A DNA stretch of 64,000 bases from Nitrospinales bacterium (GTDB taxonomy: Bacteria; Nitrospinota; Nitrospinia; Nitrospinales; VA-1). Both the position numbers and the translations under genes were made by a program. Under the pieces are notes generated by a model. It was not told the DNA's origin, did no database searches, and saw only the letters and a program-made list of their open reading frames with translations. Shown piece after piece: positions 1-64,000 of this stretch; the first letter of the stretch is position 1; each line of letters opens with the position of its first letter. The stretch lies in NCBI GenBank assembly GCA_965262115.1, contig OZ253496.1, positions 1,056,001-1,120,000 on the forward strand. The letters run 5' to 3'.

Positions 1-143
1 ACCAACTGCTCAAAGAAAGAATCACAAAACCTGGAAACCCACCTGCCAACCATGAGAAAGCGAATGCCATTTCCCGAAACACTTTGGTTTTTGCACTGGT
101 TTCTGGTTTGCTGGCCCTGCTTTGGTTTATGGCCCGAAACTGA
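1..143 (+). CDS. 3' end of a gene truncated by the window edge; hydrophobic C-terminal segment
   Basis: Open frame from position 3 (QLLKERITKP...LVFALVSGLLALLWFMARN*) ending in TGA at 141-143. Confidence 0.5.
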   Translation, partial: QLLKERITKPGNPPANHEKANAISRNTLVFALVSGLLALLWFMARN

Positions 144-366
144 AACACACGCCTAAAGGAATGTAAAATGAAGGCAATTTCTGTTAAACTTCACCCTAAG
201 ATGAAGAAATATTGAATCTTTATCATAATTGTCGCCATCCTACTAAATAGAAGTTTCCTCAGTTAAGAGGCTGAGATTTCGCCTGATTCCTTAATTAAAG
301 TAACACCCAAAAGTTTTTCAAAAAACCGTCCCAAAATATCAACCAATGTATTGAGAGGAAAACCAA

Positions 367-831
367 ATGTGGGTAATTGAATTTTTTCATGTAATTATCG
401 GAATTTTGTGGATCGGATTATTGTACTTCTTCAATCTGGTTCAGGTGCAGTCCATGCCACAAATGGTCGAAGCAGGCGCCGCCAAACCCTACACCCAGAT
501 CATTCTGCCCCGCGCTCTGTTTTTGTTCCGGCACGCCGCGTTATGGACGGTCATCACCGGCATCGCTTATTACATGGCCGGTCGGGGAACAGTTCAAGGG
601 ATTCCCAGCGGTGAGATCATGATCGGCATGTTGCTGGGCATCATCATGGCAGGCAATGTCTGGTTCATCATCTGGCCGAACCAAAAAAAGATCATCGCCG
701 GCGAGTTGGAAGGCGATGCCATGACCAAAGCTAAAAGAAGGGCTTTTCTTGCCAGCAGAACCAACGCCTGGCTTTCAATACCTATGTTAATCGGAATGAT
801 CGCCGCCAACCACGGCGGTATCATGTTCTAG
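367..831 (+). CDS. Urate oxidase N-terminal / PuuD-like membrane protein, without a cytochrome c domain
   Basis: HVIIGILWIGLLYFFN, NVWFIIWPNQKK and ASRTNAWLSIPM motifs; 4 hydrophobic segments; RBS GAGGA upstream. Confidence 0.7.
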   Translation: MWVIEFFHVIIGILWIGLLYFFNLVQVQSMPQMVEAGAAKPYTQIILPRALFLFRHAALWTVITGIAYYMAGRGTVQGIPSGEIMIGMLLGIIMAGNVWFIIWPNQKKIIAGELEGDAMTKAKRRAFLASRTNAWLSIPMLIGMIAANHGGIMF

Positions 832-832
832 C

Positions 833-896
833 GCCAGCGTGACGCTGGACTCAGTGAACAATCACTTTTTCTGGCTAGCAAAGGGTTGTCTCGGCT
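833..896 (+). repeat. Dispersed intergenic repeat family X, copy 1 (hairpin block B + spacer + block A)
   Basis: Aligns ungapped with 17962-18025 (49/64 by eye); blocks match the reverse complement of 45431-45460 and 45480-45499. Confidence 0.75.
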
Positions 897-1018
897 CCAC
901 AAGCTGCTACGTGAAGTGGTGGAGAGCCGCCGCTAGAAAGTTGTAATGCCTTTATCTTGCCCTTCCAAAGATGAAGGCAGTTTTAATTGTTTTATCTAGT
1001 CTTTACTCACAGTACAAG

Positions 1019-1058
1019 AAGGGGTTCGTCCACTGTCAAGGGGGCGAACCCTTTTTTT
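1019..1058 (+). terminator. Rho-independent terminator
   Basis: GGGTTCGTCC...GGGCGAACCC stem followed by T7. Confidence 0.75.
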
Positions 1059-1084
1059 GTGGCCGGGCACGGCCTGAACTTCCC

Positions 1085-1260
1085 CCTGAGAAGGAGACCT
1101 CTGCGTAACCATAGATTTCGCGTTATTTTGTTTCTCAAAATCATCCTCCCCTCTCATGAGGAGAGGCAAGGCGTAGCCGCGGAGGGGTGTGGATTTTTTT
1201 GACGGAATTTATAATCCAACCCTCCCCTAACCCCTCTCTATGAAGGGAGGGGAAGTTCAC
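1085..1260. repeat. Orphan MITE-like end plus C-rich/G-rich REP-like palindromes
   Basis: GAGACCTCTGCGTAA at 1094-1108 preceded by CCTGAGAAG (same 9-mer flanks the MITE at 34392-34519); CTCCCCT...AGGGG palindromes follow; no partner TIR seen. Confidence 0.55.
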
Positions 1261-1406
1261 AATGACGATTTTATAAATCCATTCTTTTCCCTGCCCACCC
1301 CACTCCATGACTACTCGCCACATCCAACATTTTTGTTCAAAATGCCGTCGTTTGACAATTTTGGATTGCTGAATTAGGCTCGAACTCTGACTTGAAAGAA
1401 GGCATT

Positions 1407-1812
1407 ATGAAACAAAACCCACTTTTTCTAATATATATTTCAATTTTATTTTTATCGTCTTGTGCTAGCGCTCCGACTAAAGAAGAACTTCAGAATGCGG
1501 ATTACGGAAACCCACCGTCTAACCATCAGGAAACTATAACAAACTATATGGGAAGCCAACTAAAAGACCCGTACTCTGCACAATATAATTTTCTGTCTGG
1601 GCCGAAACAACAATGGTCATCTTTTTTAAGTAGCATAGAATTTGGTTATGGTGTGTGCGTAACAATCAACGCAAAAAAACTCATACGGAGGTTATACAGG
1701 CCAAAAACTTCATTACTTCTTAATTCACAATAATATTATAGTACAGCACTTATACCAATCTGGAAGAGACTATGACATTATGGGAGTAGCCGCTGAAAAG
1801 AGGTGCTCATAA
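1407..1812 (+). pseudogene. Small lipoprotein (NAKNSYGGYTG-type) broken by a +1 frameshift, or a sequencing error
   Basis: Lipobox LSSC; removing one A from the A7 run at 1673-1679 gives ...INAKNSYGGYTGQKLHYFLIH...KRCS* ending at 1812. Confidence 0.7.
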
Positions 1813-1886
1813 ATTATCCAAGCACTGCTGAAAAAATATAACTTAAAGCAGATTAATTGAAATCCACGGCAACAGGTATTAATGGG

Positions 1887-3107
1887 TTATTCTGTAGTCA
1901 AAGCTTCCATGGGGTCGAGCTTGGAAGCTTTGATGGCGGGGAACACGCCGAATAAAACCCCGATGCCTGCACAGGCCCAACTCGCTATCCAGATGGAATG
2001 GGGGTCAAGAATCAGGGTCCAGTCACCCCAATGGGTAAGACCCAGCGTCAATCCGACTCCCAGAACGATGCCCAGTCCGCCGCCAAGAAATCCGATGATC
2101 AAAGATTCATAAAGAAACTGGTGGATGATATCTCTGCGGGTCGCGCCCACCGCTCTTCGGATTCCTATCTCGCGGGTACGCTCTTTCACGGAGATCAACA
2201 TCACCGCCAGAATTCCGATGCCGCCCACCAGCAACGATATGCCCGCTACTCCCACAATCAGTTTGGTGAACAGTTCGGTGGTTTCTTTTTTCAAGTCTTC
2301 CAGATCCAATTGACTGATGAGAGTGAAGTCGTCGTTGCGGTCATCTGTGAGTTTGTGGTTTTCTCTAAGAAGTTCGCGGATTTTCCCCGAAGCTTTAGCA
2401 ATGTTTTGCCTTGATGAAGCTTTAACAAAAATCCGGCTGATAAATTTCTGATTGACAATACGGCGCATATAAGTCGAAAGCGGAATCAGCACCAGATCGT
2501 CCTGATCCAACCCGTTTGTATCCACACCCTTAGGTTCGAACACACCAATGATTTTAAAAGGCATGAAGTGTACCTTGATGACCTGCCCCATTGGGTCTTC
2601 TTCACCAAAAAGATTTTTAACAGTGGTCATCCCAATAATGGCTACACGGTTGGCTGTTTTTGCATCTCTTTCAGAAAAAAATTCACCGCTCTGCAAGCGA
2701 TAGTCACGGATAATGGAAAAATCGGCGGTGGAACCGGCGATAGTGGTTTCTGTCGAGTTATGGCCAAACTTGGCCACCATTCTTTTTTCTTCAAAAGGCG
2801 CCACGCTCTCCACCTCCCCGATTTCATCCATGATCCGGTTGGCATCGCGAACGGTCAAGGTGGTCACATTCCCGGTAAGGCGTAAGCGCCCTCCGCGCCG
2901 TTTCATTTCCCCGGCGTTGACAGTGATCAGGTTTTCTCCCATCCCCGCAATGACATCCATCACCTCCTGTTGCGAACCTTTGCCAATGGCCACCATGATG
3001 ATCACCGAGGCGATACCGATCAGTATGCCGAGGGAGGCAAGAAAGGTACGGGTCTTGTGGGCCAGGAGAGCTTTAAGCGCTATCCCGAGAGAAGAAAAAA
3101 AATTCAT
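1887..3107 (-). CDS. ABC transporter permease, MacB/FtsX family
   Basis: RTFLASLGILIGIASVI and VKERTREIGIRRAVGA motifs; C-terminal LDPMEAL. Confidence 0.9.
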   Translation of the reverse strand: MNFFSSLGIALKALLAHKTRTFLASLGILIGIASVIIMVAIGKGSQQEVMDVIAGMGENLITVNAGEMKRRGGRLRLTGNVTTLTVRDANRIMDEIGEVESVAPFEEKRMVAKFGHNSTETTIAGSTADFSIIRDYRLQSGEFFSERDAKTANRVAIIGMTTVKNLFGEEDPMGQVIKVHFMPFKIIGVFEPKGVDTNGLDQDDLVLIPLSTYMRRIVNQKFISRIFVKASSRQNIAKASGKIRELLRENHKLTDDRNDDFTLISQLDLEDLKKETTELFTKLIVGVAGISLLVGGIGILAVMLISVKERTREIGIRRAVGATRRDIIHQFLYESLIIGFLGGGLGIVLGVGLTLGLTHWGDWTLILDPHSIWIASWACAGIGVLFGVFPAIKASKLDPMEALTTE

Positions 3108-3118
3108 CAGTCAACTCA

Positions 3119-4330
3119 TTAAGATCGAATGGATTCTTCAGGACTCAAAAAAGCCGCCTTGCGGGCAGGATGAATCCCGAATATCAAACCAATCAGGGAA
3201 CAAAATACGAACGACAGGATAAAAGGTTCCGCCGTGATATGAGTGGGGAGCACATCAAACCGTTTTAACCCAAATGAAATAACTAATCCCAGCCCAACAC
3301 CCATGAGCCCACCCAACAGGGAAACCAAAATCGACTCGAATAAAAACTGGAAGGTGATGTCGGACCGACGCGCACCGAAACATCGGCGAATGCCTATTTC
3401 TCGAACCCGTTCCCGGATGGAAACCAAAAGGATATTCATGATAACGATTCCGCCGACCAGAAGAGAAACGGTTGAGATCAGAATCAGCATGCGGTTTAAG
3501 GCCTGCTCCGATTCGGTCACCCATTGCATGATGCCTTCGGGAGTGATGAAACGGAAATCGGCGGCGGCGAGAACCGAAAGATTGTGGTTGCGGCGCAAAA
3601 TCTGGCGTACCGCTTCCATGGTCTCCGGCACCTGCGAAGAATCCATAGAAACAACCTTTATACTGTGAAGGTAGGTTTCGTGCGTCAAGCGCGACATCGA
3701 GGTGGTCAGTGGAATCAGGGCCCGGTCGTCAGGGTCGTACCCGCTTTCGGTCAGCCCCTTTTCTTCGAGCAGACCGATCACTTGATAATAATTATTTTGC
3801 AGGCGCACCATTTTTCCAATGGAGTCTTTACCTTTAAAAAGTTTTCTGGCAGGAGTCGCACCCAGCACCACCACCCGCTTTCTACGGTCCAGATCGCTGT
3901 CAGATAAAAAATCACCATCTGTCATTTTCCATCCCCGCGCCAACTGCCAATCCGGCGTCACCCCATAAACCCGGGTGCTAGTGAACTCTTTTTTATTGAT
4001 GATCTGCATGCGTTTTCTCTGCCGGGGCACCACCAGTCTAACGGTGGGAAGCGCCAGCAGGTCTTCGGCATCCTCAAGGGTCATGCTGGTGGTGTTCTTA
4101 GAGCGGGCAAAAAACATTCTTCCCGCACCAGCGATCACCGAGAAAGATTCCGGACCAAACCCCATATTGGAAATGCGGTTGAGAACCTTGATCTTGATGC
4201 CATCGCCAATAGCCACAATCACCGTCAAAGACGCGATGCCGATCATCACACCCAAAGTCATGAGAAACGTGTTGCCCCGGTTCAGTCTTAACCCTCTAAG
4301 AGCCTGGCCGAGATTTTTAAAAATTCGCAT
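3119..4330 (-). CDS. ABC transporter permease, MacB/FtsX family (second paralog)
   Basis: LGVMIGIASL and IRERVREIGIRRCFGA motifs. Confidence 0.9.
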   Translation of the reverse strand: MRIFKNLGQALRGLRLNRGNTFLMTLGVMIGIASLTVIVAIGDGIKIKVLNRISNMGFGPESFSVIAGAGRMFFARSKNTTSMTLEDAEDLLALPTVRLVVPRQRKRMQIINKKEFTSTRVYGVTPDWQLARGWKMTDGDFLSDSDLDRRKRVVVLGATPARKLFKGKDSIGKMVRLQNNYYQVIGLLEEKGLTESGYDPDDRALIPLTTSMSRLTHETYLHSIKVVSMDSSQVPETMEAVRQILRRNHNLSVLAAADFRFITPEGIMQWVTESEQALNRMLILISTVSLLVGGIVIMNILLVSIRERVREIGIRRCFGARRSDITFQFLFESILVSLLGGLMGVGLGLVISFGLKRFDVLPTHITAEPFILSFVFCSLIGLIFGIHPARKAAFLSPEESIRS

Positions 4331-4344
4331 ACAAGATCTCCGGC

Positions 4345-5052
4345 TTAAACGGACCGGGTTTGTTCTTCATGACTCACCTCACTGTCTGAGGCGATCTGCC
4401 CGTCCAGGATGGAGATGATTCGACCGGCATGTCGCGCCACTTCCTGATCATGGGTGATGAGCACAATGGTCTTTCCTTCTTTGACGAGGTTGTCAAAGGT
4501 CTTCATGGTCTTGATGCCGTTTTTTGAATCCAGATTTCCTGTGGGTTCATCCGCAAGAATGATTCGAGGATTATTAATGAGAGAACGTGCGATGGTGACC
4601 CTCTGCTGTTCACCGCCTGATAACTGTCCCGGTGTGTGATGCAGGCGGTGCTCCAGTCCTACCTTGGCGAGCAGTTCCCGGGCTCGTTCCTTGACGTTAC
4701 CCTGAGATCCTCTTGCGTAAACCAAAGGCAGGATAACGTTTTCCAGCGCCGTGACTCCCGGCAAAAGGTGAAAGGCTTGAAATACAAAACCTATTTTCTC
4801 GTTGCGGACGCGGGAAAGTTTGCGGTCGTTCAACTTGCCAACCGGCTCACCATCCAGAAGGTACTCACCAGTGGTGGGCTGGGCCAGGCATCCCATGATT
4901 GCCATGAGTGTACTTTTCCCTGCACCGGAAGGCCCGACAATGCCGACGTAATCTCCTTCTGCGATATGAAGCGTCACATCCTCAAGCACCCGGGTCTCGA
5001 AACCAATATTCCGGTAGCTCTTGCAGATGGAGGTCATTTCAATGAGGTTCAT
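4345..5052 (-). CDS. ABC transporter ATP-binding protein (MacB/LolD-like)
   Basis: Walker A GPSGAGKS, signature LSGGEQQRV, Walker B ILADEPTGNLD, H-loop ITHD. Confidence 0.95.
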   Translation of the reverse strand: MNLIEMTSICKSYRNIGFETRVLEDVTLHIAEGDYVGIVGPSGAGKSTLMAIMGCLAQPTTGEYLLDGEPVGKLNDRKLSRVRNEKIGFVFQAFHLLPGVTALENVILPLVYARGSQGNVKERARELLAKVGLEHRLHHTPGQLSGGEQQRVTIARSLINNPRIILADEPTGNLDSKNGIKTMKTFDNLVKEGKTIVLITHDQEVARHAGRIISILDGQIASDSEVSHEEQTRSV

Positions 5053-6347
5053 CGCCGCCGCCTTCTACCTTCGCGTTTTTTCCCCAAGGGTTTGTTAGGA
5101 ATTCCCACCTGGTCTCCCTCATTGAGACCCGAGACCACTTCGATATTGCGGCCATCGCGCCAACCTAACTCAATGGGCTTGTCTGCCAGTTCACTGCTTG
5201 CTTGCATGACGACAAAAGTTTTTTTACCTTCCCGTTTGATCGCTTCTTTCGGGAGAGTCAGAACATTTTTCCGAGTTCCAGTGGTGACCACGACATTCGC
5301 CGTCATCTCCGGCCTGAGTTTCGCGACATTCTTTTTTTCAATATCAAGGATCACTTCATAGTTCACCACGTTATCCTTGATCACCGCCTTCGGGTGAATT
5401 TCCCGAACCTTGCCACTGAAGAACCGCTCGGCGTAAGTATCGACGGTAAACTTCGCCATTTGCCCGACCTCGATTCGTCCTATATCCGTTTCGTCGACAA
5501 AAACCGTGACTTCCAGTTTGCGAAGATCGATCAGGGTGACAAATGTCGGAGCGTTGAGGCTGGCCACCACCGTTTCCCCTTCCTGGGTGGAGACAAATGC
5601 GACAATGCCATCGATGGGCGCAGTGATCGAGGCATAAGTGAGCTGAATCTCTTCTACATTAAGGTTCGCTCGGGCCTTGTCGACCATAGCTTCGGCCAGT
5701 CGGCTGTCATTTTTCAACTGGCTTCGCTTGAGTTTCAACTCCTCGTTCGCCAGATTGATCCTGGCCCTCAACACTTCCAGTCTTTCTTGTGCTTCATCCA
5801 AAACGGTGGTGGAGACAAACCCTTTCCGATTCAGCTCATCATTGCGCTCCAACATTTTCTGCGCCAGCTTGGTCTGCACCTGCAGTTCATTGCGTTCCGC
5901 TATAGCCTTGTTAATTTCCAGCGGACCTTCTGCGCGGATTTTTGCCAGCCGGGCATTTTCCGCGTCCAGATCGGCTTGGAAACGTGCCACCCGGGAGAGC
6001 AGGTCTTCATGCTCAATAACGGCGATGATATCTCCTGCGCGAATGAAATCGCCAATTTTAACCAGCAGGCTTTTGACCTGTCCGGATATGCGGGCGCCGA
6101 TTTTAACTTCCGCACCCGTTTTGAGTGTCACGGTTCCCGTAGCCAAAACTTTTTGATGAATGTCCTGCCGAGTCACCGGTTGGAATTTGAAATCCTTTAC
6201 CGTGGGCTTTTGCGGGGGCTTCCCGAAAAATATTTCCCGGCCGGTTTTGATGACTGGGTCCATCTTCCCTTCTTGCCAGGCCCAGGTCAAACCGGCCGCA
6301 AGAACCATCAACAACAAGAGACTCCGGAGTTTTCCCGAAATTTTCAT
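5049..6347 (-). CDS. Efflux periplasmic adaptor subunit (MacA-like)
   Basis: IGARISGQV, coiled-coil hairpin, ITAPIDGIV, VDETDIG, LRPEMTANV; 4-bp overlap with the ATPase gene. Confidence 0.9.
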   Translation of the reverse strand: MKISGKLRSLLLLMVLAAGLTWAWQEGKMDPVIKTGREIFFGKPPQKPTVKDFKFQPVTRQDIHQKVLATGTVTLKTGAEVKIGARISGQVKSLLVKIGDFIRAGDIIAVIEHEDLLSRVARFQADLDAENARLAKIRAEGPLEINKAIAERNELQVQTKLAQKMLERNDELNRKGFVSTTVLDEAQERLEVLRARINLANEELKLKRSQLKNDSRLAEAMVDKARANLNVEEIQLTYASITAPIDGIVAFVSTQEGETVVASLNAPTFVTLIDLRKLEVTVFVDETDIGRIEVGQMAKFTVDTYAERFFSGKVREIHPKAVIKDNVVNYEVILDIEKKNVAKLRPEMTANVVVTTGTRKNVLTLPKEAIKREGKKTFVVMQASSELADKPIELGWRDGRNIEVVSGLNEGDQVGIPNKPLGKKREGRRRRR

Positions 6348-6599
6348 AATAGAACCATTAAATTACTCTTCATTAATTTTATCATCCACTGGGCGTGGGA
6401 GGGTGTAATATCCCTATCATTAACTTTATGCCCTGCAGGAATAAATTTGCAGGAACTTCTCATGCCGAGATAGCTCTTTTATAGCTAAATAACGCCATGG
6501 CTCATTGTCTCCACGCCGAATGGGGGTAAATATGCTAAGATAAAGGAATTATCCGTCTATTCTGGGATCGGCAGATGACCAGATAACTTGAGTATTATC

Positions 6600-9500
6600 A
6601 TGGCCCCCGCGTCGTCTAATAAGAACATACCTCAGACACGGCCCAAGTCTTTCTTAAAACGCTGGATTTGGGTTCCTGTTGCCCTGATTCTTACCCTCGT
6701 CATTATCCTTTCACAAGTTGACCTGGAGTCGGTGAAAGAAAACCTGATTCAAAAAGTTTCTGATGAAACGGGCCTGAAAGTAGAGATAGATTCTATAGGA
6801 TTCGGCTTCTCCAGCGGCCTGGGACTGCAATGTAAGGGCGTGAAAGTGAGCACCCCCGAAGGTGATCACTATTCGGTGGATCGACTGGACTTGCTGGCGG
6901 CGTGGAGCCCTCTTCTTAAAGGCGAGTTCAAAATAAAATCCGCTGTTCTGGAACACCCCGTAATAAAACTGGAAATTCCTGAACTTGCCCCGGAACAACC
7001 GCCAACAAAAGAGGAAAAAAATCTGCCGGACAAATCTCAACCGTCAGATGGACTCATCGATTCTGAAACCCTTCAATCCACCACCGACAAGATAAAAAAC
7101 ACTCCGATAGCCATCGACGAGTTCATCATTTACGATGGCAAGATCACACTAACCCGATCTGGCTCCACAAGACAACTCCTCTTAAACGTGGATGGAACCT
7201 TTGTCCTTAACCGGGACAAAGGTATGGATATTTCAGCAAAGTCCGTAAAAATCCAGACAGGGTCTATCCTGCTTGAAGGAGACGGGAAAGTCTCAAACCT
7301 GACTCTGAACAATGCCGGGATTGAAATGAACCTGCAATCCGATGATTTTTCATTGGAGAAATTAAAACCTGTAATGCAGTTCTTTGGTGTTTCAGCAAAA
7401 GAAACACTGGCCCCTCTCGAAAAGATCGATGTTGATCACCTTTTATTGAAAGCCGCATTCCCCCTCAACTCTCTGACACAGGTGGACGAATTAAAAAAAC
7501 AAATGGTCGGCAAAATTGAATTGAAAATCCGCAACGCCATTTTAAAAATGAAGGATCGTTTCACCATCGAATCGCTGGAGGGGAAAGGATCATGGAGCAA
7601 TGGAGTGCTCGACCACAATTTTTTTGGCAGAGTGCTGGAAAGTGATTTCAGCATCAGCGGCAAACTGCCCTTTGCTGATCTAGAGAAAGATTCCACCTCC
7701 AACATCAAATGGAAAAACCTGGATCTGAAAAAACTTCCTCTGGAAAAAGGAATGGCGTGGAAACCCGCCCAGGGCATTACTTCTGGCAGAGTTTCTCTCA
7801 CCGGCCCCCTGCCCAAAGAAATTAAAACAGATAAATTGAATGGCACTTTCGATATTCAAGCACAGAATCTGGTTCTAAAACCAGCCAGCGTAAAACAGGG
7901 AAACCCCATTGAGTTAAGCCAACTGAAGGCCCGCGGCAGTTTGAAAGAGGGCTTACTGAATCATGACATCCAGGCAACCCTTTGGGGCGGTGAGTTTGGC
8001 ATTAAAGGAAATGTGCGTCTGCCCCTTGCCAAACCGGTTCTCGATTCAAAGATAAGCTGGAAAAATCTGGATGTGGCCCAACTGCCTTTGCCAAAGGTTA
8101 TGGGCTGGTATCCCGCACAAGGGAAGGTTTCAGGAACCCTCAAACTGAAAGGCCCTGTCCCTGAAAAAGGGGAGAGTTTCCCCGGCCAGATCAAAGCATC
8201 ACTAAAGTTTGATGCGCAAAACTTAAAACTCCAGGGCAAAGACGCCCCTGCCATTTCGCTGGCCCGTTTGGAAGGAGATGGAAGAATTGCAAACAACAAG
8301 GTCAGCTACAAACTAAAAGCCGACGTATTCAACGGAACCATTAAATCGGACGGTAAAGTCTCCTTTGGGTCCACCAAACCGGTTCTCAATAATAAAATTG
8401 AACTCACCAATCTCGATTTGACCCAGCTTCCCCTGACAACCATCCCGGAAGAAGGAACCGTTTCAGGAACAATAAAGCTGAAAGGTCCCTTGCCGGAGCC
8501 GGAAAATATACTGACCGGAAAACTGAATATCGACACCAGCTTTAAAGTGGCGGATCTGAATATTTCTGCTGGCACACTTCCTTTAAATATTCAGCGCTTT
8601 GAAGGAAAAGTGAACTTAAAACAAGGCAAGCTCACGCATAACTTGAACGGAACCTTGTTTGGCGGAACTGTAAAGACAAAAGGCCGTTTGACTTTTAAAA
8701 AAAATAAAGCGCAAACCCTGATCACCTCAGACTCGAACCTGTCGCTGGACAAAATCAGCCTCGACTGGGTCCCCCTGATCCAGAAAAGCGAATGGGCCCC
8801 TTCTTCCGGCACGCTGACGGGAGATCTAAATATAAAAGGACCGCTCCCTTCCGGCGGCGGCGCCCCTCTGAAGTTGAAACTTGCAGGAACCCTTTTGGGC
8901 GAAAAACTGATATTGGGAAAACCCGAGAGAGTCATTGACACCATAAAACTGAATTTCATGGAAAGCTCCTCCGCCCTGTTCAAGACAGAGATCACTGCGG
9001 AAAAAATCCAACTGGATGCCAGGAGCTTTAAAAAAGCCCTGGCATTGATAAATTTCAGCCCGGAGAAAATCGATCTCACCCGAGCTGAGATATGGCCCAT
9101 GAACGGACGGATACAACTTGCCGGCAATTTTCAGCCCGAGTCCGGGAACTATCGCATGAAATTTAGAGGAAAAAAGTTAAGGGTGGAGGACCTTTCCCCT
9201 CCCCACATTAAGGGTCCTCTGGAATTCTCGGGGGCCATAGCAGGAGCACTTCCTAAAAACGTCGATACGCCGGAGCTTCCCGATTACGCCCGGGAACTTT
9301 CTGGCAATATGAAAATCAATCTTGTTGAAGGAACGATTCCAGAGCTTGGTGTGCTGGAAAACCTGCTCAATCTACTCAACCTCAATATATCCGGCTCTCA
9401 AAAAGCAGGGTTGGTCTATGACTATCTGCGGGGGGATTTTAAAATTAAGAAAGGGGTTGTTGACACCAGAAATTTGGAAATGAAAGGTCCGCAAATCACG

Positions 9501-9785
9501 ATGACCGTTAAAGGCCAAGCTGATCTGGTGAAAGACTCCGTCAATGCAGAAGTTAAGGCCGTGCCACTGCAAGTGGCAGAAAAAATCATCAAAGCCATTC
9601 CGCTGTTGGGCCAGATTTTAGGAGGGGGAGAAAAAGGCGGCGTTCTCGAAATTTACATCAAGGTGGGCGGCAAGCTTAGCGAACCAAGCTTCACCCCTTT
9701 ACCACATAAATCCTTGACTGAAAAGCCAGCCAGTATTCTGGAAGGAATCCTCAACCTGCCAAAAAACCTGAATAAAGGGAGATAA
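6600..9785 (+). CDS. AsmA-like (repeating beta-groove) envelope protein
   Basis: N-terminal TM anchor, AsmA-like N-terminus, C-terminal GDFKIKKG...IPLLGQILGG...VGGKLSEP; ATG at 6600 chosen (ORF open from 6588). Confidence 0.75.
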   Translation: MAPASSNKNIPQTRPKSFLKRWIWVPVALILTLVIILSQVDLESVKENLIQKVSDETGLKVEIDSIGFGFSSGLGLQCKGVKVSTPEGDHYSVDRLDLLAAWSPLLKGEFKIKSAVLEHPVIKLEIPELAPEQPPTKEEKNLPDKSQPSDGLIDSETLQSTTDKIKNTPIAIDEFIIYDGKITLTRSGSTRQLLLNVDGTFVLNRDKGMDISAKSVKIQTGSILLEGDGKVSNLTLNNAGIEMNLQSDDFSLEKLKPVMQFFGVSAKETLAPLEKIDVDHLLLKAAFPLNSLTQVDELKKQMVGKIELKIRNAILKMKDRFTIESLEGKGSWSNGVLDHNFFGRVLESDFSISGKLPFADLEKDSTSNIKWKNLDLKKLPLEKGMAWKPAQGITSGRVSLTGPLPKEIKTDKLNGTFDIQAQNLVLKPASVKQGNPIELSQLKARGSLKEGLLNHDIQATLWGGEFGIKGNVRLPLAKPVLDSKISWKNLDVAQLPLPKVMGWYPAQGKVSGTLKLKGPVPEKGESFPGQIKASLKFDAQNLKLQGKDAPAISLARLEGDGRIANNKVSYKLKADVFNGTIKSDGKVSFGSTKPVLNNKIELTNLDLTQLPLTTIPEEGTVSGTIKLKGPLPEPENILTGKLNIDTSFKVADLNISAGTLPLNIQRFEGKVNLKQGKLTHNLNGTLFGGTVKTKGRLTFKKNKAQTLITSDSNLSLDKISLDWVPLIQKSEWAPSSGTLTGDLNIKGPLPSGGGAPLKLKLAGTLLGEKLILGKPERVIDTIKLNFMESSSALFKTEITAEKIQLDARSFKKALALINFSPEKIDLTRAEIWPMNGRIQLAGNFQPESGNYRMKFRGKKLRVEDLSPPHIKGPLEFSGAIAGALPKNVDTPELPDYARELSGNMKINLVEGTIPELGVLENLLNLLNLNISGSQKAGLVYDYLRGDFKIKKGVVDTRNLEMKGPQITMTVKGQADLVKDSVNAEVKAVPLQVAEKIIKAIPLLGQILGGGEKGGVLEIYIKVGGKLSEPSFTPLPHKSLTEKPASILEGILNLPKNLNKGR

Positions 9786-9903
9786 AGTAACGCTGTAGAC
9801 CTAGACCTTCATAACATACAAGCAAGAATGGACTTACTTCCCCGAAGGCAGCAATCGGCCATTAGCGGACATTTACCATTTTCAAAAAGCAGACCAAGGG
9901 GAG

Positions 9904-9955
9904 TGGTAGCCTCAAGGTGATTCCAACCCCTGTTTCCGGCGTGAAAAGCCGATGA
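9904..9955 (-). pseudogene. Degenerate tRNA-Glu(TTC) 3' fragment, att-like site
   Basis: Reverse complement CATCGGCTTTTCACGCCGGAAACAGGGGTTGGAATCACCTTGAGGCTACCA: anticodon arm with TTC, mutated T-arm, ACCA end; no recognisable D-arm. Confidence 0.7.
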
Positions 9956-10219
9956 ACCATAACATTCAACTTTTCTGGCTATTGCCGACCCTTATTTTAA
10001 CCTCTTAGAAACAAATGAGCTAGAGATGTTCTTTATGTGAAGTGAGTATGCCTATTCTGCTTTTGAGTGTTTGGCAAAACTTTGGCAAGTGATGAAGATT
10101 AAATTTAATTAACCCGAATTACATTGCTATATGGACCAATCAGAGTATCCTGATAGCAACCTCTCCTCTATTACCTATCGAGCTAAGGGAAAAAACACAA
10201 CTTGGGATTTTTAAATTTT

Positions 10220-10251
10220 GCCACTCCCCCTTTTGGAGTGGCTTTTTTTTT
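10220..10251 (+). terminator. Rho-independent terminator
   Basis: GCCACTCC-loop-GGAGTGGC followed by T9. Confidence 0.8.
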
Positions 10252-10295
10252 GCCTTCAATACTTGAGGTGAAAAGCTATAAAAAGGGGTAACTAT

Positions 10296-10475
10296 ATGCA
10301 TGAAGTTAAAGTATACGACAGTTCTGGAAAATTAAAAAAGGTGATTTCAACACAAACCTTAAACATACGCTCAAAACAGCAGTTGGAAACCCCATCAATG
10401 TTCCTTAGAAACAAAAGGGGCAGAAAACCATGGTCAAAATCTACTAAAAGCCAAACAGAAGCCGAAACATCATAA
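10296..10475 (+). CDS. Small basic hypothetical protein (59 aa, not in ORF track)
   Basis: MHEVKVYDSSGKLKKVIS...EAETS*; AAGGGG RBS upstream. Confidence 0.6.
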   Translation: MHEVKVYDSSGKLKKVISTQTLNIRSKQQLETPSMFLRNKRGRKPWSKSTKSQTEAETS

Positions 10476-10496
10476 ATTTATTATCTCGAGGGACCT

Positions 10497-10703
10497 ATTT
10501 CTCAAGTCACCGTTTATCAGAATCAGGTCGAAAAAGCGTTAAAAGGTTTAAAACGCCAGCTCAATAAAGAGGGGTTCTTTAGAGAACTCAAGCGCCGACG
10601 ATTTTACGAAAAGCCCTCCGCCCGGAAGAAACGCAAGATCAAGGAAGCCATGAAAAAGCGAAAAGCGGCCAAGCGACGCTCAAGATCTTTATGGAGCCAA
10701 TGA
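10497..10703 (+). CDS. rpsU: 30S ribosomal protein bS21, probable ATT start (not in ORF track)
   Basis: ISQVTVYQNQVEKALKGLKRQLNKEGFFRELKRRRFYEKPSARKKRK...; EKALKxLKR and RRFYEKPS motifs; GAGGG just upstream; no ATG/GTG/TTG after the in-frame stop at 10473-10475. Confidence 0.88.
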   Translation: MSQVTVYQNQVEKALKGLKRQLNKEGFFRELKRRRFYEKPSARKKRKIKEAMKKRKAAKRRSRSLWSQ

Positions 10704-11041
10704 TTGAATTGCCCAAGGAGAAACCAATGATCATAGATCGCTATACAAAAGTATTAATGACCGTCTTTACCCTAGTCTTATTGCTGAACGGGTTAAACCC
10801 ATGGATTAATCCTTCTCAAGCTGTGGCAATAGAAAACACCATAACGGATGGAACGAAAAATGGTAATAATTGTTCCTCTCAAGACAAAAAAAATTCCCTT
10901 AAAATGCTGGAAGGGATGAACAACCTGGAAAGATTGCTGGGCTATATCGAATCTTCGGTCAATAACATTCAACTGACCGTCAAAGGAATCGACAGAAAAG
11001 TGAGCGAATATCCTTCGCGTAATACAACAGAGAAAAGGTAA
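10691..11041 (+). CDS. Hypothetical membrane-anchored or exported protein with C-terminal coiled-coil-like segment
   Basis: IDRYTKVLMTVFTLVLLLNGLNPW hydrophobic segment; AAGGAG RBS favours a later ATG near 10727. Confidence 0.6.
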   Translation: MEPMIELPKEKPMIIDRYTKVLMTVFTLVLLLNGLNPWINPSQAVAIENTITDGTKNGNNCSSQDKKNSLKMLEGMNNLERLLGYIESSVNNIQLTVKGIDRKVSEYPSRNTTEKR

Positions 11042-11065
11042 CACCAAACCAACCCAGGAAGAGGA

Positions 11066-11239
11066 ATGATGAAAGACCTTGCATTTTTTACACTGGTAGC
11101 TTCGATGATTGCTAATTTTATTGTGTTAGGGATTTCTCTAAATCGGCCAAATTCCTTTTTTTCAGTAAGCCTTTCTGCCATTTCGATTTCTCTGCAAGGA
11201 TACGCTTTGCGGCTGATCGCCATCAATTCAATCAGCTGA
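11066..11239 (+). CDS. Small hydrophobic hypothetical protein (57 aa, not in ORF track)
   Basis: MMKDLAFFTLVASMIANFIVLGISL...IAINSIS*; GAGG upstream. Confidence 0.45.
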   Translation: MMKDLAFFTLVASMIANFIVLGISLNRPNSFFSVSLSAISISLQGYALRLIAINSIS

Positions 11240-11343
11240 TGAATGGGGTTCCCCAGTGCCCAAAGTGACGTATTCAATGATTGAAATATTGCTTATCATA
11301 TTCATTTCACAATTCTTAACCTTTAATTAGAGGATATTAAAAA

Positions 11344-11544
11344 ATGACAGAATCAACCATGACAGCAAAGGAAGTATTGCAGGAATTAATTGATAACTTC
11401 AATAAATCCACTGAAGAGGCTGAAGGCCGCAGGAAAGCTGCATCAGCAAAAAATGAAAATTACAAAATAGAATATTCTGAGGGCGAAAAACATGCTTATG
11501 AGGATGGCGCGAAACAATTAAAAATTGCCTTGGGTAAAATTTAA
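11344..11544 (+). CDS. Small hypothetical protein
   Basis: 66-aa charged helical ORF with GAGGA RBS. Confidence 0.65.
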   Translation: MTESTMTAKEVLQELIDNFNKSTEEAEGRRKAASAKNENYKIEYSEGEKHAYEDGAKQLKIALGKI

Positions 11545-11627
11545 GATTCTTCACCCCTCCCAATCGATGCCAGAGTAGTGGTAAAAACCAGAGACCGCGA
11601 TGCCAAAATGATCGCGAAAGGAATTTA

Positions 11628-12875
11628 GTGCAAATTCAACCAGGAACAAAGAACCAAATCATAAATCAAGAACGGATTGCCCAACAGGAATTTAGGTCAG
11701 AAAAAAATTGCAATACGGGTCAGAAAAAAACAGCCCTGATTTATTGCGAAAATCAATTTGGACTGGTGGACGGAAAAACCGCAGCAGCGTTAGTCCGCCA
11801 CTCTGAAATCTATACCATTGTTGGGGTTATTGATAGCTCATTAACGGGAAAAGATGCAGGAGAGGAGCTGGGAGAGGAGAAGAGTGGGATTCCGATTTTT
11901 TCTAATTTAGACGATGCCTTGGAGAAACTTTCCAACATTCCTGATTTCTATATTTACGGAAAAGCTCCCTTAGAGACCTACATCCCAAATAATGAGAGGC
12001 TCATGATCTTGGAGGCCATGGAAAAAGGAATGGACATCATTAGCGGTCTACACCAGTTTTTCTCAGAAGACCCAGAGTTTGCTCAAGTAGCTGTCCTGAA
12101 CGGCATCCAAATTAAGGACATTAGAAAACCCCCTCTTTTAAAAGATTTGCACCTTTTTACAGGTCAAATATCTGAAGTAACTGTTCCCGTAATAGCTGTA
12201 TTGGGGACCGATTGTGCTTGCGGAAAAATGACCACGGCAGTGGAACTCAATAAAACGCTAAATAATCTCGGAATAAAATCAGTACTCGTCGCAACAGGAC
12301 AAACCAGCTTGATGCAAGGAGCAAGATATGGAGTATCGACAGATGCCCTTATTTCCCAGTTCGTGGTGGGTGAAGTAGAAAACTCTGTTGTTCAGGCATT
12401 TAAAAACGAAAGTCCCGACATCATATTAGTGGAGGGACAAGGTGCCATCAGTCACCCCGCTTTCATGAGTTCTCTCGGTATCCTGAAAGGAAGCATGCCG
12501 GATGGAATTATCCTTCAACACCCTCCCGCTAGAAAGTTCCGGTGCGATTTTCCTCGATTGGCAATGCCTTCTGCTGAAAGCGAAATCAAACTGATCGAAG
12601 CGATCGCAAAAACCAAGGTGATGGCGATAACTTTAAGCCATGAAGATATGGATGACCATGGGATTCTGAAGGTAATAGAAGATTATGAAAAGAAGCTTCA
12701 ATTGCCAACAACAGATGTTTTGAACTACGGGTGCCAAAAACTTGTTCAAGCGTTAAGCAAGAATTTTCCAAAGCTGAAATATAAAATCGCGCGAGAAAAC
12801 TATAAATTCTTCATAAATGGAAAAGTACAAGTGGGCAGGCATCTGAAAGATAAAAATGAAATCGTCCATGCCTAG
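11628..12875 (+). CDS. DUF1611 domain protein (DgcN-like, P-loop-like fold)
   Basis: DGKTAAALVR, GTDCACGKMTT, ATGQT, VEGQGAISHP motifs. Confidence 0.85.
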   Translation: MQIQPGTKNQIINQERIAQQEFRSEKNCNTGQKKTALIYCENQFGLVDGKTAAALVRHSEIYTIVGVIDSSLTGKDAGEELGEEKSGIPIFSNLDDALEKLSNIPDFYIYGKAPLETYIPNNERLMILEAMEKGMDIISGLHQFFSEDPEFAQVAVLNGIQIKDIRKPPLLKDLHLFTGQISEVTVPVIAVLGTDCACGKMTTAVELNKTLNNLGIKSVLVATGQTSLMQGARYGVSTDALISQFVVGEVENSVVQAFKNESPDIILVEGQGAISHPAFMSSLGILKGSMPDGIILQHPPARKFRCDFPRLAMPSAESEIKLIEAIAKTKVMAITLSHEDMDDHGILKVIEDYEKKLQLPTTDVLNYGCQKLVQALSKNFPKLKYKIARENYKFFINGKVQVGRHLKDKNEIVHA

Positions 12876-13941
12876 AGTCGAAATTTCTCTATCCCAAATA
12901 CGAGAAAACACAAAAAAACTATCTGAGTTATATATGCAAAAGGGCATTTCCTTAATGGGAGTGACTAAAGCGGTACTTGGAGAGCCTTCCATAGCCAAAG
13001 CAATGATTCAAGGTGGAGTCAAATTTATTGCGGACTCGCGTATTGAAAATATTCAAAAAATGAAAAGTGCAGGAATATTAACTCAATTTGTTCTTTTGCG
13101 CACACCCTTGAGCCAGGCTGAATCTATCGTCAAAAATGCGGACATTAGTTTAAATACTGAGATCGAGACTCTTAAAAACCTTTCCTATCATGCGAAAGAT
13201 CAGAATAAAATTCATCAGGTAATCATTATGGTTGAGTTAGGCGATCTACGTGAAGGGATACTTCCTTATGATCTACCTCAATTTATCAGGGAAACCCTTT
13301 CGATGCCCCATATAAAAATAATTGGCATTGGCTGCAATTTTGCTTGCTACGGGGGAATTAAACCTGATGATAAAAACATGCGAGAACTCTCCGAATTGGT
13401 TGATTTATTAGAAAAAGAGTTTCACATTGATCTGGAAATTATTTCAGGGGGAAATTCAGCAAATTTTGAGTGGTTCAAATCTTCTCAGGACGTTGGTAGG
13501 GTTAATAATCTACGCTTGGGTGAATCAATTCTTTTAGGTTGCGAAACTGTAGGTCGAAAAGTAATTCCGGGTTTGCATACGGGCGCATTTCAACTTATTG
13601 CTGAAGTTATCGAGTCTAAGAGAAAGGCATCTGTTCCACTTGGAGAAATTTGTCAAGATGCTTTTGGCAATGTTCCTGGCTTTCTGGATCGAGGTGATCA
13701 TCAAAGAGTGATAATTGCTTTAGGCAGGCAGGACGTTCAAGTATCCAACTTGAAATCTAATAATAACCTAAAAATAATAGGTTCTAGTAGTGATCATATT
13801 ATTCTCGATGGAGAGAATCACAATCTGGAGGTCGGAGATGAAATAAGGTTTAGTTTGGATTATGGCGGTCTTCTCGCAACAATGACTTCTCCTTTTGTCA
13901 TTAAGCAATTCACAGATAGCAATGCCCACGTGGCGGCCTAA
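12856..13941 (+). CDS. Alanine/ornithine racemase-family PLP-dependent enzyme
   Basis: GVTKA (PLP Lys), ADSRIEN, GDLREG, SGGNS, LRLGE, QDAFG, SSDH; overlaps the DUF1611 gene. Confidence 0.85.
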   Translation: MKSSMPRVEISLSQIRENTKKLSELYMQKGISLMGVTKAVLGEPSIAKAMIQGGVKFIADSRIENIQKMKSAGILTQFVLLRTPLSQAESIVKNADISLNTEIETLKNLSYHAKDQNKIHQVIIMVELGDLREGILPYDLPQFIRETLSMPHIKIIGIGCNFACYGGIKPDDKNMRELSELVDLLEKEFHIDLEIISGGNSANFEWFKSSQDVGRVNNLRLGESILLGCETVGRKVIPGLHTGAFQLIAEVIESKRKASVPLGEICQDAFGNVPGFLDRGDHQRVIIALGRQDVQVSNLKSNNNLKIIGSSSDHIILDGENHNLEVGDEIRFSLDYGGLLATMTSPFVIKQFTDSNAHVAA

Positions 13942-13961
13942 CAATAATGAAGGGGACGTAT

Positions 13962-14012
13962 ATCCTTCGACAAGCTCAGGATGACAACATTGGCTCCACG
14001 CCGAGTGGGGGT
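13962..14012. repeat. Solo REP-like unit plus CATTGKCTCCACGCCGARTGGGGGT repeat
   Basis: ATCCTTCGACAAGCTCAGGATGACA resembles the MITE interior; 13988-14012 matches 6503-6527 at 23/25. Confidence 0.65.
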
Positions 14013-14038
14013 TTTCTATTCCCTGTCCGTGGGACGGA

Positions 14039-14701
14039 CTAAACCGATTTGACGGTCAACTTGGGGTGCAACTGCTGACGCAGTTGAGTCTGAATATATT
14101 GCAGGGTTCCGCTGGTCGAGGTCGGGCAACTGCCGCAGGCTCCCTGGTAATGAATACTGACTTCATCACCTTCTATGCCTTTTAGTTCCACACCGCCACC
14201 GTCCTGGGCAAGGTTGGTGCGGATCGAGCGGTTGAGCACCATTTCAATTCCTTGAAGTTTCTTCCCGTTATCCAGTTTTGCAAAGTTGACGACATCCACC
14301 TCGCTCAACTGCACTTTCCCTTCAGCCTGATACACGGTCACCGTTTCATCAATAGTTTTCCAAACCCGGTCTTTGAGTGGAACCCAACTTGTCTTATCGT
14401 CCTTCGTCACAGTGACAAAGTTATCCATGACAAAGACGTTCAAGATACCGGGTTTTTCGAACAGGGCGGCAGCCAGTTTATCCCCTTCCGCTTCTTTCTT
14501 GCTGGTGAAGGAAATATTACCATCATCAAGAATCACTGCGTTGATAACAAACTGCAAGGCGTTGGGGTTTGGGGTTTCTTTCGTGCGCACCACTTTCAGG
14601 GCTTTTTTGAGATTGGGACGCGCCTTCGCCTTTGGCTTATTGGCAGTCGCACTTTTTTTATTTATTTTTTCCTGGATAGCCAGGACTTCGCTAATCTTCA
14701 C
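14039..14701 (-). CDS. NifU/Nfu-family Fe-S cluster carrier (Nfu_N + NifU-C domains)
   Basis: ETPNPNALQF, DGGGVEL, YQGACGSCP (CxxC). Confidence 0.88.
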   Translation of the reverse strand: MKISEVLAIQEKINKKSATANKPKAKARPNLKKALKVVRTKETPNPNALQFVINAVILDDGNISFTSKKEAEGDKLAAALFEKPGILNVFVMDNFVTVTKDDKTSWVPLKDRVWKTIDETVTVYQAEGKVQLSEVDVVNFAKLDNGKKLQGIEMVLNRSIRTNLAQDGGGVELKGIEGDEVSIHYQGACGSCPTSTSGTLQYIQTQLRQQLHPKLTVKSV

Positions 14702-14778
14702 AAAAATAGAACCTTCAAAGTTTAATGGATAGACACCATATTAATATATTCAAACGCGGGAACCAAACATTATCTGGA

Positions 14779-16503
14779 TCACTCGGCGCTGGAAGGAACT
14801 TCTGCAACCGGACTCACGATCACCATTCGTCCTTTAAGGGCCTGCATGGCCTCGTATCCGACAAAAACAGCCAGTCCGATGAGCACCACTGCCACCGTAC
14901 CGAGAAACACATTCGGGTCCGGCGCGGCAAAAAACTGATAGGCCTGCCAGGCCAACGCGCCGATCGTGGTCGCCGTCATGAACAGAGCGGGGTAAAGCAC
15001 ATAATGCGTCGGCCGCTTGACCGCCATCAACCACGTTGCCACCACAAACAGGGCCATCGCCGCAATGAGCTGGTTGGTCGCTCCAAAAATGGGCCAGATT
15101 TTCTGCCAGCCATCGGTCGCGCCAATCAGGTAGGCCGCAAACACCACCGCAACCGTCACAGCATACTTATTGCGAAATACATGTATTTGATTTCCCAGTG
15201 CCTCCTGAATCAGGAACCGTGTGATACGCACCGCCGTATCGAGGGTGGTCAGCACAAATGTGTTCAAAGCCAGCACAGCGATCATGGAAGCAATCGTAAA
15301 ACTCAAAATCGGCAACATCTGGTGCACCACGTTACCGAATCCATTGCCAAACGCCAGGATCCATCCACCGGATTGCAGGGTCTCGCGGAATCCCAATCGG
15401 GCCATATCAACTCCCCCACCTTCCGGGGCCACCCAATAAAGTCCTCCACCCACCACCAGGACGGTGATGACAGCGACCACCCCTTCGGTGAGCATGCCGC
15501 CATAAGCGATGGGTTTGCCCTGCATTTCATTAGCCAACTGTTTGGAAGTGGTACCACTCGCAACCAGAGAATGAAAACCTGATATCGCACCACAGGCCAC
15601 CAGCACAAACAGCATCGGCCAAACCGGCCCCTGCACATCCGACATCGCGCCTCTCCAGACCGGAATGTTTAATCCCGGCGCAACCCATAACAGGGCAACA
15701 ATAGCCAGTGACATGGAACCAAACAGAATGTATGTAGAAAGATAGTCACGCGGTTGCAAAAGCGTTTGCACCGGCAGGATCGAAGCCACCCCGGCATAAA
15801 TCATCAATACAACAAACCAGAATACTAGTGGAGAGAGCCCCATCACACCCTCTTCCGGCAAGGGCAGGGGCATTTTAAATCCGATATAAATATTCACAAT
15901 GACCGCAAGCACCGCAATGAAAGAGGCGATCTGAAGGTTGAAGTTTTTTTTGTAAATGCACCAGCCGAGGACCATCGAAATGGGAATGATCGCAAACGTG
16001 GGGAACACCATTTCCGGTTGGGCAATGAGGGTTTTGGCCGCAACAACGCCAAAGACGGCGATCACCAACAACATGGCCAGAACCAGGAAAATAGCAAACA
16101 CGGCTTTGGCCCGGTAGCCTATAGTCGATTCCGCAATATCAGCAATGGACCTGCCGCGATTGCGCACCGACATCATCAGTGTCAGGTAATCGTGAACCGC
16201 ACCGATGAACACATTGCCCAGCAAAATCCAAACTAGTGTTATCGCCCAGCCAAAATGATGCATGGCAATGATCGGGCCAATAACCGGACCGGCACCAGCA
16301 ATGGATGCAAAATTATGCCCGAACAACACCAGCGTTTTGCTGGGCACATAATCCACACCATCATTTTGTTTTATGGCAGGGGTCTCCCGGGAAGTGTCAG
16401 GACGAATCAATTCCCGGTCCAGCCGTTGGGCATAAACCCGGTAGCCCACAAAATAAAAAAACAGGCAGGCTGAAACCAATATGCCGATGGTCAACATGGC
16501 CAC
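14779..16503 (-). CDS. cstA: Carbon starvation protein A family transporter
   Basis: DGVDYVP, FGHNFASIAGAGPVIGP, QPRDYLS, ACGAISGFHSL, TTLDTAVR, WPIFGATNQL. Confidence 0.92.
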   Translation of the reverse strand: MAMLTIGILVSACLFFYFVGYRVYAQRLDRELIRPDTSRETPAIKQNDGVDYVPSKTLVLFGHNFASIAGAGPVIGPIIAMHHFGWAITLVWILLGNVFIGAVHDYLTLMMSVRNRGRSIADIAESTIGYRAKAVFAIFLVLAMLLVIAVFGVVAAKTLIAQPEMVFPTFAIIPISMVLGWCIYKKNFNLQIASFIAVLAVIVNIYIGFKMPLPLPEEGVMGLSPLVFWFVVLMIYAGVASILPVQTLLQPRDYLSTYILFGSMSLAIVALLWVAPGLNIPVWRGAMSDVQGPVWPMLFVLVACGAISGFHSLVASGTTSKQLANEMQGKPIAYGGMLTEGVVAVITVLVVGGGLYWVAPEGGGVDMARLGFRETLQSGGWILAFGNGFGNVVHQMLPILSFTIASMIAVLALNTFVLTTLDTAVRITRFLIQEALGNQIHVFRNKYAVTVAVVFAAYLIGATDGWQKIWPIFGATNQLIAAMALFVVATWLMAVKRPTHYVLYPALFMTATTIGALAWQAYQFFAAPDPNVFLGTVAVVLIGLAVFVGYEAMQALKGRMVIVSPVAEVPSSAE

Positions 16504-16585
16504 ATCCTAAAAGGTTCACTATTAACTCTTTATTATACCAAAGATGAGCAGTGAGAAAGGAAGGTTTTACCCCAAAGGGTGGGGG

Positions 16586-18025
<1,440 letters not shown>

Positions 18026-18077
18026 TGATGATTCCTTACCTAAGCCCTCTGGCCGGGCTATCTGCCGCCCTCGCTAG

Positions 18078-18206
18078 GAGACCTTTGCGTAAGTCTATAA
18101 AGCAGAAAAGCGAGATGCTTCGACAAGCTCAGCATGACAATAAAAGGCCATTTTGTCATTCTGAGGAGCTATTGCAACGAAGAATCTTGGGTTATGCAAA
18201 GGTCTC
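18078..18206. mobile_element. 129-bp MITE, copy 1
   Basis: TIRs GAGACCTTTGC(G/A)TAA; perfect 9-bp direct repeat CCTCGCTAG at 18069-18077 and 18207-18215. Confidence 0.9.
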
Positions 18207-18211
18207 CCTCG

Positions 18212-18622
18212 CTAGAGGGTGAATTTTTTGAGGAAGGTTTTTATAGTTTCTAAAGGGATCATGGGGCCGATATCGATGCCGGGACAGAACCCGCCAACCA
18301 GCCTCCACATGGATTTGGATTCCATATTTTCCCGCCAGAAAGGATAGGACTGGCATTGTTTCGGTTTGCCCTCGTGGATGCCGCATCCTTGATCGGTCAA
18401 AAAAGTGCAAGGCTCGCCCTCTTCCCCGACTTCGAGAATCCACTCACCCTCATCGCGAGTGAGATAAGTTTTTCTGAATTTAAGCGGAGAGGTTTTCAAA
18501 AAATTAGCGGCTCTGCGGATATCTGCCCGATCAAAATGCACGATACCCGGTTTAATACAACACTTGAAGCAATCCGGTTGGCATTCAAAACGAATTGGTT
18601 CTTTTTCCCACCATTTAGCCAT
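18212..18622 (-). CDS. YkgJ-family cysteine-cluster protein
   Basis: FECQPDCFKCC, PCTFL, GCGIHEGKPKQCQSYPFW, CPG; start at MAKWW (ORF open from 18637). Confidence 0.85.
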   Translation of the reverse strand: MAKWWEKEPIRFECQPDCFKCCIKPGIVHFDRADIRRAANFLKTSPLKFRKTYLTRDEGEWILEVGEEGEPCTFLTDQGCGIHEGKPKQCQSYPFWRENMESKSMWRLVGGFCPGIDIGPMIPLETIKTFLKKFTL

Positions 18623-18799
18623 GTGAGGTTCCCCCACTGGAAACTGGCAACCTCTTTTTCTGCGGACAAACAGTTTCTCGGTTCAACATGCTATTACCCC
18701 TTCTACCCGTTCCGGGCATGAATTTAGCGGAGGGGATATCACAGGCTCACGAAGGCTGAGGAAGGATATAACGTACTCATCCCCTCCCACGGGAGTGGG

Positions 18800-19963
18800 T
18801 TAAAAAATTACCAGGTCATCACGGTGGATCACCTCTTCATAATAGGATTCGCCCATCAAGTTGCGCACGGCGGAAGTTTTCATGCCCTTGATCTGTTCAA
18901 GGTCACGTGAATTATAGTTGACCAGTCCCCGGCCAATTTCTTTACCCGTTTCATTGAGGAGGGTCAGGGCATTGCCAAACTCGAATTTGCCTTTCACTTT
19001 TACCAGTCCTGCGGGGAGAAGGCTTTTACCTCTTTCCACCAGAGCTTTGCAGGCTCCTTCATCGATGATCAGCGTTCCGGCGGGTTTCAGGGTATGGGCG
19101 ATCCAGTGCTTGCGATCGCGGATCTTGCCTTTTCCCGACCAGAACAATGTACCCACTTCTTTACCAGCAAAAACATTCTCGACGACCTTTTTGTCCAATC
19201 CATTGACCACCAGCGCGGGAATACCAAAACTCATGGTTTTTTTTGCTGCCAGAACCTTGGTGAGCATTCCTCCCACCGCCAACCGATTCTTGCTTTTTCC
19301 AGCAATACGCTCGATGTCTTCATTGACTTTGGAAATATGGGAAATCAGTTGTGCTTTTTCAGCACCAGGCCTGTTTTTCAGAGAAGGGTCGCTGTCATAC
19401 AATCCCTCAACATCAGAAAGAATGATCAATAATTGCGCGTCGACCAGGCAGGCCACGGTTGCAGAAAGGGTATCGTTGTCGCCGATTTTGATCTCTTCAA
19501 CCGTAACCGAATCGTTTTCGTTGATGATGGGAACAACACCTCTCTCCAGAAGTGCTTCGATAGTGTGCTTGGCATTCAGGTAACGCGTGCGGTTTCCCAG
19601 GTCCTCATGACTCAAAAGAATCTGGGCAACCTTCAGCCCTTTTTTCTCAAAAGCTTTCTCATAAGTATGCATCAGGAAACTCTGGCCGATGGCAGCGCAG
19701 GCCTGCTTTTCAGGAATTGTTAAATCAGCGCGGCCAAATTCCAGGCGTTCCCGTCCCGCCATGATAGCACCGGATGAAACCAACACCACATCATAGCCTT
19801 TTTCGCGGAGAGCCTTAATTTTGCTGGCATAATGCCGCACCCAGTCCTTGCTCAACCCGCACTCTAGAGATGGACGGCCTTTTCCCCGATTGGAAATAAC
19901 ACTGCTGCCAATCTTGATCACCACCGTTTTGATGTTTTTTAGAATGTCTCTGCGTACTGTCAT
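18800..19963 (-). CDS. proB: Glutamate 5-kinase with PUA domain
   Basis: VVIKIGSS, VSSGAI, PIINENDSV, GDNDTLSA, GGMLTK, KSLLPAG, VIHRDD. Confidence 0.96.
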   Translation of the reverse strand: MTVRRDILKNIKTVVIKIGSSVISNRGKGRPSLECGLSKDWVRHYASKIKALREKGYDVVLVSSGAIMAGRERLEFGRADLTIPEKQACAAIGQSFLMHTYEKAFEKKGLKVAQILLSHEDLGNRTRYLNAKHTIEALLERGVVPIINENDSVTVEEIKIGDNDTLSATVACLVDAQLLIILSDVEGLYDSDPSLKNRPGAEKAQLISHISKVNEDIERIAGKSKNRLAVGGMLTKVLAAKKTMSFGIPALVVNGLDKKVVENVFAGKEVGTLFWSGKGKIRDRKHWIAHTLKPAGTLIIDEGACKALVERGKSLLPAGLVKVKGKFEFGNALTLLNETGKEIGRGLVNYNSRDLEQIKGMKTSAVRNLMGESYYEEVIHRDDLVIF

Positions 19964-20037
19964 ATTCTCGGGATGTTCAGAACCTCATTGAAGAAAAAAA
20001 ACCGCAGAGGAAAATGTAACCTAAAATTCCACGAAGG

Positions 20038-20898
20038 TCATCCTCTATTGTTGGAGTTTTTCAGAGTTTCGGTGATAAACCGGTTCAGGGCAGCAAAATA
20101 GCCAGCTCCGCCCATGATATACGTGTCATTATGACCGGCCCCTTCGATAGGGTAAAACGTTTTAGGGTCTCCAGCCTGTTCAAATAATTTACGTCCAAGG
20201 TCATAAGGAACAATCTCATCGCGTGTGCCATGCAGGAACAGTTTGGCGAGCTTCAGGTGAGGGACTTTTCCCAAAGCGTCCAATTTCGATCGGATAGCCC
20301 AGCCCAGAGGAACAAGCGGGAAAACCTGTCTCGACATATCAGCGGAGTTGGTGAACACCGACTCCAGAATCAACCCTCTGGCCGGGTGGTTCATGGCCGT
20401 TTCCACCGCGCAGATGCCACCCAAAGAGCGGCCAAAAAGAAATAGCGAATCGACGGACACGCCATCCAGCTCAAGAACCTTCTTGTAAGCCGCCCGGGAA
20501 TCTCTATAGATTCTCTGCTCATCGGGTTCGCCTTCGCTTCTTCCGTAACCGCGGTAATCAAAAATAAAAATATTCAGGTTGAGCGGCTTAAGACGCTGAA
20601 TATTATCCAGTCGGTGGCTGATGTTACCAGCGTTGCCATGAAACCATAGCAGGGTCGCGACCGCATTGGGATTGGGAATAAACCAACCATGCAGTTTTAT
20701 TCCATCTTCCGCCTTGAAATAAATGTCCTGCGCCGGAACTCCAACAGATGCCGGATTCCAAAATCCTTCCGGATAGCGGGATGGATGAAAAATGATTTTG
20801 TTTTCAAAAAGGAGCAGGAAGGCCGCATAGGTCAATACAAAGAAAACCAGCAGGCCAGCAGGCTGAGTCCACGTCACTTTATTAACTCGGGTTTTCAA
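20038..20898 (-). CDS. Alpha/beta hydrolase (Bem46/ABHD-like)
   Basis: FHGNAGN, DYRGYGRSEG, GRSLGG nucleophile motif, HGTRDEIVP, GAGHND. Confidence 0.88.
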   Translation of the reverse strand: MKTRVNKVTWTQPAGLLVFFVLTYAAFLLLFENKIIFHPSRYPEGFWNPASVGVPAQDIYFKAEDGIKLHGWFIPNPNAVATLLWFHGNAGNISHRLDNIQRLKPLNLNIFIFDYRGYGRSEGEPDEQRIYRDSRAAYKKVLELDGVSVDSLFLFGRSLGGICAVETAMNHPARGLILESVFTNSADMSRQVFPLVPLGWAIRSKLDALGKVPHLKLAKLFLHGTRDEIVPYDLGRKLFEQAGDPKTFYPIEGAGHNDTYIMGGAGYFAALNRFITETLKNSNNRG

Positions 20899-22180
20899 CT
20901 TGAGAAACTTTAATTTTTAGGCCTTCCACAGAATCGACCCGAACCTTCTCCCCCTCGGCAACCTGAGTTTCTGCTTCCGCCTCCCACAATTCCCCGTGGA
21001 CCATGACACGGCCTTTTGGATTCAGGGTTTCTTTCACCAGACCGGTTTCACCAACCATTCCCTCCATCCCCCCCAGTTTCTTGAGACTGTGGGTTCGGGT
21101 AGCGAAAACGACGATGCCTAGCGACAGAACAACTGTCAAACCCAGCGTCGGGTAAAGGATGGCCCGGGAAATTTGCATGGCAGGGTCGTCACTGTCTATC
21201 AGCATGGTGGACCCGAGAAAAAGCGATATCACCCCGGACACGGATAACAGGCCGTAACTCATGAAATTGATTTCAGCGATAAACAGAATCACGCCAAAAA
21301 TGATCAGTAACAGTCCGGCGTAGTTGATTGGCAAAGCCTGCATGGCATAGAGTGCGAGAATGAGACTGATGGCACCAATCACACCGGGCAGAACCAGACC
21401 GGGATTGGACAGCTCAAAATAAAGTCCCACCATCCCAAGCATCATGAGGATGTAGGCCACGTTGGGGCTGGAAATAATATCCAGCATTTTCTGCCGGGGG
21501 TTCATCTCGTGATAAACGATCTGGAGATTTGCAGTCTTGAGCGTGACAGAGCCAGAGACGACTTGAACTTCCCTCCCATCAATAGCCAGCACCAGTGCAG
21601 TCACATCCCCCGCAATGAGATCAATGACATTGAGCTTCTTAGCCTCTTCCGCAGATATCGAAACGCTGTTGACCACCGCCAGTTCCGCCCAGTGAGCATT
21701 GCGTTTTCTAAGTTCCGCCAGAGAACGGATGTAAGCAGCGGCGTCGTTGGTCACTTTCTTTTTCATGGTTTTGGCTTGCTCGCCTTCGCCACCCCCACCC
21801 ATCATATTCACCGGACTGGCAGCACCAATATTGGTGCCCGGGGCCATGGCGGCAATATGGGACGCGATGGTGATGAACGTTCCCGCCGAGGCGGCACGCG
21901 ATCCACTCGGCGCAACAAATGAGGCCACCGGAACCTGGGAACTCTGGATTTTCTTGATAATCTGCCGCATGGAAATATCCAGTCCGCCGGGAGTATCCAT
22001 TTGCAGCACAATCAACGCATCCTGCTCGGCGTTGGCCTGGCTGATTTCGTGGGAAACATATTCGGCGACTGCGGGATTGATCGACCCTGCAAGTTTAACG
22101 ACAATCACACGGTCTTTGGAGTAAGCGGGAGGAACGACCAGAAACAAAATCAGTAACAGGAAACTAATTTGTTTGTTCAT
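20882..22180 (-). CDS. nfeD: NfeD-family membrane-bound serine protease (long form)
   Basis: DTPGG, RAASAG, AMAPGTNIGAA, TM bundle, C-terminal GRVMVHGELWEA. Confidence 0.9.
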   Translation of the reverse strand: MNKQISFLLLILFLVVPPAYSKDRVIVVKLAGSINPAVAEYVSHEISQANAEQDALIVLQMDTPGGLDISMRQIIKKIQSSQVPVASFVAPSGSRAASAGTFITIASHIAAMAPGTNIGAASPVNMMGGGGEGEQAKTMKKKVTNDAAAYIRSLAELRKRNAHWAELAVVNSVSISAEEAKKLNVIDLIAGDVTALVLAIDGREVQVVSGSVTLKTANLQIVYHEMNPRQKMLDIISSPNVAYILMMLGMVGLYFELSNPGLVLPGVIGAISLILALYAMQALPINYAGLLLIIFGVILFIAEINFMSYGLLSVSGVISLFLGSTMLIDSDDPAMQISRAILYPTLGLTVVLSLGIVVFATRTHSLKKLGGMEGMVGETGLVKETLNPKGRVMVHGELWEAEAETQVAEGEKVRVDSVEGLKIKVSQVENPS

Positions 22181-22356
22181 CAGGATGCCCTGAGAATAGG
22201 TATCGAAAGTTTTCCTTGCATGTGTTGCATTATTGTTCCACAGGGGGATGAATAAAGCAAACCCCGCGTCCGGACCGAACCTGATTTTACGTTACCGACG
22301 CTCCTTTTAATGGTAAACTTGGTTGATTGGCTATGATTTTAACTTAGGGAAATTTA

Positions 22357-22803
22357 ATGGATTATAAAACCATCTACATCGTTGATCCAGTCAGGGGCGA
22401 GCGAATTCAAATGGCAAAATTTCTCAGTGAGGAAATTTTTACTGTCATGACGTTCGTTTCTCCCAACGATTGTTTCAAAAAATCCGAACTCATTAATTGC
22501 GACCTAATGGTGTTTGTACCGCGTAAGGAAAAAAACGAGATCAAACATCTGATGAATATAAAAAAGAGGTTTCGGAAAACTCCTGTGATTTTTCTTCTCA
22601 CAGATGATTTTCCGGATATCAATCTTGCGGAAATAACAGCAAACGGGTTTCCCAACGTGTTTAAGGCCAGCAATAACGAAAAGGTGCGCGAAATTATGTT
22701 GGGCCTTCTTGCCGAGGAAGGACTACCCCCCCGGACCGAAGTGCCCCACCCCGTCCCCATTCCCCAAGAAGTGCAGGACGCCCTTTCACCGAGACCGGAA
22801 TGA
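22357..22803 (+). CDS. Atypical receiver (REC)-like single-domain protein
   Basis: IYIVD...DLMVF...TPVIFL resembles the CheY fold; no Asp at the expected phospho-acceptor position. Confidence 0.55.
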
Positions 22804-23663
22804 GCAACACGCCCAAAACCACCCAAGCAATTTCTACAGGCTCCTTTAGCATAGGTGGAAAGAATCCTCTGGCGCTGATCGCGGGCCCCTGTGTGATTGA
22901 ATCTGAAAAAATTGCCCGGGACATCGCCGAAAAACTAAAACGTATTACCGGAGACCTGGGAGTTCCCTTTATTTTCAAAGCTTCCTACGATAAAGCCAAC
23001 CGGTCTTCCATTCAATCGTTTCGCGGCCCGGGATTGAAAGAAGGATTAAAAATCCTGCAAAAGATCAAGACCGATCTGGAACTTCCCGTTTTATCCGATG
23101 TCCACAAGGAAGAAGAAGTCGAACCCGCGGCGGAAGTGCTCGATGTTTTACAGATCCCGGCATTTCTTTGTCGGCAAACGGATCTTCTGGTGAAAGCCGC
23201 TAGCACCGGCAAACCGGTCAATGTTAAAAAAGGGCAGTTCATGGCCCCATGGGATATGAAGAATGTCGTGAACAAACTTGAAGAGAGCGGCAATAAAAAT
23301 ATCCTGCTGACCGAACGAGGGGCGACCTTTGGCTACAACAATCTGGTGGTGGATATGCGTTCCCTTGTTTTGATGCGGGACTACGGCTATCCGGTGATCT
23401 TCGATTCTACCCACAGCCTGCAACAACCCGGAGGCCAGGGGACGAAGAGTCGCGGACAAAGGGAGATGATCCCCGACCTCGCCCGTGGAGCGGTAGGAGT
23501 GGGTTGTGATGCCCTGTTTATGGAAACCCACCCGGACCCCGACCAGGCATTATCAGATGGACCCAATATGCTGAAACTCGACCTGCTCCCAGAACTTCTG
23601 GAACAATTGATCGCTCTGGATCACATCGTTCGCGGCAAAGGACAAATGATCGAAAACCCATAG
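22800..23663 (+). CDS. kdsA: KDO 8-phosphate synthase
   Basis: [52 protein letters not shown]. Confidence 0.97.
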
Positions 23664-23673
23664 AGGGAAGATC

Positions 23674-24624
23674 ATGAAACAGTTTTTCATCACTCTCCTT
23701 ACAGGAATTTTGTTTTTCCCCCTTATCTCTGAGGCCAACCCAAAGGGCACCTGGGTTGAGCTTTCTCCCACTCCTATTAAAAGAACAGAGTCTTCTTCCG
23801 CGCTCGTCGGCGAAAAAATTTATTTACTGGGAGGGTTCACTCCGAACGGAATTTCCAACAAGGTGGATGTATGGGACCCCGAGTCTGGAACCTGGAACCA
23901 AATCATTCCCCTTCCCCGCGGTCTGCACCACACAACAGCTTCTGTGGTGGACGGTAAACTTTATGTCATCGGCGGGTTTGATTCCGGTACATGGAGATCC
24001 GTTGATGTGAACTACGAGTATGATCCTAAAATCCTACGCTGGACAGCCAAAGCTCCCATGCCCACCGCGCGCGGAGCGCTCGCGGCTGGAGTGGTTGATG
24101 GCAAGATTCATTTAGTCGGAGGCGCGCATCGCAAATTTTTCAATCTGGTCAACACCCCTGCCCATGAAGTTTATGATCCCAAAACAGATAGCTGGCAAAC
24201 CCTTGCCCCCATGCCCACCGCGCGCGATCACCTTGCCGTTTCCGTAACAGGCGGAAAACTGCACGCCATCGGCGGACGGGTGGACGTCAACTATAATAAT
24301 AACCTGGATGCCCATGAATCTTACGATTCCAAAGCTGGCAAGTGGAACCGCCACGCTCCTCTGCCTACAGCCCGTAGCGGTATCACCTCTCAGGTGCTGA
24401 ATGGGTTGATCCATGTCTTTGGCGGCGAATCAGGGAAAGGAACCTTCGTTGAAAATGAAGCCTATGATCCTTCAACCCATAAATGGAAAACCTTCAACCC
24501 CATGCCGTCAGGCAGACACGGGCTGGCATCTGTTTTGTGGAAAAATCAAATTCACCTTCTAACCGGGGGACCTAATCCAGGTGGAGGTGGAAGCAATACT
24601 CATCTTGTATTCAAACTGAATTGA
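23674..24624 (+). CDS. Exported Kelch-repeat beta-propeller protein
   Basis: Signal peptide; six GG...YDP...W...P(M/L)P repeats. Confidence 0.88.
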   Translation: MKQFFITLLTGILFFPLISEANPKGTWVELSPTPIKRTESSSALVGEKIYLLGGFTPNGISNKVDVWDPESGTWNQIIPLPRGLHHTTASVVDGKLYVIGGFDSGTWRSVDVNYEYDPKILRWTAKAPMPTARGALAAGVVDGKIHLVGGAHRKFFNLVNTPAHEVYDPKTDSWQTLAPMPTARDHLAVSVTGGKLHAIGGRVDVNYNNNLDAHESYDSKAGKWNRHAPLPTARSGITSQVLNGLIHVFGGESGKGTFVENEAYDPSTHKWKTFNPMPSGRHGLASVLWKNQIHLLTGGPNPGGGGSNTHLVFKLN

Positions 24625-24634
24625 TTCAGGGATA

Positions 24635-24782
24635 AATATTGAAAGAGGGAGGGAGGGCGGCTCCATTGGTAGGGAGCCGGAGAGCAAAGCTTGTTAGCCA
24701 TCGATTTGGCACGCCACGGATTGGGTCACTTGTAGGTGAACCCAATCCGTTGGAGGTGGCAGTGCCAGTTCGAATCTTCAAT
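24635..24782 (-). ncRNA. Candidate structured sRNA
   Basis: Long hairpin 24701-24773, short hairpin 24658-24679, C-rich tail; lies just downstream of a sigma-54-like motif; no convincing ORF. Confidence 0.45.
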
Positions 24783-24791
24783 CATCTATAC

Positions 24792-24807
24792 AACAATCCT
24801 CATGCCA
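24792..24807 (-). promoter_or_regulatory. Sigma-54-like promoter
   Basis: TGGCATGAGGATTGTT: GG-N10-GT, one mismatch to the canonical -12 GC. Confidence 0.5.
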
Positions 24808-24907
24808 ATTTGTTTTACAGCCTGGAAAAACCCCATAAACCTTTATAAAAAAACTATCTCCTGTTTTTTTCCTGGGGGTTTGCTGAGTCAAAATTCCCCT
24901 ACATTGA

Positions 24908-25075
24908 GAGACCTTTGCATAACCCAAGATTCTTCGTTGCAATAGCTCCTCAGAATGACAAGATAGCCTTTTATTGTCATGCTGAGCTAGTGATATTTGA
25001 CCTTTGAATTCTTGCCCCGTAGGGGTATCTCGAAGCATCTCGCTTTTCTGCTTTATAGACTTACGCAAAGGTTTC
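24908..25075. mobile_element. MITE copy 2 (inverted, with 39-bp internal insertion)
   Basis: Same TIRs; flanks CTACATTGA/CTCCATTGA; extra segment 24991-25029. Confidence 0.88.
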
Positions 25076-25225
25076 CTCCATTGAGTGCAAGTTTTCCCTG
25101 CCTGGCGTCAATTTTTACCTATTTTTCTGTAATATAGTCCTTTCATTTTTATCAATAAAAACCCCAGTCAAAGAGGACCTGTGGCAAAGTAGGTAGGATA
25201 GATAAGAATTTTTGAGGAAAACATA

Positions 25226-26143
25226 ATGTTAAACATGGAAAAATTGTTCCCACCGGATTCCATGACCATAATGATTGTTGATGACACCCAGGCCAATGTC
25301 CTTGTTCTGCAACGCGCTCTGGCAAGCATCGGATACAATATTTCAGTGGCCTTCGACGGAGAAATGGCCCTGAACCTGATCCCAAAACTGAAACCCGATC
25401 TGATATTACTGGATGTCATGATGCCGAAAATCGATGGCATTGAAGTATGCAGGCGCCTTAAAAAAGACGAGGAATTGATGGGCATACCCATTATCTTCAT
25501 TACCGCAAAGGGAGACGTTGAAAATATCCTGGAAGGGTTTGAAGTGGGAGCGGTGGATTACATCATGAAACCTTTCAACCTTAAAGAAGTCATCGCCAGG
25601 GTCAAAACCCATCTGGTTTTGTCCGCCGCTATCAAAAAATTGATCCAGGATAGTGAAACAGACTCTCTGACCGGCCTGTTCAATCGGAGAACTTTCTTAA
25701 AAAAGATTGAGAATGAAGCCATGCGCACCAAACGCAACCAGAAACCTTTTTCTATCCTTTTTGGCGATATCGATTTTTTCAAAAAAATCAACGACACCTA
25801 TGGTCATGCAGCGGGCGATGATGTTTTGATAAAAATCAGCAAGCTCCTGAACACAGAAAAACGGGAGATAGACCAGGTGGCAAGATGGGGAGGAGAAGAA
25901 TTTCTGATTTTACTTCCTGAAACAGATTTAAAAGGAGCCGCTCAGCTTGGCAATAAAATCCGGGAACAGGTTTCCGCAAATCCCTTTATCTTTGAGGATC
26001 AGAAAATTCCCATAACCATGAGTTTCGGAGTCAGCAAGTATTCAGGAGATACCTCTATCGAAAAAACCATCGACCAAGCCGACCAAAGGCTTTATCTCGC
26101 AAAAAACTCCGGCATAAACAAAGTCGTGTCGGAAGACGCATGA
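25226..26143 (+). CDS. Response regulator diguanylate cyclase (REC + GGDEF)
   Basis: IVDD, LLDVMMP, DYIMKPF; DSLTGLFNRR, DIDFFKKINDTYGH, RxxD I-site (REID), GGEEF. Confidence 0.95.
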   Translation: MLNMEKLFPPDSMTIMIVDDTQANVLVLQRALASIGYNISVAFDGEMALNLIPKLKPDLILLDVMMPKIDGIEVCRRLKKDEELMGIPIIFITAKGDVENILEGFEVGAVDYIMKPFNLKEVIARVKTHLVLSAAIKKLIQDSETDSLTGLFNRRTFLKKIENEAMRTKRNQKPFSILFGDIDFFKKINDTYGHAAGDDVLIKISKLLNTEKREIDQVARWGGEEFLILLPETDLKGAAQLGNKIREQVSANPFIFEDQKIPITMSFGVSKYSGDTSIEKTIDQADQRLYLAKNSGINKVVSEDA

Positions 26144-26157
26144 ACCAAATGTTAAAT

Positions 26158-26910
26158 TTAACGCAACAGGTCGGAAAGAAACCTTGTCAACACCTGAGTC
26201 GCGATTTGAGTTTGCGCGCGAAGCGACAGGGCGCTTTTGATAGAACCCGGGTGTGTCAACACATACCATCCGGCTTTGAGGGTCGAGATTTCTCCATCAC
26301 TTCCCAGAAATGAGGAGCTGTCCAGAAGTTCCTGATCAAGCCTGTCAGAGATCACCCGCACAGACAGTAAAGGCAAACCCTTTTCTTCAGCCACTCTGGC
26401 GATCGCCGAAGTTTCCATTTCCACTGCTTGAACACTATAACTTTTTCCCAGTTCCCGCTTGGTCACTGAGTCATGAATCACGCTATCGACGGTTAGTAGT
26501 CCACCCACAACCGTCTTGACTCCATCGGGACAAGGAATGTTCCTGGCACGGCCCAACCAATCTGGATCGGGAAAATATTTCCCTTCTTCTTTTGCTTCCA
26601 GAATGGTATCGGCAATCACCAGATCACCGACATTCAGTTCCGGCTGAACCGCGCCAGCATAGCCGGTGCTGATCAGGGCCCTGGGTTGAAAACGGTCGAT
26701 GACTTGAAGGGCGGCATCCTCGGCCCTTTGTTTGCCAACGCCGGACCGGACCAGGACAATATTCTGCTTCCCACACTTGCCGGGCCAGGCAGAAGTTTTA
26801 CCGAGACGCACATGATCTGAAATATTCATGGCACATTTGACACCGGCAATTTCTTCTTTTACTGCTCCAAATATGGCAATGCAATCATCCATAGAACAGA
26901 AGTATACCAC
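26158..26910 (-). CDS. Nucleoside phosphorylase family protein (MTA/SAH nucleosidase- or HpnG-like)
   Basis: SGVG, STGYAGA, VGDLVI, AVEMET, VRVISD. Confidence 0.8.
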   Translation of the reverse strand: MVYFCSMDDCIAIFGAVKEEIAGVKCAMNISDHVRLGKTSAWPGKCGKQNIVLVRSGVGKQRAEDAALQVIDRFQPRALISTGYAGAVQPELNVGDLVIADTILEAKEEGKYFPDPDWLGRARNIPCPDGVKTVVGGLLTVDSVIHDSVTKRELGKSYSVQAVEMETSAIARVAEEKGLPLLSVRVISDRLDQELLDSSSFLGSDGEISTLKAGWYVLTHPGSIKSALSLRAQTQIATQVLTRFLSDLLR

Positions 26911-27129
26911 CCTCTTTCAACCCGGCATTTTAAATCCCACGAGTGGGTTTTATTCCCCGTGGCTTGCCACGTCCTGTTAAATAACACTTTATTGTCCGCT
27001 TGCGGCGGAGTTGCTCATTTACCTCCCCCAGATTGATAAACAACATTATAATGAGCTTGATTTGATATAATTTCCCCAGACTTGGAAAAAGGGAGAACAA
27101 CCATAGAAAAGGCAACAACAGATTCGGAA

Positions 27130-27430
27130 ATGATAGAATCCATGGCAAAATGGTTTACCACGGGAGAATCTCTTCTGGCGATGATTTTTGCGCTGGCTGT
27201 ATTGATTGTGACATTGCGCATCATTTACCGTCCCCGCCAAGATCCCCTGTCTGTCAGGTTACTCGGCAGTCTCATGGTCATTTCTCTATCCTTTGGTGCC
27301 AACCACCCAATTATATATGGATAATGCTTTTCTTGGCACGCTAGTTCTTCGATACGACCTGGAAGCCGATCAATTTCACAACGAGGACAGGGCAATAAAA
27401 ATTCTTGAAGCTTGGCAGAAAGCTGAATAA
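27130..27430 (+). pseudogene. Fragmented membrane-protein gene
   Basis: Hydrophobic ORF stops at 27324; a different frame continues AFLGTLVLRYD...WQKAE* to 27430. Confidence 0.45.
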
Positions 27431-27516
27431 AATGGCAGCCGCATTTCCCCTAATAGCACTTCTCTGCAAATTCAAGTGTTTCCAATTTCCCATTACTCAG
27501 GAGAAATCTTTAACTC

Positions 27517-28899
27517 ATGGCAAAGCTGAAACTGAATATTCCTGTAAAAAGAGGGGACCGGCTTGAGCTGGATGTCGAAACGCTAGCCTCCAGCGGTGAC
27601 GGCCTTTGCCGACACGAGGGCTACACCCTGTTCACACCGGGCGGACTGCCCGGCGACCGCGTCCTGGGAAAAATTATCAAAACCACACCACGTTTTGGCG
27701 TGGTCGATGTCTTGAAAAGAATTGAGCTGTCGAAAGACCGTGTCGGTCCGCCCTGCCCGGTTTTCTTCAAATGCGGCGGCTGCAAATTTCAGGACCTGAA
27801 CTACGAAAAACAATTGCAGTTTAAAATCCAGGTGGTCAAGGACAGCCTGCAACGCATCGCCCATATCGAAATCCCAGAAAAAATTGAAATCATCCCTGCC
27901 GACACCGAATACCAATATCGCAACAAAGGTAGTTTCGCGGTGCAGGGAAAAGGAGGAAAACCTCAAATCGGATTTTACGCAGAAGGCTCTCATGAGATTG
28001 CCGACTCCACCACCTGTGACATTCTTCTGCCCGCTATCAATGACACAAAGGAATGGCTGCGCCAGCTTTTGGAAAAACACGATATCTCTATCTACAACGA
28101 ACGCCATTACCGGGGACTGCTGCGCGGATTGATCATTCGGCATTCCGCATCTACGGGGGAAACCCTGGTCGGACTGGTCACCCACAAAGGAAGGTTCCCA
28201 AGAGGGTTCCTCGCCGAACTGACCAATGAGGATCATTTAAAAAAGCTGGGCATTGTCGGGCTGATTCAAAACATCAATATGCAAAACACCAATGTCATAC
28301 TAGGTTCCGAAGAGCGGGTGTTGTGGGGCAAAAACCGTTACAGGGAAAATCTTGGAGGGTTAAACTTTCATCTGTCTCTGGGCTCGTTTTTCCAGGTGCA
28401 TTCCGAACAGGCGGAAAAGCTATATACCCTCATCAACCAATGGACCGAGGGAAGCCAATCCGTAGTCGATGCCTATAGCGGGTCGGGAGGCATCGCCCTG
28501 TGGCTGGCAAAACAGGGTAGAAATGTTATCGGAATTGAAAAATTTGCACCCGCGATGGAAGATGCCAGACTGAGCGCCGAAAGCAATGGACTGTCAAACT
28601 GCCGCTTCCTCACCGGAACGGTGGAAGAACATGCACCTGCTTTGGATGAAACCCCTCACACCTTCATCGTCGACCCTCCCCGCAAAGGTTGCTCCGAAAC
28701 GGTCATTCAAACTTTAGTCGATACCCATCCCCAACAGATTATTTATGTTTCGTGCAATCCATCCACCCTGGCGCGTGATGTGGAACGCCTTGATGGATAT
28801 CGAATTCAGGATATCCGGTTGATCGACATGTTTCCCCAGACCCAGCATGTAGAAATCGCTGTCCGCCTCACCCGAAAACACCCTGATAAAAAAGAGTAA
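27517..28899 (+). CDS. rlmD: 23S rRNA (uracil-C5)-methyltransferase, RlmD/TrmA family
   Basis: TRAM domain, CPVFFKCGGC Fe-S motif, YRNK, SFFQV, DAYSGSG, DPPRKG, YVSCNP, DMFPQTQHVE. Confidence 0.92.
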   Translation: MAKLKLNIPVKRGDRLELDVETLASSGDGLCRHEGYTLFTPGGLPGDRVLGKIIKTTPRFGVVDVLKRIELSKDRVGPPCPVFFKCGGCKFQDLNYEKQLQFKIQVVKDSLQRIAHIEIPEKIEIIPADTEYQYRNKGSFAVQGKGGKPQIGFYAEGSHEIADSTTCDILLPAINDTKEWLRQLLEKHDISIYNERHYRGLLRGLIIRHSASTGETLVGLVTHKGRFPRGFLAELTNEDHLKKLGIVGLIQNINMQNTNVILGSEERVLWGKNRYRENLGGLNFHLSLGSFFQVHSEQAEKLYTLINQWTEGSQSVVDAYSGSGGIALWLAKQGRNVIGIEKFAPAMEDARLSAESNGLSNCRFLTGTVEEHAPALDETPHTFIVDPPRKGCSETVIQTLVDTHPQQIIYVSCNPSTLARDVERLDGYRIQDIRLIDMFPQTQHVEIAVRLTRKHPDKKE

Positions 28900-28946
28900 C
28901 ACCCAGGCAAGTTGCCTGACTGGGCGATTTATGGCATATCTATAAT

Positions 28947-29443
28947 ATGGAAAACAGCCTAAAAATCAGCTTGCTAAAGGGGACAGACCTGCTCAGTTTT
29001 TTTCGATGCGTCTACTCTGTCCAAACTGGTTGAGCATTGCCGGGAGATTTCTATCTCGCCGAAAGAAGTTCTTTGCCATGAGGATGATCTTGAAAATGCC
29101 ATGTACCTCATCCTCGACAGTTTTTAATCCACTGGACATTCAGCGTGTTCTGCAAAACCTGATCATCAACGCCGGTTACGTCACCGAAAGCGGAGGTAAG
29201 ATAGATATCGGGGTCATTCGAAAAGATGGAGCCATAAAGGTCAGCGTGACGGATAAAGGTTGCGGTATTCCAGAAGAGGTTCAAGGATATCTTTTCAAGG
29301 ATTCACTAACCACCAAAAGTGATGGGAACGGACTGGGCCTGCTCTCCTGCAAAGGCATTATCGAGGAAAATCACCAGGGCAAGCTCTGGTTTGAAACTGA
29401 AGTTGGAAAAGGAACCACCTTCCACTTCACCCTCCCCCTCTAG
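28947..29443 (+). pseudogene. Internally deleted cNMP-binding domain / histidine kinase gene
   Basis: N-terminal cNMP-like fragment (frameshift in T7 at 28997-29003; ...EVLCHEDDLENAMYLIL) joined out of frame to HATPase_c (NLIINA, DKGCGI, GNGLGL, GKGTTF); no H-box. Confidence 0.75.
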
Positions 29444-29493
29444 CGAGGGACGCAATGCGGCGGTGACGCTACGCGACCGCCAAAGCATCGGGC

Positions 29494-29575
29494 TGTGATA
29501 TCCTCTTCCATGAATTTCATGCCCCTGTTATATCCTCTTCCATAAATCTCATGCCCCGCAGGGGTAGAAGGGGTA
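29494..29575. repeat. 32-bp tandem duplication plus repeat family Y hairpin
   Basis: 29494-29525 vs 29526-29557 match 29/32; 29516-29575 resembles 41006-41065. Confidence 0.75.
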
Positions 29576-29585
29576 CGCGGAGTGG

Positions 29586-30971
29586 TTAGAATTTGGCGTG
29601 TTTGGGGGTTCTGGGAAAGGGGATCACGTCGCGGATATTTTCCATGCCAGTGACGAACTGGACCAGCCGTTCGAATCCTAACCCAAATCCAGAGTGAGGT
29701 GCCGAGCCAAATTTCCTGAGATCGAGGTACCACCAGTATTCTTCCGGATTAAGGTCTTTGTCCCGCATCCGTTGTAACAACACATCATAGTTTTCTTCAC
29801 GCTGACTACCGCCGATAATTTCCCCAAGGTTGGGCAGAAGCACATCCATAGCTCGCACGGTTTCACCGCCCTCATTGAGTTTCATGTAAAAAGATTTAAT
29901 CTGCTCCGGGTAGTTGAACACGATGATCGGTTTTTTGAAAACCTTCTCGCTGAGATAACGCTCATGTTCCGCCTGGAGGGCAAGACCCCACTCCACCGGA
30001 TAGGTAAAGGTCTCAGATGATTTTTGCAATTGGTGAATAGCGTCGGTATAGGTCAACCTCTCGAACCTCTTGTCGGTAATGTTTCTTAAGGTTTCAAGAA
30101 TGGTGGTGTCGATGCGCTTGTTAAAAAATTCCATGTCTTCCGCGCAATGTTCCATCACATCCGACAACAGGTATTTGATGAATTCCTCTGCCAGGTCCAT
30201 ATCATCATCCAGGTCATAAAATGCCATTTCCGGTTCCACCATCCAGAATTCAGCGAGGTGCCGACTGGTGTTGGAGTTTTCGGCGCGAAAAGTAGGACCA
30301 AAGGTATAAACTTCTGAAAGGGCCATAGCATAGATTTCACCTTCCAGTTGCCCGCTGACGGTGAGCGCGGTTTTTTCGCCAAAGAAATCCTGAGCATAAT
30401 CAATTTTACCATCCACACTGGGAGGTTTGGCAAGATCCAGAGTCGTCACCTGAAACATTTCCCCAGCCCCTTCGCAATCGCTGGTGGTCACGATAGGCGT
30501 GTTCAGATAAAGAAAACCTTTTTCCTGAAAAAACTGGTGAATGGCAAAAGCCAGTCGGTTTCGCACCCGCATGACCGCGCCAAAAGTATTGGTACGTGGG
30601 CGAAGGTGAGCAATTTCACGCAAATACTCAAAAGAATGACGTTTCTTCTGCAAAGGATAAGTGTCGACCGGGGCTGGGCCGTAAACCTGAATTTCTGTGG
30701 CCTGAACTTCCTTGGACTGGCCCTTGCCTTGTGAGGTTACAAGGTTGCCGCGCACCGCCAGGCAACTACCGGTGGTCATCTGTTTCTCGATAGAGGAATA
30801 ATTCGAAAGGGTGTGTTCAGCCACCACTTGAATATTAGCGAGACAGGAACCGTCATTGATTTCCAGAAAGGAAAAACCTCCCTTGGAATCGCGGCGGGTT
30901 CTCACCCAACCCTTAACCAGCACTTCTCCCTCCTCAGCTTTGAAGAGGTCTTTAATTTTTGTCCGTTTCAT
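29586..30971 (-). CDS. asnS: Asparagine--tRNA ligase
   Basis: [62 protein letters not shown]. Confidence 0.97.
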
Positions 30972-31123
30972 AAACTCGACTTACCCCTATTTAAGTACTC
31001 CCTGACAAGCGCTCTTCCCATTGACAATAAAGGAGTTTTCAGATATTTTAGGGAGAGCAGTTAGCAATGATTTTTTCCAGCGTTCCAAAGAAATTAACCG
31101 GAAAAACCTACACCCCATATTTT

Positions 31124-31423
31124 GTGTTTATTCTAGGAAATTTACTGAGTGCAACCGCCCAGGTCCTGAACATTATTTTACAGCTTTATATGTGGATCAT
31201 TATCATCCGCGCCCTATTATCCTGGGTGAATCCGGATCCGTATAATCCCATCGTCCAATTTTTATACAGTATCACAGAACCGGTTTTGCTTCGAGTGCGG
31301 CAGTTAATCCCCATGTCCGGAATAGGAATCGATTTTTCGCCAATCATTGTTCTTCTGGTAATTATTTTCCTTCAAAGTTTTTTGGTCCAGTCGCTGGGGG
31401 CCTTGGCACTGAGACTACAATGA
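31124..31423 (+). CDS. yggT: YggT-family membrane protein
   Basis: IIRALLSWVNPDPYNPIVQFL, TEP, IDFSP; GTG start chosen (ORF open from 31067). Confidence 0.9.
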   Translation: MFILGNLLSATAQVLNIILQLYMWIIIIRALLSWVNPDPYNPIVQFLYSITEPVLLRVRQLIPMSGIGIDFSPIIVLLVIIFLQSFLVQSLGALALRLQ

Positions 31424-31429
31424 TCTATC

Positions 31430-32020
31430 ATGCGCCTGACTTATCTTGACATTCTAGAGCAATGCTTCCACGACAAGTTTCGTGGCTATAACAAGCAGGA
31501 GGTCGACACCTTCCTCCACCTTGTGGCCGATGATTTTAAATCCATGGCCGAAGACCTCAAGGATAATGACCGGCAGATCGACTTAAAAAACGAGGCAATT
31601 AAAGAACTCAAACAAAATCTGGACGCGCTTTCCCAACAAGAACCCGAAACCAGAACCTCTCCCGAGGTGGAAGAAGAGTTACGGACTCTTAGAAAAGAGT
31701 TGGGAGAAAAAGACCAGCTGATTCAGGAAATGGAAAAAGCCAATGAAGGCCAGTCAAATGGCAATGGCGCGTTTTCGCAGTTAACGCCAGAGATGTTGAA
31801 AGAAAAAGCAAAAAAAATCATCAACACCGCAAAGCAACATGCAGAACAACATAAAGCAAACGCCGCAAAAGAGCTGGACTCCATACAGAAGGATATCCAG
31901 AAATTACAAAAACAGAAACAACAGCTGATGGATAATATCCGGGCCACTGCGGTAGAGCATTTAAACAAATTTAAAGCGGGAACCCAAAACGGCAATGCCG
32001 GAAACTCAGCTCAGGATTAA
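31430..32020 (+). CDS. DivIVA domain protein
   Basis: LTYLDI...FRGYNKQEVDTFL followed by coiled coil. Confidence 0.88.
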   Translation: MRLTYLDILEQCFHDKFRGYNKQEVDTFLHLVADDFKSMAEDLKDNDRQIDLKNEAIKELKQNLDALSQQEPETRTSPEVEEELRTLRKELGEKDQLIQEMEKANEGQSNGNGAFSQLTPEMLKEKAKKIINTAKQHAEQHKANAAKELDSIQKDIQKLQKQKQQLMDNIRATAVEHLNKFKAGTQNGNAGNSAQD

Positions 32021-32327
32021 TCCTTGCGAAAATGGAATCCGGTTCTCAGCCGTCATCCAGCCCAGGTCATCCCAGAACGAAGTTTCGGGGATTCATAATA
32101 ATTCCTTAAAAATTCGATTGACCTCACCACCGGTAGACGGAGCCGCCAACAAAACCTGCGTCAAGTTCCTGGCCAAGTGGCTGGGGGTGAATCCCTCCAG
32201 GGTCTGTATCGTCGCGGGACTCAGCAGTAAAAACAAAACCATCGAAATTAACAGGATGGATGAATCTGATTTTCGAGAAAAACTGACCGCTAAAATTCCC
32301 AACCTTTTTAAAGAAAATAATTCATGA
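31995..32327 (+). CDS. DUF167 (YggU) family protein
   Basis: [27 protein letters not shown]. Confidence 0.88.
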
Positions 32328-33364
32328 TCAAAACCATCGAGTATGTAGACGGAGTGGTGAGGATGATTGATCAGACTCGTCTTCCGGCCGAAAAAGTTTT
32401 TGTTGACTGCAAAACTGTTGAAGAAGTTGGGCAGGCCATTAAATCCATGATTATCCGGGGAGCACCGGCCATCGGTGTCGCGGCGGCCATGGGGGTCAGC
32501 CTCGGAGCCGATGCGATCACCGCCTCCAACTTCGATGAATTTTACAGCGCGATGGAAAAGCAATGCGACCACCTCGGAAAATCCCGGCCTACCGCTGTGA
32601 ATCTCGCCTGGGCCATCAACCGGATGAAACAGCTTGCGAGGGATTCAAAAAACCTTCCTATCCCCGAACTGAAAGCCCGGTTGAAGGAAGAAGCACTCAC
32701 CATCCTGACCGAAGATATCAGCATCAACAAGGCAATGGGACAACACGGGCAGACTCTGGTTGAAAACGACAATGTGGTATTGACCCACTGCAACGCCGGG
32801 GCTTTGGCGACAGCAGGTTTCGGCACCGCGCTGGGAGTGATTCGCGCATCCATCAACGCGGGGAAAAATATCCGAGTATTGGCTAACGAGACACGGCCTT
32901 TCCTGCAAGGGGCAAGGCTAACAGCGTGGGAACTCAAAGAAGATAATATTCCCGTCAAACTTATTACCGATAATATGTGCGGTTTCTTTATGAAAAACAA
33001 GGAAGTCGATCTGGTCGTTGTCGGGGCCGACCGTATTGCGGGAAATGGCGATGTCGCCAACAAAATAGGCACCTATATGGTTGCGGTGCTTGCCAAAGAA
33101 AACAATATTCCATTTTACGTCGCCGCGCCTGTCTCTACTCTGGACCTTTCCCTGGCGTCCGGCGATGAAATCCCCATAGAAGAACGCTCGGCGGAAGAAG
33201 TGGTGAACATCAACAGAAAAAGAATTGCACCCGAGGGCATCGAGGTGGCACATCCCGCGTTTGATATCACCCCCAATAAACTGGTCACCGCTATCATCAC
33301 CGAAGAGGGTATTGCCCGTCCTCCCTTCACCGAGTCGCTCAAGGCGATGGCGCAAAAGAAATGA
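32324..33364 (+). CDS. mtnA: S-methyl-5-thioribose-1-phosphate isomerase
   Basis: [57 protein letters not shown]. Confidence 0.95.
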
Positions 33365-34350
33365 GAGCCATAATCCTGGCGGCAGGCTTCGGCACCCGCC
33401 TCAAGCCCCTCACACTGGGCCTTCCCAAACCTATGTTCCCTGTTTTAAACCGGCCCCTTCTGGAACACACACTGAACTTTTTAAGTTCCAATGGCATTCA
33501 AGACATCATTATCAATGTGCATCACCTGCCCGAGAAAATTGTCGAGCATTTCGGCAATGGTGCGGATTTCGGAGTGCGCCTGCAGTTTTCCAGAGAAGAA
33601 GAAATCCTTGGAACCGCCGGCGGACTCAAAAAGGCCCAGTCATTCCTTGAAAAAGAAACATTTTTGGTGATGAACAGCGACGTATTCGCAGATATCGATC
33701 TGGACACAGTCCTCAGTTTTCATAAAGAAAAAAACTCCTGCCTGACACTGGTGGTGAGGAAGGACGCCGAGCCGGAAAAATATGAGCCTATTGAGATGGC
33801 CGATGACGGGCGCATCACACGCTTTGTGAATGCGTCCATTAAAAATCCTCCTGCAACAACCCAAAGGGTCATGTTCACCGGAATACAGATCATGGAACCG
33901 GAAATATTTTCCCGCATACCTGCAGGCAAATTCTATGGTACGGCAGAAGACGTGTTCCCCGCGATGATCGAAGAGGGGCTACCGGTTTATGGAATATTGC
34001 ATAAGAAATACTGGATCGACATGGGGACGCGGGAAACCTATATTCAGGCCCAGGCCGATGCCTTGGAAGGAAAGTTAGCGTTAAAAACCTCGCCATCGAG
34101 AAACCCCGAAGGCCCTCTGGTGGTACCACCGGTTCATATCGGGGAAGACTGCGAAATCTCTAATAACGCACAGGTAGGCCCCTATGCAGTGCTGGGGGAT
34201 GGATGTCGTCTGCGATCAGGTACTGTCGTGGAAAATTCCATACTCTGGGCAGGGGCTACCATCGGTTCCGGCGCCACCGTTAAAAACTCCATTATTGGGA
34301 AGGGAGTCGCTGTAGAAAATGACGCGCAAGTGATAGATGCGTCCTTTTGA
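33361..34350 (+). CDS. NDP-sugar pyrophosphorylase family protein with hexapeptide-repeat tail
   Basis: [31 protein letters not shown]-terminal left-handed beta-helix repeats. Confidence 0.9.
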
Positions 34351-34391
34351 GGGGAAACATACTCCTAAAGTTTTAACTTCCCCCTGACAAG

Positions 34392-34519
34392 GAGAGCTTT
34401 GCATAAGTCGAAAAATCGAAGAACCGAGATGCTTCGACAAGCTCAGCATGACAATACTGGGCCATTTTGTCATTCTGAGGAGCAAGGTGACGAAGAATCT
34501 TGGGTTATGCAAAGGTCTC
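34392..34519. mobile_element. MITE copy 3 (more diverged)
   Basis: GAGAGCTTTGCATAA...TTATGCAAAGGTCTC; flanks CCTGACAAG/CCTGAGAAG; sits inside a CCCCCTGAGAAGGGGG palindrome. Confidence 0.85.
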
Positions 34520-34623
34520 CCTGAGAAGGGGGATTGAGGGGGTTTGCTTTTAGGGACTTGCGGGGTGTGGTTATCACTAAGTTGACACGGATGAAACTTT
34601 CATCCATGCCAACTCACACTTGT

Positions 34624-35301
34624 CTACAAAAGTTTGTGGTTACTCAGCGTCATGGTAGAAACTGAAATCGCGCCTTCTTCGCAGTTGATGATACGGCGCT
34701 GTTTAGGAAGATCCGCTTCCCCCACTCTTGTATATTCATCCGTGTAACTTTCCACATCTTTCAAGCCTTTGGTTTCCGGATTGAAATAGAACACGGAGTA
34801 TTTATGGGTCAGGTATTTGCCATCCTGGTTTTTCCGGCTCTCTTCAATATTGATGGAAAAAGAAAAGCGCGGTGTCTGCCGGTTGATCTGCTGGATTCTG
34901 CCGTCCTTGATGCGGTAGAACGAACTCATGCCGTCTCCGCCCATGACGAGTTTTCTTCCCAACGGGTGCGTGCCATCATCTCCAAAGCTAAGCTTGTATT
35001 TGCCATCTGACTCATCAAAAGAACGCGGACCCCGGTGCATGGCAATCGAAGCCAGATTTTCCGTGAGAAAGCCCTTGGCTTTTTCTTCGCTGATATCGGT
35101 TTCGATTTCTTTGGGACCTTTAACCGTCACCGTGCCCTTTTGTTCATCACCATTTATATTTGCCGTCACATCTGCGGTGAAGCCACCGAACCTGGTCGGC
35201 CATCGGGCGGTGTTGGAAAATACTTCCTGCATCGCTTTGCGTGCCTCGGCATCATCTTCCAATGCAGTTTCGACATCTTTTTCCTTCGTGTAGGTTGCCA
35301 T
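34624..35301 (-). CDS. DUF3386-like protein
   Basis: WPTRFGGFTAD, IAMHR, GDGMSSFYRIKDG, QINR; AAGGAG RBS before MATYTK. Confidence 0.7.
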   Translation of the reverse strand: MATYTKEKDVETALEDDAEARKAMQEVFSNTARWPTRFGGFTADVTANINGDEQKGTVTVKGPKEIETDISEEKAKGFLTENLASIAMHRGPRSFDESDGKYKLSFGDDGTHPLGRKLVMGGDGMSSFYRIKDGRIQQINRQTPRFSFSINIEESRKNQDGKYLTHKYSVFYFNPETKGLKDVESYTDEYTRVGEADLPKQRRIINCEEGAISVSTMTLSNHKLL

Positions 35302-35395
35302 GCAAAATCTCCTTAAAAACGAAAAGAGCCTGTCCAAACTTCGGAGCAAACTTATGAGTCATAAAAAAATTGTATGAGAATCAGACGATTATACC

Positions 35396-35794
35396 TTATT
35401 TTACCGCTACGCTGATATCAGGAATGCCTTTTTTTTGTAACAGGCCCATGACCTGAATCACATCACCATAAGGAAGGGATTTATCAGCTCGGATGGTGGC
35501 GCTTGGCTTTTTGTCCTTGAATTGCATTTTTGCAAGGGTTGTTTCCAGCCCCAGAAGGGTTACCGGTTTGCCCCCGAGAAAGATTTTTTTGTCTTTCAAC
35601 ATCTCAACCTCCAGGGTTTTAGTGCTTTCATCAAGGACGGAGGACTTGGAAGTCGGTAAATTAATATCCATCTTTCGGCTGAAGTCCACAAACACTGTGG
35701 ACACCATAAAGAAAATAATAAGCAGGAACACCACATCAATCATGGGGGTCATATCCAACGCGAAATTATCTTCTTCTTCTTTTCTGAACTGCAT
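35396..35794 (-). CDS. exbD: Biopolymer transporter ExbD/TolR family
   Basis: DMTPMIDVVFLLIIFFMV, INLP, IRADKSLPYG. Confidence 0.9.
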   Translation of the reverse strand: MQFRKEEEDNFALDMTPMIDVVFLLIIFFMVSTVFVDFSRKMDINLPTSKSSVLDESTKTLEVEMLKDKKIFLGGKPVTLLGLETTLAKMQFKDKKPSATIRADKSLPYGDVIQVMGLLQKKGIPDISVAVK

Positions 35795-35835
35795 GTGGTG
35801 AATCCCTTTAAACAAAAAGACCAATGCCTGAACGG

Positions 35836-36639
35836 TCAGCCAACGCTTGAGGTCTTTTCAGGTTTTTCCCTGGACGGTCCTGAGGTCGCAGGTTTGGCCT
35901 TTCGAATGCCATCGTAGGAAAGCTCTTCAATGAGTTGGAAGGAAATTTCTTCCATCTCGAAAACATAGCGGTCAATTTTTCCTCGGAAATAGTGATAAAA
36001 GGCCAAAGCCGGGATACCGACCACCATTCCCGCTGCGGTTGTGATCAACGCTTCGGATATGCCACTGGCCACAAGGCCGGGATTTCCGGTACCGCTGAGA
36101 GAAATCACATTGAAGGCCTTGATCATTCCGAATACAGTTCCCAAAAGGCCCATCATCGGAGTGATGTTCGCTACCGCGCCCAGCACCCGGAGATTCGAAT
36201 TCATCAGAGACGCCTCATGCTGGCCAGCGCCTTCAATCGCCCGTTCAATTTCATCAAGCTTGCCTCCCACCCGTAACACCCCCACCTTCAAAATCCGTGA
36301 AAGCGAATTGTCATAAGAGTTGCACAACTGCAGAGTTTTTTGTATGTCCTTCCAGTCCCACTGGTTCCGAACATTTTGAAGAAAGTTAGAGTTGATGATA
36401 TTTTTTCTTCTCAGGTTATAAGCACGCTCGATGGCAATCCCCAGCATGAGTACCGAGGCAAAAAGGATGGGATACATCATGAACCCGCCTTTTTCGAAGA
36501 TGGAAAGCAATTGCCACGAATCGGCGGAGGCCTGGTCTGCGGCAAAAACGAGCCCAGGAAACCCAAACAGGTTTAACAGTGCAATTTTAAAAATTCGTTT
36601 CATAATGATGGCAATTTTTTGAAGAACTTCCCCATCCAA
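35836..36639 (-). CDS. exbB: MotA/TolQ/ExbB proton channel protein
   Basis: GGFMMYPI, PMMGLLGTVFGMIKAF, GISEALITTAAG; start uncertain. Confidence 0.9.
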   Translation of the reverse strand: MDGEVLQKIAIIMKRIFKIALLNLFGFPGLVFAADQASADSWQLLSIFEKGGFMMYPILFASVLMLGIAIERAYNLRRKNIINSNFLQNVRNQWDWKDIQKTLQLCNSYDNSLSRILKVGVLRVGGKLDEIERAIEGAGQHEASLMNSNLRVLGAVANITPMMGLLGTVFGMIKAFNVISLSGTGNPGLVASGISEALITTAAGMVVGIPALAFYHYFRGKIDRYVFEMEEISFQLIEELSYDGIRKAKPATSGPSREKPEKTSSVG

Positions 36640-36782
36640 AAAATAAGAATATCGTCGAAGTTATAGCATGAAGTTTTCTCGATAAGCAAGGAGATTTAAA
36701 GTCCCGAAAAATGATTAAGCTCTTTAAATATAAGGTTTTTTAGTATATATTCGGGAACAACCTGCAACCATTAAACACCGTA

Positions 36783-37547
36783 ATGTCACCATTTAACCTG
36801 TCCTCAAAATTAGTTTCTTATTTCACTTTGGTTTCCGTGTTGGCGCTTTTTTGGGGCTGCGCCACCACAAAAAAGGAAAAGAACTATTCCGCAGGCCAAT
36901 TATTGCAACAAAGCAAGCGACTTGCCAAAAAGAAGGAAACCGAAGAGGCCAAAGCCAAAGTCCAGCAGTTGCTGGAAGATTATCCGGACAGCAAAGAGCG
37001 AGTAGCAGCCACCATGTTGCTCGCAGACATTCATTTCAATGCGAAAGAATATGAAGAGGCAAAATTTCACTACCAGAAGTTTACCGAACTCTATCCTGCC
37101 CACCAGTTTGTCGACCGAGCACATTATTATAAAACCATGTCCAATTTCAAGCTGATCGATTTGGCTTCCCGGGACTTAACGCCGGTTAATTCGGCACTGG
37201 AAGGCTTTCGGCGCTTTGCACAAGATTTCCCCCAAAGCTCTTACGCAAAAAAGGCAAAAATAAAAATCACCCAGTGTCTGGATGTCCTGGCGCAAAACAT
37301 GTTTGAGATCGGCAAGTTTTATTACCGCACCGGCTCCTATCAGTCGGCAATCCAAAGGCTCAAGCGCTTGAAGGTGGAATATCCCCAAAATTCCTATATT
37401 CTTGAAGCAGAGTTTTTGTTAGGCGAATCCTATTATAAGGAACAAAATTTTTCTGAAGCCCGCACTTATTATAAAAACGTTATTAAGAAATCTCCTCGAA
37501 GCGAGTTCGCGAAAGAGGCACGACTTCGCTTGAGAGCCCTGCGCTAA
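36783..37547 (+). CDS. bamD: Outer-membrane protein assembly lipoprotein BamD
   Basis: Lipobox FWGC, TPR helices, YPDS, RDLT, FPQSSY, IGKFYYR. Confidence 0.85.
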   Translation: MSPFNLSSKLVSYFTLVSVLALFWGCATTKKEKNYSAGQLLQQSKRLAKKKETEEAKAKVQQLLEDYPDSKERVAATMLLADIHFNAKEYEEAKFHYQKFTELYPAHQFVDRAHYYKTMSNFKLIDLASRDLTPVNSALEGFRRFAQDFPQSSYAKKAKIKITQCLDVLAQNMFEIGKFYYRTGSYQSAIQRLKRLKVEYPQNSYILEAEFLLGESYYKEQNFSEARTYYKNVIKKSPRSEFAKEARLRLRALR

Positions 37548-37559
37548 ACTCAAAAAACT

Positions 37560-38450
37560 ATGCCAAAGACCACCACACGCAAACCGGCAAAAACAAAGCG
37601 CGCTTCCACGGAGACGAACAAGGGGACCAACCATGACCCGCTCACCCAGTACATGGAAGAGATCAGCAAGATCAGGATTCTTACTCGGGAAGAAGAAATC
37701 AAACTGGCAAAATCCATTAAAGCCGGAGACCCTAAAGCCATTCAGGAAATGGTACGTCGAAATTTAAAATATGTAGTGACCGTGGCCAATAAATACCGGG
37801 GGCTGGGCATTTCACTCCAGGACTTGATTGAAGAAGGAAATATTGGATTGATCCAGGCCGCCAAACGTTTTGACGTTTCCAGGAATGTCAAGTTCATCAC
37901 CTATGCGGTATGGTGGATCAAGCAGGCTATCATGCACTCCCTCGCCGAACAGTCCGGCACGGTCAAGCTTCCCGTCAAGCAGGCCGGGAAAGTCCTCAAA
38001 ATCAACAAAAGAAGTCAGCAAATGGTGCAGGATCTGGAGCGCGAACCGACCCAGTCTGAACTGGCAAAGAGCCTGGGGTATGGGGATGAGGAAATCAACT
38101 CCATCATGCGCGCCTACCGGACCCACCTTTCTCTCGATTCTCCTTTAAAAGATAGTGAAGACACGCCCTATCTAGATCTTCTGGAAAACAAGGACCTCAT
38201 CCCCTACGATGACCAACTCATGCAGGCATCGCTCAGCGAAAAGGTAGACCAATTACTGGAAGACCTCTCGGAAAGAGAAGCCAGAATTCTCAAAATGCGT
38301 TTCGGTTTTTTGGACGAAGTAAAAACATTGGAGGAAATCGGAAAAGATATCGGCCTTTCCCGCGAGCGGGTGCGACAAATCGAAAAAAGGGCCAAATTAA
38401 AATTGAAGTCCAAACTGCAAAACGAATCCTGGGTCGACGAAGAAGAATGA
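37560..38450 (+). CDS. Sigma-70 family factor, RpoD/RpoS-like, lacking region 1.1
   Basis: LTREEE, NLKYVV, DLIEEGNIGL, FITYAVWWIKQAI, TLEEIG, SRERVRQIE. Confidence 0.92.
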   Translation: MPKTTTRKPAKTKRASTETNKGTNHDPLTQYMEEISKIRILTREEEIKLAKSIKAGDPKAIQEMVRRNLKYVVTVANKYRGLGISLQDLIEEGNIGLIQAAKRFDVSRNVKFITYAVWWIKQAIMHSLAEQSGTVKLPVKQAGKVLKINKRSQQMVQDLEREPTQSELAKSLGYGDEEINSIMRAYRTHLSLDSPLKDSEDTPYLDLLENKDLIPYDDQLMQASLSEKVDQLLEDLSEREARILKMRFGFLDEVKTLEEIGKDIGLSRERVRQIEKRAKLKLKSKLQNESWVDEEE

Positions 38451-38459
38451 CCCTTTATT

Positions 38460-39050
38460 ATGCTGACTGAAATTTTACCTCTTTGTCTGGTCTCGTATTT
38501 GATCGGATCCATTCCTTTCGGCGTCGTGCTGGCACGAGCCAGGAACATGGACATCCGTGAACACGGCAGCGGCAATATCGGCGCCACCAATGTGGCCCGG
38601 GTAATGGGTAAAAAAGCCGGACTGCTGGCCCTGCTGGGAGATGTACTGAAAGGGCTCCTCGTTGTTTTTGGCGCCGGATCGCTGTACGAAAAACCAATGC
38701 TGATCGCCCTCGCCGGACTCATGGTTTTTCTCGGCCACCTCTACTCCATTTTCCTGAAGTTCAAGGGCGGCAAAGGAGTCGCCACCAGCCTAGGCCTGTT
38801 TTCATATATCATGCCTTGGGCGACCCTGTGCGCGGTCGGGGTGTTTTCCGTCTGCCTGTGGGTTTCAGGCTATGTTTCCATAGGGTCAATCATGGCGGCG
38901 ATTTCCCTGCCCCTGTTTGCCATTTTTTTTAAGCTGCCACTTCCCTATATTTATCTTGCAGTCATTGTCGGCTTGTTCACCGTGCAAAGGCATTATGGCA
39001 ACATTCTTCGCCTCATCGAGGGAACCGAATCGAAGTTTATTAGAAAATAG
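38460..39050 (+). CDS. plsY: Glycerol-3-phosphate acyltransferase PlsY
   Basis: YLIGSIP, GSGNIGATN, DVLKG, GH, FKGGKGVAT, RHYGNI. Confidence 0.95.
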   Translation: MLTEILPLCLVSYLIGSIPFGVVLARARNMDIREHGSGNIGATNVARVMGKKAGLLALLGDVLKGLLVVFGAGSLYEKPMLIALAGLMVFLGHLYSIFLKFKGGKGVATSLGLFSYIMPWATLCAVGVFSVCLWVSGYVSIGSIMAAISLPLFAIFFKLPLPYIYLAVIVGLFTVQRHYGNILRLIEGTESKFIRK

Positions 39051-39053
39051 AAT

Positions 39054-39081
39054 TTGACAATCACGTTTGAGGAAATATAAT
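39054..39081 (+). promoter_or_regulatory. Sigma-70 promoter for the tRNA pair
   Basis: TTGACA-N16-TATAAT. Confidence 0.85.
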
Positions 39082-39116
39082 TGGCTTTCGGGTGTTCCAT
39101 CCAAGACAAATAAAAT

Positions 39117-39191
<75 letters not shown>

Positions 39192-39216
39192 TTTTTCCAT
39201 CGTTATAACCAAGCAG

Positions 39217-39290
39217 GGCGCCGTCGCCAAGTGGTAAGGCAGAGGTCTGCAAAATCTCTATCGGCGGTTCGAGTCCGCCCGGCGCCTCCA
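39217..39290 (+). tRNA. tRNA-Cys(GCA)
   Basis: GGCGCCG/CGGCGCC acceptor stem, CTGCAAA loop, GTTCGAG, U73 discriminator, encoded CCA. Confidence 0.97.
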
Positions 39291-39438
39291 TTTTCTCCCT
39301 CCCCCCTCTTTAGAATCTTTAAAAAAAAATCAGCTCCTCAGAAGCTCTGACCTACTAAGCCCCTCTTTTTCTCTCCCGATTTTCGAAAAAGCTTCCACTA
39401 CTTTCTAATCAGATTCTAATTTTTTGCAAAATCAGGGC

Positions 39439-39466
39439 TAAAGCTCTTTAGAACTATTGCCGAAAC
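39439..39466 (+). promoter_or_regulatory. Possible sigma-28 (FliA) promoter
   Basis: TAAA-N16-GCCGAAAC upstream of a PilZ gene. Confidence 0.4.
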
Positions 39467-39518
39467 TTACTAAAACAAGTCTTTTGTGACCTCGCATTTA
39501 GCGAAAGGAAGGTTGTTC

Positions 39519-40053
39519 ATGGTAAGCAAGTTTGGCCTAAGCATAAAGTCAAAATCGGTGTACAAGCCTATTGAACGCTGGCAGGAAGATTTTTCGTTTG
39601 AAATCCAGGGAAATTCCTGCCGATCCCAATGTGGACCGCAGGGACTTTTACCGACTTCTAGCAGATAATCAGGAGCCTCTAGACCTTTGTCTTACCTTGC
39701 AGGATGAGCGGGTGTTCTGTACAAGCATTACCGACTTAAGCGCCAGCGGCTTTGGTTGCAATATCAAAGGGCTCGCCCGGATTCACGCCGGGCAACCTAT
39801 TACGTCCGTATTTGTCCTGCCTCTGGAAGAACCTCGCATCATCAAATCGGAAGTTTTTCTGGTCTCTGTGCAAAAAGGGAATGATGAAGGTGACATTTTC
39901 CGGTTTCGCTTCTTTGAAGGAATGAAAGACGAGGACCGCGACCTGATTCACCGGTATATCGTGCTAAAACAGTTTAAGACTCTGGAAAAAATGAACCAGG
40001 CAAACTCATGGCAATATGACGAGGATTACCCGGAAGCCTCAACCGGGGATTAA
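39519..40053 (+). CDS. PilZ domain protein, possibly frameshifted near its 5' end
   Basis: RRDFYR (RxxxR) and DLSASG (DxSxxG) in ORF 39571-40053; the best RBS+ATG (39519) is in another frame and is rejoined by deleting one G near 39608-39610. Confidence 0.75.
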
Positions 40054-41010
40054 TGCCTCCACAAAATTTTCCGCAATAAATTCCTGCAAATCTTCCGGCT
40101 TCTCGCCCACTCCTACAAATCGAACCGGAAGTTTCAAATCGCCCGTTATATTGAACAACACCCCACCCTTTGCCGTTCCATCCAACTTGGTCATCACCAA
40201 CCCATCCACTTCCAGCGCTTTATTAAATAATCGCGCCTGAGAGATGCTGTTTTGCCCGATGGTCGCGTCCAGAACCAGCAAGGTTTCATGAGGGGCTCCC
40301 GGCAAGACTTTTCCAATCACCCGTTTTACTTTTTTCAATTCTTCCATCAGGTTGGTATTGGTTTGCAACCGCCCTGCCGTGTCAATGATAACCAGATCCA
40401 TCTCACGTACCACTCCGGCCTGAACCGCATCGTAAGCGACGGCAGAAGGATCCGCGCCGCTCTTCTGGCTGATGCAGGGGATGTCTGATCTCTCCGCCCA
40501 AACCTGCAACTGGTCAATAGCAGCAGCCCTGAATGTGTCTCCGGCCGCCAGCAAAACTTTTTTGCCCTGCTGCTTCCAATGCCGGGCCAGCTTTCCGATG
40601 GTGGTGGTTTTGCCCGAACCATTCACCCCCACAACCAGTATCACAAAGGGCTGGTGTTCTGAAAACGACATGGGCTTCTGGTTTTGCGATAGGACATGGA
40701 CCATGCGTTGTTTTAATTGTTCCAGCACTTCCTTGTTTTCACGAATCCGGTTCTGGGAAACTTCGCGTTTTAAGTCCTCCAGAATGAAGGAGGTGATCTG
40801 CATGCCCACATCGGCGATGAGGAGAGTTTCTTCAAGTTCTTCCAGTAGTTCCGGTCCAACTTTCGCCCTGCCGTGAACAATATTGTCAAAGCCCCCTGCC
40901 AGATTCGAGCGGGTCTTTGACAGCCCGGATTTCAGTCGGGCAAAAAACCCTGATTCAGGGTCATTTTCTGCCGCTGATTCGTCAGCCATTCCATTCTCCA
41001 TTGTCTTCAT
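40039..41010 (-). CDS. ftsY: Signal recognition particle receptor FtsY
   Basis: RLKSGLSKTR, GVNGSGKTTTIGKLA, DTFRAAA, DTAGR, TKLDGTAKGG, GVGE; start may be a slightly later ATG. Confidence 0.96.
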   Translation of the reverse strand: MKTMENGMADESAAENDPESGFFARLKSGLSKTRSNLAGGFDNIVHGRAKVGPELLEELEETLLIADVGMQITSFILEDLKREVSQNRIRENKEVLEQLKQRMVHVLSQNQKPMSFSEHQPFVILVVGVNGSGKTTTIGKLARHWKQQGKKVLLAAGDTFRAAAIDQLQVWAERSDIPCISQKSGADPSAVAYDAVQAGVVREMDLVIIDTAGRLQTNTNLMEELKKVKRVIGKVLPGAPHETLLVLDATIGQNSISQARLFNKALEVDGLVMTKLDGTAKGGVLFNITGDLKLPVRFVGVGEKPEDLQEFIAENFVEALIPG

Positions 41011-41312
41011 ACCCCTGTTATGCCCTCTTCATTAGCTTTTATGCCTCGAAGGGGTAGGAGGGGTATTAGTGGGTGGGTATCTTCACAAGTCCACCAACTC
41101 TTGTCAAGACGAATCCCAAAAGGCAAAAAACATTGCCCCGCTTCTCCCGGACCCCTATAACCCCCAACAAATCAACCCGTCAGAATTCCACCAAAACCTT
41201 TATTATTAAGGTTTTAATTGATTTTCAGCCGTTATGAGCATTAGACTCTTTTCGTCAGGAGCACCCTTTTCCGGTGCCGGTAAAAAAGCGGAGAGTCTCC
41301 ATAAACACCATT

Positions 41313-41524
41313 GAGCCTGTAACAAAAATATTGTACGCCCAGTAGAGGAAATCTATGAAAGCAGCCGTTTGTAATGTTGTCATCCTCAAGGAGCCGAAGG
41401 ATCTCAAAGTCCCTCATCAATCAAAAGGCTAGATTACTCGTTCCGGGCACGAAAGCTTAAGTGAAACATCATGTCTTCACTTTGTTCAGAATGACGTCCG
41501 AAAATAGTTTTTCAGTACCCTGCT
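41313..41524. repeat. Composite of IS-end-like and REP-like remnants
   Basis: GAGCCTGTAACAAAA left end, TGTCATCCT...GAAGGATCTC and TTCAGAATGAC REP-like halves, a family Y unit, TTTTTCAGTACCCTGCT right end. Confidence 0.5.
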
Positions 41525-41549
41525 GGTACTCAGAAATGTCAAAAACTGG

Positions 41550-41873
41550 ATGATCCGTCTGACCCTTGAGAATTTGGATGGGAAGGCACGGGTCGATCTA
41601 CCGGGACAGGATGTTTCCGCCAAAGATATGGAGGATATGGACCGACTGAATCAAACCTATTCTTACGGTACGGGATTCTTTTCAGCCGAATCAATTGCCA
41701 CCGACTTGATAGAAAAACTCAGGGGCGAACACTACGATCTGGTCCCGGTTACCACCAACCACCCGCAAGGTTACCAGAATGTTCTGGAAGTTGCGCAAAT
41801 GATTCTGCCCGAAGAAATTTTATATATCTATCCCGAAGGCCACCTGCAACCTGTCTCGCCTGTAGCAATTTAA
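41550..41873 (+). CDS. Hypothetical protein (possibly 5'-truncated)
   Basis: 107-aa ORF; frame open back to the repeat boundary. Confidence 0.55.
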   Translation: MIRLTLENLDGKARVDLPGQDVSAKDMEDMDRLNQTYSYGTGFFSAESIATDLIEKLRGEHYDLVPVTTNHPQGYQNVLEVAQMILPEEILYIYPEGHLQPVSPVAI

Positions 41874-41895
41874 CACCTGGAAAAAATACTACGTA

Positions 41896-43068
41896 TCAAG
41901 ACGATTTGGATTCCGCCTGAGGAAGGTTGGGTTTGGGATTGATCATATCTTTCTTACTGAGAATGTCGATGAGGTTTTTATCCCGGCAGGCGACGGCAAT
42001 ATCGATCAATCCATCGCCATTAAAATCCGCCACTGCCATGCCCTGGGGATGCTCATCGACCCGATGGTAAATAGGAGGATAGGTGAAGGTTCCGTTTCCC
42101 CTGCCAAGGGAAACACTAATCATGTCATCGGTGGCATTGGAGACGGCTATATCCTCAAAACCATCACCGGTAAAATCGGCAGCCACGACATATTTCGGAA
42201 AATTCCCCGAAGCAAAATCCCGCAATGAATCGAAAGTCTTATCACCTTTGTTTATAAGCGTGGTCAGAGCATGCAGAGAGTTGCTGGAAGTCACAAATTC
42301 CTTCAACCCGTCATTGTTCACATCCAGGCTGACAATGGTGAGGGGCTGTTTCCCGCCTTTAAAGACTTTTGAGCTTTCAAATTTTCCATCGCCCTTGCCC
42401 CAGAGAACCTGAACACCGGTAAATGCATTGCCCGCCAAAGCTACAGCGATATCTGTCTTTCCATCCTGATTGTAATCGTCGACAACAACTCCTGTCGGCT
42501 GCCCCTTGACAGGCATGGAATCCGGATCAGAAAAAACCCCATTGCCTTTCCCCAGCATCACAACCACATTCGAAAAGCGCATGGTGATCACCAGGTCAAT
42601 TCTCCCGTCAGAATTAAAATCTCCAGATGACATGTTGATGGGAATTTTTCCTGGCTTAAGCACTTGGCTGGTTTTTTGGAAACTTCCCAACCGCGTGTTC
42701 AAAAAAATCTGGATGGTCTGGTCAGCATAATTGAGCACTGCAATATCTGTGTAACCGTCTTCATTGAAATCTCCCGAAACCAGACAAATCGGGTCTCTAC
42801 CGGTTCTATAAACAAGCTGATCCCTGAAAGTCCCATCGCCCATTCCCTTAAAAAAATAAAAAGAATCCCCGCCAGTATTGGTCACAACCAAATCCGGAAC
42901 TTTGTCGCGGTTAAAATCATCGGTAATGAGAAAAGAAGGTTCTTTTCCCGTATCCATGGAATAGCTCAAGGCAAAAATGCGGGGCATTTTTTTCCGGGCC
43001 TTGGGAGGAGGACACCCCAGCAGGACAAAAACCATCAGGAACGCAATTATTGAATAATGTTTTTTCAT
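41896..43068 (-). CDS. FG-GAP/VCBS-repeat lipoprotein
   Basis: Lipobox LLGC; seven DFNxDGxxD...G(D/N)GxF-type repeats. Confidence 0.88.
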   Translation of the reverse strand: MKKHYSIIAFLMVFVLLGCPPPKARKKMPRIFALSYSMDTGKEPSFLITDDFNRDKVPDLVVTNTGGDSFYFFKGMGDGTFRDQLVYRTGRDPICLVSGDFNEDGYTDIAVLNYADQTIQIFLNTRLGSFQKTSQVLKPGKIPINMSSGDFNSDGRIDLVITMRFSNVVVMLGKGNGVFSDPDSMPVKGQPTGVVVDDYNQDGKTDIAVALAGNAFTGVQVLWGKGDGKFESSKVFKGGKQPLTIVSLDVNNDGLKEFVTSSNSLHALTTLINKGDKTFDSLRDFASGNFPKYVVAADFTGDGFEDIAVSNATDDMISVSLGRGNGTFTYPPIYHRVDEHPQGMAVADFNGDGLIDIAVACRDKNLIDILSKKDMINPKPNLPQAESKSS

Positions 43069-43769
43069 GAAGCTCCGTTGAAAAAAAGGAGAGTACCACA
43101 GGAACCCTGGGGAAACAATGTTACACAGCCGGGCTGGGAAAGCAGAAAAGCATGGATCGTGAGACCCATGCTTTGCATGAACTCCTCTCCAGGATAAAGA
43201 CGCGTGATCACCGTATTCAAAAAGTCCGGTTGCCGGTATGGGGTGCCCTGCTCAAAGATTCTGCAAGTTCCATCATTGAGGCCAAAAGCCCCTGCCACAA
43301 CCGCGCTCTTGATGTTTTCGCCCTCGCTGTAAATAAGCACTCCGTCAGGGTTGACTTCAATCGCCGTCACGCGGTTATGAACCACTTGGGCACCAGCCTT
43401 CTGAGCCTCTTCGAGCATGAAGGCATCAAATTTGGAACGTTTCACAGAAGCCGACCGGCCATGCTCTTCCCCGACCAAATCCGGGCTCAACAAATCAGAA
43501 TGCAGGCAATAACCCTCAATTTCATTGAGCGCCAGACTTTCCGGTAAAGCCAGATCCAATTCATTTTTAAGGATGTCCTAGAAAGGCGGAGAGAGCACGC
43601 CAATATACTGATTATAGTGACGCTGCTCTGCGAATTTTTTATGCTCGAGCAACACCACATTTATTTCCCTGCTCAACCGTCTGGCTTCTCTTAAGAGAGT
43701 CATAGCACAGGCCGATCCGCCGGGGCCTCCCCCAACAATACAAACTGTATCTCCATCATTAATGAGCAT
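43065..43769 (-). pseudogene. Truncated FAD-dependent oxidoreductase (geranylgeranyl-reductase-like)
   Basis: IVGGGPGGS FAD motif, in-frame TAG at 43578-43580, RSKFDAFM, GAFG; C-terminal half missing. Confidence 0.75.
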
Positions 43770-43786
43770 CAGGTCTTTATCCTGTT

Positions 43787-45319
43787 TTAATCCGGGATCG
43801 CTTGCAGACTTTTTTTCCTGAAAAACTCCAGCATTCCCTTAAAAATATAGGAGTGGAAGGTTGACATAGCCACCCAGTAAAGTTTTCCCCAAAAAGGTTT
43901 GGGAATGAAATGCGCCTTCAACGTCAAACGGGTTCCCCCGTTCTGATCCGGATCGAGCTGGAACTCGAGCCAGGACAGGCCCGGAGTGATCATTTCTGCC
44001 CTCAACAGCAGTCCGCGGTTGAGTTCCAGCTTTTCCACTCTCCAGAAATCTACCGAATCCCCAACGCGAAGATTGGCCGGGTCGCGCCGACCTCGTTGCA
44101 ATCCCACTCCCCCCAGGAGTCGGTCAATGAGACCGCGAATTCCCCAAAGGATGTTGGCGTGGTTCCAGCCATGCTTGCCCCCGATCTGACAAATCACCGG
44201 GAATACCTGCTCCGGAGTCGCCGGAATATCTATTCCATGTTCGTCAATGACGAACTCGGAAGCCTCAAACTGATACAGAGGCAAAAGGTCACTCATATTT
44301 TCAGGCGGAACATCACTCCAATGCGAAAATACTCTCGAGCTTTTTTCTTTCTCCTGAGCCCATTTTACGGCTGTTATAAAATCCAGCGGTTCGAAGGGAA
44401 GAATGGTTGAGATTTCGTTATCCACACACACCACGTCAGTTTTAAGGCTGCTCAGTAAAAGCGAAGTAATATTTACCGGAATGGAAATAAAACAATGAAG
44501 CCAGTAAGCATAAAGTCGGCACATCCAGTCAACAGGAATGGGCACCCAGGAAACATCAATGAAACGGATCAGCCGATTCAAGATTTTAGCAAAACGTAAA
44601 ATCATTTCCTTATAGGGCAATACATCCTTGCCACCGATTTGGAAAACACGTGACTCCAGGCCCGGAGTTTCCATAATACCGACCAGATATTTGACGACAT
44701 CCCGGATCGCGACAGGCTGGCAGATGGAATTGAACTCCGGTAAAAAAGGAATGAAACGGTTGTTCAAAGTCAGCGATTTCATCAATTCATAAGACGCGCT
44801 TCCAGCACCAACGATAATGGCCGCCCGAACCTGGATGGTCGGAACACTGCCCTGTGACAATATATTCCCGACCTCCATTCTGCTTCTAAGGTGCGGCGAC
44901 ATGCGATCATCTTTTTCTCCCAGTCCGCCCAGGTAGATGACCCGTTTCACGCCATGGTGTTCAGCCGATTCCCGGAAGTTTTTTGCGGCCTGCTGGTCGT
45001 TTATTATAAACTCCTCCTTTTTCAACCTCATGCTGTGAATTAAATAATATGCATAGTCAACATCCTTCAAGGCGGGGAGCAACTCTTCCCTGTTCAGGCA
45101 ATCGGCATAAACATGTTCGACGCGAGGATGCGTCAATAGTGTCGGGCAACTGATATTTCTGTACATACACCGGACAATATAGCCTCTTGAAACCAGTTCA
45201 GGAATTAACCTGTGCGCCACATACCCGGTTGCCCCGGTCACAAGAACCCGTGTTCCTTCTGGCCAGGGGCAGGTGTGAAGATCATCACAATAGTGGTAAT
45301 TGACTTTTTCCGGATCCAT
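43787..45319 (-). CDS. Atypical SDR oxidoreductase with DUF2867 domain (YbjT-like)
   Basis: VTGATGY, AYYLIHSM, YLGGLG, SPHLRSR, GSASYE, IGGKHGW, DFWRVE, LRAEM; start at MDPEK. Confidence 0.88.
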   Translation of the reverse strand: MDPEKVNYHYCDDLHTCPWPEGTRVLVTGATGYVAHRLIPELVSRGYIVRCMYRNISCPTLLTHPRVEHVYADCLNREELLPALKDVDYAYYLIHSMRLKKEEFIINDQQAAKNFRESAEHHGVKRVIYLGGLGEKDDRMSPHLRSRMEVGNILSQGSVPTIQVRAAIIVGAGSASYELMKSLTLNNRFIPFLPEFNSICQPVAIRDVVKYLVGIMETPGLESRVFQIGGKDVLPYKEMILRFAKILNRLIRFIDVSWVPIPVDWMCRLYAYWLHCFISIPVNITSLLLSSLKTDVVCVDNEISTILPFEPLDFITAVKWAQEKEKSSRVFSHWSDVPPENMSDLLPLYQFEASEFVIDEHGIDIPATPEQVFPVICQIGGKHGWNHANILWGIRGLIDRLLGGVGLQRGRRDPANLRVGDSVDFWRVEKLELNRGLLLRAEMITPGLSWLEFQLDPDQNGGTRLTLKAHFIPKPFWGKLYWVAMSTFHSYIFKGMLEFFRKKSLQAIPD

Positions 45320-45418
45320 ACCTGAAATATATCCCCAACCGCCGAATTCGCAAGCCCCCGGCGTAGCCGCCGGTGGCAAATTGCAATGGATTTAAATTGC
45401 TTTCAACCGGTTAGCTCG

Positions 45419-45514
45419 GCTTAAAGAGGTGTTGTCCACTGGGTCCAGCGTCACGCAGGCAAAGCGAAAGAGATCATTCAGCCGAGACAACTCTTTGCTT
45501 GCTTAATAAAGCCA
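45419..45514 (-). repeat. Repeat family X, copy 3 (permuted: A before B)
   Basis: Block A 45480-45499 (19/20 to 877-896), block B 45431-45460 (26/30 to 833-862); GCTTAA repeated at 45419 and 45501. Confidence 0.75.
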
Positions 45515-45533
45515 TTGCCCTTTGGCCCCGCTC

Positions 45534-46364
45534 CTAGCGGGAGAAAAAGGGGTTGTGGCGTTTTTCTTCGCCAACGGTGGTCGCAGGGCCATGGCCGGGG
45601 AAAAGGCGCGTGTGGTCTGGCAGAGTCAAAAGTCTTTGGGCGATGGAATCGTACAGCCCAGACCAGGAGGAGTTGGCGCGTCCCATGGAACCGGCGAAGA
45701 TGGCATCACCGGAGAAAACCGTGTCATGGATTTTATAGGACACTCCGCCTGAGGTGTGACCGGGCGTGAAAAGAACTTCTATATTTAACTGGCCCAGTTT
45801 TATTGATTCTCCATCCTTTAAAAACTTAAAGTCACGGCTGCCTGAGGGGCGAGGTTCTTTTTTATCAATCCAGGCGGGACAGTTATAGGTTTTATCCAGG
45901 AGTTCCAGTCCCCCGGCGTGGTCAAAGTGGGCATGGGTTAAAAGGATTTTTTCCGGGTGAAGTTTCAGCTCTTTGGCTTTCTTAATGATCGCCTCCGGAT
46001 TCCCTCCCGTATCAATCACCGCAGAGGTTTGTGTAGCCTTGCAAATTACCAGATAACATTTAACGGGATAGGTTCCGACAAACACATCCAGGCAGACCGT
46101 ATCGAAAGGGGCGGGATCCGGCTCAATAGGTTTGGGAGCCCAGGTCGCATTCGCGACCGCGATCAACGATGGAGCATGAAGGCCCAGAACTTCAGCAAGA
46201 TTTTTTAAGACACCCTCTTCCGGAACAAACTCATAACGCTCCATCCGGGAAATATCACCCACACTGATTCCCGAAGCATAAGCCAAGTCAGACTGGCGCC
46301 AGCTTTTGCCATCTCTGGCCTTTTCCAGTACGTCTCCCAATTCATCTTCCAAAGGTCCTGACAT
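45534..46364 (-). CDS. MBL-fold hydrolase (glyoxalase II-like) with N-terminal XRE-type HTH
   Basis: LEDELGDVLEKAR...ISRMER HTH; THAHFDH, TPGHT, SGD, PGHG. Confidence 0.88.
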   Translation of the reverse strand: MSGPLEDELGDVLEKARDGKSWRQSDLAYASGISVGDISRMERYEFVPEEGVLKNLAEVLGLHAPSLIAVANATWAPKPIEPDPAPFDTVCLDVFVGTYPVKCYLVICKATQTSAVIDTGGNPEAIIKKAKELKLHPEKILLTHAHFDHAGGLELLDKTYNCPAWIDKKEPRPSGSRDFKFLKDGESIKLGQLNIEVLFTPGHTSGGVSYKIHDTVFSGDAIFAGSMGRANSSWSGLYDSIAQRLLTLPDHTRLFPGHGPATTVGEEKRHNPFFSR

Positions 46365-46420
46365 AAAACCTCCTATTGGGAAATTATACTAGAAATTTTG
46401 CCAAATCAAACAAGCTTCCA

Positions 46421-47251
46421 TCAACCTTCTTTCTGTTCAGCCGGCTTCAGTTCCTTCCACTGAGTATCCTCACTTGAGGAGGCTGGCCCGGCTGAGGAAA
46501 ATACATAAACCATCCCCACCATGACTCCCCCACCCACCATATTTCCGAGTGTCACAAACACCTGATTGTGAAAGAAACCTGTAAGTGATACTTCCGCTCC
46601 ATGCGGCAGCAACAATGCCAGGCTCATCAGCGACTGGTTGGCGATACTGTGTTCGTATCCACTACCAATAAAAGCAAACAGGCACCAGAATATCATGATC
46701 AGTTTGGCAGTCTCGTCCCCGTTTCGGTTGGCGATCCAGACCGCCAGACACACCAGCCAGTTACACAAAATACCCCTGAAAAAAGCTTCTTGCGCACCGA
46801 GGGCCATTTTCGCTCCTGCTACTTTGACAATCAGGGCCTGAGCTTCGGCAGACAGGCTTCCCCCCTGCACCACCAGCCACGCAAAAAATACAGAACCCAG
46901 AAGATTACCGATAAAACATAGCGCGAACAATTTGAATATGGCGTTGAAACCTACCCGGTTTTTCAGTTTACCCACGGCAAAAACCATGTTATTGCCAGTG
47001 AACAGTTCCGAACCGGAAAAAACAACCAGGCTCAAAGCCACACCAAAACTAGCACCCATGATCAGTTTCATGAAGGGTGCAAACTGCGTTCCCGCCAAGG
47101 GAGCCCCTACCGAGAAAATTAAAACAATGCCAAAGCCTAGATAGGCCCCAGCCAGGGCAGACAGAGCCAGGTATCCCGGAGGGAAACGGTTCATGGCCTT
47201 GATTTTCTTTTCTGCGGCAAAAGCCAGTTTTCCTAAATCATTTTCGAACAT
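46421..47251 (-). CDS. nirC: Formate/nitrite transporter (NirC-like)
   Basis: GSELFTGNN, GILCNWLVCLAVW, EHSIAN, VTLGNMVGG; directly downstream of nirA. Confidence 0.88.
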   Translation of the reverse strand: MFENDLGKLAFAAEKKIKAMNRFPPGYLALSALAGAYLGFGIVLIFSVGAPLAGTQFAPFMKLIMGASFGVALSLVVFSGSELFTGNNMVFAVGKLKNRVGFNAIFKLFALCFIGNLLGSVFFAWLVVQGGSLSAEAQALIVKVAGAKMALGAQEAFFRGILCNWLVCLAVWIANRNGDETAKLIMIFWCLFAFIGSGYEHSIANQSLMSLALLLPHGAEVSLTGFFHNQVFVTLGNMVGGGVMVGMVYVFSSAGPASSSEDTQWKELKPAEQKEG

Positions 47252-47279
47252 TTCAGGTTTCCTTTCTATCAGTCAATTT

Positions 47280-48872
47280 CTAATGCGTGGTTTTTATTTC
47301 TTCCAGCACATTAGTTTCTGTTTGCTTTTGCGGTTTCGTTAGCAAAGGCGTGTCACGTCTTCTTGCATATTTTTTTCCCTTGATCGGGTACATTCTTTCG
47401 CGAGTGTGGTAGGGAACCACGAATTCCAAAACCTGTGCCAACTGATCACAGGGAACATCTTCCATGACCTTTACGGACAGTTTGGGATCAATTCCCGTTC
47501 GGCCGCCCATAAAAATATCCACCCCCTCAATCACTTCATTGCCGCGGCGCATCTTTTTTCCGAGCAGTCCAATATCCGCCACCAGATGGTTGCCGCATCC
47601 CGCCGGGCATCCCGACCAATGCATATTGATCGGTGCGGTGCCCGGGAGCTTGCCTTCAAGTTGCGCGGCAACCTTTAAAGCCATCGACTTGGTTTCAATT
47701 ACCGCCAAGTTGCAATAATCGCTTCCCACACAACTCACCAATCCCTTAAGAATACTGGAAGGGTGATAAGTGAACTCTTTGACCAACGCCTCTTCAAGCA
47801 TGTCCCCCAATTTCTGATCGGAAATATTGGGAATGATCAGGGAATTGGAATGGGAAAATCGTATTTCTCCGTTTCCATATTTTTCCGCAAGTCGGGCCAG
47901 CCCCTGCAACTTGTCAGCCTGAATACGTCCGACGGGAACCTTCAGCCCGACATAGTTCATCAAGGTCTGCTTCTGCCGGTAGGAACCAATATGTTCCGAT
48001 TTTTCGTTGCCTCTCAAATCCACGCCAGCGGAGGTCAACGGCCTTCCCAGCCTCTCTTCCAACGCCAAACGGAATTTCTCTTCCCCCCAATCTTCTATCA
48101 GAAAGGCCAGACGGTTTTTACTTCTCACATCTCGACTGCCGTGGTCGCGGTACAAAAGGATCAGCGCCGAACACACTTCGACCACTTCTTCGGGACGGAG
48201 GAAAACATCCAAAGGAGTGGCGATGCGGTAGCCCCCCGACCCCAACTTTCCACCCACCAGAACATTGAAACCATAAACCGGGCCGTTTTCTTCAATGGCC
48301 GGTACCAGCGCCAGGTCCTGGGTTTCCGCATGCACACAGTCATCCGGGCAACCACTCAATGTTATGTTGAACTTTCTTGGCAGATTGGAAAACTCCGGGT
48401 TGCCGACGATATGCTCGTTCAATGCCTTGACCAGCGAATAGGCATCGACCTTCTCCTTCGGATTCAAACCTGCTACCGGACATCCCATAATGTTGCGGAC
48501 ATTGTCCATTCCGGTTTGGGACGAGGTCAGTCCTACCTCTTCGAGCAGGTCGAAAACCTTGGGAATGCTTTCAATTTTTAGATGCCGTAATTGCACCTGT
48601 TGGCGGGTGGTGATGTCAATCATCCCATTACCGAAGGTAGCGGCTATAAACGAAAGAGCCCTGACCTGATGAGAAAAAGAAAGTCCATTAGGAATCCTCA
48701 CCCGCAACATAAAAAATCCTGGAGTGGGATTGCGCAAAAACAGTCCATACCATTTGAGACGCTGGATGTCCTCTTCGCTGATAGACTCCCAACCTTCTTT
48801 CGCAAAACGATGGAGTTCGCTTTTGATTTTCAAACCGTCTCTTTCAGATTTTATCAGTTCTATTTTGTTCAT
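47280..48872 (-). CDS. nirA: Ferredoxin--nitrite reductase (assimilatory, siroheme/4Fe-4S)
   Basis: MLRVRIPNG, TTRQQVQ, DNVRN, LPRKFN, CVGSDYC, SGCPAGC, ADIG. Confidence 0.9.
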   Translation of the reverse strand: MNKIELIKSERDGLKIKSELHRFAKEGWESISEEDIQRLKWYGLFLRNPTPGFFMLRVRIPNGLSFSHQVRALSFIAATFGNGMIDITTRQQVQLRHLKIESIPKVFDLLEEVGLTSSQTGMDNVRNIMGCPVAGLNPKEKVDAYSLVKALNEHIVGNPEFSNLPRKFNITLSGCPDDCVHAETQDLALVPAIEENGPVYGFNVLVGGKLGSGGYRIATPLDVFLRPEEVVEVCSALILLYRDHGSRDVRSKNRLAFLIEDWGEEKFRLALEERLGRPLTSAGVDLRGNEKSEHIGSYRQKQTLMNYVGLKVPVGRIQADKLQGLARLAEKYGNGEIRFSHSNSLIIPNISDQKLGDMLEEALVKEFTYHPSSILKGLVSCVGSDYCNLAVIETKSMALKVAAQLEGKLPGTAPINMHWSGCPAGCGNHLVADIGLLGKKMRRGNEVIEGVDIFMGGRTGIDPKLSVKVMEDVPCDQLAQVLEFVVPYHTRERMYPIKGKKYARRRDTPLLTKPQKQTETNVLEEIKTTH

Positions 48873-48929
48873 GGTTCCTCAACATTAGAAAATGATAGAC
48901 CTTTCCCATCGAAGGTATACAGAAGGCAG

Positions 48930-49071
48930 TACAATTAACGTGCCATTTAGGAAAAATGGTCACTATGGCTTTTATTGATATAAGGTTAGGTCGATGGAGA
49001 CATTAATTTGTGGCAAGACAAATTGCTCAAAAAACAATCAAAGCAATTTTCTACTGCCATATAATGTGTCA
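48930..49071 (-). promoter_or_regulatory. Sigma-54-like promoter and tandem NtrC-like boxes upstream of nirA
   Basis: TGGCACGTTAATTGTA (reverse complement of 48930-48945); 17-bp TGC-N12-CA boxes at 49024-49040 and 49055-49071. Confidence 0.55.
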
Positions 49072-49095
49072 TCTGGAAATGCCTGAAAATGCCGT

Positions 49096-50919
49096 TTATT
49101 GCGGCAATTGCAGAATGGGGGTGTAGGGGCGCAGAAGTTTTCGAGTCCACCAGGAGCCGTCCCGGTTCCGGGTCTCAAAGTCTGAAAACCTGTAATCGTA
49201 GACCACCGCCTGCATGTATTTTGGGGGACTATCGGGAAACGGGTTTTTCTCCAGCAAGCCAATCACAACAGGTGAGCCCTGCAAAAGACGGATCATGAAC
49301 TGGACCAACCAGGGATTTCTTTCATAATTGCTGAGCGCGGCGAACCACATTTGCCAATCCAATCGGGGCTGGTGCGGGGCGACAAATTCCGGTTTTTTTA
49401 CCACATCGCCCGGTTTCCATTTGAATTCATAAGGAAACCAGTTCTCGCGGTCATCACTTCCCAGAATAATAATTTCCGGCCTCGATGTAGTCATCACTGC
49501 AAACAGACCGTAGGAGTTGAACAGGTGAAGAGGACGAATTGCATTGGCGATGAAAATATAAATGGCGGGGTAATTGCCGGAAGTAACGAGCAGGGGAACT
49601 GTATAAAGCATGATGGAGATCGCCAACGCTGCTACTCCCGCCCCTGCAAAAAATATTTTCTTCCACACAGAAACCGACATCGTGTCTTTCGACCTCGCAG
49701 ATTTCATCGGGAGCCATCTTGAGAGAATCGTATCATCCAGCAGAAGCAGGCACATGGCCAGAGTCAATAAGTTAAAGAAACAATAATTGCCGGTCAGGAA
49801 AATCAACATCTGATGAAAAACCAGTACGGCACAACCCATGTAGCGAATGCGTCGGGGACCAAAAATCAAAAATACTGCCCCAAGCTGAATGATGAAAGTG
49901 CCGACGACAGAAAACTCATGGAACCCATGAGGCAGCTGATGCGCATACCAACCTACCCAGGTTGGAAGCGGTTGGGTTTCGTAGTGGTAATAGAGTGCGG
50001 TGAAATCTCTCCAAGTGGAGTCCTGACTGATTATTTTGACCAACCCGGAAGAAAAAACAACGCGAAACAACAGAAACCGAAAGAGAAAAAGAACTGTCGC
50101 GGAGGGCGGGGATGCCCCTCTAACCCAAGGAACCAGGAAGAGTGCCAGAAATCCCATTTCAAGAAGCAGAGTGTCCCATTGGAATCCTAAAAAGGGTTGC
50201 GCCACATGGAAAAGAGAAAGATAAAATCCCCACGCCGCCAATAAGGCCCAGCCCACTTGGCGGTTGGCCATGACCAACATGGAGGCCCCCACGCCAAACA
50301 AACAGACCGCCTGCAAAAATCCATCTCCGGCATGAAACCAGAACAAGGTAGGAACTTTCCAAAAACGTTCCGGCCCCCAATGTGCCGCTGCATCTTTTAA
50401 ATGCGTCTCAACCGGATGAATGCCTTCGTGTCCAATCAGTCCTTCAACTTGAGTCCAAAGAGATAAAAAGGCCAGCAAATAAACCAGGCCGAGAAGAAAG
50501 AGAAACACCCGCCGGGCCAGAAACCAGGTGGGAGCTTCCGTGGAGCCTCCCCAAACCCAGCGAGTGAGAGCGCTAAAGAAACTTCGATTTTCGGCAATCT
50601 GTCTGTAACCCCACTCTGAAACCGGGGCGAATCCTGGAATATTTTCATAAGCCCTGAGAAGCCACTTCCCGTTAGGGGCATAAGCCAGGGTCTTAAAAAC
50701 AGCCTTAGCTCCTGAGCAAAAACTTCCATCAGGATCGACGAAATAGACAGAGAATGCAAAATGCTCGGGAGAAATCTGCGGGTAAGATTCGCCAGCCTCC
50801 TGAGAAGAACGGTAAACCACCGCGCCTTTCGTAAGAGGGCTCCAGCGCGCTACCCATAAACGACAAAATCCGCAATCGCCGTCATAGATCAAAACCGGTT
50901 TATCGTTTGTACTTTCCAT
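49096..50919 (-). CDS. Lipase maturation factor family protein with N-terminal DCC1-like (DUF393) domain
   Basis: YDGDCGFC; FQWDTLLLE, HYETQPLP, TGNYCFFN, YGLFA, PHQPRLDWQMWFAA. Confidence 0.9.
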   Translation of the reverse strand: MESTNDKPVLIYDGDCGFCRLWVARWSPLTKGAVVYRSSQEAGESYPQISPEHFAFSVYFVDPDGSFCSGAKAVFKTLAYAPNGKWLLRAYENIPGFAPVSEWGYRQIAENRSFFSALTRWVWGGSTEAPTWFLARRVFLFLLGLVYLLAFLSLWTQVEGLIGHEGIHPVETHLKDAAAHWGPERFWKVPTLFWFHAGDGFLQAVCLFGVGASMLVMANRQVGWALLAAWGFYLSLFHVAQPFLGFQWDTLLLEMGFLALFLVPWVRGASPPSATVLFLFRFLLFRVVFSSGLVKIISQDSTWRDFTALYYHYETQPLPTWVGWYAHQLPHGFHEFSVVGTFIIQLGAVFLIFGPRRIRYMGCAVLVFHQMLIFLTGNYCFFNLLTLAMCLLLLDDTILSRWLPMKSARSKDTMSVSVWKKIFFAGAGVAALAISIMLYTVPLLVTSGNYPAIYIFIANAIRPLHLFNSYGLFAVMTTSRPEIIILGSDDRENWFPYEFKWKPGDVVKKPEFVAPHQPRLDWQMWFAALSNYERNPWLVQFMIRLLQGSPVVIGLLEKNPFPDSPPKYMQAVVYDYRFSDFETRNRDGSWWTRKLLRPYTPILQLPQ

Positions 50920-51064
50920 AAGTGCTTCCAGAAACGAGCCCTGCTTTCGGACTGGCGACTCCTAAAATTTTTCTTTGTCAGAGAGTCTCTTTAATATTAT
51001 AGCCTTTATCCCAAGCCCATTTTCTCCACAAAATAGCCCATGAACCCGGCAGCCCCCTATTTCC

Positions 51065-51193
51065 GAGACCTTTGCGTAAGTCTATAAAGCAGAAAAGCGA
51101 GATGCTTCGACAAGCTCAGCATGACAATAAAAGGCTATCTTGTCATTCTGAGGAGCTATTGCAACGAAGAATCTTGGGTTATGCAAAGGTCTC
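51065..51193. mobile_element. 129-bp MITE, copy 4
   Basis: Same TIRs; perfect 9-bp direct repeat CCTATTTCC; two visible differences from copy 1. Confidence 0.9.
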
Positions 51194-51352
51194 CCTATTT
51201 CCCTGAAAGAATTTTCACAAATAGGCGGTTCTGACTTGCGTTCCGGGCCAAGCTGAGATAGCTTCTCTACTTTACCCATTGCTAAAATGTAAGATATCGA
51301 ATTATTAGAGGCACCCCTTAAAAGCATCTTTGATCGTTTCAGGAAGGATTCA

Positions 51353-52870
51353 ATGGCTGATTTCACACGCGAAGAAGTTGAAGAGAAGTTGGAGGAATAC
51401 TCCAAACTGCTTGCATCCCGAGAAGAGGAAGACGAGTTCATAGATGATGAACCCGATGAAGAAAATGAAGAAGCTGTCAGTGAGGAAGAGGAAGGTTCTG
51501 ACCAAGAGGAAGACCCCGACTCAGATGATAATCAGGAAGATGAAGCCATCGAGGAAGAAGAACCCGGTTTGGAAACTATTTTTGAGGAAAAGGACCTGTC
51601 CGGACTGGATCTCTCGGGACTTAATTTCCTCGGCATCAGCCTGAAAAAAACCAATTTAAAAAACACCAATCTATCCGAATGTACGCTCGCAGAATCGAAT
51701 TTGGACCAGGCCAATCTGGATCAGGTCAACCTCAGCGACGCAGATTTGGAAAATATTAGTTGCCTGGAAGGCGTGATGACCCGCGCCAATTTGGAAGCTG
51801 CAAACTTTCAAGGCGCCAAACTTCTGGGAACCGATTTTAGCAAATCCAATCTGGAAAGGGCAAATTTCAGAAGGTCCAAATCCATGGAAACCAAGCTGGT
51901 CCAATGTAATCTTAATGATACCGATTTCAGCAACTCAGATTTCTCGCGGACAAACCTGAAGGACGCTAAATTTACAGATAGCGACCTGAGCCGGGCCCGG
52001 TTCAATGGTGCTGACTTTGAGGGAACCGATTTCACCGATTCCCGGTTGAGCATGGGAGTCTTTTTTGAGGCAAACTTTAAAACCGCAAACCTCAATCGAG
52101 CCTTGATAAAAGGAGCGAAACTCGCGGGAGGAAATTTTTTCGGTGCCCAACTCACCCGCGCGGATATCACCGGAGCAGATCTCACCGGTGCCAGCTTTCA
52201 CAATGCAGATTTGAGCCGCGCTAAACTAAATGGTGCCATACTAAGAAGAACGGACCTTAAAGATTCGGATTTATCCGAAGCGGATTTAAATATCGCAGAC
52301 CTCACAGGGGCTAACCTGGTTGGGACAAAATTGTCCGGCGCCAATTTAGACCGCATTAAATTGAACCAGGCCAAATTAAATGGCGCGCAATTGAGTGGAG
52401 CACGGATGACCAAGGCCAAATTAACGCAAGTTGATTTGACCGGGGCAGATTTGAGTGGGGCCAACTTGACCGGGGCAGAATTAAATGAAGGTATTCTGGA
52501 GGGGGCTGATCTCAGCAGGGCAAACCTGACGGAAGCGATTTTGATAGATGCCAACTTGAAAAATGCTTTCCTGACTGGAGCTAATCTTCAAAAAGCGAAT
52601 CTGGAAGGAGTCAATCTGGAAAGCGCAGACATGGCTGGAACAAAATTGAGAAAAGCCAATTTACAGAACGCAAACTTGAAGCAGGTAGATTTACGGCGGG
52701 CTGATTTGGAATACGCCAACTTCTCCAATGCAAAGCTGAACTCGGCAAATTTTACAGGGGCTAAAATGAGCGAGGGCCTGTTCATAGGAGCCGACCTGAC
52801 AGGAACTAAAATGGACTCTGCCGATACCACGGACACCCAGTTTCAGGGAGCGATCGGATTTAAAACTTAA
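51353..52870 (+). CDS. Pentapeptide-repeat protein with acidic N-terminal region
   Basis: About 420 aa of A(D/N)LxX repeats after an E/D-rich tract. Confidence 0.92.
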   Translation: MADFTREEVEEKLEEYSKLLASREEEDEFIDDEPDEENEEAVSEEEEGSDQEEDPDSDDNQEDEAIEEEEPGLETIFEEKDLSGLDLSGLNFLGISLKKTNLKNTNLSECTLAESNLDQANLDQVNLSDADLENISCLEGVMTRANLEAANFQGAKLLGTDFSKSNLERANFRRSKSMETKLVQCNLNDTDFSNSDFSRTNLKDAKFTDSDLSRARFNGADFEGTDFTDSRLSMGVFFEANFKTANLNRALIKGAKLAGGNFFGAQLTRADITGADLTGASFHNADLSRAKLNGAILRRTDLKDSDLSEADLNIADLTGANLVGTKLSGANLDRIKLNQAKLNGAQLSGARMTKAKLTQVDLTGADLSGANLTGAELNEGILEGADLSRANLTEAILIDANLKNAFLTGANLQKANLEGVNLESADMAGTKLRKANLQNANLKQVDLRRADLEYANFSNAKLNSANFTGAKMSEGLFIGADLTGTKMDSADTTDTQFQGAIGFKT

Positions 52871-53074
52871 CCCCCGATCCCAAAATATTCCCGCCTTTAT
52901 CGGTTATCCTAAATAAATAATCCTGCGGCGCAAATATTTCAATCAAAAATAATTCCAGAATTTTGTCAAAATTTTATATCTAAAATTAGCACAATTAGCT
53001 TTGATTCTTGGCCGAAAATCGTTTATTTCCAGGCTATATTTTTCGTTAGTTTTAAATAAACCCTACAAAAAAAT

Positions 53075-53441
53075 ATGTTCAAATCTATCCTGTTAGCCAG
53101 TTTCTTCCTCTCGATGTCTCTAAATTTCGCATCTGCCAATTCACTGGAAAGCTCTTAGGATTGAGGGAGTGAAGTTTTTGGATGATATCCCCGAAGTAGA
53201 ATGGTATCGGGTGGATGGAAGAACCTTGATCATAGGGTGGAAAGGTATTCCCCACCTTTTTCCCCACACAAACCGGAAAGCTGCGAGACGGGCAGCCATA
53301 GCTACCGAAAAGGAAATCCATGTCTGGGCGGTCCGTCATAATCAGAAAAAATGGACGGTAGGCAGCGGAAAATCTCATATCTGCTCTGTTTCAGCGAAAA
53401 ATGGGCGGGTAAAAACTGATACCTGCCCTTTTTCAAAATAA
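53075..53441 (+). pseudogene. Exported hypothetical protein split by a +1 frameshift (or error)
   Basis: Signal peptide MFKSILLASFFLSMSLNFASA from 53075 joins ORF 53169-53441 if one A at 53148-53150 is removed. Confidence 0.6.
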
Positions 53442-53800
53442 ACCCTATCCTCTCCCGACTAACCTCCTTAATTTTTTCCAAGTATTTTATTATTCTTCCC
53501 TGTTTTTTTAAGACTTCGGGAAATATTTTGCATCTAAAAGGAGTATCTATAAACCATGGATCGCAAAATAAATGAAAACCCACTCTTTTTCCCATGATGG
53601 ACGTTCCAGAATGAGAGCCCGGCCCCTCACTCTTAAAGAGGTGCTCCGTTTAAGAGACGGAATGGAAATCCCCAAAACCCTGCCCTACCAGATACTAAAA
53701 ACTTCCAACAATGAAAAAATTCTACTGGCCTTAAACTAAGACTCTATTCCCTTGCATACCCACAAACCTAATACTCACTGACATCTGAAAACCCCGACCC

Positions 53801-54007
53801 ATGGAAAAACTGGAAGCTGTGCAGAAAGTGTTGCGATTCAGCAATTCCATAAGGGAATGGTGTGAAGGTGACCATGCCGTCTATTTTGATGATTTTGACG
53901 AACAAAACGTAGACAATTATGATCCCGGAGGATATGGGGATATCGCCGATGAAATTATAGAACGTGGAATCGCAGAAAACCTTCTCGAAGAGGATGAGGT
54001 GGATTGA
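53801..54007 (+). CDS. Small acidic hypothetical protein
   Basis: 68-aa D/E-rich ORF. Confidence 0.65.
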   Translation: MEKLEAVQKVLRFSNSIREWCEGDHAVYFDDFDEQNVDNYDPGGYGDIADEIIERGIAENLLEEDEVD

Positions 54008-54258
54008 CCCGCGGCGGATAAGTGCGCACTCCTTTTTTTCTGAATTCCGGGCACAACAGAATTTACTGCCAGCAAATCGCAGACCGAAAAGGCCCTCATT
54101 GGCTTTTTTCCGTCCACCCGAAAAACTTTAGTCATTAAAAAATAATTATGGCAAAATATAAGGCCCGAGTAGCTTCGGCAAGCTTCGCACATCCCTGCTC
54201 CCATTTAAAAATCCGTTGCAATAGGTACGCAGAACAAGTTATCAAGAAAAATCTTTTA

Positions 54259-54271
54259 TATCAATGTGTTA
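54259..54271 (+). promoter_or_regulatory. IHF-like binding site
   Basis: TATCAATGTGTTA matches WATCAANNNNTTR. Confidence 0.4.
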
Positions 54272-54439
54272 CGCAACTATCTCTCTTAAAAAAGTCCGGA
54301 TCTCTGTAAGGGTTTTCCATGAAACCCGACAAAAATTTAATATATAAAAGATTTTATTATAGAATAGTTCAACTAGGATGGGTTCAAAATAGCATGCCCC
54401 GGCAAGGACTGTTGCATAGTAATTCTCAGGAGATAGACA

Positions 54440-55498
54440 GTGAATAACCGCTCCAAAATTCTTCAAGACGTTCAAAACTATTACGGAAAAATTCTTAAAA
54501 CCAAAAATGACCTTCAGACCAGCGCCTGTTGTGCGGCAGACACCATGCCTGCCTACCTGCGTCCTTACCTGAAAAATATACATGCGGAAGTGCAATCCAG
54601 GTTTTATGGTTGCGCTTCCACGTTCCCTTCAAGCCTTCGTGGAAAAACCGTAGTGGATCTCGGTTGCGGTTCCGGACGCGATTGCTACTTGCTGGCTCAG
54701 TTAGTAGGCCCTGATGGCATGGTCATCGGCATCGACATGACCGATGAACAACTGGCGGTTGCAAGAAAACATATTGATTTTCATACGCAAAACTTTAACA
54801 TGGAAAAACCTAACGTCGATTTTCGCAAAGGCTGGATTGAAGACCTCACTTCGGCAAACTTGGAGGACAATTCCGTAGATGTAATTATCTCCAACTGCGT
54901 GATCAACCTGTCTCCCGATAAGGAAAGTGTATTTCGTGAAATTTTCCGGGTTCTCAAACCCGGCGGAGAGCTGTATCTTTCAGACATTTTTTCCGGACGA
55001 CGGGTGCCGGAACCCTTGACCACGGACCCGATTTTACTCGGCGAATGCCTAGGCGGTGCCCTATACATGGAAGACTTCAGGCGTATGTTGAGAAACGCAG
55101 GTTCTCTTGATTACCGGGTGGTTTCCAAAAATCCGCTCACTCTCAACAACGAGGACATCCAGCGCAAGGTCGGCATGATCGATTTTTTTTCCATGACCGT
55201 GCGTAGCTTTAAATGCGAGTTCGAAGACATTTGCGAAAACTTCGGCCATGTCACCTACTATAAAGGCAGCATTCCCGAATTCCCGCACGGGTTCACCCTT
55301 GATGACCATCATTATTTTCAGACCGGAATTCCCGTACCGGTTTGCGGCAATACCAGCAAGATGCTGAGTGAAACCCGGTTCGGCGAGCATTTTAATGTCG
55401 TTGGAGATTTCTCCACCCACTACGGACCTTTTGACTGCAATACACCCCAACCTCAAGAAGGCATCTCCTCCGCCAACGGCAACGGTGCCTGCTGGTAA
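54440..55498 (+). CDS. Arsenite methyltransferase-like (ArsM/AS3MT family)
   Basis: YYG...LQTSACC, FYGC, DLGCGSGRD, GIDMT, SNCVINLSPDK, GECLGGALY, VCGNT. Confidence 0.85.
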   Translation: MNNRSKILQDVQNYYGKILKTKNDLQTSACCAADTMPAYLRPYLKNIHAEVQSRFYGCASTFPSSLRGKTVVDLGCGSGRDCYLLAQLVGPDGMVIGIDMTDEQLAVARKHIDFHTQNFNMEKPNVDFRKGWIEDLTSANLEDNSVDVIISNCVINLSPDKESVFREIFRVLKPGGELYLSDIFSGRRVPEPLTTDPILLGECLGGALYMEDFRRMLRNAGSLDYRVVSKNPLTLNNEDIQRKVGMIDFFSMTVRSFKCEFEDICENFGHVTYYKGSIPEFPHGFTLDDHHYFQTGIPVPVCGNTSKMLSETRFGEHFNVVGDFSTHYGPFDCNTPQPQEGISSANGNGACW

Positions 55499-55539
55499 CC
55501 CGGCGAGCCGCCGGTGGCTGTAATAATTCCATCATCGAC

Positions 55540-55603
55540 TTCATGCCCCGTAGGGGTAAAATAGCAATAACTCTCTCTGGCTGATAAAAAATTTTCTCGG
55601 CTT
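55540..55603 (+). repeat. Repeat family Y hairpin followed by family X copy 4 (partial)
   Basis: TTCATGCCCCGTAGGGGTA at 55540-55558; 55564-55603 matches 17987-18026 at 32/40. Confidence 0.65.
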
Positions 55604-55612
55604 ATTAAAGAG

Positions 55613-55888
55613 TTATCGGGGTATGTCACATTCCTGCGGATTTAAGTCGTAGTTTTTATAAAGCTCACGCAAGCGCTTGCGAACCGTGATGCTGTTTTCA
55701 GAATCCTTTTTCTCCTCCCAAATCTGTTGCGCCTTGCGGGCCGCCAGAATCGCCTTGCGCCCTTCATTCAAACCGTCAAAAGCCTTGCTCATATTGAAAT
55801 AGGCGTTGGCATCCTGCGGATTTTTTTTCACCGCTTTCTTATATTCCACCAGGCCTTTCTCATAGATCGCTTTCACCACAACCCCCAA
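55613..55888 (-). CDS. Short TPR-like protein (start uncertain, may be a fragment)
   Basis: YKKAVKKNPQDANAYFNM TPR pattern. Confidence 0.6.
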   Translation of the reverse strand: MGVVVKAIYEKGLVEYKKAVKKNPQDANAYFNMSKAFDGLNEGRKAILAARKAQQIWEEKKDSENSITVRKRLRELYKNYDLNPQECDIPR

Positions 55889-56037
55889 ACAGACGATTAA
55901 TCTCCACTACAAAATAAAACTCCCCATCTTTCCTGTCAACCCCGGCAGAGAGGTGAAAATTTCATCAGGCTTTACGTCAACATATCGCGCATGTATCCTG
56001 GTTTATATTTTTCTAAGAAATTAAAGAGGATGGGTAA

Positions 56038-56304
56038 ATGGCAAGCCAGATCATCGATATTCTATGCGGTCAGTGCGGGACTTTTATGCTTCGATACCAG
56101 AAAAAAGGATCGGGACAGTTGATAAAAATTTATATCGACCGGATCGTCGAACCGGATTCTCTTGCGCGGTTAAAATCCATCACCAGCAAATCAAATCTCC
56201 CTCCATTAGCCTGCATAGAATGTGGCAACCGGATAGGACTGACCCAGGAAGGAGGAACTTACCGAATGATAAAAGGATCGTTCAGAAGAAAAGGCGTGAA
56301 ATAA
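56038..56304 (+). CDS. Small zinc-ribbon-like protein
   Basis: CGQC and CIEC pairs; GAGG RBS. Confidence 0.7.
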   Translation: MASQIIDILCGQCGTFMLRYQKKGSGQLIKIYIDRIVEPDSLARLKSITSKSNLPPLACIECGNRIGLTQEGGTYRMIKGSFRRKGVK

Positions 56305-56329
56305 ACGGGCAACCTGCACTTTTTAAAAT

Positions 56330-57175
56330 TCAAATTCTTCGGACAAAATAATGGTGCACCATTAAAGTTAAAAAATATTGAACAGCCATAACCCAGGCAA
56401 AAGAGACCAAACTGGTTGAAAGGATTCCAAGAACAGCGAACAGGGCAAGCAGAAAAAGTGGGAGGTCAAGCCCATTCCAACGCCAAAGCAGCAGCAGGAT
56501 TTTTATTTTCTCGTAGCAGGCTTGGCGTTGCTCAAAGGTCAAGTCCGGTTGCAGGTCTTGATCCCGAGCTTCCACAAGACGCAAAAAACTCCATTGGCCC
56601 CGAAAAAATAATTGCTGCGCCTGCATATAATAAAAATAAAGCACCCGCACCCCCGACATTTTAGTCCGAAGCTTTTGGCGGGTATTTTGAATTTCTCGTT
56701 CCATACCATCATAGCCATGTAATAGTAAGGTGACCAGACTCTGCTTGCAATAATCGTAAGAAATGGCCCGCACAATAATCAGTCCCGCAATGATTTTCAG
56801 GACTTGTCCGTGTTCTGGAAAACCTTTGATGAGCCCAACCACCACTGCAAGGTAGGCAAAATAACCGGCGATGCCATCAATCAACCTGCCCCATTCGCTG
56901 GCCATGCCCTTGGCCCTGGCCAACTGCCCGTCTACGCAATCCAGCACCAAAGTGACTTCCAGTAAAATTCCTCCCAGAATCATGGATGCCGGACTGGCAA
57001 AGCTGAATGCGTAACCGGAAGCAAACCCCACCAGAACAGAAAAATAAGTCACCTGATTTGGGGTCACTGGAGTGTCCTTCAAAAAAGCCACAATCTGCTT
57101 CGCAATCGGATCTTGAATATAACGATTGACCGGCTCCACCATATCTACGGGTGCGCGGCTCGATGTATCACTCAC
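56330..57175 (-). CDS. CDP-alcohol phosphatidyltransferase family protein
   Basis: VTPNQVT, LDCVDGQLAR...GRLIDGIAG; the last Asp of the family motif appears to be Gly. Confidence 0.88.
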   Translation of the reverse strand: MSDTSSRAPVDMVEPVNRYIQDPIAKQIVAFLKDTPVTPNQVTYFSVLVGFASGYAFSFASPASMILGGILLEVTLVLDCVDGQLARAKGMASEWGRLIDGIAGYFAYLAVVVGLIKGFPEHGQVLKIIAGLIIVRAISYDYCKQSLVTLLLHGYDGMEREIQNTRQKLRTKMSGVRVLYFYYMQAQQLFFRGQWSFLRLVEARDQDLQPDLTFEQRQACYEKIKILLLLWRWNGLDLPLFLLALFAVLGILSTSLVSFAWVMAVQYFLTLMVHHYFVRRI

Positions 57176-57178
57176 ATC

Positions 57179-58186
57179 CTATAACCATTTTTCCTGTTGA
57201 TACCAGTTGATCGTCTCGGTCAGTCCTCGATTCAATTCATACTGAGGTTCAAAGTCAAACGCTTTAAAAAACTTTGCCGGTGACGCAGACCATGAACTTT
57301 GCCGGATATCAATCATCCTCTGCCGATCAAACAACGCGGGCTTGGAACTGAAGCAAGCCAAAACCTCAAAGAACAAAGCTACCGGAATCAACATCCCTTC
57401 AGGAATTTTCAGGATTTTCATCCTAACATTCATAATACGTGCACACTCTTTTGCGACCTGTTCCCAGGCATGAACATGGCCGTCTGTAACAAAATAGCTA
57501 CGGCCTGCCTGTTTGGAGGGGTGGCAAGCTTGGAGCATTGCCTGAACCAGATCGGCAACATAAATCAGAGAAAGTTCTTTGCCCGCCCGGCCAATCTGCA
57601 GCCCCCATCCTTTCTGGATCAATTTGATGAAAGTAAAAAAGTTTTCTTCCCGGGGACCATACACCACCGGAGGGCGTATAACGGTAACAGGCAGTGACCC
57701 CGAGTACTGCAAAGCAATTTCTTCCCCCCCAAGTTTTGATTGCCCGTAAAAAGTCACAGGCTTGCAAGGGGTGGTTTCATCAACGAGATTGCCCTGGGTG
57801 CTGGGGCCAGTTGCCGCCAGACTGCTAAGATGAATAATGCTTTTGATCCGGCCTCCACGCTTCTGGCATTGCTCATACAAGTTTGAGCAGGCAGTGGCAT
57901 TAACTTGAAAATAGCCGGAACGGGATTTTGCCTTGGTCAGTCCTGCACAGTGGAAAATGTAGTCCAACTCTTCCAAAGGGGGGATTACAAAATCCGGTCG
58001 CGCCAGATCCACCCTGTGAAGATGAACCCTCGAAGCATCCAGCCATTTGAGGTCAGAGGATTCCCTCACCAGTCCATGAACCGTGCAACCAGAGGCCAAA
58101 AGCTGGTCTACCAGATGACTGCCGATGAAACCATTCGCGCCCGTAACCAGAGCCGTGGCCCCTTTAAGATGTGATGAGGCGTTCAT
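57179..58186 (-). CDS. Extended SDR / NAD-dependent reductase, putative ceramide reductase (CerR-like)
   Basis: VTGANGFIG, HCAGLTKA, SSLAA, YGQSK (YxxxK), RPPVVYGP; operon context. Confidence 0.75.
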   Translation of the reverse strand: MNASSHLKGATALVTGANGFIGSHLVDQLLASGCTVHGLVRESSDLKWLDASRVHLHRVDLARPDFVIPPLEELDYIFHCAGLTKAKSRSGYFQVNATACSNLYEQCQKRGGRIKSIIHLSSLAATGPSTQGNLVDETTPCKPVTFYGQSKLGGEEIALQYSGSLPVTVIRPPVVYGPREENFFTFIKLIQKGWGLQIGRAGKELSLIYVADLVQAMLQACHPSKQAGRSYFVTDGHVHAWEQVAKECARIMNVRMKILKIPEGMLIPVALFFEVLACFSSKPALFDRQRMIDIRQSSWSASPAKFFKAFDFEPQYELNRGLTETINWYQQEKWL

Positions 58187-59285
58187 AGATGCGATGTCTT
58201 TTATAAATAGTTCCCCCTATCCGGTACATCGGTTCGAGAATGCCTTTGTTATCCTCCAGCAACCAGGATATCTCACACCATTTAATCTTTTTTTCCAGAG
58301 ACAACCTGTAGATTTCGTAATAAAGCCAGGCATCAATTCCCAGCCTGCGGTATTTTTTCTTCACACCCAGCGTCAGCACCCGAAAAACATCAATTTTATT
58401 TTTCTTCCATAAGAACCAAGCCCAGCCAAAGGGAAACAGGCTTCCATCCATTCCCTTAAGCACTTGATTGACATCGGGAAGGGCCAGGGAAAAACCCGCC
58501 GGTTCGCCCTTTACTTCGGCAATCAAGCAAAATTCAGGATGTATGAAGGATTTCATTTCCCTTGCAGAAAATTCAAATTCTTTTTGAGTCATAGGAACGA
58601 ATCCCCAATTCAGACCCCACGCCGAGTTGTAGATATCCCAAAGAATGGAAATTTCTTTATCAAATCGGCTGAGATCCAAACATCTGACGGTGAAGCGATT
58701 CCTTTGTTTCAACTTTTTCGCGGCGCGCTCCAGATAATCCGGAACCTTAACAAAGTCCAGCCGTAACGCTAAAAGATCTTTGGCCTTTTGCAAACCCCAC
58801 GCCTCAAAATGTTTCCCATAATATTCTGGGTTATAGGGGATGCCAAACATGGTGGGAGAGTCAAACCCCTCTATCAGCAAGCCGCACTCATGGTTCGTCG
58901 ACAAGTTCATCGGCCCCATAAGACGGGCATGTCCTCTTTCCTGACACCATTGATAAGCCTTGTCCAGTAAAAGCCGGGAGAGACTCGGGTCATCCCCCGA
59001 CTCAAACATGCCAAACATGCCGACAGACTCTGAGTGAAGATCCTGATAGTTCCGATCATGAACCAGAGCGATCCTCCCTACCGGTGACTGGTTGTCATCC
59101 ACCGCCAGAAAAAGATCGTCTTCCGCATGTTCGAAAAACGGGTTGATGTCGGGATTCAGGAATGTTTTACGTTCCCGGATAAGAGGAGGAGTCCAGCATG
59201 GCTGGTCTTTATAAATTTTCCAGGGAAGGCGGACGAACCGATCCAAGTCCTGTCGGGTTTCAACCTTTACGAGTTTAAAACCCAT
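58164..59285 (-). CDS. Tandem-GNAT protein, putative bacterial ceramide synthase (bCerS-like)
   Basis: NPFFEH, VGRIA, FGMFES, GLLIEGF, PYNPEYY, AWGLNWGFVP, LPDVN, SWLLEDN; 2 bp downstream of the Spt-like gene. Confidence 0.78.
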   Translation of the reverse strand: MGFKLVKVETRQDLDRFVRLPWKIYKDQPCWTPPLIRERKTFLNPDINPFFEHAEDDLFLAVDDNQSPVGRIALVHDRNYQDLHSESVGMFGMFESGDDPSLSRLLLDKAYQWCQERGHARLMGPMNLSTNHECGLLIEGFDSPTMFGIPYNPEYYGKHFEAWGLQKAKDLLALRLDFVKVPDYLERAAKKLKQRNRFTVRCLDLSRFDKEISILWDIYNSAWGLNWGFVPMTQKEFEFSAREMKSFIHPEFCLIAEVKGEPAGFSLALPDVNQVLKGMDGSLFPFGWAWFLWKKNKIDVFRVLTLGVKKKYRRLGIDAWLYYEIYRLSLEKKIKWCEISWLLEDNKGILEPMYRIGGTIYKRHRIYERLITS

Positions 59286-59287
59286 TA

Positions 59288-60619
59288 TTACCTGGGGATG
59301 ATGCCGAGCTTTGTCCCCAGTTTCCTGAATGAACCAAGGACTTTGTCAAGATCCGTTTGGTCATGGGCAGAGGTATAGCTGGTCCGGATCATGGCATTGA
59401 GGGGTGGCACGACCGGCGACACCGCGACTCCGGCAAAAACACCGTCATCAAAAAGGAGCCTGTTCAAATAAAGTGTGAGGGCCTCTTCTCCTATTTTTAT
59501 GGGGACTATAGGAATAGAATTGTTAGTCACCTGAAAACCCATATCAAAAAAACCTCTTTTTATATAAGCGGTATTTTCCTGCAACTTTTTGATGCGTTCC
59601 GGCTCATTGATCATGATATCCAGACCCATAATGACCCCAGCAACCGATGCAGGCGGCAGGGCCGCAGTAAAAATAAACGCCGAGGCTTTATGGCGAATGA
59701 ACTCGGTGATCTTGGACTTTGCGGAAATAAATCCACCGATGGACCCCAGGCTTTTGGAAAACGTTCCCATATAAATATCTATTTCGTCTTCCAGATTGTA
59801 GTAGTTGGCGACACCCCTGCCACTTTCACCCATGACACCCAGGCCGTGAGCTTCATCAACCATGACGTTGGCCCCGTAGTCTTTTGCGAGTTTCACAATA
59901 GCTGGAAGGTTGGCAATATCACCGCTCATACTGAATATACTGTCGGTAATAATTATCTTGCCTTCAACATCCGAATATTCTTTTAAATAATATTCCAGAT
60001 GATCCATATCATTATGCTGATAGCGGACGGTCTTTCCCGGTGCCACCCCACACCCTTCATAGATACTGGCATGGTTTTCCCGATCCGAAAAAGCTACATC
60101 CTTTCTCCTCAGGAGACAAGCAATAGTTCCCTGATTTGCCTGGAATCCCGTGGACATGACAATGGTATCTTCTCGGCTCAAGAAAGAGGAAAGCTCCTTT
60201 TCCAGAGTCTTATGCAGATTGAAAGTACCATTGAGAAAACGGCTACCAGTACAACCGATGCCAAATTTTTCCAATGCCTCCCGAGCCGCTGAAATCACGC
60301 GAGGTTCCTGGGCCAGCCCGAGATAATTATTGGTAGAAACGGAAATGACTTGCTTCCCGTCAATGACAACATGGCATCCATCAATTTCCTGGATTTCCCT
60401 GAAATACGGATAAATCCCCAGCTCCTTGGCCTGCTCCGGGGCAAAGTAGCCAAAGCATTTTTCCAGAATCCCTTTTTCTTTACTGTTGGGAGGGCGCAGG
60501 TGGGAATTTTCAAAATCAAACTTCTTTTTCAATAAAGAGGTGATTTTACTCTTCTTTAAATGAGCAGGTTCTTCGTCGTCACTTTCAAGTTCATTGAGCA
60601 GGGTAAAAGGTTTTGTCAT
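59288..60619 (-). CDS. Alpha-oxoamine synthase, putative serine palmitoyltransferase
   Basis: YPYFR, NNYLGL, GCTGSRFLNGT, NHASI, DEAH, GTFSKS (PLP Lys), FIFTAALPP; ~50-aa N-terminal extension. Confidence 0.8.
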   Translation of the reverse strand: MTKPFTLLNELESDDEEPAHLKKSKITSLLKKKFDFENSHLRPPNSKEKGILEKCFGYFAPEQAKELGIYPYFREIQEIDGCHVVIDGKQVISVSTNNYLGLAQEPRVISAAREALEKFGIGCTGSRFLNGTFNLHKTLEKELSSFLSREDTIVMSTGFQANQGTIACLLRRKDVAFSDRENHASIYEGCGVAPGKTVRYQHNDMDHLEYYLKEYSDVEGKIIITDSIFSMSGDIANLPAIVKLAKDYGANVMVDEAHGLGVMGESGRGVANYYNLEDEIDIYMGTFSKSLGSIGGFISAKSKITEFIRHKASAFIFTAALPPASVAGVIMGLDIMINEPERIKKLQENTAYIKRGFFDMGFQVTNNSIPIVPIKIGEEALTLYLNRLLFDDGVFAGVAVSPVVPPLNAMIRTSYTSAHDQTDLDKVLGSFRKLGTKLGIIPR

Positions 60620-60669
60620 AAGTTTCTCACCAGAAATTTATAAAAAAATTTAAACCATGATCTATAGTT

Positions 60670-61725
60670 TCAGACGGCGGCATGCTTCCACAATTGATTC
60701 AGCGCTGGAAGCAATCCCCAGCAAACGGTTTGACCGTATAAGGAGTTCTCGCCCTGATCCCGAATCAGTCGGCGATGCGCCTCTCCCAATGCGTGATAAG
60801 GCAGATCGGGAAACAGGTGATGCGTCGCATGAAAGCGAAGACCCACTGGCGCCCATAAAGGAGTCATCCATCTATTCCCGGGGATATTGACCGAGTCCAG
60901 CATTTGACTTGGGTAGCTCATCGCATTTTCCTTGGGGTTTTGATAGCGGTGAGCCCCCAAGGTTCTGATGGAATTAATCATAAAAATCAACGCTCCAACA
61001 CAGTACCACAGGAACAGGGTCATCGCAGGAATAATTTTTGCCAGGATGGCCCCCAAAAATGCCCAGGCAAAAAGACACGCCAAAAACTCCTGGATTTTCC
61101 AACCTTCCATATTCTTCCAGGAAGACTCCGGCCGCCGATAATCCAGATCGATAACCAGCGCTGACATCCTGGCCATCAGGAATGATCTCAGCCTTTTATT
61201 GACCAAAGATAATGGAGTTAAAACGGAAAAACGCGCTAAAAATAAAATCGGAACCAAAAAAGAAAAAAGAACATGAATGACAATCCATCTTCTTCCTTTT
61301 AAAGCGAAGGGAAAATATTCCCCATCTTTTTCAGTTCCATAAAAATTCTGTTTATGGTGATCTAAGTGAACGAACTGATAAAGAAAAACGGGAACCATAA
61401 GAGGGAAACCACAAAGTATATTCCAGACCCAACTGAACATCTTGAAGGCGCCCTTTTTGAAATGAACAATTTCATGGATGAATAAAACCGCCCGATACAA
61501 AGCCAGGCAGGAGAGAGTCACAAAAAGAATTTGCCGGGAAGAAAAAACCGGAGCCATGAAGGCAAGAACAAAAGCACCCCACCCAAGAATGGCGCTAAAC
61601 AAAAAATCCAACCAGTAAATAATGGGATTAGGCCGAAAGAGATCTTTCACCAGTTCTCTTGCCCTGCCCATCGGGAAACTTTCTCGCTCCTGCTGTAAAT
61701 TTTCATGGGCCTGTTGAGTCAACAC
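60670..61725 (-). CDS. Membrane fatty-acid desaturase family protein
   Basis: His boxes HEIVH, HLDHH and FHATHH; hydrophobic segments. Confidence 0.88.
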   Translation of the reverse strand: MLTQQAHENLQQERESFPMGRARELVKDLFRPNPIIYWLDFLFSAILGWGAFVLAFMAPVFSSRQILFVTLSCLALYRAVLFIHEIVHFKKGAFKMFSWVWNILCGFPLMVPVFLYQFVHLDHHKQNFYGTEKDGEYFPFALKGRRWIVIHVLFSFLVPILFLARFSVLTPLSLVNKRLRSFLMARMSALVIDLDYRRPESSWKNMEGWKIQEFLACLFAWAFLGAILAKIIPAMTLFLWYCVGALIFMINSIRTLGAHRYQNPKENAMSYPSQMLDSVNIPGNRWMTPLWAPVGLRFHATHHLFPDLPYHALGEAHRRLIRDQGENSLYGQTVCWGLLPALNQLWKHAAV

Positions 61726-61752
61726 AGTGGTCCTGTTTGTAATTACGGGTTG

Positions 61753-62106
61753 CTAATTTTTTTCCGCGCAGGATACGCACAGAACATTTTCCGGCATGAG
61801 CATGATACGTCCTTCTGGAATCGGGTTGGCACAACGGGCGCAGATTCCAAAATCCGGCAAGTCCACCTTGCTCAGAGCTTTTTCAAGCTTAAGCAGCTTG
61901 GACTTCGACGAATTCAACGAAGCCTCGCTTATGCCCTGACTGCCGAGTGCCTCCATTCGAGTGAGACGGCCTATGGCGTTGTCCGGAGCAACTGGCTTGG
62001 AGGTTAGGGTGAAAGTTTCTATCAGGTGCTTTTGCACCTCGATCTCCTCAACGATTTTCTTTTTAAGTTCCGCTCTACCTTCATCATCCATACACGATCC
62101 TACCAT
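61753..62106 (-). CDS. TraR/DksA C4-type zinc-finger protein
   Basis: PDNAIGRLTRMEA, FGICARC...IPEGR...CVSC. Confidence 0.88.
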   Translation of the reverse strand: MVGSCMDDEGRAELKKKIVEEIEVQKHLIETFTLTSKPVAPDNAIGRLTRMEALGSQGISEASLNSSKSKLLKLEKALSKVDLPDFGICARCANPIPEGRIMLMPENVLCVSCAEKN

Positions 62107-62124
62107 TAATGCGTAAAATTCGGG

Positions 62125-62922
62125 CTATTTTGAGGCAGGAACAAATCCGGACATCGCGCATCTCTGCGCCAACAAGGGAGTGAAACGGTCAGTATCCTGG
62201 GAAAGCTCTTCCATAAACTCATTAGCCAGATTCTGGTCTTCAAAGCATTCATAAATATCATCCAGAAATCCGCCGCGCAAAAGCGGATGTTCGAGGAAAT
62301 CCCGTCCGGACCGGGTAAAAATTTCCAACGGCCATTCGGTCACCTCGACCTGCTCCAGACCCAGTTCCTCCAGCCATTGTTTTGCCTGATTGGCGGAAGG
62401 ACGTTCCTCTATATACTCCGCCAAGGATTTTCGTTCCTTGACCAGGTTTCCTCGTTTCATCTCCTCGTCCACGAGGTTCCATAAAGAGTCAAAGTTTCCC
62501 AGCGAGGGAAACGTCAGCACAATTTGTCCACCTGGCTTTAAGAATCGGACCAGATTGCTGAGAGCCTCAAAACGATTCGGGCGAAAAAACATGAAAGAGA
62601 GGTTGCCGGTGATGCAGTTAAAATTGGGAAGTATCGGGGGCAAAAAACGCATGTCCCCCACCTCAAACTGCAACCAGGGCAGATGCTGGCCTTGAATTGA
62701 CCGGGAACGAAGCACCTGGGACTGATGGATATCAATAGCCAGAACGCTTCCTTGAGGTCCTACCTGTTCCGCCAGATGAAACGCCGGGATCCCTCCCCCG
62801 GCAGCGATGTCCAGCACCGAGTCACCCGGATTTAACTGCAGTTTATGCATTAACAGTTGTGCAAAAGGGGTGGACCAGGGGTCGTTTTCAGGCAAAGGCC
62901 AGGATGGGGTCATGAGATTCAC
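62125..62922 (-). CDS. Class I SAM-dependent methyltransferase
   Basis: VLDIAAGGG, VLAID, GDM, LKPGGQ. Confidence 0.85.
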   Translation of the reverse strand: MNLMTPSWPLPENDPWSTPFAQLLMHKLQLNPGDSVLDIAAGGGIPAFHLAEQVGPQGSVLAIDIHQSQVLRSRSIQGQHLPWLQFEVGDMRFLPPILPNFNCITGNLSFMFFRPNRFEALSNLVRFLKPGGQIVLTFPSLGNFDSLWNLVDEEMKRGNLVKERKSLAEYIEERPSANQAKQWLEELGLEQVEVTEWPLEIFTRSGRDFLEHPLLRGGFLDDIYECFEDQNLANEFMEELSQDTDRFTPLLAQRCAMSGFVPASK

Positions 62923-62982
62923 TTTCTATTCCACCTGGCCTCGCCCGGTGGACGTGATATTTGTGATGTCCTTTTCGTTAAA

Positions 62983-63035
62983 CTTCATGCCCGGCACGGG
63001 TACTTCCTAAGCTCTTACCCGTTCCGGGCATGAAG
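62983..63035. repeat. Inverted pair of family Y units forming a 20-bp stem
   Basis: CTTCATGCCCGGCACGGGTA vs TACCCGTTCCGGGCATGAAG, 19/20 complementary. Confidence 0.8.
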
Positions 63036-63173
63036 GCAAGTGTTGGATATGCCACATGTGCCCCGCAGAGGTAAATGGGAAAAATATCTATTGCCGGACA
63101 GATACTCATTCAATACCTAAGTCAATCCGGTTATGATTGAAACAATATTATTCTACCGGATAAACAATCCCGC

Positions 63174-63965
63174 ATGGGTATTTTTACGGATGACAAGCTC
63201 CCCGACTCATACGCCCTCTGCCTTCTTGGCCACGGAAGTCGGGACCCCGAAGGCATTGAGGAATTCCTGATCCTGTGGAAAAAATTGCGCGAAAGAAATT
63301 TTTGTCAGATCACTGAAGCCGGATTTCTGGAATTCTCCAAGCCCACTGTCGCCGAAGCTTTATCCACATGCCAGAGCAACGGCATTAAAAACATTATTAT
63401 ATTGCCGAGTATTTTATTTTCCGGTGAACACACGCAAAGAGATATCCCGGACACAATCCGCGAAGTATGCCGAGACCATCCTGAAATCAATCTAATTTTT
63501 TCAGAGCCACTGGGTACGCAACCTGAGATTATAGAAGTCTGCCAGGTACGCATCAAGGAAGGCGAAAAACTTTCCCAAAAATCCATTCTCCGGTCAGAAA
63601 CATTGCTCATGATCGTGGGCCATGGAAGCCGCGACACAGATTTTAACTCTCAAGTCGACAAAAACCTGTTCCAGTTGGGGGAAAAACTGGGCTTCGGCAA
63701 AACCATTATCTGCTTTGCAGGAACCTCTCAACATTCTCTGGAAGACATGCAAGAAAAATTTGACCCGCAAGGATTTCACCGTGTCATTCTATTGCCCTTT
63801 TTTTTGTTCACTGGCGTCTGGGTCAAACGCGTACATGGCCTTGCCGACACTTTTCAGAAAAAATACCCGGATATCGAATTTCTCAAAGCCCCCTGCCTCA
63901 AGCATCATGATATAATTGTAAATACATTGATTCAACGTGCAAGGAAAAGTGTTTTTAACAAGTAA
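63174..63965 (+). CDS. Sirohydrochlorin chelatase, CbiX/SirB family (two domains)
   Basis: Duplicated GHGSRD, GFLEFSKP, GEHTQRDIP, PFFLFTG. Confidence 0.88.
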   Translation: MGIFTDDKLPDSYALCLLGHGSRDPEGIEEFLILWKKLRERNFCQITEAGFLEFSKPTVAEALSTCQSNGIKNIIILPSILFSGEHTQRDIPDTIREVCRDHPEINLIFSEPLGTQPEIIEVCQVRIKEGEKLSQKSILRSETLLMIVGHGSRDTDFNSQVDKNLFQLGEKLGFGKTIICFAGTSQHSLEDMQEKFDPQGFHRVILLPFFLFTGVWVKRVHGLADTFQKKYPDIEFLKAPCLKHHDIIVNTLIQRARKSVFNK

Positions 63966-64000
63966 GTCTGAATTGAAAGGTAATGTTTTTTATGATCAAA

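Follow-up and report, generated by a model that had tools for sequence, protein, structure and literature searches.

Does the five-gene cluster at positions 56330–61725 of the analysed window, a stretch of 64,000 nucleotides from a Nitrospinales bacterium, encode the synthesis of a sphingolipid, and if so, of which kind? An initial annotation had described a complete sphingolipid operon, and the five minus-strand open reading frames lie as it described them, separated by gaps of 50, 2, −23 and 3 bp. They encode P0001 (60670–61725, 351 aa; FA_desaturase, PF00487), a membrane di-iron enzyme of the desaturase fold that is likely a CCNA_00202-like ceramide N-acyl hydroxylase; P0002 (59288–60619, 443 aa; Aminotran_1_2), a predicted serine palmitoyltransferase (Spt) of the Bacteroidota-like type; P0003 (58164–59285, 373 aa; Acetyltransf_1, weak at E 1.4e-4), an N-acyltransferase of the bCerS/YghO family; P0004 (57179–58186, 335 aa; Epimerase), a CerR-like extended SDR reductase; and P0005 (56330–57175, 281 aa; CDP-OH_P_transf, PF01066), a CDP-alcohol phosphotransferase and candidate head-group transferase. 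The motifs named for these proteins are all present (GCTGSRFLNGT, GTFSKS, PYNPEYY and SSLAA, with YGQSK as the YxxxK motif), and neither the list of open reading frames nor Pfam places an ACP or acyl-ACP synthetase gene next to the operon. We propose, with a probability of roughly 0.85, that the operon makes a phosphosphingolipid, a hydroxylated and phosphate-headed ceramide membrane lipid. The reading as a core sphingolipid pathway is thereby kept, but the operon cannot be called complete: an MmpL-type transporter that is inherited together with it is encoded elsewhere in the genome. The labels of close homologues put the host in the Nitrospinota, and it is treated here as one of the Nitrospinaceae, a family of nitrite oxidisers.

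Two co-directional minus-strand genes lie upstream and may share the transcript: a DksA/TraR-type zinc finger gene (61753–62106, 27 bp from P0001) and a SAM methyltransferase gene (62125–62922, 18 bp from the zinc finger gene). This pair is retained upstream only in genera g1 and g20, and Pfam and the neighbourhoods of relatives gave no evidence for a pathway role. The GC content of the operon stretch (0.45–0.48) is like that of the window as a whole, and promoter and terminator scans gave scores not above those of shuffled sequences.

The gene arrangement is conserved among relatives. Thirty-eight of their loci were examined, of which 31 are operon loci and seven hold a distant GNAT paralogue; the order Spt-GNAT-SDR-CDP recurs in 31/31 operon loci, one of which is ended by a contig edge within the SDR gene. 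This synteny, which the initial annotation had named as a check, indicates that the arrangement did not arise by chance. The operon-type GNAT is present in 67 of 120 Nitrospinota genomes, whereas four genomes of genus g4 and five of genus g7 yielded no match for the operon. A P0001-family gene is present in 43 of the 120, spread over four genera of one family; an earlier count confining the di-iron gene to one genus (18/22, and 0 in 18 others) was overturned by these figures.

P0002 falls within the SPT clade and separates from Kbl, BioF and ALAS (SH-aLRT 100; quick IQ-TREE, 35 rows), so that among the families set against each other in the initial annotation (Spt, BioF, Kbl and HemA) it sides with the SPTs. 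Its clade holds the biochemically tested Spt of E. coli BL21 (PMC9386255) as well as SPTs of Bacteroidales and Sphingomonas that score above the NCBIfam cut-offs. The best PDB match is the SPT of Sphingobacterium multivorum (361 bits, against at most 292 for other oxoamine synthases), and 18 of the 21 active-site (PLP- or serine-binding) residues named in PMC10196870 are identical in a gap-free PDB alignment. NF047600 SerpalmtaseCFB is the best of 11 models, at 450.9 bits; the equivalog cut-off of 640 is not reached, and P0002 is therefore not filed under it. A separate BioF-like gene is encoded elsewhere in the host genome.

For the next two enzymes, orthologues from E. coli BL21 and Sphingomonas stood in for Caulobacter's own bCerS and CerR. 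BL21 YghO, named as the orthologue of Caulobacter CC_1154 (PMC9386255), has P0003 as its only match in the host genome (37% identity, full length, E 1.5e-77), in agreement with the proposed bCerS orthology; no solved relative of P0003 was found by sequence. P0004 is likewise the best host-genome match of the E. coli BL21 CerR orthologue. Each of the five CerR-position references has it as best match, at only 21–26% identity (E 5e-22 to 7e-28), and it clusters with them, apart from 12 other host SDRs, with a tree support of only 88. Among NCBIfam models HpnA fits it best, at a score below the cut-off. The Rossmann motif of P0004 starts at residue 16; CerR of Caulobacter has been reported as periplasmic. 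Judged by these relationships, a dihydroceramide backbone is very likely produced.

The operon resembles the ceramide pathway of Caulobacter crescentus (Spt CC_1162, bCerS CC_1154, CerR CC_1164, hydroxylase CCNA_00202) and the orthologous locus of E. coli BL21(DE3) (ECD_02850–02854, with ECD_02852 as the CerR counterpart) in its three core enzyme families, its CCNA_00202-like di-iron enzyme and the CDP-alcohol transferase in the cluster. In contrast to both, P0002 lies outside the rhodobacterial Spt subclade, and the host genome holds no specialised AcpR/AasR pair like that of the rhodobacterial five-gene ceramide cluster (AasR queries match FadD-like proteins, 23%), no ceramide kinase match with three kinase queries, and no second LptF/LptG pair. 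Unlike in Caulobacter, the hydroxylase-like gene stands inside the operon, while the ceramide kinase and cytidylyltransferase of the Caulobacter CPG/CPG2 head-group pathway are both absent from it. Only two ACPs are encoded by the host, of which the first belongs to the fab operon and the other to a KS/CrtI-like cluster; as there is no specialised AcpR/AasR pair, the acyl donor would be acyl-CoA or a housekeeping acyl-ACP. The ACP-free gene context is shared with the Bacteroidota, whose SPT (S. multivorum, PDB 3A2B/8GUH; NF047600) is the nearest solved relative of P0002, but whose sphingolipid genes are scattered rather than gathered in one operon.

The initial annotation called P0001 a desaturase, allowing for desaturation or hydroxylation of the ceramide; the fold stands, and a hydroxylase is the likelier activity. 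Its His boxes HEIVH, HLDHH and HATHH (HxxxH/HxxHH/HxxHH) are invariant in homologues, it is 40% identical to a Sphingomonas gene adjoining bCerS, and its family is found almost only in bCerS-bearing genomes: among 201 sampled Alphaproteobacteria, bCerS occurs in 33 and the P0001 family in nine, all within these 33, and bCerS was found in 48 of 50 other carriers of the family. Of 80 loci examined, 13 have the family's gene next to spt or cerS, and six of these lie outside Nitrospinota-type operons (locus L118 was left out of this count, its match being Kbl). Action of P0001 on a sphingolipid is hence highly probable. In Caulobacter, cpaL is CCNA_00199, CC_0201 is an outer membrane protein and CCNA_00202 is the reported ceramide amide-acyl hydroxylase; in two Caulobacter-like genomes, a P0001-family gene comes directly after an OmpA gene, with a cpaL-like gene three genes away, and its sole match in our host genome is P0001. 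This homologue stands in the place expected of CCNA_00202, which makes a hydroxylase likelier than a desaturase, the link being positional and of 38% identity over the full length, between proteins of different subclades. A solved relative was not found by sequence, and the predicted structure (pLDDT 88.6) had only weak fold matches, AlkB among them, and none at E ≤0.001.

With the backbone unchanged, P0001 might instead be a true desaturase (e.g. delta-4, yielding a sphingosine-type ceramide) or hydroxylate C4 of the long-chain base. The His-box pattern resembles that of eukaryotic DEGS enzymes, and in this superfamily a small number of residues can switch an enzyme between desaturase and hydroxylase. 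PF08557 (Lipid_DES), found on 13% of the members of one Atlas neighbour cluster, is not matched by P0001 itself. Sphingomonas parapaucimobilis carries a P0001-family gene beside bCerS, and only non-hydroxylated sphingolipids have been reported for S. paucimobilis (PMC9246714); PMC11789144 and PMC13318209 mention neither a desaturase nor a hydroxylase. Set against the position shared with CCNA_00202, we regard this alternative as rather doubtful, and hydroxylation by P0001 as fairly likely.

P0005 probably attaches the head group to ceramide. Its DxxDGxxAR motif is invariant across eight orthologues, and a gene of this type directly follows the SDR gene in 30 of the 31 operon loci, the remaining one being ended by the contig edge. 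It is one of seven CDP-alcohol phosphotransferase matches in the host genome and is not closely related to any characterised protein (best PDB match E 3.5e-12). Less probably, the ceramide is left neutral and P0005 is a passenger making a glycerophospholipid or a soluble phosphodiester: the models that fit it best are those of archaetidylinositol-phosphate and PIP synthases, none of which reaches its cut-off, the kinase queries found no match, and the operon is devoid of a nucleotidyltransferase. We consider this unlikely, as the adjacency to the SDR gene is kept in four families and P0005 is the best host-genome match, albeit a weak one (E 1e-14 to 1e-17), of three Bacteroidales CDP-alcohol transferases. 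Two of these queries come from the Bacteroidales 'alternative' inositol-lipid cluster (PMC9246714), which has been proposed to make inositol sphingolipids without a kinase and whose CDP-alcohol transferase P0005 weakly resembles. The host genome has two copies of inositol-phosphate synthase, but inositol as the general head group is ruled out by four single-contig operon carriers lacking this enzyme (G024, G037 and G048, 96–97% complete, and G023, 86%). Use of another amino acid by P0002 (alanine, glycine or cysteate), leading to 1-deoxy-ceramides or a capnine-type sulfonolipid, is very improbable: the score below the curated SPT cut-off, a Thr in place of Ala79 of S. multivorum SPT and the acceptance of other amino acids by bacterial SPTs (PMC10196870; PMC11334938) would allow it, but P0002 scores only 216 bits against the cysteate acyltransferase structure, compared with 361 against SPT, and the head-group transferase requires a C1 hydroxyl, which serine supplies.

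For export of the proposed phosphosphingolipid, an MmpL/HpnN-like RND protein is a reasonable, somewhat favoured candidate. Its gene is the last of the operon in other genera and lies outside the window in the host genome, at C1:2286768–2289164. It occurs in 66 of the 120 Nitrospinota genomes, 63 of them shared with the 67 carrying the operon GNAT, counts that come from kin and are not independent; the seven discordant genomes are 61–83% complete. The host genome encodes a single LptF and a single LptG. Myxococcus xanthus, which has a single lptFG pair, carries an MmpL gene downstream of spt that has been proposed to act in export, and export in such organisms has been raised as an open question (bioRxiv 10.64898/2026.04.12.717747). 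The likeness to M. xanthus is one of gene context, whereas here the MmpL link is backed by phylum-wide co-distribution.

We propose a pathway in which (i) Spt (P0002) would condense L-serine with a fatty acyl thioester; (ii) the bCerS-type GNAT (P0003) would N-acylate the product; (iii) the CerR-type SDR (P0004) would reduce the 3-keto group; (iv) the di-iron enzyme P0001 would likely hydroxylate the amide-linked acyl chain; (v) P0005 would move a phospho-alcohol onto the C1 hydroxyl of the ceramide; and (vi) the MmpL/HpnN-like protein would transport the product across the inner membrane. Only tentatively do we extend this to most Nitrospinaceae, abundant uncultured nitrite oxidisers among them, which might make a lineage-specific phosphoceramide that is hydroxylated and bears a head group not yet described, taken directly from a CDP-alcohol with no ceramide kinase involved, and that a dedicated MmpL-type pump exports.

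The core pathway of bacterial ceramide synthesis is known and has been predicted in 40 phyla, according to the main text of PMC11334938, which limits the surprise. That text has no match to 'Nitrosp', and a literature search gave no report of Nitrospina sphingolipids; figure 3B of PMC11334938 and the supplements of that paper and of Stankeviciute et al. 2022 may already list the phylum. The core enzymes are of kinds already known, and the operon's ceramide-synthase gene occurs in more than half of the Nitrospinota genomes sampled.

In the ocean, nitrite is oxidised mainly by Nitrospinota; in this genome, a 1174-codon molybdoenzyme frame is consistent with NxrA but below the cut-off, so that nitrite oxidation is not established for it. 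The operon gives candidates for two open steps, export with a single lptFG pair and kinase-free head-group attachment. If a sphingolipid is conserved in Nitrospinota, the phylum would be a candidate source of the ceramides in marine lipidomes, and the lipid a possible biomarker. If a kinase-free, MmpL-exported phosphoceramide proves true, bacteria would have a second way to export sphingolipids, and nitrite oxidation would have a lipid biomarker.

Re-reading of the five minus-strand open reading frames at 56330-61725 confirmed the gaps (50, 2, -23 and 3 bp) and motifs described in the initial annotation. Judged from sequence, this is a real, conserved, predicted ceramide operon, with a core of known type and an unusual accessory gene set. 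The host genome is a single contig (C1) of 2.68 Mb, 94% complete, in which the window spans C1:1056001-1120000, and the labels on close homologues read Nitrospina sp., Nitrospinaceae or Nitrospinota. Elsewhere in the window lie a NirC-like transporter with a ferredoxin-nitrite reductase (46421-48872), a DgcN-like acetyltransferase with an ornithine-racemase-like gene (11628-13941) and an arsenite-methyltransferase-like gene (54440-55498).

Among solved structures, the synthase P0002 is closest to the Sphingobacterium multivorum SPT, at 361 bits; a Kbl/BioF-type enzyme scores 292, Kbl 269, cysteate acyltransferase 216 and ALAS 187 bits. A quick 35-row tree places P0002 and six Nitrospinota orthologues in one clade (SH-aLRT 100) with BL21 Spt and three further SPTs, two from Bacteroidales and one from Sphingomonas, and leaves the Kbl, BioF and ALAS-like rows outside it, as the assignment to Spt rather than BioF, Kbl or HemA had predicted. 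Both Bacteroidales SPTs and the Sphingomonas SPT of this clade pass the NCBIfam cut-offs; for P0002 the first-ranked model is NF047600, at 451 bits below the cut-off of 640. Of the active-site residues listed in PMC10196870, 18/21 are identical in P0002, and a distinct BioF-like gene lies at another site in the genome. E. coli BL21 yghO and ECD_02852 are described as orthologues of Caulobacter CC_1154 (bCerS) and CC_1164 (CerR) (PMC9386255). Searched against the 13,733 ORFs of the host genome, BL21 YghO matches the GNAT P0003 alone (37%, E 1.5e-77) and the BL21 reductase matches the SDR P0004 best (24%, E 1e-23; runner-up 5e-11), in line with both proposed identities. Four further CerR-position proteins from plasmid records likewise match P0004 best in this genome, and P0004 clusters with CerR-position proteins and spt-adjoining SDRs of other phyla (support 88), with 12 other host SDRs falling apart from the group. 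Among the synthase, GNAT and SDR assignments, that of P0004 as CerR is the weakest. N-acylation would come first and reduction second, the order of the model in PMC11087976, where a competing model is also noted.

The host genome contains two ACPs only, neither resembling by context AcpR, the specialised ACP of the rhodobacterial ceramide cluster, plus a FadD-like ligase, which points to acyl-CoA or acyl-AcpP as the probable acyl donor. A separate cluster at C1:1523726-1530729 encodes a ketosynthase, an ACP, two phytoene-desaturase-like oxidoreductases and two SDRs; we take it to be akin to the ladderane-associated clusters of anammox bacteria and deltaproteobacteria.

P0003 has matches in 74 of 120 Nitrospinota genomes, of which 67 carry the operon type (at least 46% identity) and 7 a distant paralogue alone; no operon was found in 15 of the 30 genera searched, for example g4 (0/4) and g7 (0/5). 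Among 38 loci read in relatives, 31 hold the operon, and the expected synteny is borne out by the order Spt-GNAT-SDR-CDP in all 31, one ending at a contig end. A record titled Nitrospirales (L110) carries a Nitrospinota-type operon and clusters with genus g19, through either mislabelling or transfer. Plasmids of Gram-positive bacteria (Streptomyces, L073; Rubrobacter, L074) carry spt-gnat-sdr in the same order, and on a Priestia plasmid (L231) an SPT-clade gene stands alone. A further bCerS-family gene, distant at about 36-40% identity, occurs in the Nitrospinaceae genera g14, g15, g16 and g18 (L256, L257, L258, L260, L267, L271) and also in L039, being the only copy in g15. It adjoins a highly reducing polyketide synthase of ~2570 aa (KS-AT-DH-MT-ER-KR-ACP), often with a CDP-alcohol transferase beside them, and this pairing is possibly a polyketide-fed sphingolipid route. 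We located no report of sphingolipids in Nitrospinota, a phylum that the supplements of published surveys may include; Spt-like genes have already been predicted across 40 phyla (PMC11334938).

The CDP-alcohol phosphotransferase motif is intact in P0005, for which no close characterised relative was found among the NCBIfam models and solved structures compared. Three Bacteroidales enzymes all match P0005 best within the host genome; two of them belong to a cluster suggested to make inositol lipids by a Kennedy-type route (PMC9246714). The host encodes two inositol-phosphate synthases, the second in a short frame (241 aa), and IPCT-like genes; the synthase family is present in 63/120 Nitrospinota genomes, but four operon carriers assembled as single contigs gave no match to it. 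Three ceramide-kinase-type queries gave no match in the host genome. The simplest reading is direct CDP-alcohol-to-ceramide transfer by the putative transferase P0005. The inositol-phosphate synthase genes, at C1:2198860-2202614 and C1:835166-839845, are accompanied by genes for IPCT/DIPPS-like proteins and CDP-alcohol transferases, a pathway, distinct from the operon, towards an inositol lipid or solute.

The di-iron protein P0001 has three histidine boxes and is 40% identical to the product of a gene adjoining bCerS in Sphingomonas parapaucimobilis; on a Diaphorobacter plasmid, a homologue lies in a cluster of cerS and head-group genes. An spt or cerS gene lies ≤8 kb from the P0001-family gene in 13 of 80 related loci (excluding one whose match is Kbl), six of them outside Nitrospinota-type operons. 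A genome-wide search covering 50 of the remaining 67 loci, with 17 Nitrosomonas-type loci omitted, found bCerS in 48/50 genomes. In a control of 201 sampled Alphaproteobacteria, bCerS occurs in 33 and the P0001 family in 9, all among those 33; minus three genomes of the earlier set, bCerS is present in 6/6 family carriers versus 30/198 overall. The family occurs in 43/120 Nitrospinota genomes (four genera of one family, a single clade) and in 12/151 Caulobacterales. In two of the latter the di-iron gene comes after an OmpA gene that is itself preceded by a cpaL-like gene (in G434 a single short ORF separates the cpaL-like and OmpA genes), and both di-iron proteins match P0001 alone in the host genome (38%, E 2e-72). 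In C. crescentus, cpaL is reported as CCNA_00199 and CC_0201 as an outer membrane protein. CCNA_00202 is the reported hydroxylase of the amide-linked acyl chain (PMC11324152). Since a homologue is thus placed where CCNA_00202 is expected in two Caulobacterales, we infer that P0001 is probably a ceramide acyl hydroxylase. However, the link to CCNA_00202 is positional, P0001 and the Caulobacterales proteins fall in different subclades, and S. paucimobilis sphingolipids are described as non-hydroxylated only (PMC9246714). A phosphocholine-cytidylyltransferase-family gene akin to one in the Roseomonas sphingolipid cluster adjoins the di-iron gene in L111 and in about 20 further loci of Nitrosomonadaceae type. 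One operon carrier lacks the di-iron family but has, adjoining MmpL, an unrelated gene of the FA_hydroxylase family (PF04116; L038:3035-3883), a possible functional substitute.

Of the 31 operon loci, 13 have a gene for an MmpL/HpnN-like protein of ~800 aa after the CDP gene and 2 have it ahead of the di-iron gene; the host orthologue (65% identical) lies at C1:2286768-2289164. MmpL is present in 66/120 Nitrospinota genomes, including 63 of the 67 operon carriers, and is absent from every genus that lacks the operon, as counted by hand from two tables of related and hence non-independent genomes. The host also has lpxC and one LptF/LptG pair. MmpL as a sphingolipid exporter is not a new idea, since the spt-linked MmpL of M. 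xanthus was earlier suggested to serve as an alternative exporter (bioRxiv 10.64898/2026.04.12.717747); what is new is its co-distribution with the operon.
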